From positions 136,584 through 200,583 of the forward strand of contig OZ220489.1 of NCBI GenBank assembly GCA_965115905.1: a stretch of DNA of 64,000 nucleotides, given 5' to 3'. How positions within the stretch are numbered: the stretch's first letter is position 1; each line of letters opens with the position of its first letter. The notes beneath the pieces are model-generated. The model searched no databases and was not told the origin of the DNA. It saw only the letters and a program-made list of their open reading frames with translations. This DNA comes from Tepidiformaceae bacterium. Its GTDB lineage: Bacteria > Chloroflexota > Dehalococcoidia > Tepidiformales > Tepidiformaceae. The translations under genes and the position numbers were made by a program. Positions 1-64,000 of the stretch are shown here, one piece after another.

Positions 1-1
1 A

Positions 2-64
2 AAGGAATATTGTGAGCAGCTCGACCTTCTCATCAAGCGCGCCCACGAGCAGTACCACTCGTAA
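2..64 (+). CDS. 3' end of an upstream gene (partial, unknown function)
   Basis: The open frame from the window edge reads ...KEYCEQLDLLIKRAHEQYHS and ends at TAA 62-64. It is followed by AAGGAGA and then the ATG at 76, suggesting an operon with the next ORF. Confidence 0.3.
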   Translation, partial: KEYCEQLDLLIKRAHEQYHS

Positions 65-75
65 AGGAGAGTGCC

Positions 76-732
76 ATGCCGATACTGGGGATTGATAACC
101 GGACCGAGAACTGGAAGACGGCGCGGCATCTTGCCCCGCTGTTCGGAGCGAACAGCGTGCGGCTGGCGAGACGGCTGTTACTCGAAGAGGAAGGACGCGA
201 GGATCTTCAGCAGGGGGAGGTCACGCTTGAACTCTTCTGGAAAGGTCTGCGCGATTATGAGGACGCGCGCCGCAAGGTTTCAGACGAGAGCGTGAAGGAT
301 ACATACTCTCGCTTGTTCCCTGATCTGCGCGAGAAGATAAGCGCTTTCGCCCCTGCCTTCCGAACCCTACAAAAAGGCAACTACGACGCCTCCACACCTG
401 AACAGGCCAAGAGGCTAACGAATAACATTCGCAACACCGAGATCGACATCGTGCTGCAGTCTCCAGGGAGGCTGTTTATCGGCGAGGCGAAGAGTGAGTC
501 GGCATTCGGGGGGAAGGGCAGCCTCGTGCTGGTCCATCAGCTCATTCGCCAGTATGTCACCGCGCGTATTCTTGTCGATTTTGTGGAGCCGACGGTGAAG
601 GTAATCCCATTCGTCGTCGGGGAGTCCCGAACGGAGCTGCTGAAGCACAGCCAGGTTGAGTTCATGCTCCAGCAGGGGTGGATGCGCAAGGGGCATGTCC
701 TTGCGTGGGCAGACATCGAGGCGCTTCGGTAG
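76..732 (+). CDS. Hypothetical protein with a possible PD-(D/E)xK nuclease-like core
   Basis: 218-aa ORF with an AAGGAGA RBS upstream. The segment 'TEIDIVLQSPGRLFIGEAKSES' fits a D...E-x-K pattern. No other family motif was recognised. Confidence 0.55.
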   Translation: MPILGIDNRTENWKTARHLAPLFGANSVRLARRLLLEEEGREDLQQGEVTLELFWKGLRDYEDARRKVSDESVKDTYSRLFPDLREKISAFAPAFRTLQKGNYDASTPEQAKRLTNNIRNTEIDIVLQSPGRLFIGEAKSESAFGGKGSLVLVHQLIRQYVTARILVDFVEPTVKVIPFVVGESRTELLKHSQVEFMLQQGWMRKGHVLAWADIEALR

Positions 733-777
733 GAGACGGCTTGCCCCCAGCCCCCGCGGGACCGCGGGCAGGGGCGC

Positions 778-1338
778 TTACGGGAGCGGGTTCTGCTCGC
801 CGGGGGGTAGCTCAACCTCGAAGACGTTGAGGGTGGCGGAGACGAGACCGTAGTAGCCGATCGTCCCGACGAGGTCGACGAGGCCCCGCTCGCCGAAGGC
901 TTCGAGCGCCTCCCCGTAGGTTGCGTCGGAGACACGGGAGGTCTCGAAGTACTCGGTCACGAGGTGGTGGACGAGGGCGAGGTCGGGGTACCCATCGAGG
1001 TCGGGGGGCGCGCCCGTGCGCACGGCCTCGACGACGGACTCGGGGACGCCTTCCTGGATGGCGAGGCGGGCGTGCGCCCAGAACTCGAACTGGGCGCGCC
1101 AGCGTTTGGCGGTGAGGATGATGGCGAACTCGGAGACGTCGCGGGGGAGGGCGGCGCCGAAGCGGCAGTGGGCGCCGATCTCCTGGGCGGGGTTGGCGAG
1201 GGCGGGGCTGTAGAGCCAGACCCCGAAGGGGCCGGCGGTGACAGCGGCGCGGGGACCGCGGGGACCGCTGCGGATAGCGTCGGCCACGGCCGTCTGGTCG
1301 GGGGTCAGGTTCTGTTCGTCGAGGGTGGGGAGGCGCAT
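778..1338 (-). CDS. Carboxymuconolactone decarboxylase (AhpD-like) family protein
   Basis: Start moved to ATG 1338 (MRLPTLDEQNLTPDQ...), preceded by GGAAAGGAG. The 'RAQFEFWAHARLAI' helix pattern and overall length are typical of the CMD family. Confidence 0.75.
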   Translation of the reverse strand: MRLPTLDEQNLTPDQTAVADAIRSGPRGPRAAVTAGPFGVWLYSPALANPAQEIGAHCRFGAALPRDVSEFAIILTAKRWRAQFEFWAHARLAIQEGVPESVVEAVRTGAPPDLDGYPDLALVHHLVTEYFETSRVSDATYGEALEAFGERGLVDLVGTIGYYGLVSATLNVFEVELPPGEQNPLP

Positions 1339-1415
1339 TGCGGGGGCGCTCCTTTCCGGGTGGTGGCGCAAGCAGACGGGATCGGGGCGCTGGTGTCCAG
1401 CGGGCGGCGCGGGGG

Positions 1416-1697
1416 TTACAGCCAATCGGGGGTGGGGAGTTTGTGATTGTTCCAGGCATCGTATAACTGCTTATGCGAGAAAATTTCCATATCTAATAGC
1501 GTTTGAAAAAGGATATCTGAATCAACGAGATAGCCATGAAGACGCATGGGAAATGCCCTCGTTATTGGGGAACCTCCATGCTGATAACTGTCTATCAGTA
1601 TAATCACACTTCCATCATCCATGTCTTTACGACCTGCAATGTATAGCTCCAAATCTATGAGAAGTGTTTCAGCTTGATGCTGTGGTATTTCCGCCAT
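1416..1697 (-). CDS. Hypothetical small acidic protein (low-GC ORF)
   Basis: 93-aa ORF starting 5 nt after the stop of the preceding small ORF. It lies in a markedly AT-richer patch (about 1440-2010). No motif was recognised. Confidence 0.45.
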   Translation of the reverse strand: MAEIPQHQAETLLIDLELYIAGRKDMDDGSVIILIDSYQHGGSPITRAFPMRLHGYLVDSDILFQTLLDMEIFSHKQLYDAWNNHKLPTPDWL

Positions 1698-1702
1698 CTA
1701 CG

Positions 1703-2011
1703 TCAGCTATTTCCAGCCATCACAAGTTGTGCTTTCCCTGAAATCCTTGGTCCTTCAGATACTCCAAGGGAAGAGGACTTCTGGATGTCTATCCCTCGGC
1801 TCAGGAGATATTCCTCTAGTTCTTGAAAGCTATACTTCTCTTCAATATACTGGAGGAATACGTTCATCGTTTGTGCGATACGTTCTTCCAGCTGCTCGAG
1901 CGATTCGGCCACGACGTACAGCGGAATTTGCTCGCTGGTCGCGAACCAGCGGTCATTCCTGGAGTTCCGCCTTGCCGTAGCCCTGAAATCGAAATGAAGC
2001 GTAGTCGCCAT
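1703..2011 (-). CDS. Hypothetical small protein, weakly HicB/DUF1902-like
   Basis: Start set to ATG 2011 (MATTLHFDF...). The upstream part of the 176-aa track ORF is Arg/Pro-rich high-GC noise. 'RWFATSEQIPLYVVAESLEQLEERI' loosely resembles HicB-fold N-terminal domains. It lies in the low-GC patch. Confidence 0.45.
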   Translation of the reverse strand: MATTLHFDFRATARRNSRNDRWFATSEQIPLYVVAESLEQLEERIAQTMNVFLQYIEEKYSFQELEEYLLSRGIDIQKSSSLGVSEGPRISGKAQLVMAGNS

Positions 2012-2112
2012 GTCGGAGCCTGCCTCTCCCCCAAGGGGCGCCCCCCAGGGTCTCCTACCTTGCCCACGGGGTAAGCAGGTGTCAAGCAAGGCGGCGCCAG
2101 GCAGGGCGGCGG

Positions 2113-4941
2113 TCAGGGGACGCGGAAGACCTTCATGACTTCGTCGCCGAGGTGGTTGATGACCTTTACGGCGATGCGACCGGACTCGGGCTCGGCGAAG
2201 GGGCGCGAGACGGCGCTGTTCAGCGTCTCCCACGCTTCCCGGTTGATCTCGGCCTTGAGGGAGGTCTTGAGCGCCTGGTACGGGTCGCTCCTCTGGCCGA
2301 GGAAGTAGGCGTGGCGGACGAAGAAGCTTTCCTCATTGTAGTCGGTGTCGATGAACCAGCAGGCGATGCCATCGGGACCGTCGCTGCGGATCTCGCCCGT
2401 GCTCGGGTCGTAAACGTCGACGCCGTTGACCTTGACCTGGACCTGTCCGGACGGGATGTCAGGGTCATCGCTGGGGCCGAGGATGTTGATGTCGGGCTCG
2501 CCGAAGATGACGAAGAGGTTGCCCTTGCCCGTGGGCTTCAGGTCGTCCGCCATGTGCAGGTCGGCGTTCATGCGCGCCTTGAGGACGGGGATGCGGCCGA
2601 GGCGCTCGAACTCGGTGGTGTGCGCCTCGTAGTTGAAGGCGCAGGCGATGAGCACGTCGAAGCCCGCTTCGGCGGCCTCGCGGGCGGCTTCGACGAGGTC
2701 CGGGCGCGTGACGGTGCCGAACTCCGGCCCGATGAAGACGCCTGCGCGCTTCTCGACGCCGCCGGTGGCGTCGCCGTCGTCGTTCTCCGTTGCGCCCTCG
2801 ATGTAGCGCGCTTCCGCGCAGATGAGACCGCCGCCCGGCCACGGTTCCACCGAGGAGAAGACAATGCGGTCTTCCTTGTGCGCCTGTTGGACACCGGCCC
2901 TCTCGAGGTTCTCCAGGATCATCGAGGCGAAGTCCTGCGGCTTGTCGTAGGGGGCGGGGTGTTCGGCGAGGCGGTCGATCGGGTCACCGTTCGCGTTCAC
3001 GGCGAGCATGCGGTGGGGCGAGAGGCTCTCGACGGTGAAGGGGCCAGCGACGCGTACCTTACGGTTGTCCACGTAGGGCTTGTCGTAGAGGTATTCGTAG
3101 CCGGCGTTGGCGGCGATAGAGGCGTCTATTGCCTGCTGGCGGGCGATGCGCGCCTCCCGCCACTTGGCGTGGGCGTCCGCGGCGTCCGCGGGCCAGTCCG
3201 CTTCCGCCTCCCACGGGACTCCCCATTCCTCCCATGTCTGGCCGAGGCTGTCGTTGAGGCGGGCGAGGAGCGGCGCCAGGGTCTCCTGCCAGCGCTCCCA
3301 GATGACGTCGATCTCGGCGTTGTTGGCGATGTCCCGCAGCATGATGTGGGGGACCCGTTCGTAGACGAAGCCCTGACGGATGTCGCCGTAGGTGGGCTTG
3401 TCGGAGGGGGCGCGCTGCGTGAGCTGCGCCTCCTTCTGCTGGCCCCCGGGGCTGTCGGCGAGCAGGTACCAGGGGTAGCGGGCACCCATGACGCGGGCGC
3501 GAGCGAGGGCGAGAGCGACGCGGGAGGTGTCGATGGTGATCCAGCGGCGGCCCCACTGTTCGGCGACGTAGGCGGTGGTGCCGCTGCCGCAGGTGGGGTC
3601 GAGGACCAGGTCGCCGGGGTCGGTGGTCATGAGGATGCAGCGCTGGATAACAGTAGGGATGGTCTCAACCACATAGCGCTTATCCGCCGTAAAGCCAGCT
3701 CGTGATGTGTCACTCCAAGTATTTGTATATCTGAATACAGGGAAGTCATTCAGGAAACGGACATAACTCAGTGTATTGCCAGCGGCGGCAAGTCTTCCTG
3801 AAGCATCCAATCGACGGAACCCATCGGGAGTGGTCTTCCACGATCCTGACCTCATACGATACGATCTACCTTGGAAATCAACGGGGGTATTGACGGCCGA
3901 ATCACCACTTTGCGAGGTTATCTGATCTAACCTCGCAAAGTGGTGATTCGGCCGTCCGGAATTTTTTAATTGAGGTATTTTGGAAATCTCTCGATACGCA
4001 GTTCCGCCTTGCGAACCGGCTTCCTTCTCCCTCCAGAGAGTCCTGTATTTTACCCCCCCCCCCCCCGATTTCGAATACCAGATAATGCAGTCTGTTATCC
4101 TCGGAAGGTGGATGCTGGAAGAGTTGGCGGTCTTAACGAAACTGATCTGCGCCATGAAATTCTCTTCCCCGAACACCTCATCCATCAGTGACCGAACGCG
4201 GTGGACGTTCTCGTCGCCGATCTGGACGAAGATGGAACCAGAATCCGTGAGGAGGTCGCGAGCGACGATGAGGCGGTCGCGCAGGTAGGAGAGGTAGGAG
4301 TGGATGCCATCGCGCCAGGTATCGCGGAAGGCTTTGACCTGCTCAGGCTCGCGGGTGATGTGGTCGGCCTTGCCATCGCGCACGTCGCGGCTGGTGGTGG
4401 ACCACTGGAAGTTGGAGTTGAACTTGATGCCGTAGGGTGGGTCGATGTAGATGCACTGAACCTTGCCGCGCAGGCCCTCGCGCTCGTCGAGGGAGGCCAT
4501 GACCTGCAGGCTGTCGCCGAGGATCATGCGATTCTGCCAGTTGGCGTCGTGCTGGTAGAACTCGGTGCGGTCGGCGCCTTCGGGGAGGCCGTTGAAGTCG
4601 GCGAACATATCCGCCTGATGCCCGCCATCCGCGTCCTCGGCGTCGCGGCGGGAGTGGCGCAGGAGGTCATCGATGAGGGCCTTGGACTGGACCTTTTCCT
4701 GGATGTAGAGGGGCGCGGCGTTGACGACGAGGCCGGCGAGGTCCTGTTGCTCCTTGCCGCGCCAGACGAGCTGGGGGTCGAGGTCGGGGTTGCGGCGCTT
4801 GTACTCGACGGGGCGGGGACTGCGGTCGTCATCGCTCAGGAGGGGGCTGTCTTCGGCAGTGGGGATGTTGGTGCGCTTGTCCTCATCGTGGCGAATCGTC
4901 TGGACCTGTTTGGGGGCGCGGGGCTTCTTTGGGCGAGCCAT
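2113..4941 (-). CDS. mod: Type III-like restriction-modification DNA methyltransferase (Mod, beta-class N6A/N4C)
   Basis: 942 aa. Catalytic motif IV 'IYIDPPYGIKF' precedes the AdoMet motif I 'VLDPTCGSGTTAYVAEQ'. A variable central region lies between them. The gene sits 21 nt downstream of a Res-type helicase-nuclease gene. Confidence 0.9.
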   Translation of the reverse strand: MARPKKPRAPKQVQTIRHDEDKRTNIPTAEDSPLLSDDDRSPRPVEYKRRNPDLDPQLVWRGKEQQDLAGLVVNAAPLYIQEKVQSKALIDDLLRHSRRDAEDADGGHQADMFADFNGLPEGADRTEFYQHDANWQNRMILGDSLQVMASLDEREGLRGKVQCIYIDPPYGIKFNSNFQWSTTSRDVRDGKADHITREPEQVKAFRDTWRDGIHSYLSYLRDRLIVARDLLTDSGSIFVQIGDENVHRVRSLMDEVFGEENFMAQISFVKTANSSSIHLPRITDCIIWYSKSGGGGVKYRTLWREKEAGSQGGTAYREISKIPQLKNSGRPNHHFARLDQITSQSGDSAVNTPVDFQGRSYRMRSGSWKTTPDGFRRLDASGRLAAAGNTLSYVRFLNDFPVFRYTNTWSDTSRAGFTADKRYVVETIPTVIQRCILMTTDPGDLVLDPTCGSGTTAYVAEQWGRRWITIDTSRVALALARARVMGARYPWYLLADSPGGQQKEAQLTQRAPSDKPTYGDIRQGFVYERVPHIMLRDIANNAEIDVIWERWQETLAPLLARLNDSLGQTWEEWGVPWEAEADWPADAADAHAKWREARIARQQAIDASIAANAGYEYLYDKPYVDNRKVRVAGPFTVESLSPHRMLAVNANGDPIDRLAEHPAPYDKPQDFASMILENLERAGVQQAHKEDRIVFSSVEPWPGGGLICAEARYIEGATENDDGDATGGVEKRAGVFIGPEFGTVTRPDLVEAAREAAEAGFDVLIACAFNYEAHTTEFERLGRIPVLKARMNADLHMADDLKPTGKGNLFVIFGEPDINILGPSDDPDIPSGQVQVKVNGVDVYDPSTGEIRSDGPDGIACWFIDTDYNEESFFVRHAYFLGQRSDPYQALKTSLKAEINREAWETLNSAVSRPFAEPESGRIAVKVINHLGDEVMKVFRVP
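3895..3953. repeat. Perfect 25-bp inverted repeat with a 9-nt spacer inside the mod variable region
   Basis: ggccgaatcaccactttgcgaggtt (3895-3919), atctgatct, then aacctcgcaaagtggtgattcggcc (3929-3953). The arms are exact reverse complements and lie in-frame within the coding sequence. Confidence 0.95.
4053..4066 (-). repeat. Homopolymer tract C14 (+) = G14 on the coding strand, inside mod
   Basis: Counted directly: 'ta' followed by 14 C, then 'gatt'. It encodes the GGGG in 'YSKSGGGGVKY'. Other G/C runs I saw in the window reach at most about 8. Confidence 0.95.
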
Positions 4942-4962
4942 GGGCGTTCGTTCCTCTCTCTT

Positions 4963-7900
4963 CTAGGCGCCGGAGAGCGCCGGCGTGGCGGCGCCTGCCT
5001 CGGCGATTGCGTTCTCGATGACGGCCGCGAACTCCTTCTCCATCTCGAAGGGGTCGGTGAACTCGGCGAAGGCCCAGCGGCCCCAGGTTCCGAGGTTGTT
5101 CACGCCAGGGATCCAGCGGGTCTCCATCGTCAGCTTCTTCTGCTTGGCGTCCTCGCCGCGGTAGCCCTTGATTTCGACGACAAGGTTGAGCAGGTCATCC
5201 TCGCCGTGGCCGTCGTCGACGCGGACGATGAAGTCGGGGATGTAGCGATGGGGCTCCATGCCGCGCAGGTAGGGGACCTCGAAGCCGAGGGCGTGGTTCT
5301 TGACGTAGGCGCGGACGCGGGGGTGTTTCTCGGCGACGCGGCAGAACTCGGCTTCCCAGTCGCTGTCGCAGATGGCGAAGTTGATGTGGCAGCGGTCGGG
5401 GTCGGTCTCATAACGGGTCGTCTTCGAGGTAGTGAAGCGCACGTGCCAGGTTGAGCCTGTGGGGTTGTAGGCGTCGAGCACGGCCTTGATGGGGCGCTCC
5501 TCGCGGAAGGCGGCGGTAATGCCGGCGTCGATGCGATTGCAGGCCATGTCGGCGAGTTCCTGGTAGAGCAGGTGGGCGGGGGAGGTTCCGCCCTTGCAGA
5601 CGAGGTGGTGATCGAGCCACTGCGCGGTGACGCGCTTCATCTTCCCGAAGAGGTGCAGTTTGGGCTCGCCGTCGGCGTCGCGGTACTTCGTTTCGAGGAG
5701 GCGATGGGTGAGGCTGTAGAGGACGGTCTGCCTGCGGATGTCGGCGAGGTTCTCGGGGCGCAGGTTGACGGGGGCGCCGAGGATGCCCTTGTTGACGGTC
5801 TCGGACGGTCCGGTAAGCGCCGTTGTGAGCTCGAGGGTGGAGTCATCGTTGAACTCGGCCCGGAGGGTCTCCTCGGGCGGGTCGACGCGGTAGCCCTTGA
5901 CGCGCGGGAAGCGGATCTCGAGGTGGTCGCGTTCGGGGGAGACGGCCTGCACGGTGATGACCTCGCGGGGCGGCGTTGGCGGGGTCACAGTCGGCTTCGC
6001 GGTGAAATCGAAGGGGATGCCGAGGACGTCGGCGTACTCGACGGGGAAGAGGCCGTCTTCATCGAGGTCGTAGGACTGACGGCGCAGGGCGCGCCCGACG
6101 ACCTGTTCGCAGAGGAGCTGGGTTCCGAAGGCGCGCACGCCGAGGACGTGGGTGACGGTGTTCGCGTCCCAGCCCTCGGTGAGCATGGAGACGGAGACGA
6201 CGCAGCGGATTGAGCCGCCGAGCTGGCCGGGCTTGCCGACGGTGTTCATGACCTCGCGCAGGAGGTCCTCGTCTGTGATCGTGTCGGCGGCGGCGCGGTC
6301 GCCGGTGCGCTGGACCTGATCGCGGCGGAAGCGCTCGATCTCGTCGGCGGCGGCCTTGCGGAAGTTCGCGTCAATCGCCTCGCCTGATTCAATGCGCGTG
6401 CTATCGATGAGGAGCGTGCGCGGGCGGGGAGCGGGTTCGCCCTGCTTGTCGAAGTTGCGGAACAGCGGGAGGCGTCCACTGACAAAGGTGGTCGGGTCCT
6501 CAGGATCCCTGTGGAAGCCGGAGACGTAGTCATAGACGAGCTTCGAGGTGGAGGTGTTGTTACAAACGATGATGAAGCAGGGCGGCGCCTCGGTATCGGC
6601 CTGCTCCCAGAGATCGAAGGTCTTTTCATAGTGGCTGTAGAGGGCGGCGAGGGCGATCTCCAGTTTCGTGGGGAGGCTGAGGGGGTCCAGCGCTTCCTTC
6701 TGGCTGCGCCCTCTCTTCGGCATCTCGCTGCGGATGTGCTCCCAGAGTTTGCGGTAGACGGGCATATCGCCCTCGGGAACGTCATCGGCGACGGGAACGC
6801 GGGGGAGCTTGACGATGCCGCATTCGATGGCGTCCATGAGGGAGAAGTCGGTCATGGTCCAGGGGAAGAGGGTTCCCTCGGCGTAGCCGGAGCCGCGGAG
6901 GAAGAAGGGGGTGGCGGACAGGTCGATGACGCGCTGGAGGCCGAGCCTGTCATTGACGGCCTCGAGGCCTGATATCCAGAGGCGCGCGGCTTCGCGGTTT
7001 TCTTCCGCTTCCTTGCGGTCGTCGCCGGTGAGCTTGCCCTCTTCGTCGTCGCCGGGCTTCTCGCGGTAGCAGTGGTGCGCCTCGTCATTGAAGGCGATGA
7101 CGCCGCGCATGCCCATCAGTTCGGGCATGACGCGCTGGAGCATCTGCCCCTCGGTCTCGGTGGACTCGATGGGCTTGCCGCCGCGTCCCTGAAGGAGTCG
7201 GCGACCGCCTTTAGAGAGGTCGAAGGTCTCGCGGAGCTTGAAGGCGTGGTAGTTGGTGATGACGATCTTCGCCTGCCTGAGATCCTTGAGCATGTCCTGC
7301 GGGACGAGGTTGCGGTTCGCGTAGTAGTTATCGGGGTCGTTCGGCTGGAGCACGCGCAGGCGGTCGCGGATGGTGAGGCCGGGGGTGACGATGAGAAAGC
7401 CTTTCGTGAAGTTGCGGCTGGTCGGGCGCCTGACGGCGTTGACGGTCTGCCAGGCGATGAGCATGGCCATGACCGTGGTCTTGCCCGCGCCGGTGGCCAT
7501 CTTGAGGGCAAGGCGGGCGAGTTCGGGGTTGGCCTGTTCGTTGGCGGCCTTAAGGCGTTCCAGTATCTCTCGCGCGCGGACGCCACGCTTCGGCGCGACC
7601 TCGGTGAGCCAGATGACGGTCTCGACGGCCTCGACCTGGCAGAAGAAGGGGCGGATGTCGCCGGCGCGGTAGTCCTGGCTGCGCCAGTGTCGGAGCAGGC
7701 GCGCGGTTTCGGGGGTGACCTGCCAGTCCGCGGAGTTCGGCAGGGCGCGCCAGCGGTCCACGTGTCTTCGCAGCACGTTGATGGTGGAGGTCGGGTCGTA
7801 CTCTGCAATCGAGAGCCCCTTGCCAACGCCAAGCGGCATGGGCTTCTGTTCGGGCTGATCCTTCTGCTTGCGGGGTTTGGGGACGGGCGTGATGTACTCG

Positions 7901-8028
7901 GCGGGGCGGCGGGCGTCGTTCACCTCATCGGTGGGTTGCCGGTTCTCGTCGAGGCGCCAGTGGCGCTCGGGGTAGTCGTAGGGTGAGTTGAGAACGGGCT
8001 TCTCGAAGAATCGGGCGCTGTCTGCCAT
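4963..8028 (-). CDS. res: Type III-like restriction enzyme Res subunit (SF2 helicase + PD-(D/E)xK nuclease)
   Basis: Start re-assigned to ATG 8028 (MADSARFFEKPVLNSPYDYP...). Motifs present are Walker A 'MATGAGKTTVMA', DEAH box 'FNDEAHHCY', motif VI-like 'QVVGRALRR', and C-terminal 'IPDFIV...VVEIKG'. The upstream 465 aa of the track ORF are a shadow of the opposite-strand CoA-transferase gene. Confidence 0.9.
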   Translation of the reverse strand: MADSARFFEKPVLNSPYDYPERHWRLDENRQPTDEVNDARRPAEYITPVPKPRKQKDQPEQKPMPLGVGKGLSIAEYDPTSTINVLRRHVDRWRALPNSADWQVTPETARLLRHWRSQDYRAGDIRPFFCQVEAVETVIWLTEVAPKRGVRAREILERLKAANEQANPELARLALKMATGAGKTTVMAMLIAWQTVNAVRRPTSRNFTKGFLIVTPGLTIRDRLRVLQPNDPDNYYANRNLVPQDMLKDLRQAKIVITNYHAFKLRETFDLSKGGRRLLQGRGGKPIESTETEGQMLQRVMPELMGMRGVIAFNDEAHHCYREKPGDDEEGKLTGDDRKEAEENREAARLWISGLEAVNDRLGLQRVIDLSATPFFLRGSGYAEGTLFPWTMTDFSLMDAIECGIVKLPRVPVADDVPEGDMPVYRKLWEHIRSEMPKRGRSQKEALDPLSLPTKLEIALAALYSHYEKTFDLWEQADTEAPPCFIIVCNNTSTSKLVYDYVSGFHRDPEDPTTFVSGRLPLFRNFDKQGEPAPRPRTLLIDSTRIESGEAIDANFRKAAADEIERFRRDQVQRTGDRAAADTITDEDLLREVMNTVGKPGQLGGSIRCVVSVSMLTEGWDANTVTHVLGVRAFGTQLLCEQVVGRALRRQSYDLDEDGLFPVEYADVLGIPFDFTAKPTVTPPTPPREVITVQAVSPERDHLEIRFPRVKGYRVDPPEETLRAEFNDDSTLELTTALTGPSETVNKGILGAPVNLRPENLADIRRQTVLYSLTHRLLETKYRDADGEPKLHLFGKMKRVTAQWLDHHLVCKGGTSPAHLLYQELADMACNRIDAGITAAFREERPIKAVLDAYNPTGSTWHVRFTTSKTTRYETDPDRCHINFAICDSDWEAEFCRVAEKHPRVRAYVKNHALGFEVPYLRGMEPHRYIPDFIVRVDDGHGEDDLLNLVVEIKGYRGEDAKQKKLTMETRWIPGVNNLGTWGRWAFAEFTDPFEMEKEFAAVIENAIAEAGAATPALSGA

Positions 8029-8106
8029 GGGGCTGCCATGGTAGCAGCGGGGGCGGCGCAGGCGCGAGGCGACGGCGCGGGGGTAGGATTCGGGGGAGGA
8101 GGAGAC

Positions 8107-9297
8107 GTGGGCGGAACGGCGGCGCCGCTTGAGGGGATACGCGCGCTTGACCTGACGCGGGCGCGGGCGGGGCCGACGTGCGCGCGGCAACTGGCGGACT
8201 GGGGCGCGGACGTGATCAAGATCGAGCTGCCGCCGCGTCCGGGCGGAGGCGACGGAATCACGGGGGAGCGTCACGGGTTCGATTTCCAGAACCTGCACCG
8301 CAACAAGCGCAGCCTCACGCTCAACCTGAAGGCGGCGGCGGGACGCGACCTCTTCCTGCGGCTGGCGGAGGACGCGGACGTGGTCATCGAGAACTACCGG
8401 CCAAGGGTGAAGCGGCGGCTGGGGATCGACTACGAGGCGGTGCGCGCGGTGAACCCGCGCATCGTGTACGGGAGCATCAGCGGGTTCGGGCAGACGGGGC
8501 CGTATCGCGACCGTCCGGGGGTGGACCAGATCGCGCAGGGGCTGGGCGGGCTGATGTCGATTACGGGGCTGCCGGGGCAGGGGCCGGTGCGGGTGGGCAT
8601 CCCCATCGCGGACCTGACGGCGGGGATGCTGCTGGCGCAGGGCGTGCTGCTGGCGCTGTTCGAGCGGGAGCGGTCGGGGGAGGGGCAGTGGGTGCACACC
8701 TCGCTGCTGGAGGCCCAGATCCAGATGCTCGACTTTCAGGCGGCGCGCTGGCTGATCGACGGGGAGGTGGCGCCGCAGGCGGGGAACGACCATCCGACAA
8801 GCATCCCCACGGGCGTCTTCCCGACGGCGGACGGCCACATCAACATCGCGGCCTCGGGGAGCGTCTTGTGGGAGCGGTTGTGCCGCGCACTGGGGCTGGA
8901 GGAGCTGCTTTCCGACCCGGACTACGCGGACAACGAACGGCGTTCGAGGAACCGCAAGGCGCTGAACGCGCGCATCGCGGGGGTGACGCCGTCGCGCACG
9001 AGCGCGGAGTGGATCGCGGCGCTGAACGAGACGGGCGTTCCCTGCGGGCCGATCAACACGATCGACGCGACGTTCGCGGACCCGCAGGTGGAGGCGCTGG
9101 GCATGGCGCGGCCAATGGCGCATCCGCTGCTGGGGGAGACGCGCGTGGTGGGGCAGGCGATCAACCTCGCGCGCACGCCTCAGCCGTCCAGCCACCGCCC
9201 GACGCCGGAGCTGGGCGAACATACCGACGAGATCCTGCGCGGCCTCGGGATGGACGATGACGCCATTCGGGAGCTGCGCGCGAGCGGCGTCGTCTAG
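8107..9297 (+). CDS. Family III CoA-transferase (CaiB/BaiF type)
   Basis: 'PLEGIRALDLTRARAGPTCARQLADWGADVIKIE' is the classic N-terminus of this family. I prefer GTG 8107, which is preceded by GGAGGAGGAG. The ATG at 8038 is the longest alternative. Confidence 0.85.
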   Translation: MGGTAAPLEGIRALDLTRARAGPTCARQLADWGADVIKIELPPRPGGGDGITGERHGFDFQNLHRNKRSLTLNLKAAAGRDLFLRLAEDADVVIENYRPRVKRRLGIDYEAVRAVNPRIVYGSISGFGQTGPYRDRPGVDQIAQGLGGLMSITGLPGQGPVRVGIPIADLTAGMLLAQGVLLALFERERSGEGQWVHTSLLEAQIQMLDFQAARWLIDGEVAPQAGNDHPTSIPTGVFPTADGHINIAASGSVLWERLCRALGLEELLSDPDYADNERRSRNRKALNARIAGVTPSRTSAEWIAALNETGVPCGPINTIDATFADPQVEALGMARPMAHPLLGETRVVGQAINLARTPQPSSHRPTPELGEHTDEILRGLGMDDDAIRELRASGVV

Positions 9298-9307
9298 GGG
9301 CGGCGCC

Positions 9308-10123
9308 ATGGCCACGGGGGGAAGCGACATGGAACTGAAGACGGACAAGATGCTGGCGCGCAAGGAGGGCGGCGTTGGCTGGATGCTCTTCAACAATCCC
9401 GCGCGGCGGAACGCGCTCAGCATCGAGATGCAGCAGGCGATTCCGGTGATTCTTCACGACTTCCGGGACGATCCCGAGGTGCGGGTGGTGGTGATGGCGG
9501 GGACGGGCGACAAGGCGTTCGTCTCGGGGGCGGACATTTCCGAGTTCGAGAGCCGTCGCTCGGACCCGGAGTCGATCGCGACATTCAACCAGATCGGGGC
9601 GGCGGCGAACGCGGCCTACGCGGAGCTGGGCAAGCCGCTCATCGCGATGATCCGCGGGTTCTGTATGGGCGGCGGGCTGCTGACGGCGCTGCAGGCCGAC
9701 ATCCGCGTGGCGGCGGAGGACTCGCAGTTCGGGATTCCGGCGGCGCGGCTGGGGTTGGGGTACGGGTTCGGGGGGACGGAGAATCTGGTGCGGACGGTGG
9801 GAGCGGCGGCGGCGCGGGAGATCCTCTTTACGGGCGCCCGCTTTCCCGCGGAGGACGCGCTGCGCTGGGGCTTGGTGAACCGCGTCACGCCAGTCGAGGA
9901 GTTGGAGGCGACGGTGGCGCGCATCGCGGACGCGATCGCGGAGAACGCGCCGCTGACGGTGAGGCTGCTGCGCGCCTCGATTGTGGAGGCGGAGAAGGAG
10001 CGGGAGGCGCGCGATCTCGGCGCCATCGAGGCGATGGTGGAGGCGTGTTTCGCGAGCGAGGACTACGTCGAGGGGCGGCGTGCGTTCATGGAGAAGCGGC
10101 GTCCGGAGTTTCGGGGGCGGTAG
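9308..10123 (+). CDS. Enoyl-CoA hydratase/isomerase (crotonase) family protein
   Basis: 'AFVSGADISEF' and 'GFCMGGGLLTALQADIRVAAEDSQFGIPAARLGLG' match crotonase oxyanion-hole regions. The start is taken after the stop of the preceding gene. Confidence 0.85.
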   Translation: MATGGSDMELKTDKMLARKEGGVGWMLFNNPARRNALSIEMQQAIPVILHDFRDDPEVRVVVMAGTGDKAFVSGADISEFESRRSDPESIATFNQIGAAANAAYAELGKPLIAMIRGFCMGGGLLTALQADIRVAAEDSQFGIPAARLGLGYGFGGTENLVRTVGAAAAREILFTGARFPAEDALRWGLVNRVTPVEELEATVARIADAIAENAPLTVRLLRASIVEAEKEREARDLGAIEAMVEACFASEDYVEGRRAFMEKRRPEFRGR

Positions 10124-10363
10124 GGGGATTAGGGGGTCACGAGCGCGTCCGCTGCTTCCGCCCCCGCAGCGCGGCGCTCCGCTACCATGCTATAGACTGA
10201 CCACAAGTTTGAGTAGAGGGGTATAATGCTATAGAATTGATTCTGTCCTATCGAAGTAACTTTCAACATTTTGCCCTAGTAACACTGACTATACCTGTTA
10301 CTTCATCAAAAAATGCCTCGATCTTAGGACGCCCACTAGGACCAGGGCGGTAAAATTCGAGGC

Positions 10364-11983
10364 TCACTCTCCATACACCATTAGAAAGTTAGCAGTTCGG
10401 CGGTAGAGGGCATCGAACCATGTTAGGCTAGTTCCAGGACAGGCATAGTTAATCACAATCGTCCATACATCCCCCATGCTATAGCGTGGTGTAATCGTAG
10501 GCGGCGGAGTGGGTCGCGGAGTAGGCGCGGGCGTTGGCGGCGCAACTTGCGGGGGACTCCACGCCCGCGCCTCGGCCTTCGCCGCCGCTGCGTCTCGCTC
10601 CGCTCCTGCAACCTCGTCGCAGGCCACTTCTGGGTTTGTGTAGAGGAGTCGCCATACCGAGCACTTTTCCCTTCTGTATTCAACATACACTTCTTTCACA
10701 TAGAAACGCTTCCACAGCACACTTCCCCATGTAACTCTGGCGAGCGCATAGCGCTCCAAATCTGTAGCATAGGAAACGTCCGAAGACCAATAAGAGATAG
10801 CAGATTCGAGATATCTACTCATCGTGGCGTTCCGTGTGGACGGATCAGGACGCAACGCGATGAGGCGATCCACCATCGACTGTGCGAGGTCACGTTCTTG
10901 GCGAGCAATATTTGCCAATCTTCTTGATGGACTAGTATCATTTATTATTATGCTGTTCCATGAATCGGTGAGCACATCGATCGCATCAACTGTGGGATTC
11001 CAATCCTCGAGGACGCGATCTTCAAGTGATCCCATTTGTGCCCAAGTTGGAGTCACTCGATCGATACAGAAGTCGTACGGTAATGACCAGTGAGTCGAGA
11101 AATTTTCTTCATATACCTGAAGTTCATGGCAGCCCACGCCAAGCGCCTGAAGTGCAGTCTCTACGTCAGATGTATGGTAAGAGTTACCTCCTCTATTAAA
11201 GCGGTACAGGACGTTATCCCAGTCACTTACGCTGTGAGCCCATACATCCCAGCGACGGCCCAAGTCGAGGGAGGAAGAACGGCTGGCGCACATTGCCTGA
11301 ACGAGATTCTCCGATGGAGACTTCGTGCAGAAGGCAGTGATCGTGAGGCGACTCTCTACTGGCGGGGCGTCGCTGTCACCCATATCGTCGTCACCTATAT
11401 CCTGATCACCAGGATCAACAGGGTCTTCTTCGGCGTCGCTGTCGCCCATATCGTCGTCACCTATATCAGGCTCGGTGGGGGCTTCGGGTTCCGTGATGGG
11501 GATATCGACGGTGATGACATTGCTCTGGTGAAAGCGTCCAGAACGGCTGAGACGGGACATGTCGAGAGGCGCTTGCTCTGTCCGCCAAGAACCGCCTTCG
11601 AGCCGCGTGCTGATGTAGAGAACAGACGGGTCTGCGACGCTTCGCCAGACTGCGACCTCAACGTTTACGCGGTTGCCAGCCCAGTCCCTAACCTCGATCG
11701 TAACCACGCTGCTCTGGTGGAAGCGCCCTGAGCGGCTGAGACGGGACATGTCGAGGGGCTCCTGCTCCGTGCGCCAAGAGCCGCCCGCGGATCGCGTACT
11801 GAGGTACAGGACAGAAGAGTCCGCGACGCTCCGCCAGAGCGTTACCTCGGTAGCCGCGAATTCGGGATCCACAGGTTCGGCGGGCCCCTGCGCAGAGACT
11901 GCAGCGGCGCCTACCGCTGCGAGCGCAGCGAACGCCAAGCCCCAGAGCCACGCGCTTCTCACAACCGAACTGTACTTCACCAC
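10364..11983 (-). CDS. Secreted protein with two copies of an unassigned ~52-aa 'WRSV...GGSWRTEQ...SRSGRFHQS' repeat, an acidic linker and a low-GC C-terminal domain
   Basis: Signal-like 'WLWGLAFAALAAVGAAAVSAQG', two tandem repeats, and a duplicated 'DIGDDDMGDSDA' acidic segment. The start is uncertain (GTG 11983/11980/11962) and was chosen by alignment with the paralog at 15927. Confidence 0.7.
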   Translation of the reverse strand: MVKYSSVVRSAWLWGLAFAALAAVGAAAVSAQGPAEPVDPEFAATEVTLWRSVADSSVLYLSTRSAGGSWRTEQEPLDMSRLSRSGRFHQSSVVTIEVRDWAGNRVNVEVAVWRSVADPSVLYISTRLEGGSWRTEQAPLDMSRLSRSGRFHQSNVITVDIPITEPEAPTEPDIGDDDMGDSDAEEDPVDPGDQDIGDDDMGDSDAPPVESRLTITAFCTKSPSENLVQAMCASRSSSLDLGRRWDVWAHSVSDWDNVLYRFNRGGNSYHTSDVETALQALGVGCHELQVYEENFSTHWSLPYDFCIDRVTPTWAQMGSLEDRVLEDWNPTVDAIDVLTDSWNSIIINDTSPSRRLANIARQERDLAQSMVDRLIALRPDPSTRNATMSRYLESAISYWSSDVSYATDLERYALARVTWGSVLWKRFYVKEVYVEYRREKCSVWRLLYTNPEVACDEVAGAERDAAAAKAEARAWSPPQVAPPTPAPTPRPTPPPTITPRYSMGDVWTIVINYACPGTSLTWFDALYRRTANFLMVYGE

Positions 11984-11988
11984 CCCCA

Positions 11989-11994
11989 AGTATA
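11989..11994 (-). promoter_or_regulatory. Candidate -10 box TATACT immediately upstream of the repeat-protein start
   Basis: The minus strand reads GGCTATACGGTTATACTTGGGGGTGGTG. A similar GGCTATACT lies 7 nt upstream of the paralog's GTG at 15927. The spacing suggests a leaderless or very short-leader mRNA. Confidence 0.35.
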
Positions 11995-12111
11995 ACCGTA
12001 TAGCCGCAAACGGCCCCTTCCGCTCCCGACAGAACAGCGGCCCCGAACTGCGCGGCGTCTGGACCATCCTTAGGATGTAGGGCAATCGACGGGGTTGGCA
12101 GGAGGATATCT

Positions 12112-12600
12112 GTGAGCGGAAGCAGTGATGGGGGTTTCGTCTTCGAGGGGCGGGGCGAGCGCGAGATCGTGATGGCGTACCGCTTTGCGGCGCCGCCGGA
12201 GCGGGTGTTCGCGGCGTGGACGGATTGCGAGAGCATGGCGCATTGGTACGGTCCGGACGGGCATGAGTTGATCGTGTGCGATATGGACCTGCGCGAGGGC
12301 GGGGCCTGGCGGTTCGTGACGCGGGATGCGTCGGGGGAGGAGACGGCGCTGCGGGGCGTCTACCAGGAGATCTCGCCGCCGACGCGGCTGGTCAACACCG
12401 AGAGCTGGGAGGGGATGCCCGAATTCGTGACAACGGTGATGTCCACGTTCGAGGCGGAGGGCGAGGGAACGCGGCTGACGGCGGTGGTTCTGCATCCGGC
12501 ACGGGGGTCGCGGGATGGGGCGATGGGCTCGGGGATGGAGGAGGGCGTGCGGCAGACCTTCGAGCGGCTGGCGGTGTGGCTGGCGACCACGGAGGCGTGA
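12112..12600 (+). CDS. SRPBCC superfamily protein (AHSA1/Aha1-like)
   Basis: 'REIVMAYRFAAPPERVFAAWTDCESMAHWYGPDG' and 'LRGVYQEISPPTRLV' are typical of the Activator-of-Hsp90-ATPase-homolog-like SRPBCC family. Confidence 0.8.
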   Translation: MSGSSDGGFVFEGRGEREIVMAYRFAAPPERVFAAWTDCESMAHWYGPDGHELIVCDMDLREGGAWRFVTRDASGEETALRGVYQEISPPTRLVNTESWEGMPEFVTTVMSTFEAEGEGTRLTAVVLHPARGSRDGAMGSGMEEGVRQTFERLAVWLATTEA

Positions 12601-13331
12601 GCGGCGGCGGGTCCGCCTACCCGCGAGCGCTGGCGGTCCCGCTGGACGCGGCCGTGCGGGAGGGGGCGGACGGGGAGTGGCTGGCGTGGCGGGTGCGGGC
12701 GGCGGGGAACATCGACTACGGATTCGCACGCGGGGAGCGGCCCGAGGGGTGTCTGGCGGGGTTCGTGGCGCTGGAGGAGGCGCGGCTGACGGAGTTCGCG
12801 GTCTTCGCGCGGAAATGGGGCGTGCTCGGCCTCTGCGGGGAGCATGGCCTGCCGGGCGCGCTCGACGCCTGTCCGCCGCGCGACGGGGAGGCGGCGAATG
12901 ACCTGTTCCCGCGGACATCGCTGACGGAGGGGTGGACGACGCCACTGCGCGTCTACCAGGAGCCGGTCGCGGGCTGGCGCGAGTTGGCGGGGAAGCTGGG
13001 TGCGGCGCTGCGCGTGGGGTGGGCGTTGCGAGCGGGGGAGGCGGGCGCCGAGGCCGACCTCGCACGGCTTGCGGGGGAAGCGGCGGGATGGGCGGGGGCG
13101 CTGTCGCGGGCGGCGGGGGAGCAGCGTGGTCGGCTGGGGGCGCTGGTCCAGGGGTGGCTGGAGGAGGCGGGGGCGCGGCCGGTGTTCACCTGGCCGTTCA
13201 CGGCGGACGCGCCGGAACTGGCCTTCGACACGCGGACGGGGGCGGGGGACGAGGGCGGGTTCGCGTGGCCCGCGAGGTCGCTCTACCCGGAGCTGCTCAC
13301 GCAGCTGGTCAGGGAGCTGACGGAGGCGTAG
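12597..13331 (+). CDS. Hypothetical protein
   Basis: The frame stays open beyond the SRPBCC stop, with a GTGA start/stop overlap at 12597-12600. Codon usage looks coding (high GC3), but no motif was recognised. Confidence 0.4.
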   Translation: MSGGGSAYPRALAVPLDAAVREGADGEWLAWRVRAAGNIDYGFARGERPEGCLAGFVALEEARLTEFAVFARKWGVLGLCGEHGLPGALDACPPRDGEAANDLFPRTSLTEGWTTPLRVYQEPVAGWRELAGKLGAALRVGWALRAGEAGAEADLARLAGEAAGWAGALSRAAGEQRGRLGALVQGWLEEAGARPVFTWPFTADAPELAFDTRTGAGDEGGFAWPARSLYPELLTQLVRELTEA

Positions 13332-13445
13332 GCAGCGTCGCGCGCGGGGGAGGGCGCGGGATCGCGGGAATGGGCCGCTGGCCTTCTGGCAAAGCCCCGC
13401 CGCATCGCTAGAATCAGCGGGCTCATCCGAGCAAGGGGGCAGGTC

Positions 13446-14225
13446 ATGCAACTGGAAGGACAGGTCGCGGTCGTGACGGGCGGCGCTGAGGGGATCGGAC
13501 GCGGGTTCGCGGTGGCGTTTGCGGAACAGGGCGCGAACGTCGCCTCGCTCGATATCGACGGGCTCAACAACCAGGAGACGATCCGGCAGGTGCGGGCGAC
13601 GGGGCGAGAGGGGCTCGCCATCGATTGCGATGTGGCGGACAAGGAGCAGGTGCGGCGCGCGATGAACAGCGTCCTGCAGCGCTTCGGACGGATCGACACG
13701 CTCGTGAACAACGCCGCGATCTGGGTCGATACCGCGCTGACGTCGGGGACGTATGAGTCGCAGGCGCGGGGATTCGAGGACTCGATGGACATCTGTGCGC
13801 TGGGGAGCTTCTACTGCGCGCTGGCGGCGGTCCCGGCGATGCAGGCGCAGGGGGGCGGGCACATCCTGAACGTGATCACGGAACACGTGCACGAGGGGCA
13901 TCTGATTACGGGGCTCGCGCAGGCGACGGGCTACGACGCGGCGAAGTTCGCACAGGCGCGGCTGACGGAGACGTGGGCGGTGGAGCTGAAGCCGCACAAC
14001 ATCCGCGTGAACGCGCTCTGCATGGGCGCGACGGATTCGCCCATGTTCCGGGCGACGCATGACAGCCCGGCGGAGGTGCTGCCGGCGGACATCGCGCAGG
14101 CGGCGCTGAACGTGCTGGCGCACGGGCCGGAGGGGCCGACGGGCGAGCTGTACCTGTTCGCCGCGTCGGGAACCTCGCGGGAGCAGAGCCTGCGCGAGAT
14201 CGCGGCGCTGGCGCCGGAGGCGTAG
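13446..14225 (+). CDS. SDR family oxidoreductase
   Basis: 'VAVVTGGAEGIGRG' (TGxxxGxG), 'NNAAI', and 'YDAAKFA' (YxxxK). Confidence 0.9.
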   Translation: MQLEGQVAVVTGGAEGIGRGFAVAFAEQGANVASLDIDGLNNQETIRQVRATGREGLAIDCDVADKEQVRRAMNSVLQRFGRIDTLVNNAAIWVDTALTSGTYESQARGFEDSMDICALGSFYCALAAVPAMQAQGGGHILNVITEHVHEGHLITGLAQATGYDAAKFAQARLTETWAVELKPHNIRVNALCMGATDSPMFRATHDSPAEVLPADIAQAALNVLAHGPEGPTGELYLFAASGTSREQSLREIAALAPEA

Positions 14226-14233
14226 CGGGCGCG

Positions 14234-15058
14234 ATGGCGGAGACGCAGGCCCATCATGGCGTCACGGTCAGCGATCTGGAGGCGATGACGGCCGCCCTCG
14301 CGGCGATCGGTTTCACGGAGATCGAGGGAGGCGCGACGGAGCCGCGCGCCTACCACAACGAGACGGGGGACGCGATCGGCCAGCTGATCGCGCCCACGCT
14401 GGGCGATGCGATTCGGACGTGGTTCGTGGAGAATCCGGCGAGCGGCCAGCAGATCGACCTGGTGGAGTTGACGGCGGAGACGACGCGTTGCGCGCGGCCG
14501 GGCGACCGACCCGCGCAGGGCGATCTCACGATCGGGATCGCGACGGATGACCCGCGGGGGGCGTACACGGCGATGCGCGAGGCGGCCCCCGGGCTGGCGT
14601 GCTCGGAGGCGGCGGCGTTCCCGGAAGAACAGGGCGTGGCGCTCACGCTGGACGGCCAGCGGTACGTCCTCACGCGGGGAGCGCCGTTCGCGTACGTGCA
14701 CTACGCGCGGGCGGGGTTCGCGACGGCGTGGCGGTTCTTCCAGCGCGTCCTAGGGTACCGGCTGGCGACGCTTTCGACGCAGGGCACGGGCGACGAACGC
14801 TGGGGCTTGCAGGGCGGCGGCGGGAGGGTGGAGCTGGTGGTCGAGGAGGGGACGCCGGCGCCGCCGTCAGGGGCGGGGAAGCGCTATGTGGGCTCGAACC
14901 ACTTTCGGCTCCTGCACGCGGACCTGGAGGCGATCGCGGAGCGGGTGGCGTCGAGCGGAAGCGGAACCTGGTTCTTCCCGCCGAACGAGGCTGGCTTCGC
15001 GCAGATCATCGGGCCGACGGGGGAGTTCATCGAGCTGTACGACCGGTCCGCCTCTTGA
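14234..15058 (+). CDS. VOC (glyoxalase/bleomycin-resistance/dioxygenase) family protein, two-module
   Basis: N-terminal 'HHGVTVSDLEAMTAALAAIGF' and C-terminal 'NHFRLLHADLEAIAERV...IIGPTGEFIELYD' both resemble VOC beta-alpha-beta modules. Confidence 0.55.
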   Translation: MAETQAHHGVTVSDLEAMTAALAAIGFTEIEGGATEPRAYHNETGDAIGQLIAPTLGDAIRTWFVENPASGQQIDLVELTAETTRCARPGDRPAQGDLTIGIATDDPRGAYTAMREAAPGLACSEAAAFPEEQGVALTLDGQRYVLTRGAPFAYVHYARAGFATAWRFFQRVLGYRLATLSTQGTGDERWGLQGGGGRVELVVEEGTPAPPSGAGKRYVGSNHFRLLHADLEAIAERVASSGSGTWFFPPNEAGFAQIIGPTGEFIELYDRSAS

Positions 15059-15130
15059 AGGAAGCGTTCAGGGGGCGTGGGGCGCGACCGACCCCTCGCC
15101 TGCGCGCGGCCGCGGGCGGGCGCTTCGGGG

Positions 15131-15847
15131 TCAGCAGCCGAGTTGCGTGGCGAGGTCGTGGAAGTCCGTGGCGTTGATGTCGAAGCGGTCATCCGGTTCG
15201 AGGTCGACGGAGACGGAAGGCCCGTGCTCGTGCGGGCGGGGGACGAAGGCGGCGGCAAGGCCGCAGGCGCGGGCGGCCTCGAGGTCGGCCTTGTGGGCGG
15301 CCACCATCATCACCTGGCGGGGTTCGAGGGAGAGGGCGCGGGCCGCCGCGAGGTAGGTCTCGGGATCGGGCTTGAAGTGTCCGAGGAGATCGGCGCTGAG
15401 GAAGCAGTCCCAGGGCAGGCCGGCGTGTTTCGCCATGTTCACGAGCAGTGAGAGGTTGCCGTTCGACAGCGTGGAGACGATGAAGTGCGCACCCAGCCGC
15501 CGCAACCCGCCGATGGAGTCCGGCCAGGGATCGAGGCGGCTCCAGACGTGATTAAGGCGCTCGGTTTGAGCTTCGTCGAGGGCAGCGCCGTGCTCGGCGA
15601 GGAGCGCATCGAGCCTGGCGCGATGGAGCGCGTCGGCGGTTGTGAAGGGGCGCTCCCCGCGGCGGATGGCGCCGATGCCGTCGATGTAGCCCTCGAAGCG
15701 CCAGCGGTCGGCGAAGGCTTCCCAGTCGCCGTCGAGGCCCATGCCCTCGCCGAGCGTCGCGGCGACCTCGCGAACGACGGCGCTGCGCCAGTCAACGACG
15801 GTGCCGAAGACGTCGAAGGCAAGGGCGCGGACATCAGCGAGGGCCAT
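15131..15847 (-). CDS. Haloacid dehalogenase type II (HAD superfamily)
   Basis: 'ALAFDVFGTVVDWRS' (the DxFGT nucleophile motif of L-2-haloacid dehalogenases), 'STLSNGN', and 'VAAHKADLEAARACGL'. Confidence 0.85.
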   Translation of the reverse strand: MALADVRALAFDVFGTVVDWRSAVVREVAATLGEGMGLDGDWEAFADRWRFEGYIDGIGAIRRGERPFTTADALHRARLDALLAEHGAALDEAQTERLNHVWSRLDPWPDSIGGLRRLGAHFIVSTLSNGNLSLLVNMAKHAGLPWDCFLSADLLGHFKPDPETYLAAARALSLEPRQVMMVAAHKADLEAARACGLAAAFVPRPHEHGPSVSVDLEPDDRFDINATDFHDLATQLGC

Positions 15848-15913
15848 GGAGGGATTCTGCCAGATGCGCTTCCGTCAGGAGGGGACGGGGGAAGGGCGGC
15901 TGCGGCCATAGGC

Positions 15914-15919
15914 TATACT
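15914..15919 (+). promoter_or_regulatory. Candidate -10 box TATACT 7 nt upstream of GTG 15927
   Basis: GGCTATACTCGGCGCGGTG. The GGCTATAC core is shared with the paralog's upstream region. Confidence 0.35.
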
Positions 15920-15926
15920 CGGCGCG

Positions 15927-16871
15927 GTGAACTCTAGCTTGCTTGCGCGGAACGCACGGCTTTGGGGACTGGCGCTGGCCGCGCTCGTAGCGGCGATGGT
16001 GGCGGCGGTCGCCTCCGCGCAGGGGCCCGCGGAGCCCGGCGAACCCGCCCTCGCGGACATCGAGGTAACCCTCTGGCGGAGCGTCACGGACCCGTCCATC
16101 CTCTATCTCAGTACGCGACCCGAGGGCGGCTCCTGGCGCACGGAACAAGCGCCTCTCGATATGGCCCGCCTCAGCCGTTCCGGACGCTTCCACCGGAGCA
16201 ACGCCATCACGGTTACGGTTCCGCTCTCGGGCGGCGGACGCGTGAACGTGGATGTTATGGTCTGGCGGAGCGTCACGAACCCGTCCATCCTCTATCTCAG
16301 CACTCGGCCCGAGGGCGGCTCCTGGCGCACGGAACAAGCGTCCCTCGATATGGCCCGCCTCAGCCGTTCGGGACGCTTCCACCAGAGCAACGCCGTCAGG
16401 GTCGCGGTTCCGCTCCCGACCGCCTCTACGCCGACGCCGACGCCGCGCAGCGTTCGCTATTCAGGTGAGATCTTCACCTGGAAGAGCTACGGCGATGGAT
16501 GGGTACTCGGGGATCCGCCAGCGGGAACAACCATCTCCGCAATTGTCGGCGGCCACGTCTGCGGTACCGCGACCACAGGGGCTCCAGGAGGGGGTCCAGG
16601 GTATGAGCCCGTAACGTACAGCCTCACCGTCGAGGAGGGCTGCGGTGGCGCTGAACCGGGTGTGGAAGTGACGTTCGCAGTGGGTGGCGCAGTTCAGGAA
16701 CAAGAAACTATTCGTAACGTCTACTGGCGTCGCGATATCACCAGCGGATCGTGGGATACAAATTGGTATTTAAGGGGCAGTAGCCATCCAATCTACTGGG
16801 GAAATCATCAGGTACTCGACATTATCGTAGTGTTGGAAAATCCCTTTCAATGGATTCCACAGGGGCACTGA
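15927..16871 (+). CDS. Secreted paralog with two copies of the same ~52-aa repeat
   Basis: Signal-like 'LWGLALAALVAAMVAAVASAQG'. The repeats are 'VTLWRSVTDPSILYLSTRPEGGSWRTEQAPLDMARLSRSGRFHRSNAITV' and 'VMVWRSVTNPSILYLSTRPEGGSWRTEQASLDMARLSRSGRFHQSNAVRV'. The last ~60 codons are low-GC. Confidence 0.75.
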   Translation: MNSSLLARNARLWGLALAALVAAMVAAVASAQGPAEPGEPALADIEVTLWRSVTDPSILYLSTRPEGGSWRTEQAPLDMARLSRSGRFHRSNAITVTVPLSGGGRVNVDVMVWRSVTNPSILYLSTRPEGGSWRTEQASLDMARLSRSGRFHQSNAVRVAVPLPTASTPTPTPRSVRYSGEIFTWKSYGDGWVLGDPPAGTTISAIVGGHVCGTATTGAPGGGPGYEPVTYSLTVEEGCGGAEPGVEVTFAVGGAVQEQETIRNVYWRRDITSGSWDTNWYLRGSSHPIYWGNHQVLDIIVVLENPFQWIPQGH

Positions 16872-16874
16872 TCG

Positions 16875-18224
16875 TCAGGGAGCGGTAGGGGGCCTGGCGC
16901 GGGGGCGGGGGGCGTAGGTCACGAGGGGGTTGGCGTCGCTGCCCAGGGTCACGAGGGGACGGACGAAGATGAGCATGAGGATGAGGAGGCCGAAGGGGAT
17001 GGCGCCCATGATGAGCAGGGCCTCGCGGTCGCCGATGGCGTCGGCAAGGGCGCCGGAATAAACCCAGTTCAGCTGCATGAACTGGAGGACCATGAAGTAG
17101 ACGGCGAGGACGCGGCTGCGAAGCTCGGCGGGCACGCGAATCTGCAGGATGGTCATCATGGCGACCATCCAGAAGGGCGAGCTCATACCCATGAAGAACT
17201 CGGCGCCGAGGCTGAGGGCGAACCAGGGCGAGACGGCGAACACGATCATGCAGCCGCACCAGTCGAGGGGGGCGAGCAGCAGAGTGAGGCCTTTCAGCTT
17301 GAGGCGCTCGCCAAGGCCGACCACGACGAGGGACCCGACGAGGCTGCCGAGCCCGAAGGACGCCTGCAGGAACCCAAAGCGCCAGGCGCCATCGAAGCCC
17401 CACGCGCCGGTATCGAGAATCTCCCTCGCGAAGATGGGGCGGAGGAGCAGGATGGCGCCGGCGAAGAGGGTGATGAAGGTGGCCGGCATCAGGATCCAGA
17501 TGAGGAGGCGGTCGCGGCGGAGGTGATGGAGCGTCTCGACGATGTCGGTCCTGAATGAGGGCGTGGATGCGACGGCGCTCTCCGTCTTGCCCTTGACGGG
17601 GATGGCTATGAGGAGCAGGGCGCCGAGCACGAAGCCGCCGCCGCCCACGAGGTAGGTGGCCTGCGCGCCAATCGCGGCGATGATGGGGCCGGCGGCGGAC
17701 GGACCCGCGACCTGGAGCACGCCGGTGACCATCGCGATCAGGGCGACGGCGGTGGGCAGGCGCCGCGGTCCGACAAGGTCATAGACGTAGCTCTGGGTGG
17801 CTGGCTGGCTGAGGGCGAGGAAGGCGGCTTCGAAGCCAACCGCCACGAGCACGATCCAGACCTGGACGCCGCCGCTGAGCACGATGAGCCCCATGGCGAT
17901 GGCGACGACGGCAAGGCCAACGCGTCCCATGATGAGGAGGTCGCGGCGGGCGGCGCGATCGGCGATGACGCCGCCGTAGGGCGACAGCGTGATGACGACG
18001 ACGGCGTGAATGCCGCCCATGAGGCCGACGATGGCGCGGGAGCCGGTGAGCTCGGTGAGGAGCCACTGGGCGCCCATGAGCATCAGCCCCTGCCCGAGGA
18101 AGAAGAGCGCGTTGCTCCAGAAGTAGCGCGCAAAATCGCGATCGCGGAAGGAATCTCCGGCGCTGCGGAAGGTATCGCGCAGGCCCAGGGGCGGCGTGAG
18201 GTCAGGAGCCTCGGTCTCCGCCAT
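16875..18224 (-). CDS. MFS transporter
   Basis: 449 aa with a multi-pass hydrophobic profile and an MFS-like loop 'GGVIADRAARRDLL' between TM2 and TM3. Confidence 0.8.
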   Translation of the reverse strand: MAETEAPDLTPPLGLRDTFRSAGDSFRDRDFARYFWSNALFFLGQGLMLMGAQWLLTELTGSRAIVGLMGGIHAVVVITLSPYGGVIADRAARRDLLIMGRVGLAVVAIAMGLIVLSGGVQVWIVLVAVGFEAAFLALSQPATQSYVYDLVGPRRLPTAVALIAMVTGVLQVAGPSAAGPIIAAIGAQATYLVGGGGFVLGALLLIAIPVKGKTESAVASTPSFRTDIVETLHHLRRDRLLIWILMPATFITLFAGAILLLRPIFAREILDTGAWGFDGAWRFGFLQASFGLGSLVGSLVVVGLGERLKLKGLTLLLAPLDWCGCMIVFAVSPWFALSLGAEFFMGMSSPFWMVAMMTILQIRVPAELRSRVLAVYFMVLQFMQLNWVYSGALADAIGDREALLIMGAIPFGLLILMLIFVRPLVTLGSDANPLVTYAPRPRARPPTAP

Positions 18225-18335
18225 CAGCGCTCCCTCCGGGCCGGGCAGGGCAGGCTCACTATAGGCGGCGGCGGGCGCGGAGTCGGGGAGGGGCGGGTAT
18301 CATCGCGGGCCAGTCCAACCAGGACGGGCGAGGTG

Positions 18336-18938
18336 ATGGAGATGTCAGAGCCACAGGTAATGAAGGACCATGAGGTGGTCTCGATTTTCCCCTTCAGCGA
18401 CGAGGAGCTCGATGAGCTTCTGACGGACGCGCGGGAATGCGTGTTGATGTGGGGGACGCAGGATGGATGGCCCGTGGGCGTCCTCCATCAGTACTTCTGG
18501 AAGGACGGGAAGTTCTGGATTACGTGTACGGCGAACCGGCATCGGGTGGCGGCGATCAAGCGCGACCCGCGGGTGTCGGTGTCGGTGAGCGCGATGGTGG
18601 CGTTCAACTTTGAGCAGCGCGGGGGCGTGACCGCGAAGGGTCGGGCGGCGGTGCGCGAGGACCGCGAGACGAAGGACTGGTTCTACCGTTCGCTGGCGAC
18701 GAAGGCGCTCGGCGACGACGCGGCGGCCGTGGATGCGTTCGTGGAGCGCCTGGATTCGCCCCTGCGGGTGGTGATCGAGGTGACGCCGGAGAAGTGGATT
18801 ACGTTCAATGGGACGAAGGCGGACCGGATGGTGCGGGGCGAGCTTCCGACGGAGGAGATGGGGCCGCGCCTGAGCTCGGACGGGCAGCGCATGCGCCAGG
18901 CGCGCGAGGAGCGCGGCCTGGACCCGGAGGGGCGGTAG
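18336..18938 (+). CDS. Pyridoxamine 5'-phosphate oxidase (PPOX) family flavoprotein
   Basis: Start set to ATG 18336 (MEMSEPQVMKD...). 'ECVLMWGTQDGWPVGVLHQYFWKDGKFWITCTANRHRVAAIKRDPRVSVSV' is typical of the PNPOx-like split-barrel family. Confidence 0.7.
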   Translation: MEMSEPQVMKDHEVVSIFPFSDEELDELLTDARECVLMWGTQDGWPVGVLHQYFWKDGKFWITCTANRHRVAAIKRDPRVSVSVSAMVAFNFEQRGGVTAKGRAAVREDRETKDWFYRSLATKALGDDAAAVDAFVERLDSPLRVVIEVTPEKWITFNGTKADRMVRGELPTEEMGPRLSSDGQRMRQAREERGLDPEGR

Positions 18939-18941
18939 AGA

Positions 18942-19925
18942 GTGACCGAACTGGGACGGCTTACGCGCGTCGACCTTCGTGAGGCCTGGGAGACGGAGGC
19001 GCAGGACTTCACGCCGTGGCTGGCGCAGGACGAGAACATCGGCGTCCTCGCCGAGACGCTCGAAATGGAGCTTGAGGTCGAGGCGCAGGAGAAGGACGTG
19101 GGGCCTTTTCGGGCCGATATCCTGTGCCGCGACGCGAACAGCCCGGACCACGACGCGTGGGTGCTGATCGAGAACCAGCTGGAGCGCACCGATCACACGC
19201 ACCTCGGCCAACTGCTGACATACGCCGCTGGCCTGAACACGGTCACGATCATCTGGATCGCCCAACGCTTCACGGACGAGCATCGGGCGGCGCTGGACTG
19301 GCTGAACGACATCACGGGAGAGCGTTACCAGTTCTTCGGGCTTGAGGTCGAACTGTGGCGGATCGGGGATTCGCTTGCGGCCCCGAAGTTCAACATCGTG
19401 GCGAAACCGAATGAGTGGACGCGGAAAGCAGGCGCCGCTGCGTCTTCCTCAGGTAGAGACTCCGAGCGGGGAGCCCTCTACCGGCACTATTGGACTGAAT
19501 TTTCCAAACACCTTAAGGAGCGTCACTCTCAGAGGAAGCCCCTACCCCAACAGTGGATGGACTTTGGGATCGGTCGGACTGGATTCTGGCTGACCGCAAT
19601 GCTCCGTCGCCAAGAGCGCAGAGTTTCCGTTTATCTCGGTATCAGTGGAGAAGAAGCGAAGGCCCACCTGGAACTAATTCGGCAAGACCATGAGGTAATC
19701 GCTTCCGCTTTAGGCGATGCCATTCAGTGGAGAAATCTTGCCAAAAGTTGTCAACTTCTGCTCATCAACCCGAGGGAAGCCGATCTTGACGATCCTGATG
19801 ACTGGCAATGGCAACATGAGTGGCTGTCGGAGACGCTCGAGAAATTTGATGCCGAACTTCGGCCGCGTGTGGTCGCACTCGACGCGACTGAGGTCGGCGC
19901 TGTGAGCGCTGAAGACGACCCTTAG
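18942..19925 (+). CDS. PD-(D/E)xK-like N-terminal domain protein with a DUF4268-like C-terminus
   Basis: 'FRADILCRD...VLIENQLERTDHTHLGQLLTYAAGL' is the signature I associate with DUF4268-type proteins. GTG start 3 nt after the PPOX stop. The C-terminal third is lower in GC. Confidence 0.65.
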   Translation: MTELGRLTRVDLREAWETEAQDFTPWLAQDENIGVLAETLEMELEVEAQEKDVGPFRADILCRDANSPDHDAWVLIENQLERTDHTHLGQLLTYAAGLNTVTIIWIAQRFTDEHRAALDWLNDITGERYQFFGLEVELWRIGDSLAAPKFNIVAKPNEWTRKAGAAASSSGRDSERGALYRHYWTEFSKHLKERHSQRKPLPQQWMDFGIGRTGFWLTAMLRRQERRVSVYLGISGEEAKAHLELIRQDHEVIASALGDAIQWRNLAKSCQLLLINPREADLDDPDDWQWQHEWLSETLEKFDAELRPRVVALDATEVGAVSAEDDP

Positions 19926-20077
19926 ACCCTGCCAACGCGGTTGACGGGGCAAGGGGCTGGGGCCCGCGGGGGGCGCTCCCGGCGCCTCCGTAGAGCAGCG
20001 ATCGGCGATTTCTTCACGCTCAGGGGGGCTTGCGGGCCTACATCTTATGTACGAAACTGGATGGCACAGAGGCGGCC

Positions 20078-20647
20078 ATGCGACAGGGGAACGGGGCAGA
20101 CTCCGCTGGGCATGAAGAGGGGATGGGCGAGCGCCCGTTTCGCGTGGCGGCCTTCGGGCGCGAGGGCGTCTTTACCTTCCATGGAGTGCTGGTCGCGTTC
20201 GCCCTGCTGCTGCGCCTGTTGATGGGCTGGATCTTCCTCTGGGCGGGCTTCGACAAGGCGATCAACGGGTTCGAGGCGGATGGCTTCTTGCTACATGCCA
20301 CGAGCGGGCCGCTCAAGGATTGGTTCGTGGATCTGGGCGGCGACGCCACAGCGCTCTCCGTGATCGAGCCGCTGGTGACCTACGGCCAGATTCTGATGGG
20401 GTTCGCCCTTTTCCTGGGCGTGGCGACGCGGCTCGCGCTGGCCTTCGCCATGGCCATGATGTTCCTGTTCTACATCGCGCAGTTCCCGCCGGAGCACGAC
20501 CTGTTCGTGGACTACTACATCGTCTACATCGCGGTGTACCTGATGCTGGGGGCGCTGGGGGCGGGGCGCATTCTGGGGCTGGACCGCTTCATCGAGCGGC
20601 TGCCATGGATTCGGGAGCGCGGCTGGCTGCGATACCTGCTCGGCTAA
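20078..20647 (+). CDS. DoxX family membrane protein
   Basis: 'LLLRLLMGWIFLWAGFDKAING' and four hydrophobic segments. ATG 20078 is preferred over the longer track ORF. Confidence 0.65.
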   Translation: MRQGNGADSAGHEEGMGERPFRVAAFGREGVFTFHGVLVAFALLLRLLMGWIFLWAGFDKAINGFEADGFLLHATSGPLKDWFVDLGGDATALSVIEPLVTYGQILMGFALFLGVATRLALAFAMAMMFLFYIAQFPPEHDLFVDYYIVYIAVYLMLGALGAGRILGLDRFIERLPWIRERGWLRYLLG

Positions 20648-20669
20648 CGGGCGGACCCCTTGACGGCCT

Positions 20670-21509
20670 CTACGGAGATTCCTGCAAGGCGTCGTCGAGG
20701 AAGGCGATGATCTCGCGGGCGAACTGCTCGGGGTGGTCGCGCCAGTGGTTGCGCGCGGGACCGAGGCGGAGGCGGCAGCGGGGAATGCGCTCGGTGAGGA
20801 GGTTGGCGGAGCGGACGGGGTGGAGGGGGTCATCGGGGTGGGCGAAGACGGCGACGGGAACCTTGATGGCAGCGTACTCGTCGGCGCCGCGCGGGGAGGG
20901 GTCGTGCAGGCCGCGAATGATGGGCGCGATCGTGCGGGGGTTCTGGGAACGCAGCGTCTCGGCCATGCCCTCGGCGGCGGCGGCAAGGGCGGGCTGGCCG
21001 GCGATCAGATCAGCGGCGCCGGAGAGGCCGAGGGATTCGACGGCGGTGGCGAGGGTCGCGAGCAGCTGCAGGGCTTGCGTCTCGGATTCGTGGTGGAGCT
21101 CGCGGGGACCGAGGGGCGGGGGCGCGATGAGCACGAGCGCGCGGACGTCTTCGGGGCGCTCGAAGGCGCACCAGAGGGCGGCGTTCGCGCTCATGGAAGC
21201 GCCGCCGAGGATGGGACGCGTCTCGCCAACGTGGGCGGCGAGGGCGAGCATCTCTTCGCCAAGCTTCCGCCAGGAGTAGCCCGCGGGCTCCTGCGGTCCC
21301 TCGGATTGGCCGTGGCCGCGAACGTCGTAGAGGAGGACGCGGTAACGGCGGGCGAGGATCTCGAGGGCCTCGGGGTGCGCGGCGTACTGTTCGAGGGAGG
21401 AGAAGACGCCGTGGCCGATGACGGCGAGGGGCGCTTCGGCGCGCCCGTAGAGGCGGTAGCGGAGCTCGAGGCCATCGATTGTGACGAACTGGTCGGCAGG
21501 AGTGGTCAT
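20670..21509 (-). CDS. Alpha/beta hydrolase
   Basis: Start ATG 21509 (MTTPADQFVTIDGLELRY...). Supporting segments are 'VIGHGVFSS', the nucleophile-elbow region 'LGGASMSANAAL', and the C-terminal 'NHWRDHPEQF'. Confidence 0.8.
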   Translation of the reverse strand: MTTPADQFVTIDGLELRYRLYGRAEAPLAVIGHGVFSSLEQYAAHPEALEILARRYRVLLYDVRGHGQSEGPQEPAGYSWRKLGEEMLALAAHVGETRPILGGASMSANAALWCAFERPEDVRALVLIAPPPLGPRELHHESETQALQLLATLATAVESLGLSGAADLIAGQPALAAAAEGMAETLRSQNPRTIAPIIRGLHDPSPRGADEYAAIKVPVAVFAHPDDPLHPVRSANLLTERIPRCRLRLGPARNHWRDHPEQFAREIIAFLDDALQESP

Positions 21510-21687
21510 AGGCGCGCCGGCGGCGTCAGTGTAGCCGGTTTGACAACCGCCCCCCGCGCTCGGAGCATGAGCGCCATCCGAACCGGGGGCTGGCAAGCTG
21601 CAGCAGCAACAGGCTGAAGCCCTTGGGGGCGATGCGCTGGACGCCTACCTGCGACGAATCGGGCTGGAGGCGCGTCCGACCGCGGAT

Positions 21688-22464
21688 GTGGACGGGCTGC
21701 GCGCGGTTCACCGGGCGCATCACTACGCCATTCCCTTCGAGAATCTCGACATTCACCTGGGACGGGGATACTCATTCTCGTCGCGGCTCCTCTGGCGGAA
21801 GATGGTGGCGCGACGGCGGGGCGGGTTCTGTTACGAACTGAACCTCCTGCTGGCGGCGGCGTTGCGGGGAATCGGGTTCGAGGTGGACCTGCTGGAGGGG
21901 CAGATGCGGCGGCGCGAAGGGGGCTTCGGACCGCCTTACGACCACATGACCCTGCGCGTCGCGCTTGAGGACAAGGACTGGATCACGGACGTGGGGAACG
22001 GCGAGACGTTCCAGCAGCCCCTTCCGTGGGACGGAAGCTGGACGCCGCAGGAGCGCGGGGGGGCGTATCGGGTGGTGCGTCACGAGGACGGGGAAGCGGC
22101 GGATGAGCCGCGCGCAGGCTCGGCGGGAGCGTGGCGGGTGGAGTACCGCGCGGACGAGGGGGCGGAGCGGGAAACGGTGTACTACTTCCGTTCGCAGCCG
22201 AGGACGGCGGACGGCTTCCTGCCGATGCTCGCGTTCCACACGACTTCCGCGAAGTCGCAGTTCACGAAAGGGTGGATCGTGACGCGTCCGCTCGAGGGCG
22301 GGGGACGGATCACGGCGGCGCGGGGCCTGCTGATGACGACCCGCGCGGGGGGGATGGAGCGACGCGCGATCGGTTCGGCGAGCGAACTGGAACGGATTCT
22401 GGCGAAGGAGTTCGGGATGCTGCCGGTGGCGGTACCGCCGTCCTGGTTCGCGCGGACGGGCTAG
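21688..22464 (+). CDS. Arylamine N-acetyltransferase (NAT)
   Basis: 'HRAHHYAIPFENLDIH' and the catalytic-Cys motif 'RGGFCYELN'. Family-like sequence (DALDAYLRRIGL...) continues upstream of GTG 21688, so the true start is unresolved. Confidence 0.85.
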   Translation: MDGLRAVHRAHHYAIPFENLDIHLGRGYSFSSRLLWRKMVARRRGGFCYELNLLLAAALRGIGFEVDLLEGQMRRREGGFGPPYDHMTLRVALEDKDWITDVGNGETFQQPLPWDGSWTPQERGGAYRVVRHEDGEAADEPRAGSAGAWRVEYRADEGAERETVYYFRSQPRTADGFLPMLAFHTTSAKSQFTKGWIVTRPLEGGGRITAARGLLMTTRAGGMERRAIGSASELERILAKEFGMLPVAVPPSWFARTG

Positions 22465-22937
22465 CTCGCGGACAGGAGTTCGACGGAATCGCCGGGGAGG
22501 AGGGGGCCGCCCCTGAGGACGCGGGCGTAGGCGCGGCTCCAGCCGGGGTTGGTGTTCTGGTTGATGCGGTTGAAGTCGCCGCCTTCGAAGTTGGCCTTGA
22601 TCTTGTAGCAGGGGGCGGTGTAGCGCGTGATCTCGATGAGGACGGCGTCGCCGAGACGCAGGCGGGCGCCGGGGGCGACGGCGTCCCAGTCAAGGCCGGC
22701 GATGGTGATGTTCTCGCCCGCGGCGCCGGGCGCGATGGCGTGGCCCTCGGCCTGGAGCGCCTCGATGCGTTCGAGCGAGAAGAGGCAGAGGGCGCGCTCG
22801 GGGCCGCCGTGGTGCTCGGTGTTGGCCTGCTGATCGCCCTCGACTCCGAGCGCTCCGATGACGGCGCGGTCGATGGGGCGCTTGGGGACGCCGCCGCCGG
22901 AAACGTTGATCTGGCTCACGCAGGGGCGGGAGGTCAT
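22461..22937 (-). CDS. MOSC domain-containing protein
   Basis: 'GVEGDQQANTEHHGGPERALCLFS' and 'GENITIAGLDWDAV...GDAVLIEITRYTAPC' (MOSC conserved Cys). Confidence 0.85.
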   Translation of the reverse strand: MTSRPCVSQINVSGGGVPKRPIDRAVIGALGVEGDQQANTEHHGGPERALCLFSLERIEALQAEGHAIAPGAAGENITIAGLDWDAVAPGARLRLGDAVLIEITRYTAPCYKIKANFEGGDFNRINQNTNPGWSRAYARVLRGGPLLPGDSVELLSAS

Positions 22938-23575
22938 GGGGCTACGATAACGCGTCCGTTCTCGCGCGTGATCTCGAGGACGCCGGGGGCGCCAGGGTTG
23001 GGGCGGCCCTCGGACTGCCCGAGGAGGATGACCTCGGCGCGGATGCGCTGGGGCTGGATATCGAGGATGGCGGCGGTGCCGAGGCGGTACTCCTTGTGAT
23101 GGGGGAGGGTGGGGCTGCCGGGGTTCACGAAGAGCACGTCATCGCGAAACTCGAGGCGCTCGACGTGGGTGTCGCCGGCGACGAGGACATCGACCTGCTC
23201 GCCGTTGAGCCCCTGTTCGAGGAGGACGGGGATCGGGCGGGACTCGGGGCGGAGCTCGTGGGTCATGCCGATGCGCCAGCCTTCGAGGTCGAGCAGGTGG
23301 CGCTCGGCGAGGCGGGGATCCTCGAAGATGTCGTTGTTGCCTCGGGCGACGAGGGTAGGGGCAAAGGCGTCGCACCAGTCAAGGACGCTCGGCGCCGTGA
23401 CATCGCCGGCGTGTAGAATCAGGTCCGCTGTCGCGAGCAGCTCGCGCGGCCCTGTTCCAAGCTCATCGAGTTGACGGATGAGCGAAGGGAGATGGGTATC
23501 GGCGAGGAGCGCGACGCGCACGCGCGCACCGTACGGGACGCGCGGGCGATGGCGCAACGACGGCAGGATAGACAT
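22934..23575 (-). CDS. Metallophosphoesterase (YfcE-like)
   Basis: 'VALLADTHLP', 'ILHAGDV', 'RGNND', and 'VAGDTHV'. ATG 23575 is preferred over TTG 23584. Confidence 0.85.
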   Translation of the reverse strand: MSILPSLRHRPRVPYGARVRVALLADTHLPSLIRQLDELGTGPRELLATADLILHAGDVTAPSVLDWCDAFAPTLVARGNNDIFEDPRLAERHLLDLEGWRIGMTHELRPESRPIPVLLEQGLNGEQVDVLVAGDTHVERLEFRDDVLFVNPGSPTLPHHKEYRLGTAAILDIQPQRIRAEVILLGQSEGRPNPGAPGVLEITRENGRVIVAP

Positions 23576-23601
23576 CCACCGCAACCGCGATCCGAGGAGG
23601 G

Positions 23602-24789
23602 ATGATGGCGCAACAGCGGCAGGCGGCGATCGTCGGGATTCACGAGTACCCCCTGCGGGTGGCTCCGGGCGTCTCGGCGATGAACATCAAGGTCGATTCG
23701 ATCCGCGCGGCGCTGGACGACGCGGGGCTGCAGTGGAGCGATATCGACGCGATCTATGACGCGCAGGACGGGGAGGCGGGGGGCGGTCTGCAGCTGGCCG
23801 CCTACCTGGGCTTGCGGCCGACCGTGCTCGACACGACGCAGGTCGGCGGCTCCTCGTACGAGTTTCAGGCGGCGCACGCGATGCGCGACATCGCGGCGGG
23901 GAAGTGCAAGGTGGCGGTGCTGAGCTACGGCTCCACCTCGGCCTCGAATCGCGTCGCCATCGGAACGGGGGGGCGAGGCGGTCCGGCGAACTGGATGACG
24001 AACATGGAGGCTCCCTACGGGGGGACGCTGATCGCGAACTACGCGATGGTGAAGCAACGCCATATGTTCGAGTACGGCACGACGGACGAGCAGCTCGCGG
24101 GCGTCTCCGTGGCGACGCGCCATCACGCGATGCGGAATCCCGAGGCCGTGAAGGCGATGACGGACCTGCAGTTCGTGGGCGTGAACGAGATTACGCCGCA
24201 GGACGTGCTTGATTCGCGCGTGGTGGCGGACCCGCTGCACCTGCTGGAATGCTGCATGATCAGCGATGGCGGCGGGGCCGTGATCATCGCCTCGGAGGAG
24301 GTGGCGCGGGACTGCCGGAAGCCGCCTGTCTGGCTCATCGGCGCGGGCGAGGCGACGAAGTACCGCGAGAACGGGGGCGACATCACGACGAGCGCGGGCG
24401 CGCAGAGCGGGCCGATCGCGTTCGCGGAAGCGGACGTGACGCCGGACGAGATCGACATCGCCATGATCTATGACTCGTTCACGATCACGGTGGCGGTCTG
24501 TCTGGAGGACCTCGGCTTCTGCCCCAAGGGCGAGGTCGGGGCGTACGTCGAGGGCGGACGGCTGGCCTTCGACAGCGGCGAGGGGCCGGCGCTGAACACG
24601 GACGGGGGCGGGCTTTCCTCGAACCATCCGGGGATGCGCGGCATCTTCCTGTTGCTGGAGGGGACGCGGCAGCTACGGGGTGAATCGACCTCGCAGGTTC
24701 CCGACGCGAAGCTGGCCGTGGCCCATGGCAACGGCGGCCTGCTGGGCGGCACGCACACCGGCGGCACAGTGATTCTGGCGAAGGATTAG
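23602..24789 (+). CDS. Thiolase-like protein (SCP-x/non-specific lipid-transfer type)
   Basis: 395 aa with a thiolase fold pattern. The C-terminal 'NTDGGGLSSNHPGMRG' and 'AVAHGNGG' are typical, and it is followed by a DUF35 OB-fold partner. Confidence 0.85.
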   Translation: MMAQQRQAAIVGIHEYPLRVAPGVSAMNIKVDSIRAALDDAGLQWSDIDAIYDAQDGEAGGGLQLAAYLGLRPTVLDTTQVGGSSYEFQAAHAMRDIAAGKCKVAVLSYGSTSASNRVAIGTGGRGGPANWMTNMEAPYGGTLIANYAMVKQRHMFEYGTTDEQLAGVSVATRHHAMRNPEAVKAMTDLQFVGVNEITPQDVLDSRVVADPLHLLECCMISDGGGAVIIASEEVARDCRKPPVWLIGAGEATKYRENGGDITTSAGAQSGPIAFAEADVTPDEIDIAMIYDSFTITVAVCLEDLGFCPKGEVGAYVEGGRLAFDSGEGPALNTDGGGLSSNHPGMRGIFLLLEGTRQLRGESTSQVPDAKLAVAHGNGGLLGGTHTGGTVILAKD

Positions 24790-24793
24790 GACG

Positions 24794-25213
24794 ATGGCGA
24801 AGCGACCACAACCGCGATTTCCCGAGCCCCATACGGAACCGTTCTGGGAGGGCGCCCAGAAGGGTGAGTTGCGCTACCAGCGCTGCAACGCCTGCGAGGA
24901 GGTAGTGTTTTATCCGCGCCACCACTGCCCCTCATGCGGCGCGAACGACCTTTCCTGGCGCGTTTCGGCGGGGGAGGGCACGGTCTACACGTTCTCTGTG
25001 GTGCGGCAGAACCGGATGCCGGGCTTCATCGATCTGGGGGCCTACTCGGTCGCCTATATCGACCTCGATGAGGGGTTCCGCATGATGAGCAGCGTCGTGG
25101 GCGTCGACAACCCCACGACGGACATCGCCATCGGACAGCGCGTACGCGTGGAGTTCGAGGAACAGGAAGAGGGCGACTACCCGATTCCCGTGTTCCGCCC
25201 AATCCAGACATGA
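24794..25213 (+). CDS. Zn-ribbon/OB-fold protein (DUF35), thiolase partner
   Basis: 'YQRCNACEEVVFYPRHHCPSCGANDLSW' rubredoxin-like ribbon followed by an OB-fold segment. It shows the canonical adjacency to a thiolase-like gene. Confidence 0.85.
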   Translation: MAKRPQPRFPEPHTEPFWEGAQKGELRYQRCNACEEVVFYPRHHCPSCGANDLSWRVSAGEGTVYTFSVVRQNRMPGFIDLGAYSVAYIDLDEGFRMMSSVVGVDNPTTDIAIGQRVRVEFEEQEEGDYPIPVFRPIQT

Positions 25214-25240
25214 ACGCAATCCAGCGAGGGAGGCGCGCAC

Positions 25241-25531
25241 ATGCCGACGACGCTCTGGCGGCTGAAGGTCGCTCCGGAAAAGCAGGCCGAGTTCGAGCGG
25301 CTCACGGCGCAACTCGTCCGCGATGTCGCCGCGAATGAGCCGGAGAGCATCTTCGAGTACCGCCGTGGAATCGAGGATCCGCTGACGTACGCGCTCTTCC
25401 TGTCGTTTGACGATGAGGCGGCGTTCGAGCGCTACTCGACGGCGGAGTACCACACGGGCGCTTCGGCGCAGATCATGGACTGTCTGGCGGAGCCGCCGAT
25501 CGGAGACGAACTCGAACGATTCGAGGCGTAA
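25241..25531 (+). CDS. Antibiotic-biosynthesis-monooxygenase (ABM) domain protein
   Basis: 96 aa with a ferredoxin-like pattern: 'LWRLKVAPEKQAEFE...', 'YALFLSFDDEAAFERY', and 'HT'. Confidence 0.65.
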   Translation: MPTTLWRLKVAPEKQAEFERLTAQLVRDVAANEPESIFEYRRGIEDPLTYALFLSFDDEAAFERYSTAEYHTGASAQIMDCLAEPPIGDELERFEA

Positions 25532-25598
25532 GCGCGCCTACCGCGCGGCGGCGTCCGGCCGCCATGCGATGCGGTAAGCTGCGAGACACAGGGACGCT

Positions 25599-27062
25599 GT
25601 GATGCCAGACGGGGAACTGATTCAGGGATACGCGACGGGCGCGCCCGACGACGAAATGTTCGACGCGGCGGGAGAGTTGTGGCCTGCGTACCGCGACCTG
25701 GCGGGGACGCTGGCGGGCTGGTCGCTGGAGGAGTACGAGCAGCGGAAGGCGCGCGCGGACCTCGCCCTCCTGAGCGCGGGCATTACGTTCAACGTGTACT
25801 TCGAGGACGAGGGGACGGAGCGCATCTTCCCGTTCTCGCTGATCCCGCGGGTGGTGGAAGCGGAGGAGTGGAAGACGGTGGACAAGGGCCTGAAGCAGCG
25901 ACTCCAGGCCCTTAATCTGTTCCTGCTGGACCTGTACGGCGAGCAGAAGATCCTCAAGGAGAAGGTGGTTCCCGAGGAGATCGTGCTGAGCTCGCCGGGG
26001 TACAAGCCGGAGATGAAGGGGTTTGCGCCGCCGCTGGGGGTCTACGCCCACGTCGCGGGCTGTGACCTGATTCGCGGGGAGAACCGCGAGTTCGTCGTGC
26101 TGGAGGACAACCTGCGCACGCCCTCGGGGGTTTCGTACGTCCTGGAGAACCGCATGGTGATGCTGCGGGTTGTTCCGGACCTGTTCCCGCGGCAGGGCGT
26201 GCAGGCGGTGACGGACTACCCGAACCAGCTCCTGTCGACGCTCCTTTCGGCGCGTCCGTCCGCGAGCGCGGACCAGCCGCGGGCGGTGCTGCTGACGCCG
26301 GGCATCTATAACTCGGCCTACTTCGAGCATTCGTTCCTGAGCAAGGAGATGGGGATTCCGCTGGTGGAGGGGTCGGACCTGAGGGTGGGAGACGATGACT
26401 TCGTGTACCTGCGGTCGACGACGGGACTGGAGCGGGTGGACGTGGTCTACCGGCGCCTGGACGATGATTTCCTTGACCCGCTGGCGTACCGGCCTGACTC
26501 GCTGCTGGGCGTTCCCGGGCTGATGCGGGCCTATCTGGCGGGGAAGGTGACGCTGGCGAACGCGCCCGGCGCGGGCGTGGCGGATGACAAGGTGGTCTAC
26601 CGCTGGGTACCGGAGATCATTCAGTACTACCTGGGCGAGGATCCGATCCTGTCGAACGTGGAGACGTTCTCGGCGCTGATTCCGGCGGAGCGCGAGTACA
26701 TCAAGGCGCACGCGCGCGAACTGGTGTTGAAGCCGGCGAACGAGTCAGGCGGGTACGGGGTGCTCATCGGCGAACAGGCGACGGACGAGGAGCTCGAAGA
26801 CACGCTGGGGCGGATGGAGGCGGAGCCGCGGAACTGGATCGCGCAGCCGCTGGTGCACTTCAGCACGATTCCCACGTTCGAGGAGGACCGGCTGAAGCCG
26901 CGTCGCGCGGACCTGCGGCCGTTCGTGCTTTCGGGGGCGGAGACGTGGGTGATTCCGGGAGGGCTGACGCGGGTGGCGCTGCGCGAGGGGTCGTTCGTGG
27001 TGAACTCGTCGCAGGGCGGCGGCAGCAAGGACACCTGGGTGCTGAACGAGGAGCGCGCCTGA
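25599..27062 (+). CDS. Circularly permuted ATP-grasp protein (COG2308-type)
   Basis: 487 aa. 'VLKPANESGGYGVLIG' and 'NWIAQP...LRPFVLSG...VIPGGLTRVAL...VVNSSQGGGSKDTWVL' are characteristic. It is followed by an alpha-E gene with a TGATG overlap. Confidence 0.85.
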   Translation: MMPDGELIQGYATGAPDDEMFDAAGELWPAYRDLAGTLAGWSLEEYEQRKARADLALLSAGITFNVYFEDEGTERIFPFSLIPRVVEAEEWKTVDKGLKQRLQALNLFLLDLYGEQKILKEKVVPEEIVLSSPGYKPEMKGFAPPLGVYAHVAGCDLIRGENREFVVLEDNLRTPSGVSYVLENRMVMLRVVPDLFPRQGVQAVTDYPNQLLSTLLSARPSASADQPRAVLLTPGIYNSAYFEHSFLSKEMGIPLVEGSDLRVGDDDFVYLRSTTGLERVDVVYRRLDDDFLDPLAYRPDSLLGVPGLMRAYLAGKVTLANAPGAGVADDKVVYRWVPEIIQYYLGEDPILSNVETFSALIPAEREYIKAHARELVLKPANESGGYGVLIGEQATDEELEDTLGRMEAEPRNWIAQPLVHFSTIPTFEEDRLKPRRADLRPFVLSGAETWVIPGGLTRVALREGSFVVNSSQGGGSKDTWVLNEERA

Positions 27063-28030
27063 TGCTGAGCAGGGTCGCGGAGAACCTCTACTGGCTGGGG
27101 CGCTACCTGGAGCGCACGGAGAACATCGCGCGGATGGCGCACGTGGAACAGGAGGTCTCGCTCGAGGGCGGGCAGGAGGTCTGGCATAGCCTCGTGAGCA
27201 CGACGGCCGCGAACGACCTGTACTGGCAGGCGCTGCTGGAATCGCCGGACCTGACGCACTCGGAGTTCCTGCTGTTTTCGCCGCTGAACCCGGGGGCGCT
27301 GCGGCCGACGCTGGTGCAGGCGCGGGAACTGGCGCGGGGCCTGCGGGAGCACATCTCGCGCGAGGTGTGGGAGGAGATCAACGCGCTCTACCTGTTCCTC
27401 GCGCGCCGGCGGCAGTACATCGCGAGCGATCTGCATGAGCTCTGCACGGAGACAAAACGCCGCACGCAGACGATTCTGGGGCTGTACGACAACACAGTGC
27501 TGCGGGATGAGGGGCGGGAGTGGTTCCGCTGCGGGATGTACCTCGAACGGGCGGATATGACGAGCCGCATCATCGATGCGAAGTACCACATCCTGCTGCC
27601 GGGGGATGACTCGGTCGGGGGGCCGTTCGACCGCTTCCAGTGGATGGCGGTGTTGCGGTCGGCCTCGGCGGAGGAGGCCTACCGGCGGCTGGGGTACAGC
27701 GAGGTGGACGGCACGCTGGTGGCGCAACTCCTGATCTTCTCGATCGCGTTTCCGCGCAGCCTCGCGTTCTGCGTGCAGGCGCTTGGGCGGCACTACGAGC
27801 AGGCGACGGAGCAGACGGCGAAGCGGCGGCGGGCGGCGGCGGAACGGGGCGTTGCGCTCCTGAACCTGGACCTTGGAGCCTCCGAGATCGAACAGGTCGT
27901 TGAGGGCGGGCTGCACGAGTTCATCGACGGGTTCCAGGGGCGCCTGATCGAGATCGACCGGTCCATCACGGAGGATATTTTCCGGGCGGCGCCAACGAGC
28001 GCCCCGCCGGCGCGGCCGGTCGAGCGCTGA
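27062..28030 (+). CDS. Alpha-E domain protein (COG2307-type)
   Basis: Starts 'MLSRVAENLYWLGRYLERTENIARM', the hallmark N-terminus of alpha-E proteins. The ATG overlaps the upstream stop. Confidence 0.85.
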   Translation: MLSRVAENLYWLGRYLERTENIARMAHVEQEVSLEGGQEVWHSLVSTTAANDLYWQALLESPDLTHSEFLLFSPLNPGALRPTLVQARELARGLREHISREVWEEINALYLFLARRRQYIASDLHELCTETKRRTQTILGLYDNTVLRDEGREWFRCGMYLERADMTSRIIDAKYHILLPGDDSVGGPFDRFQWMAVLRSASAEEAYRRLGYSEVDGTLVAQLLIFSIAFPRSLAFCVQALGRHYEQATEQTAKRRRAAAERGVALLNLDLGASEIEQVVEGGLHEFIDGFQGRLIEIDRSITEDIFRAAPTSAPPARPVER

Positions 28031-28031
28031 G

Positions 28032-28775
28032 ATGACCTTCTGCCTGGGAATTAAGTGCGACGAGGGGCTCGTCGCAATCGCGGATACGCGGATTACGAGC
28101 GGGGCGGAGGTTTCGACGGCGAAGAAGATCGCGGTCCATCAGGGCGAGCGGCACGCGATGTTCGTGCTGACAAGCGGGCTGCGTTCGGTGCGCGACAAGG
28201 CGATCACGTACTTCGAGGAGCGGCTGGCGCGGAACGGGGCCGATCTGGAGCGCTCCTATCAGGCGGTGAACGCGCTCGCGGAAGAGATACGGCGCGTGCA
28301 CAAGGAGGACAATGAGTGGCTCCTGACGGCGGGATTGTCGTTTGACCTGAACTGCATCGTTGGCGGGCAGCTGGCGGAGGACACAGAGCCGCATCTCTAC
28401 CTGCTCTACCCGCAGGGGAACTGGGTGGAGGTCTCGCAGGGGACGCCCTACGTGATCATTGGCGATACGCGCTACGGGAAACCGATCCTCGACCGCACGC
28501 TGCGACACGAGGCTTCGCTGGAGAAGGCGCTGCGCGTGGGGCTGCTCTCGTTCAACTCGACGATGGCGAGCTCGACGAATGTGGGACCGCCCGTTGACGC
28601 GGTGGTCTACGCGCGGGACTCCTTCGCGATGCGGGAGCATCGGTTCAACGCGGAGGAACTAGAGCCGGTGGCGGAGTTCTGGCAGCGCGCGATCGAGCGG
28701 GCGGTCGAGGCCGCGGGGACGCCGGTGGCGTCGCTGGCGGAGGCGCTGGGCATCGGCGGCAACCGTACCCAGTAG
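28032..28775 (+). CDS. Anbu-type proteasome beta-subunit homolog (Ntn-hydrolase peptidase)
   Basis: 'MTFCLGIKCDEGLVAIADTRITSG' has Thr at position 2 and a proteasome-beta-like N-terminus. Its position directly after cpATP-grasp and alpha-E genes matches the published Anbu neighbourhood. Confidence 0.8.
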   Translation: MTFCLGIKCDEGLVAIADTRITSGAEVSTAKKIAVHQGERHAMFVLTSGLRSVRDKAITYFEERLARNGADLERSYQAVNALAEEIRRVHKEDNEWLLTAGLSFDLNCIVGGQLAEDTEPHLYLLYPQGNWVEVSQGTPYVIIGDTRYGKPILDRTLRHEASLEKALRVGLLSFNSTMASSTNVGPPVDAVVYARDSFAMREHRFNAEELEPVAEFWQRAIERAVEAAGTPVASLAEALGIGGNRTQ

Positions 28776-28783
28776 GGGGCGCG

Positions 28784-31700
28784 CTACCAGGTATCGATGT
28801 TCGGGCGCTTCTTGCCTTCGCGGCGGGGCGGGGGCGGGACGGAGCGCAGGGCGGCGCTGATCCAGTCGCGGGAGTCCATGGGGTCGATGACATCGTCGAG
28901 CCCGAAGGCGACGGCCTGATTGAGGGCCTTGCCGCGCTCATAGGCGCGCTCCACGAGTTCCTCGTAGCGGCGCATGCGCTCCTCCGGGTTTTCCATGGCG
29001 GCGAGTTCGTTGCGGTAGCCGAGCTTGACCTGCCCCTCGAGGCCCATCCCGCCGAATTCGCCCGTGGGCCAGGCGGCGGCGAAGAAGGGCTCCTTGGTGT
29101 TGCCCCCGACCATGGCCTGCGCGCCGAGGCCGTAGCCCTTGCGCAGAAAGATGGCGACGTGGGGCACGGTGAGGTTGGCGCCGGTCACGAAGAGACGGGC
29201 GGAATGGCGCGCGAGGGCGGTCTTTTCGACTTCGGGGCCGACCATCATGCCGGGCGTATCGACGAGGAAGAGGATGGGGATGTCGAACGCGTCGCAGAGC
29301 TGCATGAAGCGCGCGCCCTTGTCGGAACCCTCGCTGTCGACGGCGCCGCCGAGGTGGGTCGCGTTGTTGGCGATGACGCCGAGGGGGCGGCCTTCGATGC
29401 GGATGAGCGAGGTGATCATGCCGACGCCGAAGTGGGGGCGCAGTTCGAGGACGGAGTCGCGATCGGCCATCGTCTCGATGATGGCGCGGACGTTGTAGGC
29501 GCGGAGGCGGTTCTCGGGGACGAGGGTGCGGAGGATGCGCTGGTCAGCGCACTCCCATTCAGCGACGGCGCCCTGGAAGTAGGAGAGGTATCGCTTCGCC
29601 GCGCGGACGGCTTCTTCCTCGTCCGCGACGGCGATATCGACGACGCCGTTGGGGACCTGCACGGACATGGGACCGATCTCTTCCGGGGTGAAGACGCCGA
29701 GGCCACCGCCTTCGACCATGGCGGGGCCGCCGAGGCCAATGTTGGAGTTGGCGGTCGCGATGATGACATCGCAGCAGCCGAGGAGGACGGCGTTGCCGGC
29801 GAAGCAGCGCCCTGAGGTGATGCCCACGAGCGGGACGAGTCCGCTGAGTTTGGCCATGGTGGCGAAGGTGGGGGTGTCGAGGGGACGGTAGCCGCCGATG
29901 GTGGGGGCTTCGGCCGCCGCCTGCCCGCCCTCACGGCGTCCGCCAGTGCCGGCGCGCCCGCCGCCACCCTCGGTGAAGAAGACGACAGGACGGCGCCACT
30001 TGCCCGCCAGTTCGAGCATGCGGTCGGTCTTGGGGTGGTTGACGGCGCCCTGCGTGCCCGCGAGGACGGTGTAGTCGTAGGCGAGGACGACGCAGCGGGC
30101 GGCCTCATCGTCGAAATGCTGACCGTTGACGGAACCGACGCCGGTGATCATCCCGTCGGTGGGGAAGCGACGGACGACCTCGTCGAGGGGAAGGCCGGTA
30201 CCGGGGGTGAGGGCGAGGGAGCCATGCTCGACGAAGGTTCCGGGGTCGCAGAGGTCATCGACGTTCTCGCGGGCGGTGCGCTGCTTCGTACGGCGGCGGC
30301 GGGCGACGGCGTCAGGGCGGTTCTCGTCGAGGGTGGCGGCGTGGCGTTTATGCACTTCGGCGAGATCGGGGCGGACATGGTCGAGGTCGATCTCACGGGA
30401 GACGGCCTCGCCGACCTCATCGACTTCGCCTTCGTCGATGAGGATGAGGGGGTGGCCCTCGTAGATCGTGTCGCCGGGAGCGACGGCGACCTCGCGTACG
30501 ACGCCGCTGGCCTGGGCATGTACCTCGTGCTCCATTTTCATGGCGTTCATCACGAGCAGGAGCTGACCCTTGCGGACGGCGTCGCCCTCGGCTACCTCGA
30601 TGGCGACGATGGAGCCCTGGAGGGGCGCGCGGACCGCATGGACGCCTTCGGGGACATCGACGGCGGGGAGGACGGCGGGCTCGGGGGCGGGAACGGAGGC
30701 GGCGGGGGCGCCCTCCTTGCCATGGGCGAGCACGGCCAGCGGGTCGCTCGCGTCGACGGTGACGCCGGCCTGTCCGGTCGCGGGCGGGGCGGGGGTCGCG
30801 GGGGCGTGTTCGAAGAAGCGCCGTGGGTGGGTGGCGTTGATGGGATCGACGAGGGCGGCGATGTGGTCATCGACGAAGCGGGTATGGACGCGCCCGGCGG
30901 CGAGGTCGGGGTGGGCGAGGATGGTCTGGAGGAGATCGATGTTGGTGGCGACGCCCTCGATGCGGAAGTCGGCGAGGGCGCGGGAGGTACGGCGCAGGGC
31001 GTCGGGGAGGCTGGGAGAGGGCGAATGGCCGATGACCTTGGCGAGGAGGGAGTCGAAGCTGGGGCTGGCGCGGTAGCCGGCGTAGCCGAAGGTATCGGTG
31101 CGGACGCCCGGACCGGAGGGGATGTCGAAGGCGGTGAGGGCGCCGCCGGAGGGGCGGGTGGAGCCGTCCGCGGCCATGGTTTCCATGTTGACCCGCGCCT
31201 GAACGGCGTACCCGCGGGGGGCGGGGATTTCGTCCCGCGAGAGGCCCATCTGCGCGAGCGTTTCGCCGGCGGCGAGGCGGAGCTGGAGCTGGACCAGGTC
31301 AACGCCCGTGACCTCCTCGGTAACGGTGTGTTCGACCTGGAGGCGGGCGTTGGCCTCGATGAACCAGAACTCGCCGTCGTCGTGGCCACCGTCGTGGCCG
31401 TCGCCGGCGACGATGAACTCGAAGGTGCCGAGGTTGCGGTAGTCGCTCGCCTCTGCGAGGCGGATGGCGGCGGCGAGGATGCGCTCGCGGAGGGCGGGGG
31501 CGAGCGCGGGGGCGGGGGCGATCTCGATGAGCTTCTGGTGGCGTCGCTGGACGCTGCAGTCACGTTCGCCGAAGTGGGTGACGGCGCCCGTGGAATCGCC
31601 CGCGATCTGGACCTCGATGTGGCGGGCGCGGGGGATCCAGCGCTCGACGTAGAGGCTGGGGTCGCCGAAGGCCTGGCCCGCCTCGGAGGCGCAGCGCTCG

Positions 31701-32245
31701 AAGGCGGCGGCGATTTCGGAGGCGTCGGAGATGGCGCGCATGCCGCGACCGCCGCCGCCGGCCACGGCCTTGATGAGCATGCCCACCCCCGCGGGAAGGT
31801 CAGCGAAGAAGGCGCGCGCTTCCTCCAAAGTGACGGCGCGGGAAAGGCCCGGGACGACGGGGACGACGTTTGCTTCAGCGAGCGCGCGGGCCTGCGTTTT
31901 GGCGCCGAAGAGGTCGAGGGTCGCGGGAGCGGGGCCGACGAACGTAAGCCCCGCTTCCTCGCAGGCGCGCGCGAAGGCGGGGCTTTCGGCGAGGAACCCA
32001 TAGCCTGGGTGGACGGCGTCGCAGCCAGCCCTCCGCGCGGCGGCGATCAGCTGGTCGATATCGAGGTAGGGCGCGACGCCGCGACCCTCGAGGGGGCGGA
32101 CGGCGTCGGCCTTGCGGGTGTGGAGGTTGCGGGCGTCGTCCTCGGAGTGCACGGCGACGGCGCCGATGTCGAGATCGTGCGCCGCCCGCATGATGCGGAT
32201 GGCGATCTCCCCGCGGTTCGCGACAAGCAGGCTCTCGATGGGCAC
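28784..32245 (-). CDS. Single-chain multi-domain acyl-CoA carboxylase (BC - BCCP - CT fusion)
   Basis: GTG 32245 follows GGAGGAAC. The N-terminal biotin carboxylase has 'LLVANRGEIAIRIMRA' and 'EMNARLQVEH'-like 'IEANARLQVEHTVTE'. The biotinylation motif is 'VMNAMKMEHEV'. The C-terminal half is carboxyltransferase-like ('TEGGGGRAG', 'LVDTPGMMVG'). Confidence 0.9.
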   Translation of the reverse strand: MPIESLLVANRGEIAIRIMRAAHDLDIGAVAVHSEDDARNLHTRKADAVRPLEGRGVAPYLDIDQLIAAARRAGCDAVHPGYGFLAESPAFARACEEAGLTFVGPAPATLDLFGAKTQARALAEANVVPVVPGLSRAVTLEEARAFFADLPAGVGMLIKAVAGGGGRGMRAISDASEIAAAFERCASEAGQAFGDPSLYVERWIPRARHIEVQIAGDSTGAVTHFGERDCSVQRRHQKLIEIAPAPALAPALRERILAAAIRLAEASDYRNLGTFEFIVAGDGHDGGHDDGEFWFIEANARLQVEHTVTEEVTGVDLVQLQLRLAAGETLAQMGLSRDEIPAPRGYAVQARVNMETMAADGSTRPSGGALTAFDIPSGPGVRTDTFGYAGYRASPSFDSLLAKVIGHSPSPSLPDALRRTSRALADFRIEGVATNIDLLQTILAHPDLAAGRVHTRFVDDHIAALVDPINATHPRRFFEHAPATPAPPATGQAGVTVDASDPLAVLAHGKEGAPAASVPAPEPAVLPAVDVPEGVHAVRAPLQGSIVAIEVAEGDAVRKGQLLLVMNAMKMEHEVHAQASGVVREVAVAPGDTIYEGHPLILIDEGEVDEVGEAVSREIDLDHVRPDLAEVHKRHAATLDENRPDAVARRRRTKQRTARENVDDLCDPGTFVEHGSLALTPGTGLPLDEVVRRFPTDGMITGVGSVNGQHFDDEAARCVVLAYDYTVLAGTQGAVNHPKTDRMLELAGKWRRPVVFFTEGGGGRAGTGGRREGGQAAAEAPTIGGYRPLDTPTFATMAKLSGLVPLVGITSGRCFAGNAVLLGCCDVIIATANSNIGLGGPAMVEGGGLGVFTPEEIGPMSVQVPNGVVDIAVADEEEAVRAAKRYLSYFQGAVAEWECADQRILRTLVPENRLRAYNVRAIIETMADRDSVLELRPHFGVGMITSLIRIEGRPLGVIANNATHLGGAVDSEGSDKGARFMQLCDAFDIPILFLVDTPGMMVGPEVEKTALARHSARLFVTGANLTVPHVAIFLRKGYGLGAQAMVGGNTKEPFFAAAWPTGEFGGMGLEGQVKLGYRNELAAMENPEERMRRYEELVERAYERGKALNQAVAFGLDDVIDPMDSRDWISAALRSVPPPPRREGKKRPNIDTW

Positions 32246-32389
32246 GGTTCGTTCCTCCGGGGCGTGTTTCCGGCAGCGTTCGATCCTACACGCCGTCACG
32301 GGGGAGGCTCAGGCCCTGAGGGACAGCGCCCCGCGTATCATTCGCGGCCAGCGGCGCGCGACTGATTCCACGCGCGACAGGAGCGGGCG

Positions 32390-33697
32390 ATGACGGCTAC
32401 GGAGGAAGCGCCGGCGGCGGGCGGAGGGGTGGGCGTCAACCGCGCGGGGATCGTCAGCCTTGCGGCGCTGGCGGCCACACTCGTGTTCGCGATCGCGCTC
32501 GGCTTCACGCTGGCGTTTCAGAACGACGAACAGGAATCGCCCGAGGATCGCTGGGCGGCGCTGGGCGTGCAGGAAGCGGAGTTCGTGTTCATCGGGGACC
32601 TGACCCCCGCCGAGCAGGCGTCGATCCGGCTGGAACTGAAGGCCGCGCAGACGCTGTTCGCCGATCACTTCGGGGCCGTGACCTCTGACTTCGTCGCCTA
32701 CGTGAGCACGGATCTGGGGGCGCTCAATGAGCGTCTGACGGAGGATAGGGGCGAGGACACCCAGATCTGGTTCCTGTGCGGGGGAATGGCGCTGGAAGGG
32801 CCCGCGCTCGTCCTGATACTTGATGGGTGCCCGGAGGACTTGCGCGCGCAGGGAGGACCGCTGGCGCACGAGTACTTCCACATCCTTCAGATGAAGGCCG
32901 GCCTCGACACACAGGAACAGGATGAAACCGTCCGGCAGCAGATCTGGTGGCTGGTGGAGGGCCCGGCGGTCTACGCCGGCGCCCTCGCCGATGCGGCACA
33001 GGGACGGGTGACCATGGCCGCCTCCCGCCAGGGAGCGCGACTCCGCGTCTCATCATCCGTGCGAGAGCCGCTCCCGCGCGATCTCTCCCTCGATTGGGCC
33101 ACGTACGCCGCGTACGCCTACTATGTCGGCTTTCTGGCGACAGAGTGGCTCGTGGAGCGCGCAGGACCGGCGGCGCTCCTGGACTTCTTCCGTTTCGGCG
33201 GGCATCAAGCGGCGTTCGAGGCGGCCTTTGGCATGACCCTGGACGAGTTCCACGATTCGTTCGAGGAGCATCGCCAGGAGGTCGCCCCGCCTTTTGCGTG
33301 GGAGGCGGCGGGCACGGTCATTGACTCCGATGGGCGTCCCATCCCCGAATTGATGATGATCACGGTCGTGCGGATGAAAGGGAAGCCTTGGCCTGGGGAG
33401 GAGGGCCTGACAGGCACGGAAGGGGACTTCTCGCTTACAGTCCCGGGAAGCGGCTACACGATTGCGCTCGCCTGGCTATGCTCCCGCGAAGGCGGCGCTT
33501 TCGAACCTGTCTTCGTGGGTGAGTGGGGCGCGGACGGGTTCGTCGCCGCCAGCGACGGACAGGTGACGCTATCCGAACAGGGGGCGGCGCCGGTTCGCGG
33601 CGGGGAGCGGGATCGCACGGACCTTGTCATCGAGCTTCCGGAGACGCGAGTGTCGCTGATCGCGAAGCACTGCCTCGACGAGGACGACGACGTTTGA
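32390..33697 (+). CDS. Membrane-anchored putative zinc metallopeptidase (HExxH), copy 1
   Basis: N-terminal TM 'GIVSLAALAATLVFAIALGFTLAF', 'GGPLAHEYFHILQ' (HExxH), and a C-terminal CarboxypepD_reg-like segment 'GTVIDSDGRPIPEL...GDFSLTVPGSGYTI'. Confidence 0.7.
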   Translation: MTATEEAPAAGGGVGVNRAGIVSLAALAATLVFAIALGFTLAFQNDEQESPEDRWAALGVQEAEFVFIGDLTPAEQASIRLELKAAQTLFADHFGAVTSDFVAYVSTDLGALNERLTEDRGEDTQIWFLCGGMALEGPALVLILDGCPEDLRAQGGPLAHEYFHILQMKAGLDTQEQDETVRQQIWWLVEGPAVYAGALADAAQGRVTMAASRQGARLRVSSSVREPLPRDLSLDWATYAAYAYYVGFLATEWLVERAGPAALLDFFRFGGHQAAFEAAFGMTLDEFHDSFEEHRQEVAPPFAWEAAGTVIDSDGRPIPELMMITVVRMKGKPWPGEEGLTGTEGDFSLTVPGSGYTIALAWLCSREGGAFEPVFVGEWGADGFVAASDGQVTLSEQGAAPVRGGERDRTDLVIELPETRVSLIAKHCLDEDDDV

Positions 33698-33794
33698 TCT
33701 GACACGCCGTCACGGTGGAGGCTCAGGCTCGGGGGCCCTATAGTACATAATCAGCGGCGCGCGACTGATTCCATACGCGGCGGGAGGCGGGGCG

Positions 33795-35102
33795 ATGGCG
33801 CCTACAGAGGAAGCGCCTGGGACGGGCGGATGGGTGGGCGTCGACCGCGCGGGGATCGTCAGTCTTGCGGCGCTGGCGGCCACGCTCCTGCTCGCGATCG
33901 CGCTCGGCTTCACGCTAGCGTGCGGGAGTGAGGAACAGGACTCGCTCGAGGATCGCTGGGCGCTGCTGGGCGTGCCGGAAGCGGAGTTCGTGTTCATCGG
34001 AGACCTCACGCCCGACGAGCAGGCGTCGATCAGGCGGGAACTGAAGGTCGCGCAGACGCTGTTCGCCGATCACTTCGGGGCCGTGACCTCGGACTTCGTC
34101 GCCTATGTGAGCACGGATCTGGAGGCGCTCAACGAGCGGCTGGCGGCGGATAAGGGCGAGGACGTCCAGAGCGGGATCCCGTGCGGGGGCATGGCGCTGG
34201 ACGAGTACGCGCTTGTCCTGTCTCTTGATGGGTGCACGGAGGCCAAGCGAGCGCAGGGGGGACCGCTGGCGCACGAGTATTTCCACATCCTCCAGATGAA
34301 AGCCGGCCTCGACACACACAAACTGGAAGGAACCGACCTGCAGCCCTGGTTTCCCTGGCTGGTGGAGGGGCCGGCGGTCTACGCCGAAGGCCTCGCCGAT
34401 GTGGCGCAGGGACGGGTGACCACGGCCGCCTACCGTCAGGCGATGCGACTCCGCGTCTCGTCATCCGTGCGCGAGCCGCTCCCGCGCAATCTCTCTCTTG
34501 CTTCGGCCGACTACGCTGCATACGCCTACCATGCCGGCTTTCTGGCGACGGAGTGGCTCGTGGAACGCGCGGGGCCGGAGACGCTCCTGGAGTTCTTCCG
34601 TCTCGGCAGACCACAGGAGGCGGCGTTCGAGGCGGCCTTTGGCATGACCCTGGACGAGTTCCATGATTCGTTCGAAGAGCATCGTCTGGAGGTCGCCCCA
34701 CCCTTCGAGTGGGAGGTCGCGGGCATGGTCGTTGACCCCGACGGGCAGCCGATCCCTGAGTTGCTCCTGGTCACTGTCGTGCGGATCAAAGGGACGCCGT
34801 GGGTTGTAGGGGGGATCGCGACAGATCCGAAAGGGAACTTTGCGCTCACAGCCCCGGGAAGCGGCTACACGATCGCGATCACCTTGCACTGCCTTCGTGA
34901 AGACGGCGCTTACGAAGAGCATTTCGTGGGTGAGTGGGGCGCAGACGGGTTCGTCGCCAACAACGACGGACAGAGGGAACCATCCAAACAGGGGGCGGCG
35001 CCATTCCGTGACGGGGAGCGGGATCGCACGGACCTTGTCATCGAGCTTCCGGAGACGCACGCGGCGCTGAGCGCAAAGCACTGCCCCGACGAAGACGGCT
35101 AG
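33795..35102 (+). CDS. Membrane-anchored putative zinc metallopeptidase (HExxH), copy 2
   Basis: Same length (435 aa) and architecture as copy 1. 'GGPLAHEYFHILQ' is conserved. Confidence 0.7.
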   Translation: MAPTEEAPGTGGWVGVDRAGIVSLAALAATLLLAIALGFTLACGSEEQDSLEDRWALLGVPEAEFVFIGDLTPDEQASIRRELKVAQTLFADHFGAVTSDFVAYVSTDLEALNERLAADKGEDVQSGIPCGGMALDEYALVLSLDGCTEAKRAQGGPLAHEYFHILQMKAGLDTHKLEGTDLQPWFPWLVEGPAVYAEGLADVAQGRVTTAAYRQAMRLRVSSSVREPLPRNLSLASADYAAYAYHAGFLATEWLVERAGPETLLEFFRLGRPQEAAFEAAFGMTLDEFHDSFEEHRLEVAPPFEWEVAGMVVDPDGQPIPELLLVTVVRIKGTPWVVGGIATDPKGNFALTAPGSGYTIAITLHCLREDGAYEEHFVGEWGADGFVANNDGQREPSKQGAAPFRDGERDRTDLVIELPETHAALSAKHCPDEDG

Positions 35103-35162
35103 CGGGATAGCGCCCGCGTCATCCTGCCGCCGCCTTCCTACAATAGGCGCGGAGGAGACACG

Positions 35163-35825
35163 ATGACTGACAGCGGGCTTCTTGATGACGAACTGAAGAC
35201 GGTACGGGACGGGTTCGCGGCGCGCATGCCGCAACTGATCGAGACGGTCGAGGCTGCAATCGAGGAGATCGAGGCGGCGACCATCGGGCGGGCGCTCGAC
35301 GTGGGAGCGCGGGCGCCGGACTTCCGCCTGCGGGACGTCACGCACGAACGGGAGGCGAGCCTGTCGGAGGCGCTGGCGCAGGGGCCAGCGGTCGTTTCGT
35401 TCTATCGGGGTGAGTGGTGACCGTTCTGCAATATTGAGCTGCAGGGTCTGCAGCGACGGTACTGCGAGCTCCGCGACCTTGGGGCGACGCTCTTCTTCAT
35501 CGGCCCCGAGCGGGAGGAGAGCGCGCGCACGCTGCTCGGCAAGGTCGGGACGGACATCCCCGTGCTGAACGACCGCGAGGGCGCGGTGATGGACGCGTAC
35601 GGCGTCAGCTTCGACCTTCCTGAACGGCTGCGGCCGGCCTATCGGGGACTGGGTTTCCCCGACCGCAATCCGGAGACGGGGTGGCGGCTGCCGGTACCGG
35701 CGACGTTCGTGATCGACCGGGGCGGCGTGATCCGCTCACGGCACTGCCTGGCGGACTATCGCTACCGGATGGAGCCGCGCGACGTCGTAGCGGCGGTCAC
35801 GGCGCTGGCGACGGGGGAGGGCTAG
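35163..35825 (+). CDS. Peroxiredoxin-like (AhpC/TSA, PRX_like2-type) protein with in-frame TGA at the redox Cys; candidate selenoprotein (UxxC)
   Basis: Track ORFs 35163-35420 and 35562-35825 share one frame interrupted only by TGA 35418-35420. Read-through gives 'VVSFYRGEW-U-PFCNIELQGL...', where the family has WCPxC. Family-like sequence continues between the two ORFs. A hairpin lies 17 nt downstream. Confidence 0.6.
35438..35454 (+). promoter_or_regulatory. Candidate bacterial SECIS apical hairpin
   Basis: GCUGCAG-GGU-CUGCAGC (7-bp stem). It starts 17 nt after the UGA. The core UGCAGGGUCUGCA resembles the E. coli fdhF SECIS apex UGCAGGUCUGCA as I recall it. Confidence 0.5.
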
Positions 35826-35832
35826 TGCGGGC

Positions 35833-36654
35833 ATGCGGCGGTTCGCCAGGCGCCTAACGGGCTCGAACGGCTTTGAGTACTTCATCGTCGCGCTGATCAT
35901 CGGGAACGGGGCGCTCCTGGGGCTGGAGACGGTTCAGGGGATTGCGGATGGGTACCAAGCATGGCTGAACGCCGGCTACCGGCTGACGCTGGGGGTCTTC
36001 ATCGCGGAGGCGGCGCTGAAACTGTTTGCGCTCGCGCCGCGCCCGGACCGCTACTTTCGCGATCCCTGGAACGTGTTCGACTTCTCGATCATCGCGCTGT
36101 CGCTGATTCCGGCGGTGGGGCCGTTCGCGGTGGTGGCGCGGATGGCGCGGCTGATGCGCCTCCTGCGGCTGGTTTCGGCGATCCCGGAGCTGCGGCTCAT
36201 CGTCACCACGCTGGTGCGCTCGATTCCGGGGATGCTGCACATCGTGGCGGTGATGAGCGTGCTGGCCTACATCTACGCGATCATCGGATTCCAGCTCTTC
36301 CACGAGCACGATCCGGAGCACTGGCGGAATCTCGGCGTCTCGCTGCTCTCGTTGTTCCGGATCGTCACGCTGGAGGACTGGACGGACATCATGTACGTGG
36401 CGATGGACCTGCACCCGCTGGCCTGGATCTACTTCCTGAGCTTTGTGGTCCTGGGGGCGTTCGTGACGATCAACCTGTTCATCGCGGTCGTCATCAACAA
36501 TCTGGATGAGGCGAAGCAGGAACGCCTGCGGCATCTGCAGGATACGGCGGGGGGCTCACGCGAGGAGTTGATCGCCGAGTTGCGGGCGGCGCGGGAGGCC
36601 CTGGGGAAGCTGGAACAACGGCTCAGCCAGAGCGGGGAGGGGAGGAGCCCCTGA
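35833..36654 (+). CDS. Bacterial voltage-gated cation channel (NaChBac/BacNaV family)
   Basis: 273 aa and 6-TM. S4 is 'RMARLMRLLRLV' (Arg every third residue). The pore is 'LFRIVTLEDWTDIMY'. There is a C-terminal coiled-coil-like tail. Confidence 0.85.
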   Translation: MRRFARRLTGSNGFEYFIVALIIGNGALLGLETVQGIADGYQAWLNAGYRLTLGVFIAEAALKLFALAPRPDRYFRDPWNVFDFSIIALSLIPAVGPFAVVARMARLMRLLRLVSAIPELRLIVTTLVRSIPGMLHIVAVMSVLAYIYAIIGFQLFHEHDPEHWRNLGVSLLSLFRIVTLEDWTDIMYVAMDLHPLAWIYFLSFVVLGAFVTINLFIAVVINNLDEAKQERLRHLQDTAGGSREELIAELRAAREALGKLEQRLSQSGEGRSP

Positions 36655-36715
36655 GGCGCGGGCGAGGTCTGCGGCGGGCGGTGGGCGCGGGTATGCTGTC
36701 GCCGCCGGGGGACGT

Positions 36716-37951
36716 ATGCCGCAAGCGCTCGCACACCTGCGCATCTGCGACTTCACGGGGCAACTGGCGGGGGCGGGCGCGACCCGCTTCCTGGCGGCCT
36801 TCGGGGCGCAGGTCATCCGCATCGAGGATCCGGTCACTGAGGGGCGCTGGGACATCCTGCGGGGGATGCCGCCCTACGTGGATGAACGGCGGGGGATTGA
36901 CCTTGGCGGCGCCTTCAACAACCACAATGTCGAGAAGCTGGGGGTCACGCTGAACCTGCGCACGGAGCGCGGGAAGGAGTTGCTGCGGGAGCTGGTGGCG
37001 ATCTCGGACGTGGTGGCGGAGAACTTCTCGGCGGGCGTGCTGGAGCGCTGGGGGTTCGGCTACGAGGAGCTGAAGGCGATCCGCGACGACATCATCTACG
37101 TTTCGAACTGCGGGTTTGGACACGACGGCCCCTATCGCGACTTCAAGACGTGGGGGCCGGTCGTACAGGCGGTCTCGGGGCTGACGTTCAGTTCGGGGCT
37201 GCCGGATCAGCCGCCAGCGGGCTGGGGCTACTCGTACATGGATCACACGGGCGCGTACTACATGGCGATCGCGATCCTGATGGCGTTGCGCCACCGGAAG
37301 CGCACGGGCGAGGGGCAGTGGGTGGACATCGGGTGCACGGAGGCGGCGGCGAGCCTGACCGGTCCGGCGGTGCTGGACTACACCGTGAACGGGCGTCCGC
37401 TGCGGCGGCCGGGGGGCCCGCACAGCAACCGCAGCCAGCATCCCGCGATGGCGCCGCACGGCATCTACGCCGCGCGGGAGGAGGATACGTGGGTGGCCAT
37501 CGCGTGTCGCGATAACCGTGACTGGGCGGCGTTCGGGGAGGCGACGGGGGAGGCGTGGGCGCGCGAGGAGCGCTTTGCGGACCTGCAGGGGCGGCTGGCG
37601 GAGGAGGACGCGCTCGACAGCCTGCTGACGGGGTGGACGCGGGCGCGGGGGAACTTCGAGACGGCGGCGCTGCTACAAGGGGCGGGGATACCGGCGACGG
37701 CTGTGCAGCGTCCGCAGGAACGCGTCGACGCTGACCCGAACACGGAGGCGTGGGGGCTGTGGCCAACGGTGCGGCATCGCAAGATGGGAGCGGTGCGGGT
37801 CGATGGGTTGCCAGTGCGCTTCTCGAAGACGGACTGGCGCCTCGAACGGGGCGGACCGTGTCTGGGGGAGCACAACGAGGCGGTGTTCGGCGGGCTGCTG
37901 GGGCTGAGTTCCGGGGAGATCCGCGCGCTGACGGAGCAGGGGGTGTTGTGA
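36716..37951 (+). CDS. Family III CoA-transferase (CaiB/BaiF type)
   Basis: 'LAHLRICDFTGQLAGAGATRFLAAFGAQVIRIEDP', 'DVVAENF', and 'GYSYMDHTGAYY'. Confidence 0.85.
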   Translation: MPQALAHLRICDFTGQLAGAGATRFLAAFGAQVIRIEDPVTEGRWDILRGMPPYVDERRGIDLGGAFNNHNVEKLGVTLNLRTERGKELLRELVAISDVVAENFSAGVLERWGFGYEELKAIRDDIIYVSNCGFGHDGPYRDFKTWGPVVQAVSGLTFSSGLPDQPPAGWGYSYMDHTGAYYMAIAILMALRHRKRTGEGQWVDIGCTEAAASLTGPAVLDYTVNGRPLRRPGGPHSNRSQHPAMAPHGIYAAREEDTWVAIACRDNRDWAAFGEATGEAWAREERFADLQGRLAEEDALDSLLTGWTRARGNFETAALLQGAGIPATAVQRPQERVDADPNTEAWGLWPTVRHRKMGAVRVDGLPVRFSKTDWRLERGGPCLGEHNEAVFGGLLGLSSGEIRALTEQGVL

Positions 37952-39180
37952 TGGTCGCGGGGGCGCTGGAGGGGCTGCGCGTGGTCGAGTTGTGCGATGA
38001 GCTGGGGATGTTCGCGGGCAAGCTGCTGGCGGACATGGGCGCGGACGTCGTCAAGGTGGAGCCGCCGGAGGGCGATCCGACGAGGGGGCACCCGCCCTTC
38101 GTGGATGACGAGCCCGGGCCGGAGCGCAGCCTCTACTTCTGGCACTACAACACGAGCAAGTCAGGAGTCACGCTTGACCCGGAGAGGGAGGCGGATCGGG
38201 AGCGGTTGCGGGCGCTCATCGACAGGGCGGACATCCTGCTACAGAGCGGGGAGGCGGGGGCGGACCTCGACTACGAACGGCTGCGGGAGACGAACGCGGG
38301 GCTGATCATGGTCACGATCAGCCCATTCGGGCGAGGAATGCCGCGCGAGGGGGAGGCGGCGACGGACCTGACGATCCTGGCGGGGGGCGGGCCAGTCTGG
38401 AACTGCGGGTACGACGACCACGCGCTGCCGCCGGTGCGGGGCGGCGGGAACCAGGGCTACCACACCGCAAGCCATTTCGCGGTGATGTCAGCGCTGGTGG
38501 CGCTGCTCTACCGGGACGAGACGGGGCGGGGACAGCGCATCGATGTGAACGCGCACGCGGCGGCGAACGTGACGACGGAGGCGGGCAGCTACACATGGCT
38601 GGTCGCGCAGGAGACGGTGCAGCGCCAGACGGGACGTCATGCGGCGGTGAACCCCTCGATGCCGTCGCAGGTGCTGTGCGCGGACGGCCGTTACGTCAAC
38701 ACCGGCCTCCCGCCACGGCGGCCGGAGGCGTTCGCGGCGGTCTGCGAATGGCTGCGGGCGGCGGGGCTGGCGGAAGGGTTCGTGGAGTTTCCGCTGCTGG
38801 AGGAGGGGATGCGGCGGGAGCGCTTCGATATGTCGAGGCTGCAGCAGGATGAGGAGCTGCTGGCGATATTCGGGGCGGGGCGCGCGGCCATGAACCTGCT
38901 GGCCTCGCGGTTGACGGCGTACGAGTTCTTCACGGAGGGACAGCGGCGGGGGTTTCAGATCGGGATCATCTACGCACCCGAGGAGGCGCTGGAGGACCCG
39001 CACTTCATCGCGCGCGGGTTCCCGGTGGAGGTGGAGCACCCGGAGCTGGAGCGAACGGTGACGTATCCGGGGGCGCCGTACCAGTTCGGGGCGTCGCCGT
39101 GGCGGATCCGGCGGCGCGCGCCGCTGCTGGGCGAGGACAACGCACGCGTATTCGCGGAACTGGCGGAGGATACGGAGTAA
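37951..39180 (+). CDS. Family III CoA-transferase (CaiB/BaiF type)
   Basis: ATG 37951 overlaps the upstream TGA. 'LEGLRVVELCDELGMFAGKLLADMGADVVKVEPP'. Confidence 0.85.
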   Translation: MVAGALEGLRVVELCDELGMFAGKLLADMGADVVKVEPPEGDPTRGHPPFVDDEPGPERSLYFWHYNTSKSGVTLDPEREADRERLRALIDRADILLQSGEAGADLDYERLRETNAGLIMVTISPFGRGMPREGEAATDLTILAGGGPVWNCGYDDHALPPVRGGGNQGYHTASHFAVMSALVALLYRDETGRGQRIDVNAHAAANVTTEAGSYTWLVAQETVQRQTGRHAAVNPSMPSQVLCADGRYVNTGLPPRRPEAFAAVCEWLRAAGLAEGFVEFPLLEEGMRRERFDMSRLQQDEELLAIFGAGRAAMNLLASRLTAYEFFTEGQRRGFQIGIIYAPEEALEDPHFIARGFPVEVEHPELERTVTYPGAPYQFGASPWRIRRRAPLLGEDNARVFAELAEDTE

Positions 39181-39189
39181 CTGGGACCG

Positions 39190-40623
39190 TCAGGGGAGGC
39201 GATCAGGGGCGCCGCTGGCCACGGACTCCTTCGTGACATCGTCGGGGAGCCAGTAGCGGCGGAAGGCCAGGTAGCCGGCGAGGGTCATGAAACCCGCGAC
39301 GACGCCGACGAGGCGGATGCCGAGGGTGTTGTCCTCGGTGGAGCCGATGATCAGCAGCGCGCCAAGGAGACCAGAGGCGGCCGCGCCCGCGATCTTCTCG
39401 AGGGTCTGTTGCGTGGCGTAAAAGGTCGCCTCGCGGCGCAGACCGGTACGGACGGCGTCATAGTCGGTAATGTCCGCGATGAGGGCGTTCGGGAACGTCT
39501 GCACCGGGGCCAGGGGAAGCCCCACGAAGAGGGCGTAGACAATGGCCTGGGCAAGCGGCGGGATGCCGGGGATGAACCCCGCGATGGAGAACAGGGGGAA
39601 GTAGACGGCGGCGAAGAGCATGCCCCAGCGGTACACCTGCCGCTTCGAGCGGCGCCGCGCGAAGTAGACCACGGCGGGGAGGGCGAGGAGCAGCACCCCG
39701 ATAGCGGAGCCGGTCAGGAGGCTGACGGTGGCGCGGTCGTCGCGGCCGAGGACCGCGTCGGCGTAAAAGGGGAGGGCGCCGGTGATCATCAGCACCGCCC
39801 CGCTGTAGAGGACGTAGGAGGGGAGGAAGACGAGAAATTGGTCATTCCCCAGGGAGGCGCGGACAGCCTTGACGGCGGAGCGCAGGGAGAAGGGTTCGGG
39901 AGCGCTCGCGGCCTGCATCGCCCTGGAAACCTCGACCGAGCGTCTCCACGCGCCGGAGAGCGCGACGTAGCGCGAGACAAGCGCAATCACGGCCACGAGG
40001 AGCGCCATTCGGGTGAAGCCGATCCAGTCGATAAGGGGGCCGCTGAGCACGAGGGCGATGACCGTCCCGAGCACGCCGAACAGCACCTGCCAGGAGACGA
40101 TGTTGAGGCGGTCATCGGAGCGACGGGCGATCTCCGGGAGGAGGGATTCGAAGGGCCCGCCGGAGAGCGTGGAGAAGAGGTTGAACACCCAGAACATGAC
40201 GAACAGGAAGATGACGTTGCGGAAGGACTCGCCGGGGTCGGGGGGAATCCAGAGCAGCACGAAGAAGATGGCCATGAAGGGAGTCGCCGCCAGCACGAAG
40301 GGGATGCGCCGTCCGAGGCGGGAGCGGGTCGTGTCGCTCCAGTAGCCGATGAGGGGATCGTCGAAGGCTTCGATCAGGCGCCCGACGACGATGACGGCGG
40401 TGATGGCCCAGGCGGCGCCGCGGCGCTCCGGATCGCCGTCTTCATCGCCGAGATAGAAGAAGATGAGCCAGAGGTCGCGGGTACGGCCGAGGGCGTTCCC
40501 GCCGAGCGAGCCGGAGGCGTAGATGAAACGGGAGGCGGGCGACAGACGTCCGGCCGGACTGGCCGTCCGGGGATGCGAGGAACCGCGTAGCCGGTTCAGC
40601 AGCCGGTTCGGGTAGGGAGTCAT
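39190..40623 (-). CDS. MFS transporter, GPH (glycoside-pentoside-hexuronide:cation symporter)-like
   Basis: 'FDDPLIGYWSDTTRSRLGRRIPF' matches the GPH signature loop. The profile is multi-pass hydrophobic. Confidence 0.8.
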   Translation of the reverse strand: MTPYPNRLLNRLRGSSHPRTASPAGRLSPASRFIYASGSLGGNALGRTRDLWLIFFYLGDEDGDPERRGAAWAITAVIVVGRLIEAFDDPLIGYWSDTTRSRLGRRIPFVLAATPFMAIFFVLLWIPPDPGESFRNVIFLFVMFWVFNLFSTLSGGPFESLLPEIARRSDDRLNIVSWQVLFGVLGTVIALVLSGPLIDWIGFTRMALLVAVIALVSRYVALSGAWRRSVEVSRAMQAASAPEPFSLRSAVKAVRASLGNDQFLVFLPSYVLYSGAVLMITGALPFYADAVLGRDDRATVSLLTGSAIGVLLLALPAVVYFARRRSKRQVYRWGMLFAAVYFPLFSIAGFIPGIPPLAQAIVYALFVGLPLAPVQTFPNALIADITDYDAVRTGLRREATFYATQQTLEKIAGAAASGLLGALLIIGSTEDNTLGIRLVGVVAGFMTLAGYLAFRRYWLPDDVTKESVASGAPDRLP

Positions 40624-40646
40624 AGCCTCGGGCGGAGGCTACGCCG

Positions 40647-41855
40647 TCAGGGGAGCGCCAGCATCCGTTCGAGGGCGACCAGCGACCACTCGCGCGTCTC
40701 ATCGTCCACCTGCACGCGGTTGATGACGCGTCCCTGGAGAAGCCCTTCGAGGGTCCAGCAGAGGTAGGCGGGGTGGATGCGGTACATCGTGCTGCAGGGG
40801 CAGACGACGGGGTCGAGGCAGAAGACGGTCTTGTCGGGGTTCTCATCGTTGAGGCGCTTGACGAGATTGATCTCGGTGCCAACCGCCCAGGCGGAGCCAG
40901 CGGGGGCGGCGCTGACGGTCTTGATGATGCGCTCCGTGGAGCCGCTGGCGCCGGCGGCCTGCACGACCTCTCGGGAGCATTCGGGGTGCACGATGACGTT
41001 CACGCCGGGGCGCTCGGCGCGGGCTTTCTCGATCTGCTCGACGGAGAAGCGCTGATGGGTGCTGCAGTGCCCCTTCCAGAGGATGACGCGGGCGCGTTCA
41101 AGCTGTTCGGGGGTGAGGCCGCCGAGGGGCTGGCGCCAGTCCCAGACAACCATCTCTTCGAGGGGGACGCCCATCTCGTAGCCGGTGTTGCGGCCAAGGT
41201 GCTGGTCGGGGAAGAAGAGGATCTTCTCGCCGCGCTCGAAGGCGTACTCGAAGGTCTTGGGGGCGTTGCTGGAGGTGCAGACGATGCCCTTGCGCTTGCC
41301 GACGAAGGCCTTGAGGCTGGCGGCGCTGTTCATGTAGGTGATGGGGATGACGCGGGCGGCGGGGAGGGCGGCGGTCATCTCGTCCCAGGCGCCGTAGACA
41401 TCGCCAGGGTCGGCCATGTCGGCCATGGAGCAGCCTGCGGCCATGTTGGGGAGGATGACGGAGACCTCGGGGGGCGTGAGGATGTCGGCGGATTCGGCCA
41501 TGAAGTGGACGCCGCAGAAGAGGACGAACTCGGCGTCCTTCTGGCTGGCGGCGTGCTGGGCGAGCTTGAAGCTGTCGCCGGTGAAGTCGGCGTACTGGAT
41601 GACCTCATCGCGCTGGTAGTGGTGGCCGAGGACGACGAGGCGCTCGCCGAGCGCGGCGCGGGCGGCGCGGATGCGCTGGTCAACCTCCGCGGGGGGGAGG
41701 CTGAGGTAGCCGCGGGGGATCTCCTGCTGCCAGCTGACGAAGGCGGGCTCCTCGACGAGGGGGATGGGGTCGAGGCTGTCCGTGGGGCAGGTATCGGGGT
41801 CCGAGTAGCGTTCGAGCAGGGCCGCGCGATCGGAGGAGGGAGCGGAAGCGGTCAT
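40647..41855 (-). CDS. nadA: Quinolinate synthase
   Basis: 'VVLGHHYQRDEVIQYADFTGDSFKLAQ', 'FCGVHFMAESADIL', 'AGCSMADM', and 'HPECSREV'. Confidence 0.9.
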   Translation of the reverse strand: MTASAPSSDRAALLERYSDPDTCPTDSLDPIPLVEEPAFVSWQQEIPRGYLSLPPAEVDQRIRAARAALGERLVVLGHHYQRDEVIQYADFTGDSFKLAQHAASQKDAEFVLFCGVHFMAESADILTPPEVSVILPNMAAGCSMADMADPGDVYGAWDEMTAALPAARVIPITYMNSAASLKAFVGKRKGIVCTSSNAPKTFEYAFERGEKILFFPDQHLGRNTGYEMGVPLEEMVVWDWRQPLGGLTPEQLERARVILWKGHCSTHQRFSVEQIEKARAERPGVNVIVHPECSREVVQAAGASGSTERIIKTVSAAPAGSAWAVGTEINLVKRLNDENPDKTVFCLDPVVCPCSTMYRIHPAYLCWTLEGLLQGRVINRVQVDDETREWSLVALERMLALP

Positions 41856-41886
41856 CGGACAATCCTCCCAGGGGATGAAGGGACGG

Positions 41887-41911
41887 ACTTAGTGTCTCAA
41901 GTACACTAAGT
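41887..41911. promoter_or_regulatory. Palindrome ACTTAGTGT-N7-ACACTAAGT upstream of nadA (candidate operator)
   Basis: Exact 9-bp inverted arms, 32-56 nt upstream of the nadA start, in an otherwise non-palindromic AT-richer intergenic region. Confidence 0.4.
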
Positions 41912-41960
41912 AGTCGGTTCACTTTGCCACACACGGCGAGGATCGTCAACGGCGGGGCGC

Positions 41961-43595
41961 TCATGCGGGGGCGCGCTCCTCGAAGCGGTCGATGACGCCT
42001 TCGATGTGCAGGAGACGCAGGGAGCTGACGATGGCGGGGCGGAGCTGGTCGAGGGCGGCGGCGGGCAGGCGAGCGCCTAGCCAGTCGAGGATGTCGCCGA
42101 CGGTACGGCGTCCGTCGATGCGGGAGACGATGGCGGCGACGAGGTCGCTGACGGGCACGCCTTCGGCGCGCTCGGCGGTGACGATGACCTGACCCCAGAC
42201 GAACTCGCCCTCCCCGACGACGGGCTTGCGTTCGAGACGGGCGTGGGGGACGAGGGAGGGGACGGCGGTGAGGAGGCGGGGAAGGGCGCCGAAGCGCTCG
42301 TCGAAGGCGGCGGCGCGGGCTGCACGATCGCGTTCGACGGCGGTCACGGCTTCGGTGAAGCTGCGGGGCGTCTCGCCGTGCGCGAGGACGGCGCGCTCGT
42401 AGCCGACGGGGGGCTGCCCGGCGACCGCGCGGACGAAGGCGAGGCGGGCGGGCTCGGAATCGCTGGCGCCGCTGAGGCGGCGGGCTTCCCAAAAGTAGGA
42501 ATCGACCGTGCGGTTGCCGCCGTAAAAGAGGCGGACCAACTCGCGGAAATGCTGGTACTGCTGGCGGTACTGCTCGGCGTAAACGGCGGCGGCGGCGCGT
42601 CCCAGTTCGGGGTCGTTGAGGGCTGAGGCGGCGCAGGCGGCGGCGAGCACGCCCGAGGAAAGGGCGAGGTGCACGCCCGAGGAGAAGAGCGGATCGATGA
42701 AGCAGGCGGCGTCGCCAGCGAGCACGAATCCCTCGCCGGCGAGCTCCGTGGAGGAGTAGGACCAGTCACGGACGACGGTCGGGCCAGCGACGAGCGTGGC
42801 GCTTCCGACGAGGGCGGAGGCGTGGGGGCCGCTGGCGACGCGCTCGCGGAAGAAGGCCTCCGCTCCGAGTTTGGCGAGGCGGTCGCGGCCGGTCACGCTA
42901 TCGACGACGACGCCCGCGCTGACGAGGCCCGTATGGAGGGGGATAGCCCAGAGCCAGCCTTCCTCGATGGACTCGATGAGGATGTTGTTGGCGTCGGGTT
43001 CGGGCAGGCGGGAACCGCCGCGGTAGTAGCCATAGACGGCCAGGTTGCGGAAGAAGGGGTCGGGTTCGCGGAGGCCGCGGGCGCGTCCGATGAGCCCCGC
43101 CTGACCGCTGGCGTCGACGACGAAGCGGGCGCGCGCCGTGTGCTCGCCGCCCTCGTCGCTGCGGACGCGGAGGGCGGCGCCGGATGGGCCAGCGTCCGCT
43201 TGCAGGACGCGGTGGCCCTCGCGCACATCGACGCCGTGGTCGGCGGCGTTGCGGAGAAGGATGGCGTCGAACTGGGCGCGGACGACCTGGAAGGCGTGGG
43301 GATAGCGGGGGCTGGACTCGCGGAAGTACCAGCTCCAGGGGTCGGGGTCGCGGCCCCAGACCATGGTGGCGCCGTACTTGGGGAGAAAGCCGGCCGCCTC
43401 GATGGCGGGAAGGACGCCGAGCTCGGCGAGGATGGGCATGGAGGCGGGGAGGAGGGATTCGCCGACGTGCTCGCGGGGGAAGCGGTCGCGCTCGTAGAGG
43501 CGCACGCGCCAGCCCTTGCGCGCGAGCATGGTGGCGGCGGCGGCGCCAGCGGGGCCGCCGCCCACCACGAGAACATCAGCGTCGAAGGCGGTCAC
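41961..43595 (-). CDS. Flavin-dependent halogenase-like oxidoreductase fused to a C-terminal PqqD-like (RRE) domain
   Basis: 'VLVVGGGPAGAAAA' (GxGxxG), 'FPREHVGESLLP' (as in CndH/CmlS/PltA-type enzymes), and 'GWLWAIPL' (WxWxIP). The C-terminal ~90 aa, 'VPVSDLVAAIVSRIDGRRTVGDILDWLGARL...LRLLHIEGVI', look PqqD-like. Confidence 0.8.
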   Translation of the reverse strand: MTAFDADVLVVGGGPAGAAAATMLARKGWRVRLYERDRFPREHVGESLLPASMPILAELGVLPAIEAAGFLPKYGATMVWGRDPDPWSWYFRESSPRYPHAFQVVRAQFDAILLRNAADHGVDVREGHRVLQADAGPSGAALRVRSDEGGEHTARARFVVDASGQAGLIGRARGLREPDPFFRNLAVYGYYRGGSRLPEPDANNILIESIEEGWLWAIPLHTGLVSAGVVVDSVTGRDRLAKLGAEAFFRERVASGPHASALVGSATLVAGPTVVRDWSYSSTELAGEGFVLAGDAACFIDPLFSSGVHLALSSGVLAAACAASALNDPELGRAAAAVYAEQYRQQYQHFRELVRLFYGGNRTVDSYFWEARRLSGASDSEPARLAFVRAVAGQPPVGYERAVLAHGETPRSFTEAVTAVERDRAARAAAFDERFGALPRLLTAVPSLVPHARLERKPVVGEGEFVWGQVIVTAERAEGVPVSDLVAAIVSRIDGRRTVGDILDWLGARLPAAALDQLRPAIVSSLRLLHIEGVIDRFEERAPA

Positions 43596-43667
43596 GCGGG
43601 GTATGGTCGCACACGGGGAAGCGTCCGCGGGCTGCGGGAGACGCGGCGCATGGCGCCTTTATGCGCG

Positions 43668-43698
43668 AAGGCGCCGCACGTACGAGTTGCGGCGCCTT
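43668..43698 (-). terminator. GC-rich hairpin downstream of the LLM oxidoreductase gene
   Basis: aaggcgccgca / cgtacgagt / tgcggcgcctt: 11-bp perfect stem, 10 nt after the stop. There is no U-tract, so function as an intrinsic terminator is uncertain. Confidence 0.35.
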
Positions 43699-43708
43699 CG
43701 GGACTGCG

Positions 43709-45028
43709 TCAGGAGCCGCCAGCGGCGGCGGTCTCTTCCTCGGCGATAGGCTCGTTGGTTTTGGCGTCGACCTCGAACGGACCCTTGAGGTCGAGCTCTT
43801 TGGCCATCTCGCGGGTCGCGGGGATGACCTCTTCGCCCATGAGACGGAGGCTGCGCATGGCGTCGTCGTGATCCATGGCGCCGTCGCCGTCCCAGAAGAA
43901 GATGCTGCCGGGGCGCAGGTATTCGAGCACGTGGCGGACCTTGGGGATAACGGTCTTGGGCGTGCCCGTGATGATGGACATGCGCTCCTTCTGGTTCTCG
44001 TAGCTGCCGAAGGCGTCGGCGGCCTCGGCGGTCTTGTCCGCGTCCGCTTCGCTGACCTGCTCGTGGGCGGCCAGACGGCCGCGGGCGCGCGCCTGCGTAT
44101 AGCTCGTGACGGTGGGCAGGAGGTTGGTGCGGGACGTCATGCCGGGGAGATTCTGGAGGTAGGGGCGGACGATCCCCTGGTTGCCTTCGAGGAATGGATT
44201 GCTGGGGCCCTGGACGTACTTGCGGGCGGCCTGATCGGCGAGTTCTTCGGTCTCGTCGACGTGGACCTTGAAGAGGTAGCTGCGGTGCTGGGTTCCAGCC
44301 TCGTAGCCATTCTCTCGGGCGACCTCCGAGTAGTAGTCATAGGAGCCCTTGGTGGGTTCGAGATCGGTGGCGAGCATCACATAGGGGTAGCGATGCTCGG
44401 CGGCCCACTTGACGGTGTTGCGGCTCATGACGCCGGGAATCCATATCTGGGGATGGGGCTGCTGATAGGTTTTGGCCCAGGGATTCACGTAGCGGTAGTT
44501 GTAGTGCTCGCCTTCCCAGCGGAAGGGGCCGGGGCGGGTCCAGGCGGAGAGGACGAGGTCGTGGGCCTCCTGGAAGCGTTCCCAGTTGAAGGGGGACTGG
44601 GCGTTGTGGGCGACGCTTTCGCGACCGGTGCCGCGAACCCAGCCGGTCACGAGGCGGCCGCGGGAGATCATGTCGATCTCGGCGAGCTCCTCGGCGAGCC
44701 AGAGGGGATCGTCCCAGATGGGGAGGACGTTGCCGAGAATGACGATTTTCACGCGCTGGGTGATGCGCGCGAGGATGGCTGCCTCGACGTTGACGACGCC
44801 GCCCATGCAGAAGGGCGTGCTGTGATGCTCGTTGAGCATGACCCCATCGAAGCCCATCTGCTCGGCGTAGACCTTCTCGTCGAGGTAGCGGTTGTAGAGT
44901 TCCGCTCCGAGCCGGGGGTTGTACTCGCTGTTGCTGATGCCCAGATCGGCGATGTCGCGCCCGGTGGCGCCGAAATAGCCGGACTCGTGGTCCTGATACG
45001 GACGTTCGGTGAAGTAGCCGATGAACAT
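43709..45028 (-). CDS. LLM-class (luciferase-like) flavin-dependent oxidoreductase
   Basis: 'GFDGVMLNEHHSTPFCMGG' and 'RGRLVTGWVRG', 439 aa. GGAGGG lies 7 nt upstream of ATG 45028. Confidence 0.85.
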   Translation of the reverse strand: MFIGYFTERPYQDHESGYFGATGRDIADLGISNSEYNPRLGAELYNRYLDEKVYAEQMGFDGVMLNEHHSTPFCMGGVVNVEAAILARITQRVKIVILGNVLPIWDDPLWLAEELAEIDMISRGRLVTGWVRGTGRESVAHNAQSPFNWERFQEAHDLVLSAWTRPGPFRWEGEHYNYRYVNPWAKTYQQPHPQIWIPGVMSRNTVKWAAEHRYPYVMLATDLEPTKGSYDYYSEVARENGYEAGTQHRSYLFKVHVDETEELADQAARKYVQGPSNPFLEGNQGIVRPYLQNLPGMTSRTNLLPTVTSYTQARARGRLAAHEQVSEADADKTAEAADAFGSYENQKERMSIITGTPKTVIPKVRHVLEYLRPGSIFFWDGDGAMDHDDAMRSLRLMGEEVIPATREMAKELDLKGPFEVDAKTNEPIAEEETAAAGGS

Positions 45029-45149
45029 TGCGTGCCCTCCGCGTCCAGCCCGCTCTTGCCTGCGTGGGAGCGTCTGGCGATCGCATCATACCCGCCCCGC
45101 GGAGGCAGCGGGGCGCCAGAGCATCAACCCTTGGGGATCCCCCGGAGCG

Positions 45150-47372
45150 TCACTTCTGTCTCCAGCAGAACGAGGCGCCGTTGTTGTCGATCCCGCAGCT
45201 GTGCTGATCCCCGACGGACAACGCCGTGAACGTCCAGGACGCATCCGTCTCGCCGAAGGCGTAGTTCCCGTCGCCCCAGCAGGCAATAGTCCCGTCAGTG
45301 CGCAACCCGCACGACTGCCAGAAGCCCGCCGAAACCTCGGAATACTGTCCCGCCGGGACATCGGCCTGGCCACTGCGACTGTCCCCCCAACAAACAATGG
45401 AGCCATCGGTCAGCAACCCGCACGTGTGCCGGTGACCGGCGGACACCGCCGCGAACTCACCCGACGGCGCGTCAGCCCGACCTTCGCCGTTGTTCCCCCA
45501 ACACGCGACGGAGCCATCAGTGCGCACCCCGCACGTGTGCCATCGCCCCGCCGATACCGAGCTGAACTCACCCGACGGCGCAGCGGCCGCGCCATCACGG
45601 TTCCTGCCCCAACACGCAACCGCGCCATGAACATCAACCGCGCAACTGTGATGTCTGCCAGCCGATACCGCCACGAAATCCTGACCTGAGGGCACAGCCA
45701 GCTGACCGTGCTGGTTTCTGCCCCAGCAATTCACCGTGCCCTCAACGCGCACCCCGCACGAATGCTGATAGCCCGCAGACACCGAGATAAACTCGCCCGA
45801 TGGAGCGTCAGCCTCACCGAACCGATTCTCGCCATCCCAACAGCCGATAGTCCCATCGGGATGCAACCCGCACGTATGCGATCCACCCGCAGAAACTGAA
45901 ACGAACTTGCTGCTGGGCTCTACCTCATCCTTGGGTTCCACCTCATCGACGGGCTGCTCAGGTGGAGCATCCCCGGTAGTCATAAAGGAGGTAGAGGTGA
46001 AGGAGAGTACACAGTTCGACTGGCCTCCCCTCTGCGATACCAGAGGCAATAGATCGACTTTATAACGAGTAAGCGGCTTCAGATCGCTCACTTCAAAAGT
46101 TGTCACCGCCGGATGCTCGACGTACTCACTAATAATCAGTGCTTGATACGGAATATCCAAATTGGCATTCGCCGAGGGGGTGGCCTGGACGTAAACGATA
46201 GAGCCATCACCATCGACACGATACAGATCATCAGAGGCCAAAATTTCCCAGACTCTAACCAGATGCATCGAAGTGTTACACTCGATGCCATCCATAACGT
46301 CCCTCTCTATAACATCACGACCCCATATATCATACGTCCAGGTCACCCCTTCGTACGTCCAGCTCAAAAGCGCCCCGGTACTTGAAGGAACAATGTCGAG
46401 CTTCGCCCTGCCATTGGGCCATATAGCCCTGCCAGTACCCTCGTCCCACCTGGGAGGCCTGTTAGCCGGAGTGGCAGTAGGTGTAGCTGTGGCCGCGGGG
46501 GGCGGAGTAGCCGTGGCCGTTGGCGTGGGGGTAGGAGTGGCCGAGGGGTCGGGGTATGGCGCCACGGGCACAACCACCTCAGGGACAGGAGAGGGGGCAG
46601 GCGCAGGAGTCGGAGTGGCCGAGGGGGTGGGGGATGGCAGGGATGGCGCCGCAGGCACAACCGCCACTGGGACAGGAGAGGGGGCAGGCGCAGGAGTCGG
46701 AGTGGCCGAGGGGGTAGGGGGTGGCAGGGATGGCGCCGCAGGCACAACCACCACAGGGACAGGAGAGGGGGCAGGCGCAGGAGTCGGAGTGGCCGAGGGG
46801 GTAGGGGGTGGCAGGGATGGCGCCGCAGGCACAACCGCCACAGGGACAGGGGTGCTGACAGGCGTAGGAGTCGGAGTGGCCGAGGGGGTAGAGGATGGGA
46901 CACTGGGCACAGCAGGGACAAGCACTACAGGGACAGGAACGCTCGCAGGCCCAGGAGTCGGCGTAGCTGTGCTGACAGGCGCAGGCGTCGGCGTGGCCGA
47001 AGGATCGGGGAATGACCCGCATTGCCCACGGCCCGGCTCCAAGGGCTCATCGCAGGGCCCAGGAGTCGGCGTAGCTGTGCTGACAGGCGCAGGAGTCGGC
47101 GTGGCCGAGGGGGTAGGGGATGGCGCCCCAGGCACAAGCACTACAGGGACAACCACCGCAGGCACAGGAGTGGGGGTGGGAGTCGGAGTAGCCGAGGCCG
47201 TTGGCGACATATCGACCCCGGCGACAGACTCCTGCGCCGAGCCGCTGGCCGTCGCGATCAATACCGACCCCAGCACCGCGACCGCAACCACAGCCACCCA
47301 GGCCGGCCCGCGCACACCACGTCCGAACCATCCTGCGCGCTTCCCGATCTTCATAAACCAACCTCTAGACAT
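45150..47372 (-). CDS. Secreted/anchored surface protein: signal-TM, Pro/Thr/Ala-rich tandem repeats, FN3-like domain, RCC1-repeat beta-propeller
   Basis: ATG 47372 follows GGAGGGCG. The N-terminus is '[24 protein letters not shown]'. PSATPTPAP repeats follow, then 'LSWTYEG...[12 protein letters not shown]' (FN3-like). At least seven 'H(T/S)CG...DG...(C)WG.N..GQ' RCC1 blades complete the protein. Confidence 0.8.
46582..46842 (-). repeat. Three near-identical in-frame 87-bp tandem repeats (29 aa each), flanked by degenerate copies
   Basis: Units begin with gggacaggagag at 46582, 46669 and 46756. A degenerate fourth begins at 46843. They encode '[16 protein letters not shown](V/A)VVPAAPSLP(P/S)PT'. 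Confidence 0.9.
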
Positions 47373-47435
47373 GTAAGCGCCCTCCAAACGACGATCCTGG
47401 CGTGCCTGAGTAGGATTGACTCCTCGGAAACTATA

Positions 47436-47452
47436 CCCCCCCCCCCCCCCCC
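47436..47452 (-). repeat. Homopolymer tract C17 (+) = G17 on the gene strand, 64-80 nt upstream of the RCC1-protein start
   Basis: Counted directly: 'ctata' followed by 17 C, then 'gtcaag'. It lies in the 110-nt gap between the hydrolase stop (47483) and ATG 47372. Confidence 0.95.
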
Positions 47453-47482
47453 GTCAAGTCAACCCGCAAAAGGGGGCGGGCA

Positions 47483-48271
47483 CTAGCCCCCCAGGTGCGC
47501 GGCGATACGCGCGGCGAGCGTGTCCGGCTCCTCGTAGTCGAGGTAGTGGCCGGCGCCATCGATGACCTCAAGGGCGGCGTTGGGGAGGGCGGCGGCGTAC
47601 TGGCGGGCGCAGGCGAGCGGGACAACCTTGTCCTCGCCGCCAGCGACGATGAGGGCGGGGGTCTGGACTTCGCTGAGCACGGGCGCGAGGCGGCGGTTGA
47701 ACATGTAGGGCTTCCAGCTGAGGCGGGCGGTCATCTCGCGGCTGAAGTCCCAGAGTTCGCGCACTTCCTTGGCGGGTTCCTCGCCGAAGAAGTCGGTGTA
47801 GCGCTGCTCATCGCGGAAGCCGGCTGCGATGTATTCGCCATGCCCGATGAGCATCTGGTCGAGGATTTCCCCCTCTTCCGGCTGCAGGCCGGCGGCGCCG
47901 ACGAGGACGAGGGAGCCGATGCGATCCTGGTTGACGGCGGCGAGCTCGGCGGCGATGAAGCCGCCGAAGCCGAGCCCGATGAGCGCAGGGCGCGGGGGCG
48001 CGACGCGCGGGAGGAAGTGGCTCATGAGAATGGCGAGGTCGCGGGGCTCGCGGGCCCAGGCGGGGCGTTCGGACTGGCCGTAGCCGGGGAGGTCGGGGAC
48101 GGTGACCGTGAAGTTACGGGCGAGGGCCTCATAAAACGGAATCCAGCCGAGGTTCCCCGAGGAGTGATGGAAGACGACGGCGGCGGGACCGCTGCCGCCC
48201 TGAAGGTAGCGGATGGAGAGGCCCGCGACCTCGGTGGTGGATTCGGTCCAGGTCTGCTCGGTTGTCGTCAT
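47483..48271 (-). CDS. Alpha/beta hydrolase
   Basis: 'VVFHHSSGN', the nucleophile region 'LIGLGFGGFIAA', and the C-terminal 'GAGHYLDYEEPD'. Confidence 0.85.
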   Translation of the reverse strand: MTTTEQTWTESTTEVAGLSIRYLQGGSGPAAVVFHHSSGNLGWIPFYEALARNFTVTVPDLPGYGQSERPAWAREPRDLAILMSHFLPRVAPPRPALIGLGFGGFIAAELAAVNQDRIGSLVLVGAAGLQPEEGEILDQMLIGHGEYIAAGFRDEQRYTDFFGEEPAKEVRELWDFSREMTARLSWKPYMFNRRLAPVLSEVQTPALIVAGGEDKVVPLACARQYAAALPNAALEVIDGAGHYLDYEEPDTLAARIAAHLGG

Positions 48272-48387
48272 TCGGAGGCTCCTTCGGACGCGTCAGGCGC
48301 AGGGCCGAATACTACGCGCCGCGCGCTGCTGACGGGGGGCGCGCTCCGCTGGCTCGCGGCCAGCGTCCTCTGTACGCTACCCCGCGC

Positions 48388-49392
48388 ATGCCCGAGCCGT
48401 ATCTGGTCGTCCACGTCGACAAGCGCCCCACTGTCTCGTTCGAGATCGAGCAACGCATCATCGAAGCGGGAGGGGGGAGGTTTGTGGCGACGAGTTCGTC
48501 GAGCGAGGAAGAGCTGATCGCGAACGCGGGGCAGGCGGACGCGATTCTGGTGTCGTCGGCGCAGATCACACGGCGGGTAGTGGAGGCGATGCCGGCGTGC
48601 AAGCTCATCATTCGCTACGGGGTGGGGCTGGACACGCTGGACATTCCGGCGGCGACGGATCACGGGATCGTGGTGGCGCACTTTCCCGACTTCTGCCAGC
48701 CAGAGGTGGCGAACCAGACGATGTTGCTGCTGCTGGCGTGCGCGAAGAGGCTGCCCGCGCTCGATCGGGCGGTGCGGGACGGCAGCTGGCGGCCCGGGCC
48801 GCTGGGACCGATGGGGCCCATCGGAGGGGAAACGCTGGGGCTGGTGGCGCTGGGGAATATCGCGCGGGCGGTGGTTCCGCGGGCGAAGGCGTTCGGGCTG
48901 AACGTGATCGCGTATGACCCGTATTTGGGGGAGGGCGTGTTCCGCGCCTTTGGCGTGGAGCGAGTGGAGACGCTCCCTGAGCTGCTGGGACGCTCGGACT
49001 ATGTGTCGGTGCACACGCCGCTGAACGCGGAGACGCGGCACTTGATCGGCGAGGCGGAGTTGGCGGCGATGAAGCCGACGGCTTATCTGATTAATACATC
49101 GCGGGGGCCGGTGGTCGATCAGGAGGCGCTGATCGCGGCGCTCGATGGGGGGCGGATTGCGGGAGCGGGGCTGGACGTGTTCGAGCGGGAGCCGCTGGAG
49201 GCGGAGTCGCCACTGGCGGATATGGACAACGTGACGCTGATGCCGCACTCCGCCTCGTACTCGGACCAGTCATTCGAGAGCATGCGGCGGCGGGTGGGCG
49301 AGACGGTGGTGGGGCTGATGGAGGGGCGCTGGCCCCAGTTCGTGGCGAATCCGCGGGTTCAGCCGCGGGCGGCGCTGCCCGCGAGGGACTGA
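48388..49392 (+). CDS. D-isomer-specific 2-hydroxyacid dehydrogenase family protein
   Basis: ATG 48388 (MPEPYLVVHV...). 'LGLVALGNIARAVV', 'VSVHTPLNAETRHLI', 'LINTSRGPVVD', 'AGLDVFEREP', and 'MPHSAS'. Confidence 0.85.
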   Translation: MPEPYLVVHVDKRPTVSFEIEQRIIEAGGGRFVATSSSSEEELIANAGQADAILVSSAQITRRVVEAMPACKLIIRYGVGLDTLDIPAATDHGIVVAHFPDFCQPEVANQTMLLLLACAKRLPALDRAVRDGSWRPGPLGPMGPIGGETLGLVALGNIARAVVPRAKAFGLNVIAYDPYLGEGVFRAFGVERVETLPELLGRSDYVSVHTPLNAETRHLIGEAELAAMKPTAYLINTSRGPVVDQEALIAALDGGRIAGAGLDVFEREPLEAESPLADMDNVTLMPHSASYSDQSFESMRRRVGETVVGLMEGRWPQFVANPRVQPRAALPARD

Positions 49393-49415
49393 GGGCGAGG
49401 CTGAGGGGCTGGCGC

Positions 49416-50132
49416 CTAGGGTTCCTCACGGGGGCGGGTGAAGCCGCCGCGGAAGCGTTCGAGCAGCCCCTCGCGGGTGAACCCGGGGGACTTGGCGTAG
49501 TCGATGATGAGGCGCTCGCGGTCCTCGACCATCTGCGCGGCGGCGGGCACCTCGGCGGCGATGTCGTGGGGGATGGAGATGCAGCCGTGGAGATCGGCGT
49601 GGAGGAGATCGCCCGGGCGGACGGTGATTCCGCCGACGGTGACGGGTCCGCCTGTCTCGATCTGGTGGACGTAGGCGTGGGAGACGAGCACTTCCCGCGC
49701 GAGGAACTGGAAGCCGAGTTCGCGGACTTCCTCCATATCGCGCACGCCGCCGTTGGTGACGACGCCGACGCAACCAAAGGCGCGGTGGATGTTGGCGTTG
49801 ACCTCGCCCCAGAAGGAGCCGAGGGGCGGATCATCGAGGTCTTCGATGACGACGATGCGGGGGGCGGGGATGGACTCGATGTGCTCGTACCAGGCGCCGC
49901 GCTCGACGTTGGCCTCGGGGTCCTGGTCGGGGGGCGCGCTGGCGCGAATCTTGCAGGTGACGGCGTAGCCGACGATGGGCGCCATTTCGGGGAAATGGCA
50001 GCGGATGTCGGGCGTCATGGCGCCGTAGTTGCGGGCGCGGACCTGGAAGGTCTCGATGGCGTTGGAAATGGCGGGGGAGGGCCAGGCGCGCAGGGCGGCG
50101 AGTTGCTCGTCGGTAAGGGGCTGCATGGGCAC
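49416..50132 (-). CDS. RraA-family protein (aldolase/decarboxylase-like)
   Basis: 'SNAIETF', 'VVIEDLD...GSFWGEVNA', and 'GVVTNGGVRDMEEV'. Confidence 0.8.
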   Translation of the reverse strand: MPMQPLTDEQLAALRAWPSPAISNAIETFQVRARNYGAMTPDIRCHFPEMAPIVGYAVTCKIRASAPPDQDPEANVERGAWYEHIESIPAPRIVVIEDLDDPPLGSFWGEVNANIHRAFGCVGVVTNGGVRDMEEVRELGFQFLAREVLVSHAYVHQIETGGPVTVGGITVRPGDLLHADLHGCISIPHDIAAEVPAAAQMVEDRERLIIDYAKSPGFTREGLLERFRGGFTRPREEP

Positions 50133-50205
50133 GGCTCCGGGGGCGGGGATGGCGCGATCCTAGGGGGCGTGAATCGTGGGCGCCATCTCCCGCATGGCGT
50201 CCGCG

Positions 50206-50559
50206 TCAGTCGCGCTCGATCCAGGTGCGGCGTACGAAGAGGGATTCGCTGACGACGGTGCGTTCGCGGCGGCGCGCGAGGGCGCGGCCTGAGGCCTTGC
50301 CGGCGGCCCGCTGGGCGAGCAGCTTGCCGGCGATGTTCGCGGTGATCTTGAAAGCGGCGCCGATGGCGATGGCGGTGGCGGCGCGCCGCACGGGCGCCGG
50401 CAGCCCGGGACGGCGCGGCTCCAGCGCCACGATCGGGCGGGGCGCGGGCAGGCGGCTCGCGGGGAGGAACATGCCGCAGTTGCGACAGTAGTTATCGGCG
50501 GCGTCATGCGGCGCGGCGCAGTCGGGGCAGGTGGGCGTCGCGGGCGCCTGTTCAACCAT
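50206..50559 (-). CDS. Zinc-ribbon domain protein (hypothetical)
   Basis: ATG 50559. 'CPDCAAPHDAADNYCRNCG' is a CxxC-N12-CxxC ribbon, followed by a hydrophobic/basic tail. The rest of the 287-aa track ORF is Arg/Pro shadow. Confidence 0.5.
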   Translation of the reverse strand: MVEQAPATPTCPDCAAPHDAADNYCRNCGMFLPASRLPAPRPIVALEPRRPGLPAPVRRAATAIAIGAAFKITANIAGKLLAQRAAGKASGRALARRRERTVVSESLFVRRTWIERD

Positions 50560-50567
50560 GCCGGGGA

Positions 50568-51347
50568 TTATACGTCGCGCGAAAGGGCGGCTTCGACCTC
50601 GGCGGTGAGGTCGAGGGGGCGCGCGGGGGGGATGGTCAGGCGGCCTTCGCAGAGGGCGCGCAGGGTTTCGGTGAGAAAGGGGCGTTCGCGGGCGACGCCG
50701 CGGGCGCGAATCTCGCGGTAGCGGGGGAGCGCCTCGATGGCGGCGCGGGTGGCGTCGGGGGGGATGTGGGAGGCAGGGCCGGCGGGGAGGGGATAGCGGC
50801 AGTAGCTGAGCGCGGGGCCGCGATCGAGGTCGCCGGTAACGAGGTGGTACATACAGCCCGATTCGCGCGCGCCGCTCGCGATGAGGCGGGCGATGACCTC
50901 CTGGTAGGTCCCCGTGGGGCCGTCGGGGAGGGCGGGGTGGTCGTTGATGATAGGGAAGCGGTCGTAGAGGGCGTCGGTGGCGATGAGCATGTAACCGAAC
51001 ATGACGGCGAGGTCGAAGGAGTGGCGGGCGAGGCGTTCCGCCACGGCCTCGTCGAAGGCGCGACGCCACGGCGGGAGGGGGGCGCCGGGGCGGGAGCGCT
51101 GGCCGTTGCGGGCCTTGCGGAAGCGCACGGAGGAAAGGGTCTCGACGGGCACGCCGCGATCCTCGAGGAGGTCCAGCAGGCGATCGGTGGCGTCGAATTC
51201 GCCGCGCGCGCGATTGACGAAGGCGACGGCGATCCTGACGGGGAGGCCGTCGTCGATGGCGCGGCAGAGGGATTCGAGGGCGCCGTAGGAGCCGGGGCCG
51301 CGCCCGGTGGTCAACCAGGCGACGCGCAAGAGATCAGCCGGCGTCAT
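50568..51347 (-). CDS. Formyltransferase-like (Formyl_trans_N, PurN-like) protein
   Basis: ATG 51347 overlaps the xseB 3' end by 14 nt. 'DLAVMFGYMLIA', 'IINDHPALPDG', and 'HLVTGDLDRGPAL' resemble the PurN/Fmt N-domain motifs. Confidence 0.55.
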   Translation of the reverse strand: MTPADLLRVAWLTTGRGPGSYGALESLCRAIDDGLPVRIAVAFVNRARGEFDATDRLLDLLEDRGVPVETLSSVRFRKARNGQRSRPGAPLPPWRRAFDEAVAERLARHSFDLAVMFGYMLIATDALYDRFPIINDHPALPDGPTGTYQEVIARLIASGARESGCMYHLVTGDLDRGPALSYCRYPLPAGPASHIPPDATRAAIEALPRYREIRARGVARERPFLTETLRALCEGRLTIPPARPLDLTAEVEAALSRDV

Positions 51348-51594
51348 CGGGTTCGGGCGGCTCATCGTCATAGGATTCCGCCTCCTCGCGGAGGCTGGCG
51401 CCATCCCCGTGGCCGACCTGGATACGCTGGATGCGGAGTTCCGCGTCATCGAGGATCTTGCGGAGCCGCTCCACGAGGGCGGCGCCTTCCTCATAGGTCG
51501 CAAGCGCCTCCTCGAGGGGGATGTTCCCCTCCTCCAGCTTGCGGGCGCGCTCTTCGAGCTGGGCGACGAGCGCCTCGAATGATTCCTCGGCCAT
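51334..51594 (-). CDS. xseB: Exodeoxyribonuclease VII small subunit
   Basis: 'SFEALVAQLEERARKLEEGNIPLEEALATYEEGAALVERL', immediately downstream of xseA. Confidence 0.85.
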   Translation of the reverse strand: MAEESFEALVAQLEERARKLEEGNIPLEEALATYEEGAALVERLRKILDDAELRIQRIQVGHGDGASLREEAESYDDEPPEPDDAG

Positions 51595-52772
51595 CAGTTG
51601 ACCTCCGCCCAGAATGCGCCATCGCCGACGGAGACGGCGATGCGGGCGCCGCTCTTGACATCGCGGACGCGGCGCACGACGCGGCGGCGGCGATCCAGGC
51701 GCTCGACGATGGCGTAGCCCCGCGCGAGCGTCGTCGCGGGATTGAGGGCGGTGAACTGGGCGCTCACGCGATCGAGGTTGGCGCGGTTCGCGGCAAGACG
51801 GGCGCCGAGGCGGTCGCCCATACGGGCGCCGAGCGCGTCGATCCGCTCGCGGGCGCCGGAGGGGCGGGGGGCGGCGTGGCGGAGAGCGGCGGTCAGGTTC
51901 TGGAGGCGGGAGGAGGAGGCTTGCATGCGCGCGCGCAGGGAGAGCGCCATGGCGCGACTGCGGGAGTCGAAGCGAGCGGCGACTTCGGCGGCGTCGGGGG
52001 TGGCGCGGGCGGCGGCGGCGCTGGGGGTGGGGGCGCGCAAGTCAGCGGCGAGATCGGCGAGGGAGGTGTCGGTCTCGTGACCGATGCCGGTGACGACGGG
52101 CACGGGGAAGCCGAAGACGGCGCGGACCACGCCTTCATCGTTAAAGGCGGAGAGGTCGTCGGAGGCGCCGCCGCCACGGACGAGGAGCGCCAGGTCGAGC
52201 CGCTCATCACGGGCGAGGGCGCGGAGGGCGGCGAGGATGCTGGCGGGCGCCTGTTCGCCCTGAACGAGCGCGGGCGCGACGACGAGTTCGGCAAGGGGCC
52301 AGCGCCGCGCGAGGACATCGCGCACGTCCTGAATGGCGGCGCCGGTGGGGGAGGTGACGAGCCCGATGCGGCGGGGGTAGGAGGGGAGAGGGCGCTTGCG
52401 GGAGGGCTCGAAGACGCCGTCTTCCTCAAGTTTCTCGCGGAGGCGTTCGAGACGGGCGGCTTCGATGCCGACGCCCTCGGGGCGGAAGAAGTCACACACG
52501 AACTGGAGTTCGCCGCGCACGGGATAGATGGTGACGCGGCCGTGGGCGAGGACGCGCTCGCCGTCGGGAACGGCGGCGCCGGGCATGTCATCGCGAAAGA
52601 GCACGGCGCGCACGAGGCCTTCGCCATCCTTCAGGGAGAAGTAGCGGTGCCCGAGGCGGGAGCGGTTGGAGTCAGAGACTTCGCCGACGACCCAGAGATC
52701 GGAGAGCAGTTCGCTGCCCTCCAGCATGTCCCGGAGGAGGTAGACGAGCTGGGAGACGCGGATTGGGTCCAC
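51594..52772 (-). CDS. xseA: Exodeoxyribonuclease VII large subunit
   Basis: N-terminal OB-fold 'LWVVGEVSD...GHRYFSLKD', 'RIGLVTSPTGAAIQD', and 'VVTGIGHETD'. Confidence 0.9.
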   Translation of the reverse strand: MDPIRVSQLVYLLRDMLEGSELLSDLWVVGEVSDSNRSRLGHRYFSLKDGEGLVRAVLFRDDMPGAAVPDGERVLAHGRVTIYPVRGELQFVCDFFRPEGVGIEAARLERLREKLEEDGVFEPSRKRPLPSYPRRIGLVTSPTGAAIQDVRDVLARRWPLAELVVAPALVQGEQAPASILAALRALARDERLDLALLVRGGGASDDLSAFNDEGVVRAVFGFPVPVVTGIGHETDTSLADLAADLRAPTPSAAAARATPDAAEVAARFDSRSRAMALSLRARMQASSSRLQNLTAALRHAAPRPSGARERIDALGARMGDRLGARLAANRANLDRVSAQFTALNPATTLARGYAIVERLDRRRRVVRRVRDVKSGARIAVSVGDGAFWAEVN

Positions 52773-53338
52773 TAGTTGGCTCGCTCGATGTACTCGCCGG
52801 TCTCGGTGTTGACACGGATGACCTCGCCCTCGCTGATGAAGAGGGGCACCTGGACGACGAGGCCGGTTTCGAGGGTGGCGGGTTTGGAAGCGCCCTGGGC
52901 GGTATCGCCGCGGACGCCGGGATCGGTCGCGGCGACGGCGAGGGCGACGGAGCCGGGGAGTTCGACGGCGATGACCTCGTCGCCGTAGAGGGCGACCTCG
53001 CAGATCGCGTTTTCCCTGAGGAAGCGGGCGGCGTCGCCGACCCTGGCGGCCTCGACGGGGATCTGGTCATAGGTTTCGGTGTTCATGAAGTAGTAGAAAT
53101 CCTCGTCGGAGTAGAGGTACTGCATGTCGCGGCGGTCGACGCGGGCGCGGTCGAAGCGGGTCCCGGCCTGAACGGTGTGATCGATGATGGCGCCGCTGCG
53201 GACGTCGCGGAGCTTCATGCGGACCTGGGCGGAGCCCCGTCCGGTCTTGTTGTGCTCGTAGCTGAGGACGGCGTAGAGCTTGCCATTCATTTCGATGGTG
53301 ACGCCGCGACGGAATTCGGCGGTGGATATCTGGCTCAT
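52772..53338 (-). CDS. efp: Elongation factor P
   Basis: 'STAEFRRGVTIEMNGKLYAVLSYEHNKTGRGSAQVRMKLRDV', 188 aa. Confidence 0.95.
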   Translation of the reverse strand: MSQISTAEFRRGVTIEMNGKLYAVLSYEHNKTGRGSAQVRMKLRDVRSGAIIDHTVQAGTRFDRARVDRRDMQYLYSDEDFYYFMNTETYDQIPVEAARVGDAARFLRENAICEVALYGDEVIAVELPGSVALAVAATDPGVRGDTAQGASKPATLETGLVVQVPLFISEGEVIRVNTETGEYIERAN

Positions 53339-54489
53339 GCTGGCGCTCCTGCTGGAAGTGTGGAATCGAGCTGGCTGAGCTGGCGGGCGCGGCCGCCGTC
53401 AAGGGTCACGATATCCTCGATGCGGACACCGCCCCAGCCCGGCAGGTAGACGCCCGGTTCAATGGTGAAGACCATGCCCTCTTCGAGCACGTCGGTGGAG
53501 GTGGGGCCGAGGTAGGGCGGGTAGTCGTGCACGTCGAGGCCGACGCCGTGACCGAGGCCGTGGGTGAAGGCGTCGCCGTAGCCGTGGCGCTCGATGACGG
53601 CGGCGGCGAGGGCGTGGGCGGCGGCGCCGGTCATGCCGCTTTCGAGGCGCTCGATGGCGGTTTGCTGGGCCTCGCGGACCACCTCGTACACCTCGCGGAA
53701 GCGATCGGGCTGCGGGCCAAGCGTGAAGGTGCGGGTGAGATCGCTGCAGTAGCCGGAGAGTTCGGCGCCCCAGTCAACGATGATGGGTTCGGAGGGGGCG
53801 AAGGGGCGGTCGGAGAGGTCGGCGTGGGGCATGGCGCCGCGTTCACCGCCGGCGACGATTGGCTCGAAGGAGAGGCCGCGGGCGCCGTGCGCCTTGACGG
53901 AGGCGTCGAGGGCGGCGGCGAAGGCGCGCTCCGTCACGCCGGGTTCGACGGTGGCGGTCACCTCGCGGAACGCGCGTTCCGCGATCGCGATGGCCTCCTG
54001 CAGGAGGGCGAGTTCCTCGGCGTCCTTGCGGGCGCGGAGGCGTTCGAGGACGGGCGGAGCGGGGACGAGGACGGGGCGGTCGGCTTCGGGCAGGCGATCG
54101 ATGGCGTCCGTGAGGGCGAGGAAGTCCCCGTAGCTGAGGTCGGAACGGGAGAGGCCAAGGCGTTTGCCCGCGAGGCGGGCGGCGGCGATGAATTCGGCCA
54201 GCCAGGCGGTCTGGGGGCCTTGCGTGTCCAGGACGGCGAAGCCGGAACGCGCGACTTCGCGGCGGGCCTGGGCGCTGTAGCGGGCGTCAACGGCAAGGAC
54301 GGCGTCGGTGGCGGAGACGGCGGCGTACCCGGTCGAGCCCGTGAACCCGGTCAGGTAGCGGCGGTTGGCGGAGTGGCGGTGATTGACGTCGTCGACGGGG
54401 CTGGCGACGTAGAGGCCGTCGAGCCCCGCCTCGTCGAGGGCTTCGCGCACACGTTCAAGTCGCCGGGCAGGGAGAGCGGGGGCGGTCAC
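53335..54489 (-). CDS. Xaa-Pro aminopeptidase (M24 family)
   Basis: 'YCSDLTRTF', '[13 protein letters not shown]', and '[19 protein letters not shown]'. It has the conserved aroQ-pepP-efp neighbourhood. Confidence 0.9.
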
Positions 54490-54986
54490 GGGGTCAGTGT
54501 AGCGCGCGACGATTGCGGGGGTTCGTCGCGATCGTCACGGTCAAGGTGGTCGAGGAGGAGGTTGGCGGCGGCGGTATAGCCCGCGCGACCGAGTCCGGCG
54601 ACCTGGCCGATGCAGGCGGGGGCGATGACTGAGCGCCGGCGGAAAGGCTCGCGGGCGTGGATATTGGAGAGGTGCACCTCGACGGTGGGGAGGGCGATGG
54701 CCTCGATGGCGTCGTGGAGGGCGATGGAGGTGTGGGTCCAGGCGCCGGCGTTGAGGAGGACGCCATTGGCGCGGCGACGGTTCTCGTGCAGGAAATCGAT
54801 GAGGGCGCCCTCATGGTTGCTCTGGAAACTGAGGACGGTCGCGCCGCGGGCGTTGGCGGCGGCGGCGACATCGGCTTCGATGTCGGGGAGGGAGTCGCGG
54901 CCGTAGAGTTCGGGGCGGCGTTCGCCGAGCAGGTTGAGGTTGGGGCCGTGGGCGAGGAGGAGCAGGGGGGCGGCGGGCGCGCTCAC
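54486..54986 (-). CDS. aroQ: Type II 3-dehydroquinate dehydratase
   Basis: '[21 protein letters not shown]', '[10 protein letters not shown]', and '[15 protein letters not shown]'. Confidence 0.9.
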
Positions 54987-55933
54987 GCGGGGCGGCGCTT
55001 CGAGCGGGCGCGTTCGAGCGCCCGCTCGCCGGTCGCGCGCCAGGCTTTCTCGGTGGATTCCGCCTGGCGGGCGCGGCTGACGTGCGTGTAGATCTGGGTG
55101 GTGTCGGCGGAGGCGTGGCCGAGCAGGTCCTGAACGATGCGGATATCGGCGCCGCCATCGAGCAGGTGGGTGGCGAAGGAGTGTCGCAGCAGGTGGGGGT
55201 GCGCCTCTTCGGGAATGCCGGCGGCAAGGGCGTAGCGGCGCACGGCGTACTGGATGGAGCGGGCGGAGAGGCGCTTGCCGCTGCGATTGAGGAAGAGCGC
55301 GCGCTCGGACGCGTCCGCGAGTTCAGGGCGAACGGAGAGATAGGCCTGCAGGGCGTGGGCGGCGGGTTCGCCGAAGAGCGCGACGCGTTCCTTCGCGCCC
55401 TTGCCGCGCACGATGGCCTGACCATCGATGAGGTCAAGGCTGTCGACATCGAGCCCGACGAGTTCGGAGACGCGCAGTCCGGCGCCGTAGAGGAGTTCGA
55501 GGATCGCGCGGTCGCGCAGTCCCTGGGGCGTGCTTGTCTCAGGCGCCTCGATGAGGGCCTTGATATGGGGCGGCTCGATGACCTTTGGCAGGCGCTTCGG
55601 CTTCTTCGGCAGGGCGACCCCGTAGAGGAGGTCGCGGTCGGCGGCGCCTTCGCGCTGGAGGTAGCGGTAGAAGCCGTGGATGGTGGTCGTGCGGCGGGTA
55701 ATGGAGGCGGGGGCGGCGCCGCTCTCGCGCAGCCTGCCGAGGTATGCGCGGAAGTCCCCGCGGGTGAGCGCGAACGGATCGACGCTTGTCTCGTCGCAGA
55801 AGCGGAGGAAGTGGGCGATGTCGGTGCGGTAGTTGCGGATGGTGTAGCGCGAGCGGTCGCCCGGCGCCTGAAGTTCGCGCAGGTAGGCGTCGAGGCGGGC
55901 CTCGGCGGTCCTGGGGGCGGGCGGGGAGACCAT
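54983..55933 (-). CDS. Tyrosine recombinase XerC/XerD family
   Basis: ATG 55933, 316 aa. '[22 protein letters not shown]', '[39 protein letters not shown]' (R-H-R-Y catalytic pattern). Confidence 0.85.
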
Positions 55934-55977
55934 ACGGACAGAATACGACAGGACGGGGAACGGCGACGACGAGCGCG

Positions 55978-58347
55978 CTAGCTGGCGCGACGGCGGCGGG
56001 CGCCGCCGGCTGAACGGCGGCCCTTCTTCTTCCCGCGGGCCCTGACCTTCTCGGCGGCGGCCTCGCGCTCCTCGGCGGTACGCGGGGGGGAGATCTTGTC
56101 GGGTTCGAGGCTGTTTGTCGTGTAGGTGCAGTCGGGGTAGTTCCAGCAGGCGTAGAACACGCCGCGGCGGCGGGCGTTCTTGGCGACGAGTTGGCCGGTT
56201 TCGGGTTCCTCGGGGCAGGCGACGTCCACGGGCTTCCCGGAGCGGAAGTCGCATTCCTTCGAGGCGCGCTTCACGCAGTCGAGGTACTCGCCGTACGGGC
56301 CGTGCTTGAGTTCGGTCGCGGACTGGCAACGGGGGCATTTCCAGTCGCTGGGCTGGGGGTCGGGGAGGGGCTGGGGTTCGCCTTCTTCGGTGAGGGGCAT
56401 GGCGTTCTTGCACTCGGGATAGCCGGAGCAGCCGAGGAATTTACCGGTGCGGCTCCAGCGAACGACCATCTTCCGCTCGCCGCACTTCGAGCAGAGGATG
56501 TCGGTTTCCTCGACCTGTTTGCGGGCTTCCTGGCGGGCGGTATCGAGGGCGGAGCTGAAGGGCTCCCAGAAACCGCGGACGACGGCGGCGTAGTCGCGCT
56601 CGCCGGACGCGATCTCATCGAGTTCGCCTTCGAGTTCGCTGGTGAAGGGAACGGCGACGTAGCGGTCCATGTGCTGGACAAGGAGGTCGTTGACGGCGAA
56701 GCCGAGCTCCTGGGGCACGAGCGCGCGGCCATCGCGCACGACGTAGGCGCGGCTGAGCACGGTCTGGACGATGGAGGCGTAGGTGCTGGGGCGGCCGATG
56801 CCCTTTTCCTCCAGCGCCTTGACGAGGGAGGCCTCGGTGAAGCGAGGCGGGGGTTCGGTGAAGTGCTGCTCACCATCGACGGAGCGGCGGTCGAGGGCGT
56901 CGCCTTCGGCGAGTTCGGGGAGCGTGTCCACGGTCTCGGGGGCGCTGGCGTCGGGGGCGACGGCGGCGCGCTCCTCGGTGGCGTCGATGCCGAGCGCGGC
57001 GAGGTGGCCGGGGAAGATGAGGCGCTGGGCGCTGGAGCGGAAGCCGCCGCGCAGTTCGCCGGCTTCGTGCGCGTCGATCTCGACGGCGACGGTGGCGTAG
57101 CGGGCGTCCGCGAGCTGGCTCGCCATGAAGCGGCTCCAGATGAGGGTGTAGGCGCGGAGCTGGTCGCGGTTCAGGACATCGCGCAGGGATTCGGGGGCGC
57201 GGAAGGCGGAGGTGGGGCGGATTGCCTCGTGGGCTTCCTGGGCGCCGCGGGCGCGCGAGCGGTAGACGCGCTCCTTCTCGGGGACGTACTCCTTGCCCCA
57301 GCGGTCGGTCGCGTACTCGCGGGCCTCGCGGCGGGCGACGGGGGAGATGCTGAGGGAGTCGGTCCGCATATAGGTGATGAGACCGACGGGGCCTTCGCCG
57401 GGGATGGGGACGCCCTCGTAGAGCTGCTGGGCGAGCGCCATGGCCCGCTGGGCGCCGTAGCCGAGGCGGTTGTTCGCCGCCTGCTGGTAGCTGCTGGTGG
57501 TGAAGGGCGGGGCGGGACGGCGCTTGCGCTCACCCTTCTTGACGGACTTCACGGAGAAGTCGGAGCGGCGGAGGGCGGCGAGGAGGGCGTTGGCCGTAGC
57601 CTCGTCGGGGATGTCGCGCTTCTCATCGAGCTTGCGGACGCCGGGGAGGCGGGCGAGTTTCGCGCCGAACTCCTCGCCGCCGCTGGCGAGGCGGGCGTGG
57701 ATCGTCCAATACTCGCGGGGGGTGAAGTCCTGGATCTCGCGCTCGCGCTCGACGATGAGGCGAAGGGCGACGCTCTGGACGCGGCCGGCGCTGGCGCTGC
57801 GCGCGACCTTGCCCTGCACGAACCAGCTGAGGGGGTAACCGATGAGGCGGTCGAGGACGCGGCGCGTCTCCTGGGCCTCGACCAGTTCGCGGTTGAGTTC
57901 GCCGGGGTGCTGGAAGGCGGCTTCGATGGCGGGCTTCGTGATCTCGTGGAAGACGACGCGCTGGGTCTTTTCGGCGGGGATCTTCGCGGCCTCGATGATG
58001 TGCCAGGAGATGGCCTCGCCCTCGCGGTCGGGGTCAGTCGAGAGGTAGACGCGCTCCGCCTTGCCAGCGGCGGTCTTGATCTGTTTAACGACGTCGCGCT
58101 TGTCCTTGAGCACTTCGTAGGTGGGTTCGAAGGAGCCGCCCTTGACGTCAACGCCGTAGCCGTAGCTGGGGAGGTCGCGAACGTGGCCGACGGAGGCGAT
58201 GACGCGGTACTCATCGCCGAGGATGCCCTCGATGGTGCGGGCCTTGGCGGGGGACTCGACGATGACGAGGTCCTTGCCGCCGCCAGTCGCGCGCTTCGAA
58301 GCCTGCTTGCGGGTTCCGCTCGTGGCGGAGGATGTTCGTTTTGGCAT
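55978..58347 (-). CDS. topA: DNA topoisomerase I
   Basis: ATG 58347. TOPRIM 'LVIVESPAKARTIEGILG', 'ITYMRTDS' (active-site Tyr region), and several C-terminal C4 zinc ribbons. Confidence 0.95.
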   Translation of the reverse strand: MPKRTSSATSGTRKQASKRATGGGKDLVIVESPAKARTIEGILGDEYRVIASVGHVRDLPSYGYGVDVKGGSFEPTYEVLKDKRDVVKQIKTAAGKAERVYLSTDPDREGEAISWHIIEAAKIPAEKTQRVVFHEITKPAIEAAFQHPGELNRELVEAQETRRVLDRLIGYPLSWFVQGKVARSASAGRVQSVALRLIVEREREIQDFTPREYWTIHARLASGGEEFGAKLARLPGVRKLDEKRDIPDEATANALLAALRRSDFSVKSVKKGERKRRPAPPFTTSSYQQAANNRLGYGAQRAMALAQQLYEGVPIPGEGPVGLITYMRTDSLSISPVARREAREYATDRWGKEYVPEKERVYRSRARGAQEAHEAIRPTSAFRAPESLRDVLNRDQLRAYTLIWSRFMASQLADARYATVAVEIDAHEAGELRGGFRSSAQRLIFPGHLAALGIDATEERAAVAPDASAPETVDTLPELAEGDALDRRSVDGEQHFTEPPPRFTEASLVKALEEKGIGRPSTYASIVQTVLSRAYVVRDGRALVPQELGFAVNDLLVQHMDRYVAVPFTSELEGELDEIASGERDYAAVVRGFWEPFSSALDTARQEARKQVEETDILCSKCGERKMVVRWSRTGKFLGCSGYPECKNAMPLTEEGEPQPLPDPQPSDWKCPRCQSATELKHGPYGEYLDCVKRASKECDFRSGKPVDVACPEEPETGQLVAKNARRRGVFYACWNYPDCTYTTNSLEPDKISPPRTAEEREAAAEKVRARGKKKGRRSAGGARRRRAS

Positions 58348-58430
58348 GGGTTTCCGTTTCACGACGGACGCTGGAGGCCCCGTCGGCTTTCGAGCGTAGA
58401 AGGGAAGGCGCGGGTTTGTCGAGTCCGGCG

Positions 58431-59594
58431 TCAGGCGCGGGGGCGTGAACGCCAGCGGGCGCGCTGCTCGGCGCGCGCGGCCTCGTCGGCGGGCTGGTAG
58501 CGATCCAGAAACTCGCGCGCGAAGACGTCGAACTCTCCGTCGAGCACGGCTTCGCGCATCCGCTCGCAGAGGCGCTGGATGTAGCGAAGGTTGTGGATGC
58601 TGGCGAGGCGGTAGCCCAGCAACTCCTCGTTGCGGAAGAGGTGATGGACGTAGGCGGGGGTGGAGCTGACGCACATGGCGCAGTCGCAGGATGAGTCGAG
58701 GGGGGCGGTTTCCTCGCGGAAGCGGGCGGCCTTGATGTTGACGCGGCCAGCGTCGGTGTAGAGCGCGCCGGTGCGTCCGAGGCGCGTGGGGAGGACGCAA
58801 TCGAAGAGGTCAACGCCGGCGGCGACGGCCTGCACGAGGTCCTCGGGGCTGCCCACGCCCATGAGGTAGCGGGGGCGATCGGCGGGGAGTTCGGCGCAGG
58901 CGATCGCGGTCATGGCGTACTGGTCAGCCTTGGATTCGCCCACGGAGAGGCCGCCGATAGCGTAGCCGGGGGCGCCGCGGGCGGCGAGTTCGCGGGCGTG
59001 CCAGCGGCGCAGATCCGCGTGCACGCCGCCCTGGACAATGGCGAAGAGCGCGGGCGCGGGGTCGAGCGCGCGGGAGCGGTCGAACCAGCGGAGGGTGCGT
59101 TCGGCCGCCTCCCGCTGGTCGGCGGCGGGGGAGTCGCCGGGGAGGACGCGGTCGAGGGGCATGGCGATGTCGACGCCGAGGGCGGCCTGGACCTCGATGG
59201 CGAGTTCGGGGCCGTAGCGATGCTCGGAGCCGTCGATATGCGACCGGAAGCGGACGCCCTCCTCCCCGACGCGCAGGAGACGGGCGAGGCTGAACACCTG
59301 GTAGCCGCCGCTGTCGGAGAGGATGGGGCCGCGCCAGCCCATGAAGCGGTGGACGCCGCCGAGGGCTTCGATGAGGCGGTGGCCCGGGCGCAGGAAGAGA
59401 TGATAGGCGTTGACGAGGGCGATACGGGCGCCGGTGGCGGCGACTTCCGCGGGGGTCAGGGACTTCACGGCGGCGAGGGTGCCGACCGGCATGAACGCGG
59501 GGGTGGGGATCTCGCCGCGAGCGGTCGTGAGGACGCCGGCGCGGGGGGCGGTGGAGGATTCCCCGCCGCCGTCGAGGCGGAAGGCGACGGTCAT
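58431..59594 (-). CDS. tgt: tRNA-guanine transglycosylase (queuine tRNA-ribosyltransferase)
   Basis: ATG 59594. 'TPAFMPVGT', 'ILSDSGGYQVFSL', 'FDCVLPTR', and the zinc site 'CDCAMC...H'. Confidence 0.9.
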   Translation of the reverse strand: MTVAFRLDGGGESSTAPRAGVLTTARGEIPTPAFMPVGTLAAVKSLTPAEVAATGARIALVNAYHLFLRPGHRLIEALGGVHRFMGWRGPILSDSGGYQVFSLARLLRVGEEGVRFRSHIDGSEHRYGPELAIEVQAALGVDIAMPLDRVLPGDSPAADQREAAERTLRWFDRSRALDPAPALFAIVQGGVHADLRRWHARELAARGAPGYAIGGLSVGESKADQYAMTAIACAELPADRPRYLMGVGSPEDLVQAVAAGVDLFDCVLPTRLGRTGALYTDAGRVNIKAARFREETAPLDSSCDCAMCVSSTPAYVHHLFRNEELLGYRLASIHNLRYIQRLCERMREAVLDGEFDVFAREFLDRYQPADEAARAEQRARWRSRPRA

Positions 59595-59595
59595 A

Positions 59596-61209
59596 TCAGG
59601 CGAGGACGGCGTCAAGAGCGGCCTCGACGGCCGCTTCCGGCGCGTCGCGGCGGACCGCGGCATGGCCGATGCGTTCGAGGAGCACCCAGGAGATGGCGCC
59701 CGCGCGAACCTTCTTGTCGCTGCGCATGGCGTTGACGACGGCCTCGCGAGCGACGCCTTCGGCGCGCTCGGGGAGGCGGCAGGCGCGCAGGAGCGTCTGC
59801 TGGCGCTCGAGGTCCGCGGGGGCGAGGAGGCCTATCTCGCAGGCGATGCGGGCGGCGGCGTGCATGCCGATGGCGACGGCCTCGCCGTGGAGGTAGCGGC
59901 TGAAGCCGGCGGCCGCCTCGACCCCGTGGCCGATGGTATGGCCGTAGTTGAGGAGCGTGCGGGAGCCTGACTCACGCTCATCCTCGGAAACGATGGCGGC
60001 CTTGATGGCGGTACTGCGGGCGATAAACGCTTCATCGGCGAGCGCGGCGGGGTCGCCGGCGCGGGCTTCCAGGAGCTGCACAAACGGTTCATCGAGGATG
60101 AGGCCGTGCTTGACGAGTTCGGCGAGACCGGCGTGGAAATGGCGGGGCGGGAGCGTCGCGAGGAGGGCGGGATCGGTGAGGACGAGGCGAGGCTGGGCGA
60201 AGGCGCCGACGAGGTTCTTGCCGATGGGGTGGTCGACGCCCGTCTTGCCGCCGATGGCGGCGTCGACGGCGCCGAGGAGGCTGGTAGGAACGTGGACGAA
60301 GGGGATTCCGCGCAGGACCGTGGCGGCGACGTACCCGCCGAGGTCGGTGACGACGCCGCCCCCGAGGCAAACGAGGAAATCGCCGCGCTCGACGCGCTCC
60401 CCGAGGAGCCAGTCATACACGGAGGCGACGGTGGCGAGCGTCTTGTGCTCCTCGCCAGCGGGGATGGCCATGCTTTCGGCCCGGAATCCGCGCGCGCGGA
60501 TGGCGTCGAGGGCGGCTTCGGCGAAGAGGGGTCCGACGCCGGTATCGGTCAACACGAAGGCGCGGCCGCCAAGACCCACGGCCTCACAGAGGGCGCCGAG
60601 GTCGGCGAGGGCGCCTGCGCGCACGACGATGGGGTAGCTTGCGGCGGGGGTGCGGACGGTGGCGGCGACGCCCGCGATCGTCTCCGGCGGGGAGGGGCCG
60701 GCGTTCTTCCAGAGGCGCAGGATTTCGTCGCAGACCTGCCGGGGCGTGAGGTTGTCCACATCGACGCGGGCGTCAGCGCGGCTGTAGTCGTCGCGGCGCG
60801 CTTCGAGCAGCGCTTCGAGGCGCTGGCGGGGGTCGCCGTCGAGGAGGGGGCGGGGTTCGTCCGCCTCCTGCAGGGCGAGACGTTGGGCGGCGACGGCGGG
60901 GCTGACGGCGAGCCAGACGGTATGGCCTTCCGCGAGGACGTCGCGGGCGCGGTCATGGGCGGGGGCGCCGCCGCCCGTGGCGATGACGGCGTTGCCGGAA
61001 TGGGCGGCGCGTGCGAGGGCGCGGGCTTCGAGCTCGCGGAAGGCGGCCTCGCCCCGCTCGCGGAAGATGGCGGGGATGGACTGGCCCGCGGCCTGCTCGA
61101 TAAGGGCGTCGGTATCGACGAAGGTCCAGCCGAGGCGGTCCGCGAGGAGGCGCCCGACCGTGGATTTGCCGCTCCCGGAAAGGCCGATGAGAAAGAGGTA
61201 CTCGGACAC
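59596..61209 (-). CDS. aroK/aroB: Bifunctional shikimate kinase / 3-dehydroquinate synthase (AroK-AroB fusion)
   Basis: GTG 61209. The N-terminus is 'LIGLSGSGKSTVGRLLADRLGWTFVDTD' (P-loop kinase). A continuous frame leads into 'CLGGGVVTDLGGYVAATVLRGIPFVHVPTSLLGAVDAAIGGKTGVD' and 'NYGHTIGHGVE' (DHQ synthase). Confidence 0.9.
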   Translation of the reverse strand: MSEYLFLIGLSGSGKSTVGRLLADRLGWTFVDTDALIEQAAGQSIPAIFRERGEAAFRELEARALARAAHSGNAVIATGGGAPAHDRARDVLAEGHTVWLAVSPAVAAQRLALQEADEPRPLLDGDPRQRLEALLEARRDDYSRADARVDVDNLTPRQVCDEILRLWKNAGPSPPETIAGVAATVRTPAASYPIVVRAGALADLGALCEAVGLGGRAFVLTDTGVGPLFAEAALDAIRARGFRAESMAIPAGEEHKTLATVASVYDWLLGERVERGDFLVCLGGGVVTDLGGYVAATVLRGIPFVHVPTSLLGAVDAAIGGKTGVDHPIGKNLVGAFAQPRLVLTDPALLATLPPRHFHAGLAELVKHGLILDEPFVQLLEARAGDPAALADEAFIARSTAIKAAIVSEDERESGSRTLLNYGHTIGHGVEAAAGFSRYLHGEAVAIGMHAAARIACEIGLLAPADLERQQTLLRACRLPERAEGVAREAVVNAMRSDKKVRAGAISWVLLERIGHAAVRRDAPEAAVEAALDAVLA

Positions 61210-61214
61210 GGCGA

Positions 61215-62396
61215 TCAGCCTGCGGGGGCGCGGGGTCCGAGGCTGGCGAGGTGGCGCTCGACGCTGTCGCGCATCTCGGCGAGGCTGTCGCCGCCGAACT
61301 TCTCGAGCCAGGCGTCGGCGAGCACGATGGCGACCATGGCCTCGGCGACGACGCCGGCGGCGGGGACGACGCAAACGTCGCTGCGTTCGTAGTGGGCGAG
61401 CACTTCCTCGCCGGTATGGAGGTCGACCGAGGGGAGGGGGTGGGCGAGGGTGGGGATGGGCTTGACGGCGGCGCGGACGACGATGTCCTCGCCGGTGCTG
61501 ATTCCCCCCTCGATGCCGCCGTGGCGGTTGGTGCCGTGGGCCCACGGGCGTTCGCCCCAATGGTCGGCGGGGAGGATGACGTCGTGGGTCTGGGAACCGC
61601 GCTGTTCGGTCGCATCGAAGCCGAGGCCAAACCCGACGCCCTTGAAGGCGTTGATGCTGCAGATGGCCTGGGCGATGCGGCCATCGAGCTTGCGGTCCCA
61701 GTGGACGTAGGAGCCGAGGCCGAGGGGGACGCCCGAGACGCGCACCTCGACCTGACCGCCGAGGGTATCGCCCGCGCTTTTGGCGGCGTCGATGGCGGCG
61801 ATCATGCGCCCGGAGGCGTCGGGATTGGCGCAGCGAACGGGGTCCGCCTCCACGGCGTCCCAATCGATGTCGCCAGTGTCAGCGGCGCGGGAACGCACGC
61901 CCCCGATGGCGAGCGTGTGACTGTGGAAGGAGAGGCCGAATTCGTCGAGGAGGCGCCTGGCGACGCCTGCGACGGCGACGCGGGCGGCGGTCTCGCGGGC
62001 GCTGGCGCGTTCGAGGACGTTGCGCACGTCATCGAAGCGGTACTTGACGGCGCCGGGGAGGTCGGCGTGGCCCGGGCGGAGACGGGTGACGCGTTCGATC
62101 TCGGCGTCGACGGGCGCGACCGCCATCTTCTCGGTCCAGTTAACCCAGTCGCGGTTCGTGATCCAGAGCGCGATTGGGGAGCCGAGAGTGAGGCCGTGGC
62201 GCACGCCGGCGGTGATCTCGGCGCGGTCCTTCTCGATTTTCATGCGGCCGCCGCGCCCATAGCCGCCCTGGCGGCGGGCCATGTCGCGGGCGATGTCATC
62301 CTCGGTGAGGGGCAGACCCGCGGGGATGCCCTCGATGAGGGCGGTGAGCCCCTGGCCGTGGCTCTCGCCGGCGGTGAGGAAGCGGAAGCGGCCCAT
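61215..62396 (-). CDS. aroC: Chorismate synthase
   Basis: 'FRFLTAGESHG', 'RRQGGYGRGGRMKIE', and 'ERSDVCVVPAAGVV'. Confidence 0.95.
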   Translation of the reverse strand: MGRFRFLTAGESHGQGLTALIEGIPAGLPLTEDDIARDMARRQGGYGRGGRMKIEKDRAEITAGVRHGLTLGSPIALWITNRDWVNWTEKMAVAPVDAEIERVTRLRPGHADLPGAVKYRFDDVRNVLERASARETAARVAVAGVARRLLDEFGLSFHSHTLAIGGVRSRAADTGDIDWDAVEADPVRCANPDASGRMIAAIDAAKSAGDTLGGQVEVRVSGVPLGLGSYVHWDRKLDGRIAQAICSINAFKGVGFGLGFDATEQRGSQTHDVILPADHWGERPWAHGTNRHGGIEGGISTGEDIVVRAAVKPIPTLAHPLPSVDLHTGEEVLAHYERSDVCVVPAAGVVAEAMVAIVLADAWLEKFGGDSLAEMRDSVERHLASLGPRAPAG

Positions 62397-63034
62397 CAGG
62401 AAGCCTGCCGATCGTCGTCTTCGTCCGCGCGGGGGATGGGGGGAAGGGCGATGGGGATGGCGCGCCCGTCCTCGGTGGGTTCGCAGACGGTCTCGAAGCG
62501 CGCGAGGATCCCGGCGGGGGCAAGCGCTTCCCAGTCAAGGCCGGCGACGTCGGCGCGGTGGGCGGTTGTGGTCAGGATCGGTTGCTGCAAGACGGCCCCA
62601 CCGTCCACGGTGAAGGTGGAGTACACATCCACGCGAATGCTCGAAAGGCTGATGTTGGGGACATCGTACAGCATCATCTCGACAAGCTTCGCGGCGAGGG
62701 CGCGGGCTTCGTCGAGGGTGGAGGTGACTTGTTCGCGGCGGCCCTCGATCGTGTGGAACTCACCCTCGGCGGATGACTGCACGACGGCGAAGTCAGCGAA
62801 GGCGACGGCCAACTCGGCGCGCTGGACGCCAGCCCAGAGAAAGGCGGGAACGTCACGGGGGGGGCGGGCGCAGCGCCAGGCGGCCAGCGTCTCGAGGATG
62901 AGCGCCTCGACAATCTCACGGTCGCCAGCGGCCACACGCCGGCGCCAGCTGCGCTGCTGGAACATCTCGGTGGAGATAACCCAGCCGATCAGGACGAAGA
63001 ACGCGAGTCCGAGAACAACGCCAAGGACGATCAT
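62396..63034 (-). CDS. Hypothetical membrane-anchored protein embedded in the shikimate operon
   Basis: ATG 63034 overlaps the aroE stop (ATGA) and its stop overlaps the aroC start. N-terminal TM 'MIVLGVVLGLAFFVLIGWVI'. No known motif. Confidence 0.55.
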   Translation of the reverse strand: MIVLGVVLGLAFFVLIGWVISTEMFQQRSWRRRVAAGDREIVEALILETLAAWRCARPPRDVPAFLWAGVQRAELAVAFADFAVVQSSAEGEFHTIEGRREQVTSTLDEARALAAKLVEMMLYDVPNISLSSIRVDVYSTFTVDGGAVLQQPILTTTAHRADVAGLDWEALAPAGILARFETVCEPTEDGRAIPIALPPIPRADEDDDRQAS

Positions 63035-63852
63035 GGCCGCTTCCCGCCGAGGGCCGCGCGGGCGGAGGCGCGCATGACGTCGAGCGGCGGCGGCTGGCCG
63101 GTCCAGAGCTCGAACGCGAGGGCGCCCTGATGGATGAGCATGGGCAGCCCGCCGAGAACGGGACGGTCTGCAGCGCGGGCGGCGCGGAGGAGGGGGGTCT
63201 CCTCGGGCGCGTAGACGATGTCGACGATGAGGGCGCCGGGGGCGGCGTCGGCGGGGGCGAAGGGGAGGACGGACTCCGCGCCGGAGCCGTGCATCCCGGC
63301 GGACGTGCAGTTCACGACGCAATCGTAGGGGGCGGGGGGCGCCTCGAAGGGAACGGCGCGGGCGCCGGCGGCTTCGGCGAGCGCTTCGGCGCGGGCGGCG
63401 GTCCGGTTCGAGATGGCGACGCGGGCGCCGGCGTGGCGGAGGGCGAAGGCGACGCCGCGGGCGGCGCCGCCCGCGCCCACCAGCAGGAAGCTCCTGTCCG
63501 CGGGCGAGAATCCGGCCTCCTCCAGGGCGGCGAGGAAGCCGCCGCCGTCTGTGTTGTGACCGCTGAGGCGGCCATGGTCGCTGACGATGGTATTGACGGC
63601 GCCGATCGCGGTCGCAAGGGGGGCGACCTCGTCGAGGAGGGGGAGGACGGCCTGCTTGTGGGGGATGGTGACGTTCGCGCCGAGGCAGTCGCGCTCGCGG
63701 AGGGAGGCGAGGCGATGGGGGAGGCGATCCGGGGGGGTCTCCCAGCGTTCATAGACAGCGTCGACGCCGGCGGCGCGGAGCGCGGCGCCCTGGATGACGG
63801 GCGAAAGCGAGTGCGCGACGGGAGAGCCAATAATGCCGAGGCGGGCGCTCAC
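63031..63852 (-). CDS. aroE: Shikimate dehydrogenase
   Basis: 'LGIIGSPVAHSLSPVIQ', 'GANVTIPHK', 'NTD', and 'LLVGAGGAARGVAFAL'. Confidence 0.9.
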   Translation of the reverse strand: MSARLGIIGSPVAHSLSPVIQGAALRAAGVDAVYERWETPPDRLPHRLASLRERDCLGANVTIPHKQAVLPLLDEVAPLATAIGAVNTIVSDHGRLSGHNTDGGGFLAALEEAGFSPADRSFLLVGAGGAARGVAFALRHAGARVAISNRTAARAEALAEAAGARAVPFEAPPAPYDCVVNCTSAGMHGSGAESVLPFAPADAAPGALIVDIVYAPEETPLLRAARAADRPVLGGLPMLIHQGALAFELWTGQPPPLDVMRASARAALGGKRP

Positions 63853-64000
63853 CGGTCGACCTTTTCACACCTGTTGGGGTTGTTGTGATCGTCGAAGGTG
63901 ACGGCGAAGCAATGGGAGCCGTCATCGCTGCGGGTGTCGACGGAGTAGAAGTAGTACTCCGTGTCCTCGGCGTACACGACGGCTTCGATGGCGGCGAGGC
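63849..64000 (-). CDS. 3' end of an upstream gene (partial, unknown function)
   Basis: My own translation of the minus strand gives '...LAAIEAVVYAEDTEYYFYSVDTRSDDGSHCFAVTFDDHNNPNRCEKVDR*' with high GC3. Its TGA overlaps the aroE GTG (GTGA). Confidence 0.35.
   Translation of the reverse strand, partial: LAAIEAVVYAEDTEYYFYSVDTRSDDGSHCFAVTFDDHNNPNRCEKVDR

What the first reader, a model, noticed from the sequence alone, without database searches (positions are those of the whole stretch)
35163..35825. Candidate selenocysteine-containing peroxiredoxin-like protein (UxxC) that ORF calling splits in two
Seen in sequence:
- The two track ORFs (35163-35420 and 35562-35825) are in the same frame. They are separated by a single TGA (35418-35420) with no other stop.
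- The read-through product (220 aa) is '...GPAVVSFYRGEW[TGA]PFCNIELQGLQRRYCELRDLGATLFFIGPEREE...PVLNDREGAVMDAYGV...PATFVIDRGGVI'. It is family-like across the stretch not covered by either ORF, so there is no sign of decay.
- The TGA sits exactly where AhpC/TSA PRX_like2 proteins carry the first Cys of WCPxC.
- Seventeen nt downstream is a 7-bp hairpin, GCUGCAG-GGU-CUGCAGC. Its core, UGCAGGGUCUGCA, is very close to the apical minihelix of the E. coli fdhF SECIS (UGCAGGUCUGCA, recalled from the literature).

Established knowledge: Prx-like and other thioredoxin-fold UxxC proteins are known bacterial selenoprotein families, and they are routinely mis-annotated as pseudogenes.

Inference: this gene is translated through UGA as Sec.
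Basis: partly seen in the sequence, partly recalled or inferred. Interest (0 to 1): 0.75.

Follow-up and report, generated by a model that had tools for sequence, protein, structure and literature searches.

The report
Peroxiredoxin-like selenoprotein gene, UxxC type
A 220-codon thioredoxin-fold redox gene in a Chloroflexota (Tepidiformaceae-type) genome contains a TGA that is almost certainly read as selenocysteine; this is a well-known kind of gene that automatic annotation routinely cuts in two.

Summary
Window 35163-35825 (+) is one reading frame with a single internal TGA (35418-35420). A 7-bp hairpin with a GGU loop follows it at 35438-35454.

The Sec interpretation is well supported.
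- The TGA sits at the first Cys of the invariant W-C-P-[FY]-C motif of about 80 Cys homologs.
- It is conserved in 16 species-level Tepidiformaceae/Dehalococcoidia genomes (73-82% identity), in several metagenome contigs, and in two more distant lineages.
- dN/dS is about 0.26 upstream and 0.27 downstream of the TGA.
- TGA is the ordinary stop codon in this lineage.
- The hairpin meets the published bacterial SECIS criteria.
- Codons +5 to +12 are the stretch of lowest synonymous diversity in the gene (0.031 against a median of 0.262), with rare GGT and CGA codons invariant.

Weak points:
- No selA, selB, selD or tRNA-Sec could be examined, because none lies in the window or in any locus held.
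- The stem shows no compensatory covariation.
- A hairpin like this follows 13% of all UGA triplets in the window.
- Some relatives carry decayed copies.

UxxC Prx-like selenoproteins have been known since 2004-2005, and Dehalococcoidia are known Sec users. This is a new member of a known kind, mis-split in public annotation. Interest is low to moderate.

The parts
35151..35157 (+). Shine-Dalgarno-like GGAGGAG, 5 nt upstream of the ATG start
   Evidence: Read directly from the sequence. No comparable motif precedes the internal ATT at 35433 or the GTG at 35562.
35163..35825 (+). Complete selenoprotein CDS: 220 codons plus TAG stop. Peroxiredoxin-like / AhpC-TSA thioredoxin-fold protein with a U-P-F-C active site.
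   Evidence: Single frame with one internal TGA. PF00578 matches aa 47-192, E=1.3e-22. Intact orthologs at 73-82% identity in 16 genomes. dN/dS about 0.26 upstream and 0.27 downstream of the TGA.
35418..35420 (+). In-frame TGA, the predicted selenocysteine codon (residue 86)
   Evidence: Aligns with the first Cys of the invariant W-C-P-x-C in 64 full-length Cys homologs. TGA in 27 distinct orthologous sequences, against TGC/TGT in 81 distinct Cys homologs.
35418..35429 (+). U-P-F-C redox motif (Sec86...Cys89)
   Evidence: Read from the sequence. In the AlphaFold model of Cys homolog P0004 (pLDDT 93), the equivalent WCPFC lies at the N-terminal end of helix 88-99. It aligns with the ResA active-site motif.
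35421..35456 (+). Zone of suppressed synonymous variation (codons +1 to +12 after the TGA), containing the SECIS
   Evidence: Mean synonymous heterozygosity is 0.058 for codons +1..+13, against 0.268 upstream and 0.283 downstream. Codons +5..+12 are the lowest 8-codon window of the gene, 0.031 against a median of 0.262. GGT is 6% of Gly codons and CGA 3% of Arg codons elsewhere, yet both are invariant at +9 and +12 (17/17; usage).
35438..35454 (+). Predicted bacterial SECIS apical hairpin: stem 35438-35444 / 35448-35454, loop GGU 35445-35447. Equivalently a 6-bp stem with a G-GGU-C loop.
   Evidence: Present in the MFE fold. Hairpin energy -9.8 kcal/mol, 24 nt between UGA and the loop, G in the first loop position. 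It therefore meets the bSECIS constraints quoted in PMC13188914. RNAalifold recovers the 6-bp stem independently. The stem is conserved in clade 2, with loop AGGUG.
35833..36654 (+). Context only: downstream 273-aa Ion_trans channel gene starting 8 nt after the prx stop. Conserved neighbour and probable co-transcribed partner.
   Evidence: PF00520 E=5.5e-51. Present downstream at 69-79% identity in most clade-1 loci.

Best explanation
Window 35163-35825 encodes one 220-residue cytoplasmic thioredoxin-fold protein of the peroxiredoxin-like (AhpC/TSA, PRX_like2-type) group. Its active site is Sec86-Pro-Phe-Cys89. During translation the UGA at 35418-35420 is recoded as selenocysteine. The mRNA hairpin 24 nt downstream (35438-35454, GGU in the loop) acts as a bacterial SECIS. 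It would recruit SelB-GTP-Sec-tRNA(Sec) to the ribosome so that Sec is inserted in place of termination.

Sec86 sits at the N-terminal end of the active-site helix, where CxxC oxidoreductases carry their nucleophilic Cys. The protein would therefore cycle between a selenol/thiol form and a selenenylsulfide (Se-S) with Cys89, working as a thiol:disulfide (or hydroperoxide) reductase.

Shown here: the single frame, family membership across the TGA, the Sec/Cys pairing, conservation of the TGA, purifying selection on both halves, the SECIS-type hairpin, and RNA-level constraint on it. Inferred: actual Sec insertion, SelB dependence, and the catalytic chemistry.
For: 1. One frame, one internal TGA; PF00578 matches across it at E=1.3e-22.
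2. Sec/Cys pair. All 64 full-length homologs at 36-46% identity have invariant W-C-P-x-C at this column. The metagenome loci gave 85 TGC/TGT sites.
3. The TGA is conserved in 16 GTDB species-representative genomes of Tepidiformaceae/Dehalococcoidia (L010-L025, 73-82% identity) and in Illumina metagenome scaffolds L005 and L007-L009. It is also present in a second clade at about 46% identity (L028, L029, L031, L056/57) and in a third lineage (L134).
4. Median dN/dS against the window gene is 0.26 upstream and 0.27 downstream of the TGA, with dS of 0.4-0.9, so the downstream half is translated.
5. TGA is a normal terminator in this lineage. It ends 14 of 17 orthologs of this same gene and 3 of the 6 genes around it in the window.
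6. By the published bSECIS criteria (loop 3-9 nt, stem 4-16 bp, G in the first two loop positions, spacing 16-37 nt, energy <= -7.5; PMC13188914), 26 of 27 distinct TGA sequences pass, against 6 of 81 distinct Cys homologs.
7. RNA-level selection: codons +5..+12 have the lowest synonymous diversity in the gene, and the rare codons GGT and CGA are invariant there. The one stem substitution seen (L005, A to G) keeps pairing as G.U.
8. The apical sequence UGCAGGGUCUGCA differs by one G from the E. coli fdhF SECIS minihelix.
9. Gene callers split the orthologs in the same way. The closest database proteins are 121-131-aa C-terminal fragments, and the window's own 85-aa N-terminal piece is held as a separate protein.
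10. UxxC Prx-like proteins are an established selenoprotein family (PMC1088965, PMC1794560). Dehalococcoidia include very selenoprotein-rich genomes (PMC13326102).
Against: 1. No Sec machinery was seen. There is no tRNA-Sec and no SelA/SelB/SelD homolog in the window or in about 1.2 Mb of related loci. That DNA all comes from around homologs of this gene, so the absence says little, but the key prerequisite remains untested for this genome and family.
2. There is no compensatory covariation in the stem; it is simply invariant.
3. CTGCAG is a palindrome. The peptide E-L-Q-G-L-Q-R written in the preferred high-GC codons would nearly produce the hairpin by itself, and such hairpins follow 13% of all UGA triplets in the window.
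4. No Rfam family matches. Rfam gave no SECIS hit at gathering or permissive thresholds.
5. Decayed copies exist. L002/L003/L004/L030 (2.30-Mb chromosome OZ241349.1) has three frameshifts, L006 has lost the UxxC core, and L023 has a 3' frameshift.
6. No other selenoprotein candidate was found in the 64-kb window or in the flanks of L010-L031.
Confidence: 0.88

Rival explanations
1. Pseudogene: a nonsense mutation (TGC/TGT to TGA) inactivated a Cys-type peroxiredoxin-like gene, and the two ORFs are decaying remnants.
For: Some relatives are clearly decaying. L002/L030 has three frameshifts, L006 has a deleted core and L023 has a 3' frameshift. No Sec machinery was found in the DNA held.
Against: The same TGA occurs in 27 distinct sequences, including 16 species-level genomes with dS of 0.4-0.9. 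None of the intact copies has any other stop or frameshift, and dN/dS downstream of the TGA is 0.27, equal to upstream. A dead gene would not keep its 3' half under purifying selection across that much divergence.
Confidence: 0.03
2. UGA is read through, but not as Sec. A near-cognate tRNA (Trp or Cys) or a dedicated opal-suppressor tRNA would insert a standard amino acid, for example Cys, and the hairpin would act only as a read-through stimulator.
For: Sec machinery is untested. Cys at this position would give a functional CxxC enzyme like the homologs. Cys form L027 keeps the same hairpin.
Against: The hairpin has the specific SECIS features: GGU in a small loop, 24-nt spacing, and near-identity to the fdhF minihelix. 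The UGA sits exactly at a catalytic Cys, as in all known Sec/Cys pairs. I found no description of UGA-to-Cys decoding in this group; the Chloroflexi SepRS/SepCysS paper does not mention UGA or opal suppression. A lineage that wanted Cys could simply use TGC, as its neighbours do.
Confidence: 0.05
3. Two separate products: translation ends at the TGA to give an 85-aa peptide, and restarts at the nearby ATT/GTG to give a 128-aa C-terminal protein, as gene callers annotate.
For: Gene callers produce exactly these fragments in many assemblies. In some orthologs codon +5 is GTG.
Against: Codon +5 is ATT, ATC, GTG or CTT in different orthologs, so there is no conserved start codon. No Shine-Dalgarno precedes it. 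Neither fragment would hold a complete thioredoxin fold, and the C-terminal piece would lack the whole UxxC motif.
Confidence: 0.02
4. Genome-wide reassignment of TGA to a sense codon, as in genetic codes 4 or 25.
For: None beyond the in-frame TGA itself.
Against: TGA ends 14 of 17 orthologs of this gene and 3 of 6 neighbouring window genes at the expected protein lengths. A frame-aware scan found no other coding-looking TGA interruption in the window.
Confidence: 0.01

Closest known systems
Prx-like thiol:disulfide oxidoreductase selenoproteins (PF00578, UxxC/UxxU; prototype WP_010940744.1 as listed in PMC13188914; 22 sequences in the Sargasso Sea set)
   Same: AhpC/TSA (PF00578) domain, thioredoxin-like UxxC motif with Sec in the first position, widespread Cys homologs, and a SECIS hairpin directly downstream of the UGA.
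   Different: The window protein has a 45-residue N-terminal two-helix extension and belongs to the group NCBI names 'peroxiredoxin-like family protein'. The host is Tepidiformaceae/Dehalococcoidia, not Deltaproteobacteria or ocean plankton.
[quoted passage not shown]
   Same: Apparently the same conserved-domain family. Cys homologs of the window protein carry the NCBI name 'peroxiredoxin-like family protein', and Sec occupies the first position of the xxx motif.
   Different: The motif here is UxxC with an invariant second Cys, not UxxS. Assignment to cd02970 could not be tested because no CDD search is available.
E. coli fdhF SECIS (the SelB-binding apical minihelix)
   Same: It lies immediately 3' of the UGA inside the coding region. 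The apical sequence is UGCAGGUCUGCA in fdhF and UGCAGGGUCUGCA here, with G and U in the loop.
   Different: The loop is one G longer and sits about 5-6 nt further from the UGA. No bulged U is evident in the short perfect stem, and there is no conserved lower stem. SelB binding is inferred, not shown.
ResA/TlpA-type CxxC thiol-disulfide oxidoreductases and BCP/PrxQ/AhpE peroxiredoxins (solved structures)
   Same: Same thioredoxin/peroxiredoxin fold. ResA is the best sequence match in the PDB (E=1e-7), with its active-site motif aligned to W-U-P-F-C. BCP/PrxQ, AhpE and ResA are the best fold matches to the model of the Cys homolog, with target TM 0.81-0.90.
   Different: Only 13-23% identity in the fold matches. 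All NCBIfam models score far below their cut-offs, for example ResA 41.5 against 170 bits. The peroxiredoxin TxxC signature is replaced by UxxC. There is an extra N-terminal helical hairpin, and nothing in the sequence marks it as a membrane-anchored periplasmic protein like ResA (localisation not tested).
Sec-containing peroxiredoxin PrxU (TxxU; NF040737)
   Same: PF00578 selenoprotein with a redox function.
   Different: In PrxU the Sec is at the peroxidatic position (TxxU). Here Sec occupies the position of the Thr and a Cys occupies the peroxidatic position. The NF040737 score is 23 bits against a cut-off of 270.

Membership tests
Bacterial selenoprotein gene (UGA recoded as Sec) | In-frame UGA that aligns with Cys in homologs (Sec/Cys pair) | tested here: met
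   W-TGA-P-F-C against invariant W-C-P-x-C in 64 full-length homologs and 81 distinct Cys-codon DNA sequences.
Bacterial selenoprotein gene (UGA recoded as Sec) | UGA conserved in orthologs, with coding constraint continuing downstream | tested here: met
   27 distinct TGA sequences, 16 of them from species-level genomes. dN/dS is 0.26 upstream and 0.27 downstream.
Bacterial selenoprotein gene (UGA recoded as Sec) | [quoted passage not shown] | tested here: met
   Window: 7-bp stem, GGU loop, 24-nt spacing, -9.8 kcal/mol. 26 of 27 TGA sequences pass against 6 of 81 Cys forms. Synonymous constraint peaks on it. No covariation was found.
Bacterial selenoprotein gene (UGA recoded as Sec) | selA, selB, selD and tRNA-Sec (selC) present in the same genome | not testable with these tools
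   None is present in the 64-kb window or in about 1.2 Mb of loci. Class-level support only (PMC13326102).
Bacterial selenoprotein gene (UGA recoded as Sec) | Selenium physically incorporated (75Se labelling or mass spectrometry) | not testable with these tools
   This is an experiment.
Prx-like thiol:disulfide oxidoreductase selenoprotein family (PF00578, UxxC) | AhpC/TSA domain | tested here: met
   PF00578 at 80.5 bits against a cut-off of 26, covering aa 47-192.
Prx-like thiol:disulfide oxidoreductase selenoprotein family (PF00578, UxxC) | Thioredoxin-like UxxC motif in place of the peroxiredoxin TxxC/TxxU | tested here: met
   U86-P-F-C89 read from the sequence. The family definition is quoted from PMC1088965.
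Prx-like thiol:disulfide oxidoreductase selenoprotein family (PF00578, UxxC) | Sequence orthology to the described prototype (WP_010940744.1) | not tested
   The prototype sequence could not be retrieved with the tools available.
CDD cd02970 PRX_like2 / NCBI 'peroxiredoxin-like family protein' | Match to the cd02970 model | not testable with these tools
   No CDD library is available. Indirect evidence: Cys homologs P0029 and P0084 (41% identity) carry that NCBI name.
Typical peroxiredoxin (PxxxT/SxxC peroxidatic motif) | Pro and Thr/Ser at -7 and -3 of the peroxidatic Cys | tested here: not met
   The sequence reads F-Y-R-G-E-W-U-P-F-C. Arg occupies the Pro position and Sec occupies the Thr position. 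NCBIfam peroxiredoxin models score far below their cut-offs.
ResA/TlpA/DsbE thiol-disulfide oxidoreductases | Score above the family cut-off | tested here: not met
   NF002854 ResA scores 41.5 bits against a cut-off of 170, and DsbE 24.7 against 359. Similar fold and motif only.
Rfam RNA families | Match to any curated RNA model | tested here: not met
   No hit at gathering thresholds in the window, and only noise at E<=10 in 35300-35600. I did not confirm that Rfam holds a suitable bacterial SECIS model, so this carries little weight.

The most novel reading that the evidence does not exclude
The Sec-type Prx-like protein may be a dedicated redox partner or regulator of the BacNav-sized Ion_trans channel encoded immediately downstream. 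That gene starts 8 nt after the prx stop in the window; in relatives L007-L009 the next called gene, which was not identified, overlaps the prx stop by 4-8 nt. This would be a selenoprotein-ion channel module specific to Tepidiformaceae-type Chloroflexota. In addition, the family may record repeated Sec/Cys switching: three TGA lineages are interleaved with Cys forms, one Cys form keeps the SECIS hairpin, and some genomes carry decayed copies. This switching could track gain or loss of the Sec machinery.
Probability: 0.1. Interest if true: 0.5.

Novelty: new member of a known kind. Interest (0 to 1): 0.25.

Why it matters
The practical point is annotation. Public protein sets hold this gene, and its orthologs in at least 16 species-level genomes, as two meaningless fragments. 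No NCBIfam model reaches its cut-off on it, so the gene is easy to miss. Re-joining the fragments adds a selenoenzyme to the redox repertoire of an uncultured Chloroflexota family. It also implies that these organisms need selenium and the Sec machinery.

The family also gives a compact data set on Sec/Cys exchange. It has three TGA lineages, one Cys form that still has the hairpin, and several decayed copies. None of this changes what is known about Sec decoding.

Tried and rejected
- Rfam at gathering and permissive thresholds gave no SECIS or other hit.
- ARAGORN on the window and on all loci found no tRNA-Sec.
- tblastn with E. coli SelA, SelB and SelD, taken from NC_000913.3, against the window and about 1.2 Mb of loci gave no hits.
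- I tried to identify the window's source contig by exact protein look-up. The channel protein and the 85-aa fragment are not on record in the contig index. The cluster look-up does show the fragment on a 2,358,194-bp contig.
- A covariation test of the hairpin found no pair with changes on both sides. Support therefore rests on constraint, not covariation.
- A scan for a second selenoprotein gene in the window and in the flanks of L010-L031 found nothing convincing.
- Literature searches linking Tepidiformaceae/Tepidiforma or sponge Chloroflexi to selenoproteins returned nothing relevant. No BSepDB supplements are held.
- The Chloroflexi SepRS/SepCysS paper was checked as a possible basis for UGA-to-Cys decoding; it does not mention UGA or opal suppression.
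- I ran no further search on SelA/B/D. With an E. coli query, the 120 listed hits would be enterobacterial and would say nothing about this lineage.
Full report
OBSERVATION. Window 35163-35825 (+) translates as one frame of 220 codons. It has a single internal stop, TGA at 35418-35420, and a terminal TAG. A strong Shine-Dalgarno motif (GGAGGAG, 35151-35157) precedes the ATG. Nothing comparable precedes the internal ATT or GTG that gene callers could use. With Cys substituted at the TGA, Pfam AhpC-TSA matches residues 47-192 in one stretch across the TGA (E=1.3e-22), and Redoxin matches at 7.7e-17. The hairpin GCUGCAG-GGU-CUGCAGC lies at 35438-35454, 17 nt after the TGA, and appears in the minimum-energy fold.

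HOMOLOGS AND THE Sec/Cys COLUMN. A search of 5.8 billion predicted proteins gave two kinds of hit. The closest (71-82% identity) are all fragments of 121-131 aa that begin at M-E-L-Q-G-L-Q-R-R, just after the UxxC position. This means gene callers split the orthologs too. The full-length hits (36-48% identity, 204-232 aa) all have W-C-P-[FY]-C at the aligned position; W, C, P and C are invariant in an alignment of 64 of them with the window protein. The DNA of the fragment-encoding contigs shows TGG-TGA-CCG-TTC-TGC followed by the same hairpin. Illumina scaffolds L005, L007, L008 and L009 read through without any other defect.

A scan of one genome per GTDB species found 16 loci (L010-L025) with intact TGA orthologs at 73-82% identity. 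These come from MAGs labelled Tepidiformaceae or Dehalococcoidia, two labelled Anaerolineaceae or Gemmatimonadetes, and several are complete chromosomes of 2.7-3.8 Mb. A second clade at about 46% identity (L028, L029, L031, and metagenome contigs L056/L057) also has W-TGA-[PT]-Y-C. A third lineage (L134, position 3359) has V-W-TGA-P-Y-C. Cys forms sit between them: L026, L027 and L055 at 47-51% identity, plus 81 distinct others. A rough neighbour-joining tree without support values interleaves the three TGA lineages with Cys forms. The window therefore comes from a Tepidiformaceae-type member of the Chloroflexota.

IS THE GENE TRANSLATED PAST THE TGA? Pairwise Nei-Gojobori estimates against 17 orthologs give a median dN/dS of 0.26 upstream and 0.27 downstream of the TGA, with dS of 0.4-0.9. 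Both halves are under the same purifying selection, which excludes a dead gene. TGA is a normal terminator in this lineage. It ends 14 of 17 orthologs of this same gene and 3 of 6 genes around it in the window, including the gene immediately downstream. A frame-aware scan found no other coding-looking TGA interruption in the window. The genetic code is therefore not reassigned. The codon gene callers use as a restart is ATT, ATC, GTG or CTT in different orthologs, so re-initiation is not a conserved feature.

THE HAIRPIN. The 2026 review PMC13188914 states the consensus bacterial SECIS constraints: apical loop 3-9 nt, upper stem 4-16 bp, a G in the first two loop positions, 16-37 nt between the UGA and the loop, and energy <= -7.5 kcal/mol. 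The window hairpin has a 7-bp stem, a GGU loop, 24-nt spacing and -9.8 kcal/mol. I applied these criteria to every distinct sequence held. 26 of 27 TGA sequences pass; L134, with a different hairpin UGGAGCU-GGA-GGCUCUA at 20-nt spacing, scores -6.7. Only 6 of 81 Cys homologs pass. Clade 2 keeps the 6-bp stem GCUGCA/UGCAGC with loop AGGUG, so the conserved core is a 6-bp stem with an NGGUN loop. RNAalifold recovers this independently.

Three caveats apply to the hairpin. The stem is invariant, so there is no compensatory covariation; the only variants are one A-U to G.U change in L005 and loss of the seventh pair in clade 2. CTGCAG is a palindrome, so E-L-Q-G-L-Q-R in preferred codons almost builds the hairpin by itself. 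Hairpins passing these criteria follow 13% of all UGA triplets in this 68% GC window.

What argues for selection on the RNA itself is the pattern of synonymous change. Across 17-18 orthologs, mean synonymous heterozygosity is 0.058 in codons +1..+13, against 0.268 upstream and 0.283 downstream. The lowest 8-codon window in the whole gene is +5..+12, at 0.031 against a median of 0.262. The Gly codon in the loop is GGT and the Arg codon after the stem is CGA in all 17 sequences, although GGT is 6% of Gly codons and CGA 3% of Arg codons elsewhere in these genes. The peptide E-L-Q-G-[LV]-Q itself is confined to the TGA clades. Cys forms mostly read E-L-R-A-F-Q, Q-L-R-H-L-E and similar.

WHAT THE PROTEIN IS. 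No NCBIfam model reaches its cut-off. The best are ResA at 41.5 against 170 bits, and the selenoprotein-related models SelL_rel_redox, PrxU and WAxxUGC, all far below threshold. The best PDB sequence matches are ResA-type CxxC thiol-disulfide oxidoreductases (E=1e-7), with their active-site motif aligned to W-U-P-F-C. The closest full-length Cys homolog, P0004 (44% identity), was modelled from a 64-sequence alignment and gave pLDDT 93 and pTM 0.91. It has two N-terminal helices followed by a thioredoxin/peroxiredoxin fold, with WCPFC at the N-terminal end of helix 88-99. Fold search puts it nearest BCP/PrxQ peroxiredoxins, AhpE and ResA (target TM 0.81-0.90, 13-23% identity). No solved structure covers the N-terminal extension. 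The peroxiredoxin signature PxxxTxxC is not present: Arg stands at the Pro position and Sec at the Thr position. That is exactly how the Sargasso Sea paper defines the 'Prx-like' selenoprotein family, with a thioredoxin-like UXXC in place of TXXU (PMC1088965). The likely chemistry, a selenolate nucleophile at residue 86 forming a selenenylsulfide with Cys89, is inferred from that placement and was not tested.

Sec MACHINERY. This is the untested prerequisite. There is no tRNA of any kind in the window, no tRNA-Sec in any locus, and no tblastn hit for E. coli SelA, SelB or SelD in the window or in about 1.2 Mb of loci. Those loci all surround homologs of this gene, so the negative result says little. 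The window's contig could not be retrieved, although its 85-aa fragment is recorded from a 2,358,194-bp contig. Literature gives class-level support only. Chloroflexi were already listed with selenoproteins in 2006 (PMC1794560). BSepDB places two Dehalococcoidia MAGs, with 49 and 46 selenoprotein genes, among the ten most selenoprotein-rich bacteria (PMC13326102). Searches for Tepidiformaceae or sponge Chloroflexi together with selenoprotein terms found nothing relevant.

DECAYED COPIES. L002/L003/L004/L030, from the 2.30-Mb chromosome OZ241349.1 and seen in independent assemblies, has three single-base indels, yet its TGA and hairpin are intact. L006 has an in-frame deletion of the whole UxxC core. 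L023 has a 3' frameshift. The indels in L001 lie in a 4x long-read contig and may be errors. These show occasional loss of the gene, as described for selenoproteins generally (PMC1794560). They do not outweigh 16 intact species-level orthologs.

COMPARISON WITH WHAT IS KNOWN. UxxC Prx-like thiol:disulfide oxidoreductases are an established, computationally predicted selenoprotein family. There were 22 sequences in the Sargasso Sea set, and the 2006 survey lists them in Geobacter, Syntrophus and Desulfotalea; the review rates the family 'predicted with high confidence'. The review also lists a cd02970 'peroxiredoxin-like family protein' selenoprotein with UxxS. The window gene works like these and meets every family feature I could test. 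Its orthology to the named prototypes, and its cd02970 assignment, could not be tested. I file it as a new member of a known kind. BSepDB, which covers 16,621 species, may already hold it, but I could not check.

VERDICT. My confidence that the UGA is decoded as Sec through a downstream SECIS hairpin is 0.88. The residual doubt is the unexamined Sec machinery and the lack of covariation. Interest is 0.25: a textbook mechanism and a known family, with value mainly for annotation and as a tidy example of Sec/Cys turnover.

Noticed in passing
window 32390-33697 and 33795-35102 (+): Two tandem paralogous 435-aa ORFs directly upstream of the selenoprotein gene. Both carry an HEYFH (HExxH-type) motif and have only weak, sub-threshold hits to Peptidase_M9 / Peptidase_MA_2. 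Homologs at 45-53% identity sit upstream of the prx gene in many related loci.
   Followed up: partly
window 35833-36654 (+); L001 10483-11936; L005 1538-2353; L006 614-1471: A 273-aa Ion_trans channel gene (PF00520, E=5.5e-51), the size of a single-domain bacterial voltage-gated-type channel. It starts 8 nt after the prx stop and is conserved downstream in most clade-1 loci at 69-79% identity. It is duplicated in L001. In L007-L009 the next called gene, which was not identified, overlaps the prx stop by 4-8 nt, suggesting co-translation.
   Followed up: partly
window 36716-37951 and 37948-39180 (+): Two family III CoA-transferase genes overlapping by 4 nt. The first is conserved at 84-87% identity next to the prx-channel pair in nearly all clade-1 relatives.
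   Followed up: partly
L002/L030 about 9700-10370 (OZ241349.1); L006 110-520; L023 1070-1703: Decayed copies of the selenoprotein gene. L002/L030 has three frameshifts but a perfectly intact TGA and hairpin, L006 has an in-frame deletion of the UxxC core, and L023 has a 3' frameshift. Whether these genomes have lost the Sec machinery is unknown.
   Followed up: partly
L027 around 1998: A Cys-type homolog (TGC) from a Tepidiformaceae MAG still carries the SECIS-like hairpin GCUGCG-GGGUG-UGCAGC at the same distance. This is possibly a relic of a Sec-to-Cys change, or a precursor state.
   Followed up: partly
L134 1121-1759 and about 3050-3763: One 3.9-kb metagenome contig carries a Cys-type paralog and, about 1.3 kb downstream, a Sec-type paralog (TGA at 3359). 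The Sec-type copy has a different hairpin, UGGAGCU-GGA-GGCUCUA, 20 nt after the TGA.
   Followed up: partly
window 35748-35750 (Cys196 in R-S-R-H-C-L-A-D-Y): An extra Cys conserved in the intact clade-1 Sec orthologs listed. It is absent from clade 2 and from the closest Cys forms, which read V/L-N-A-D-Y. It might act as a resolving or regulatory Cys.
   Followed up: no
window 35163-35417: The 85-aa N-terminal fragment is stored in public protein collections (NCBI, ENA) as a separate protein from a 2,358,194-bp contig. The deposited annotation of the source genome therefore splits the gene.
   Followed up: partly
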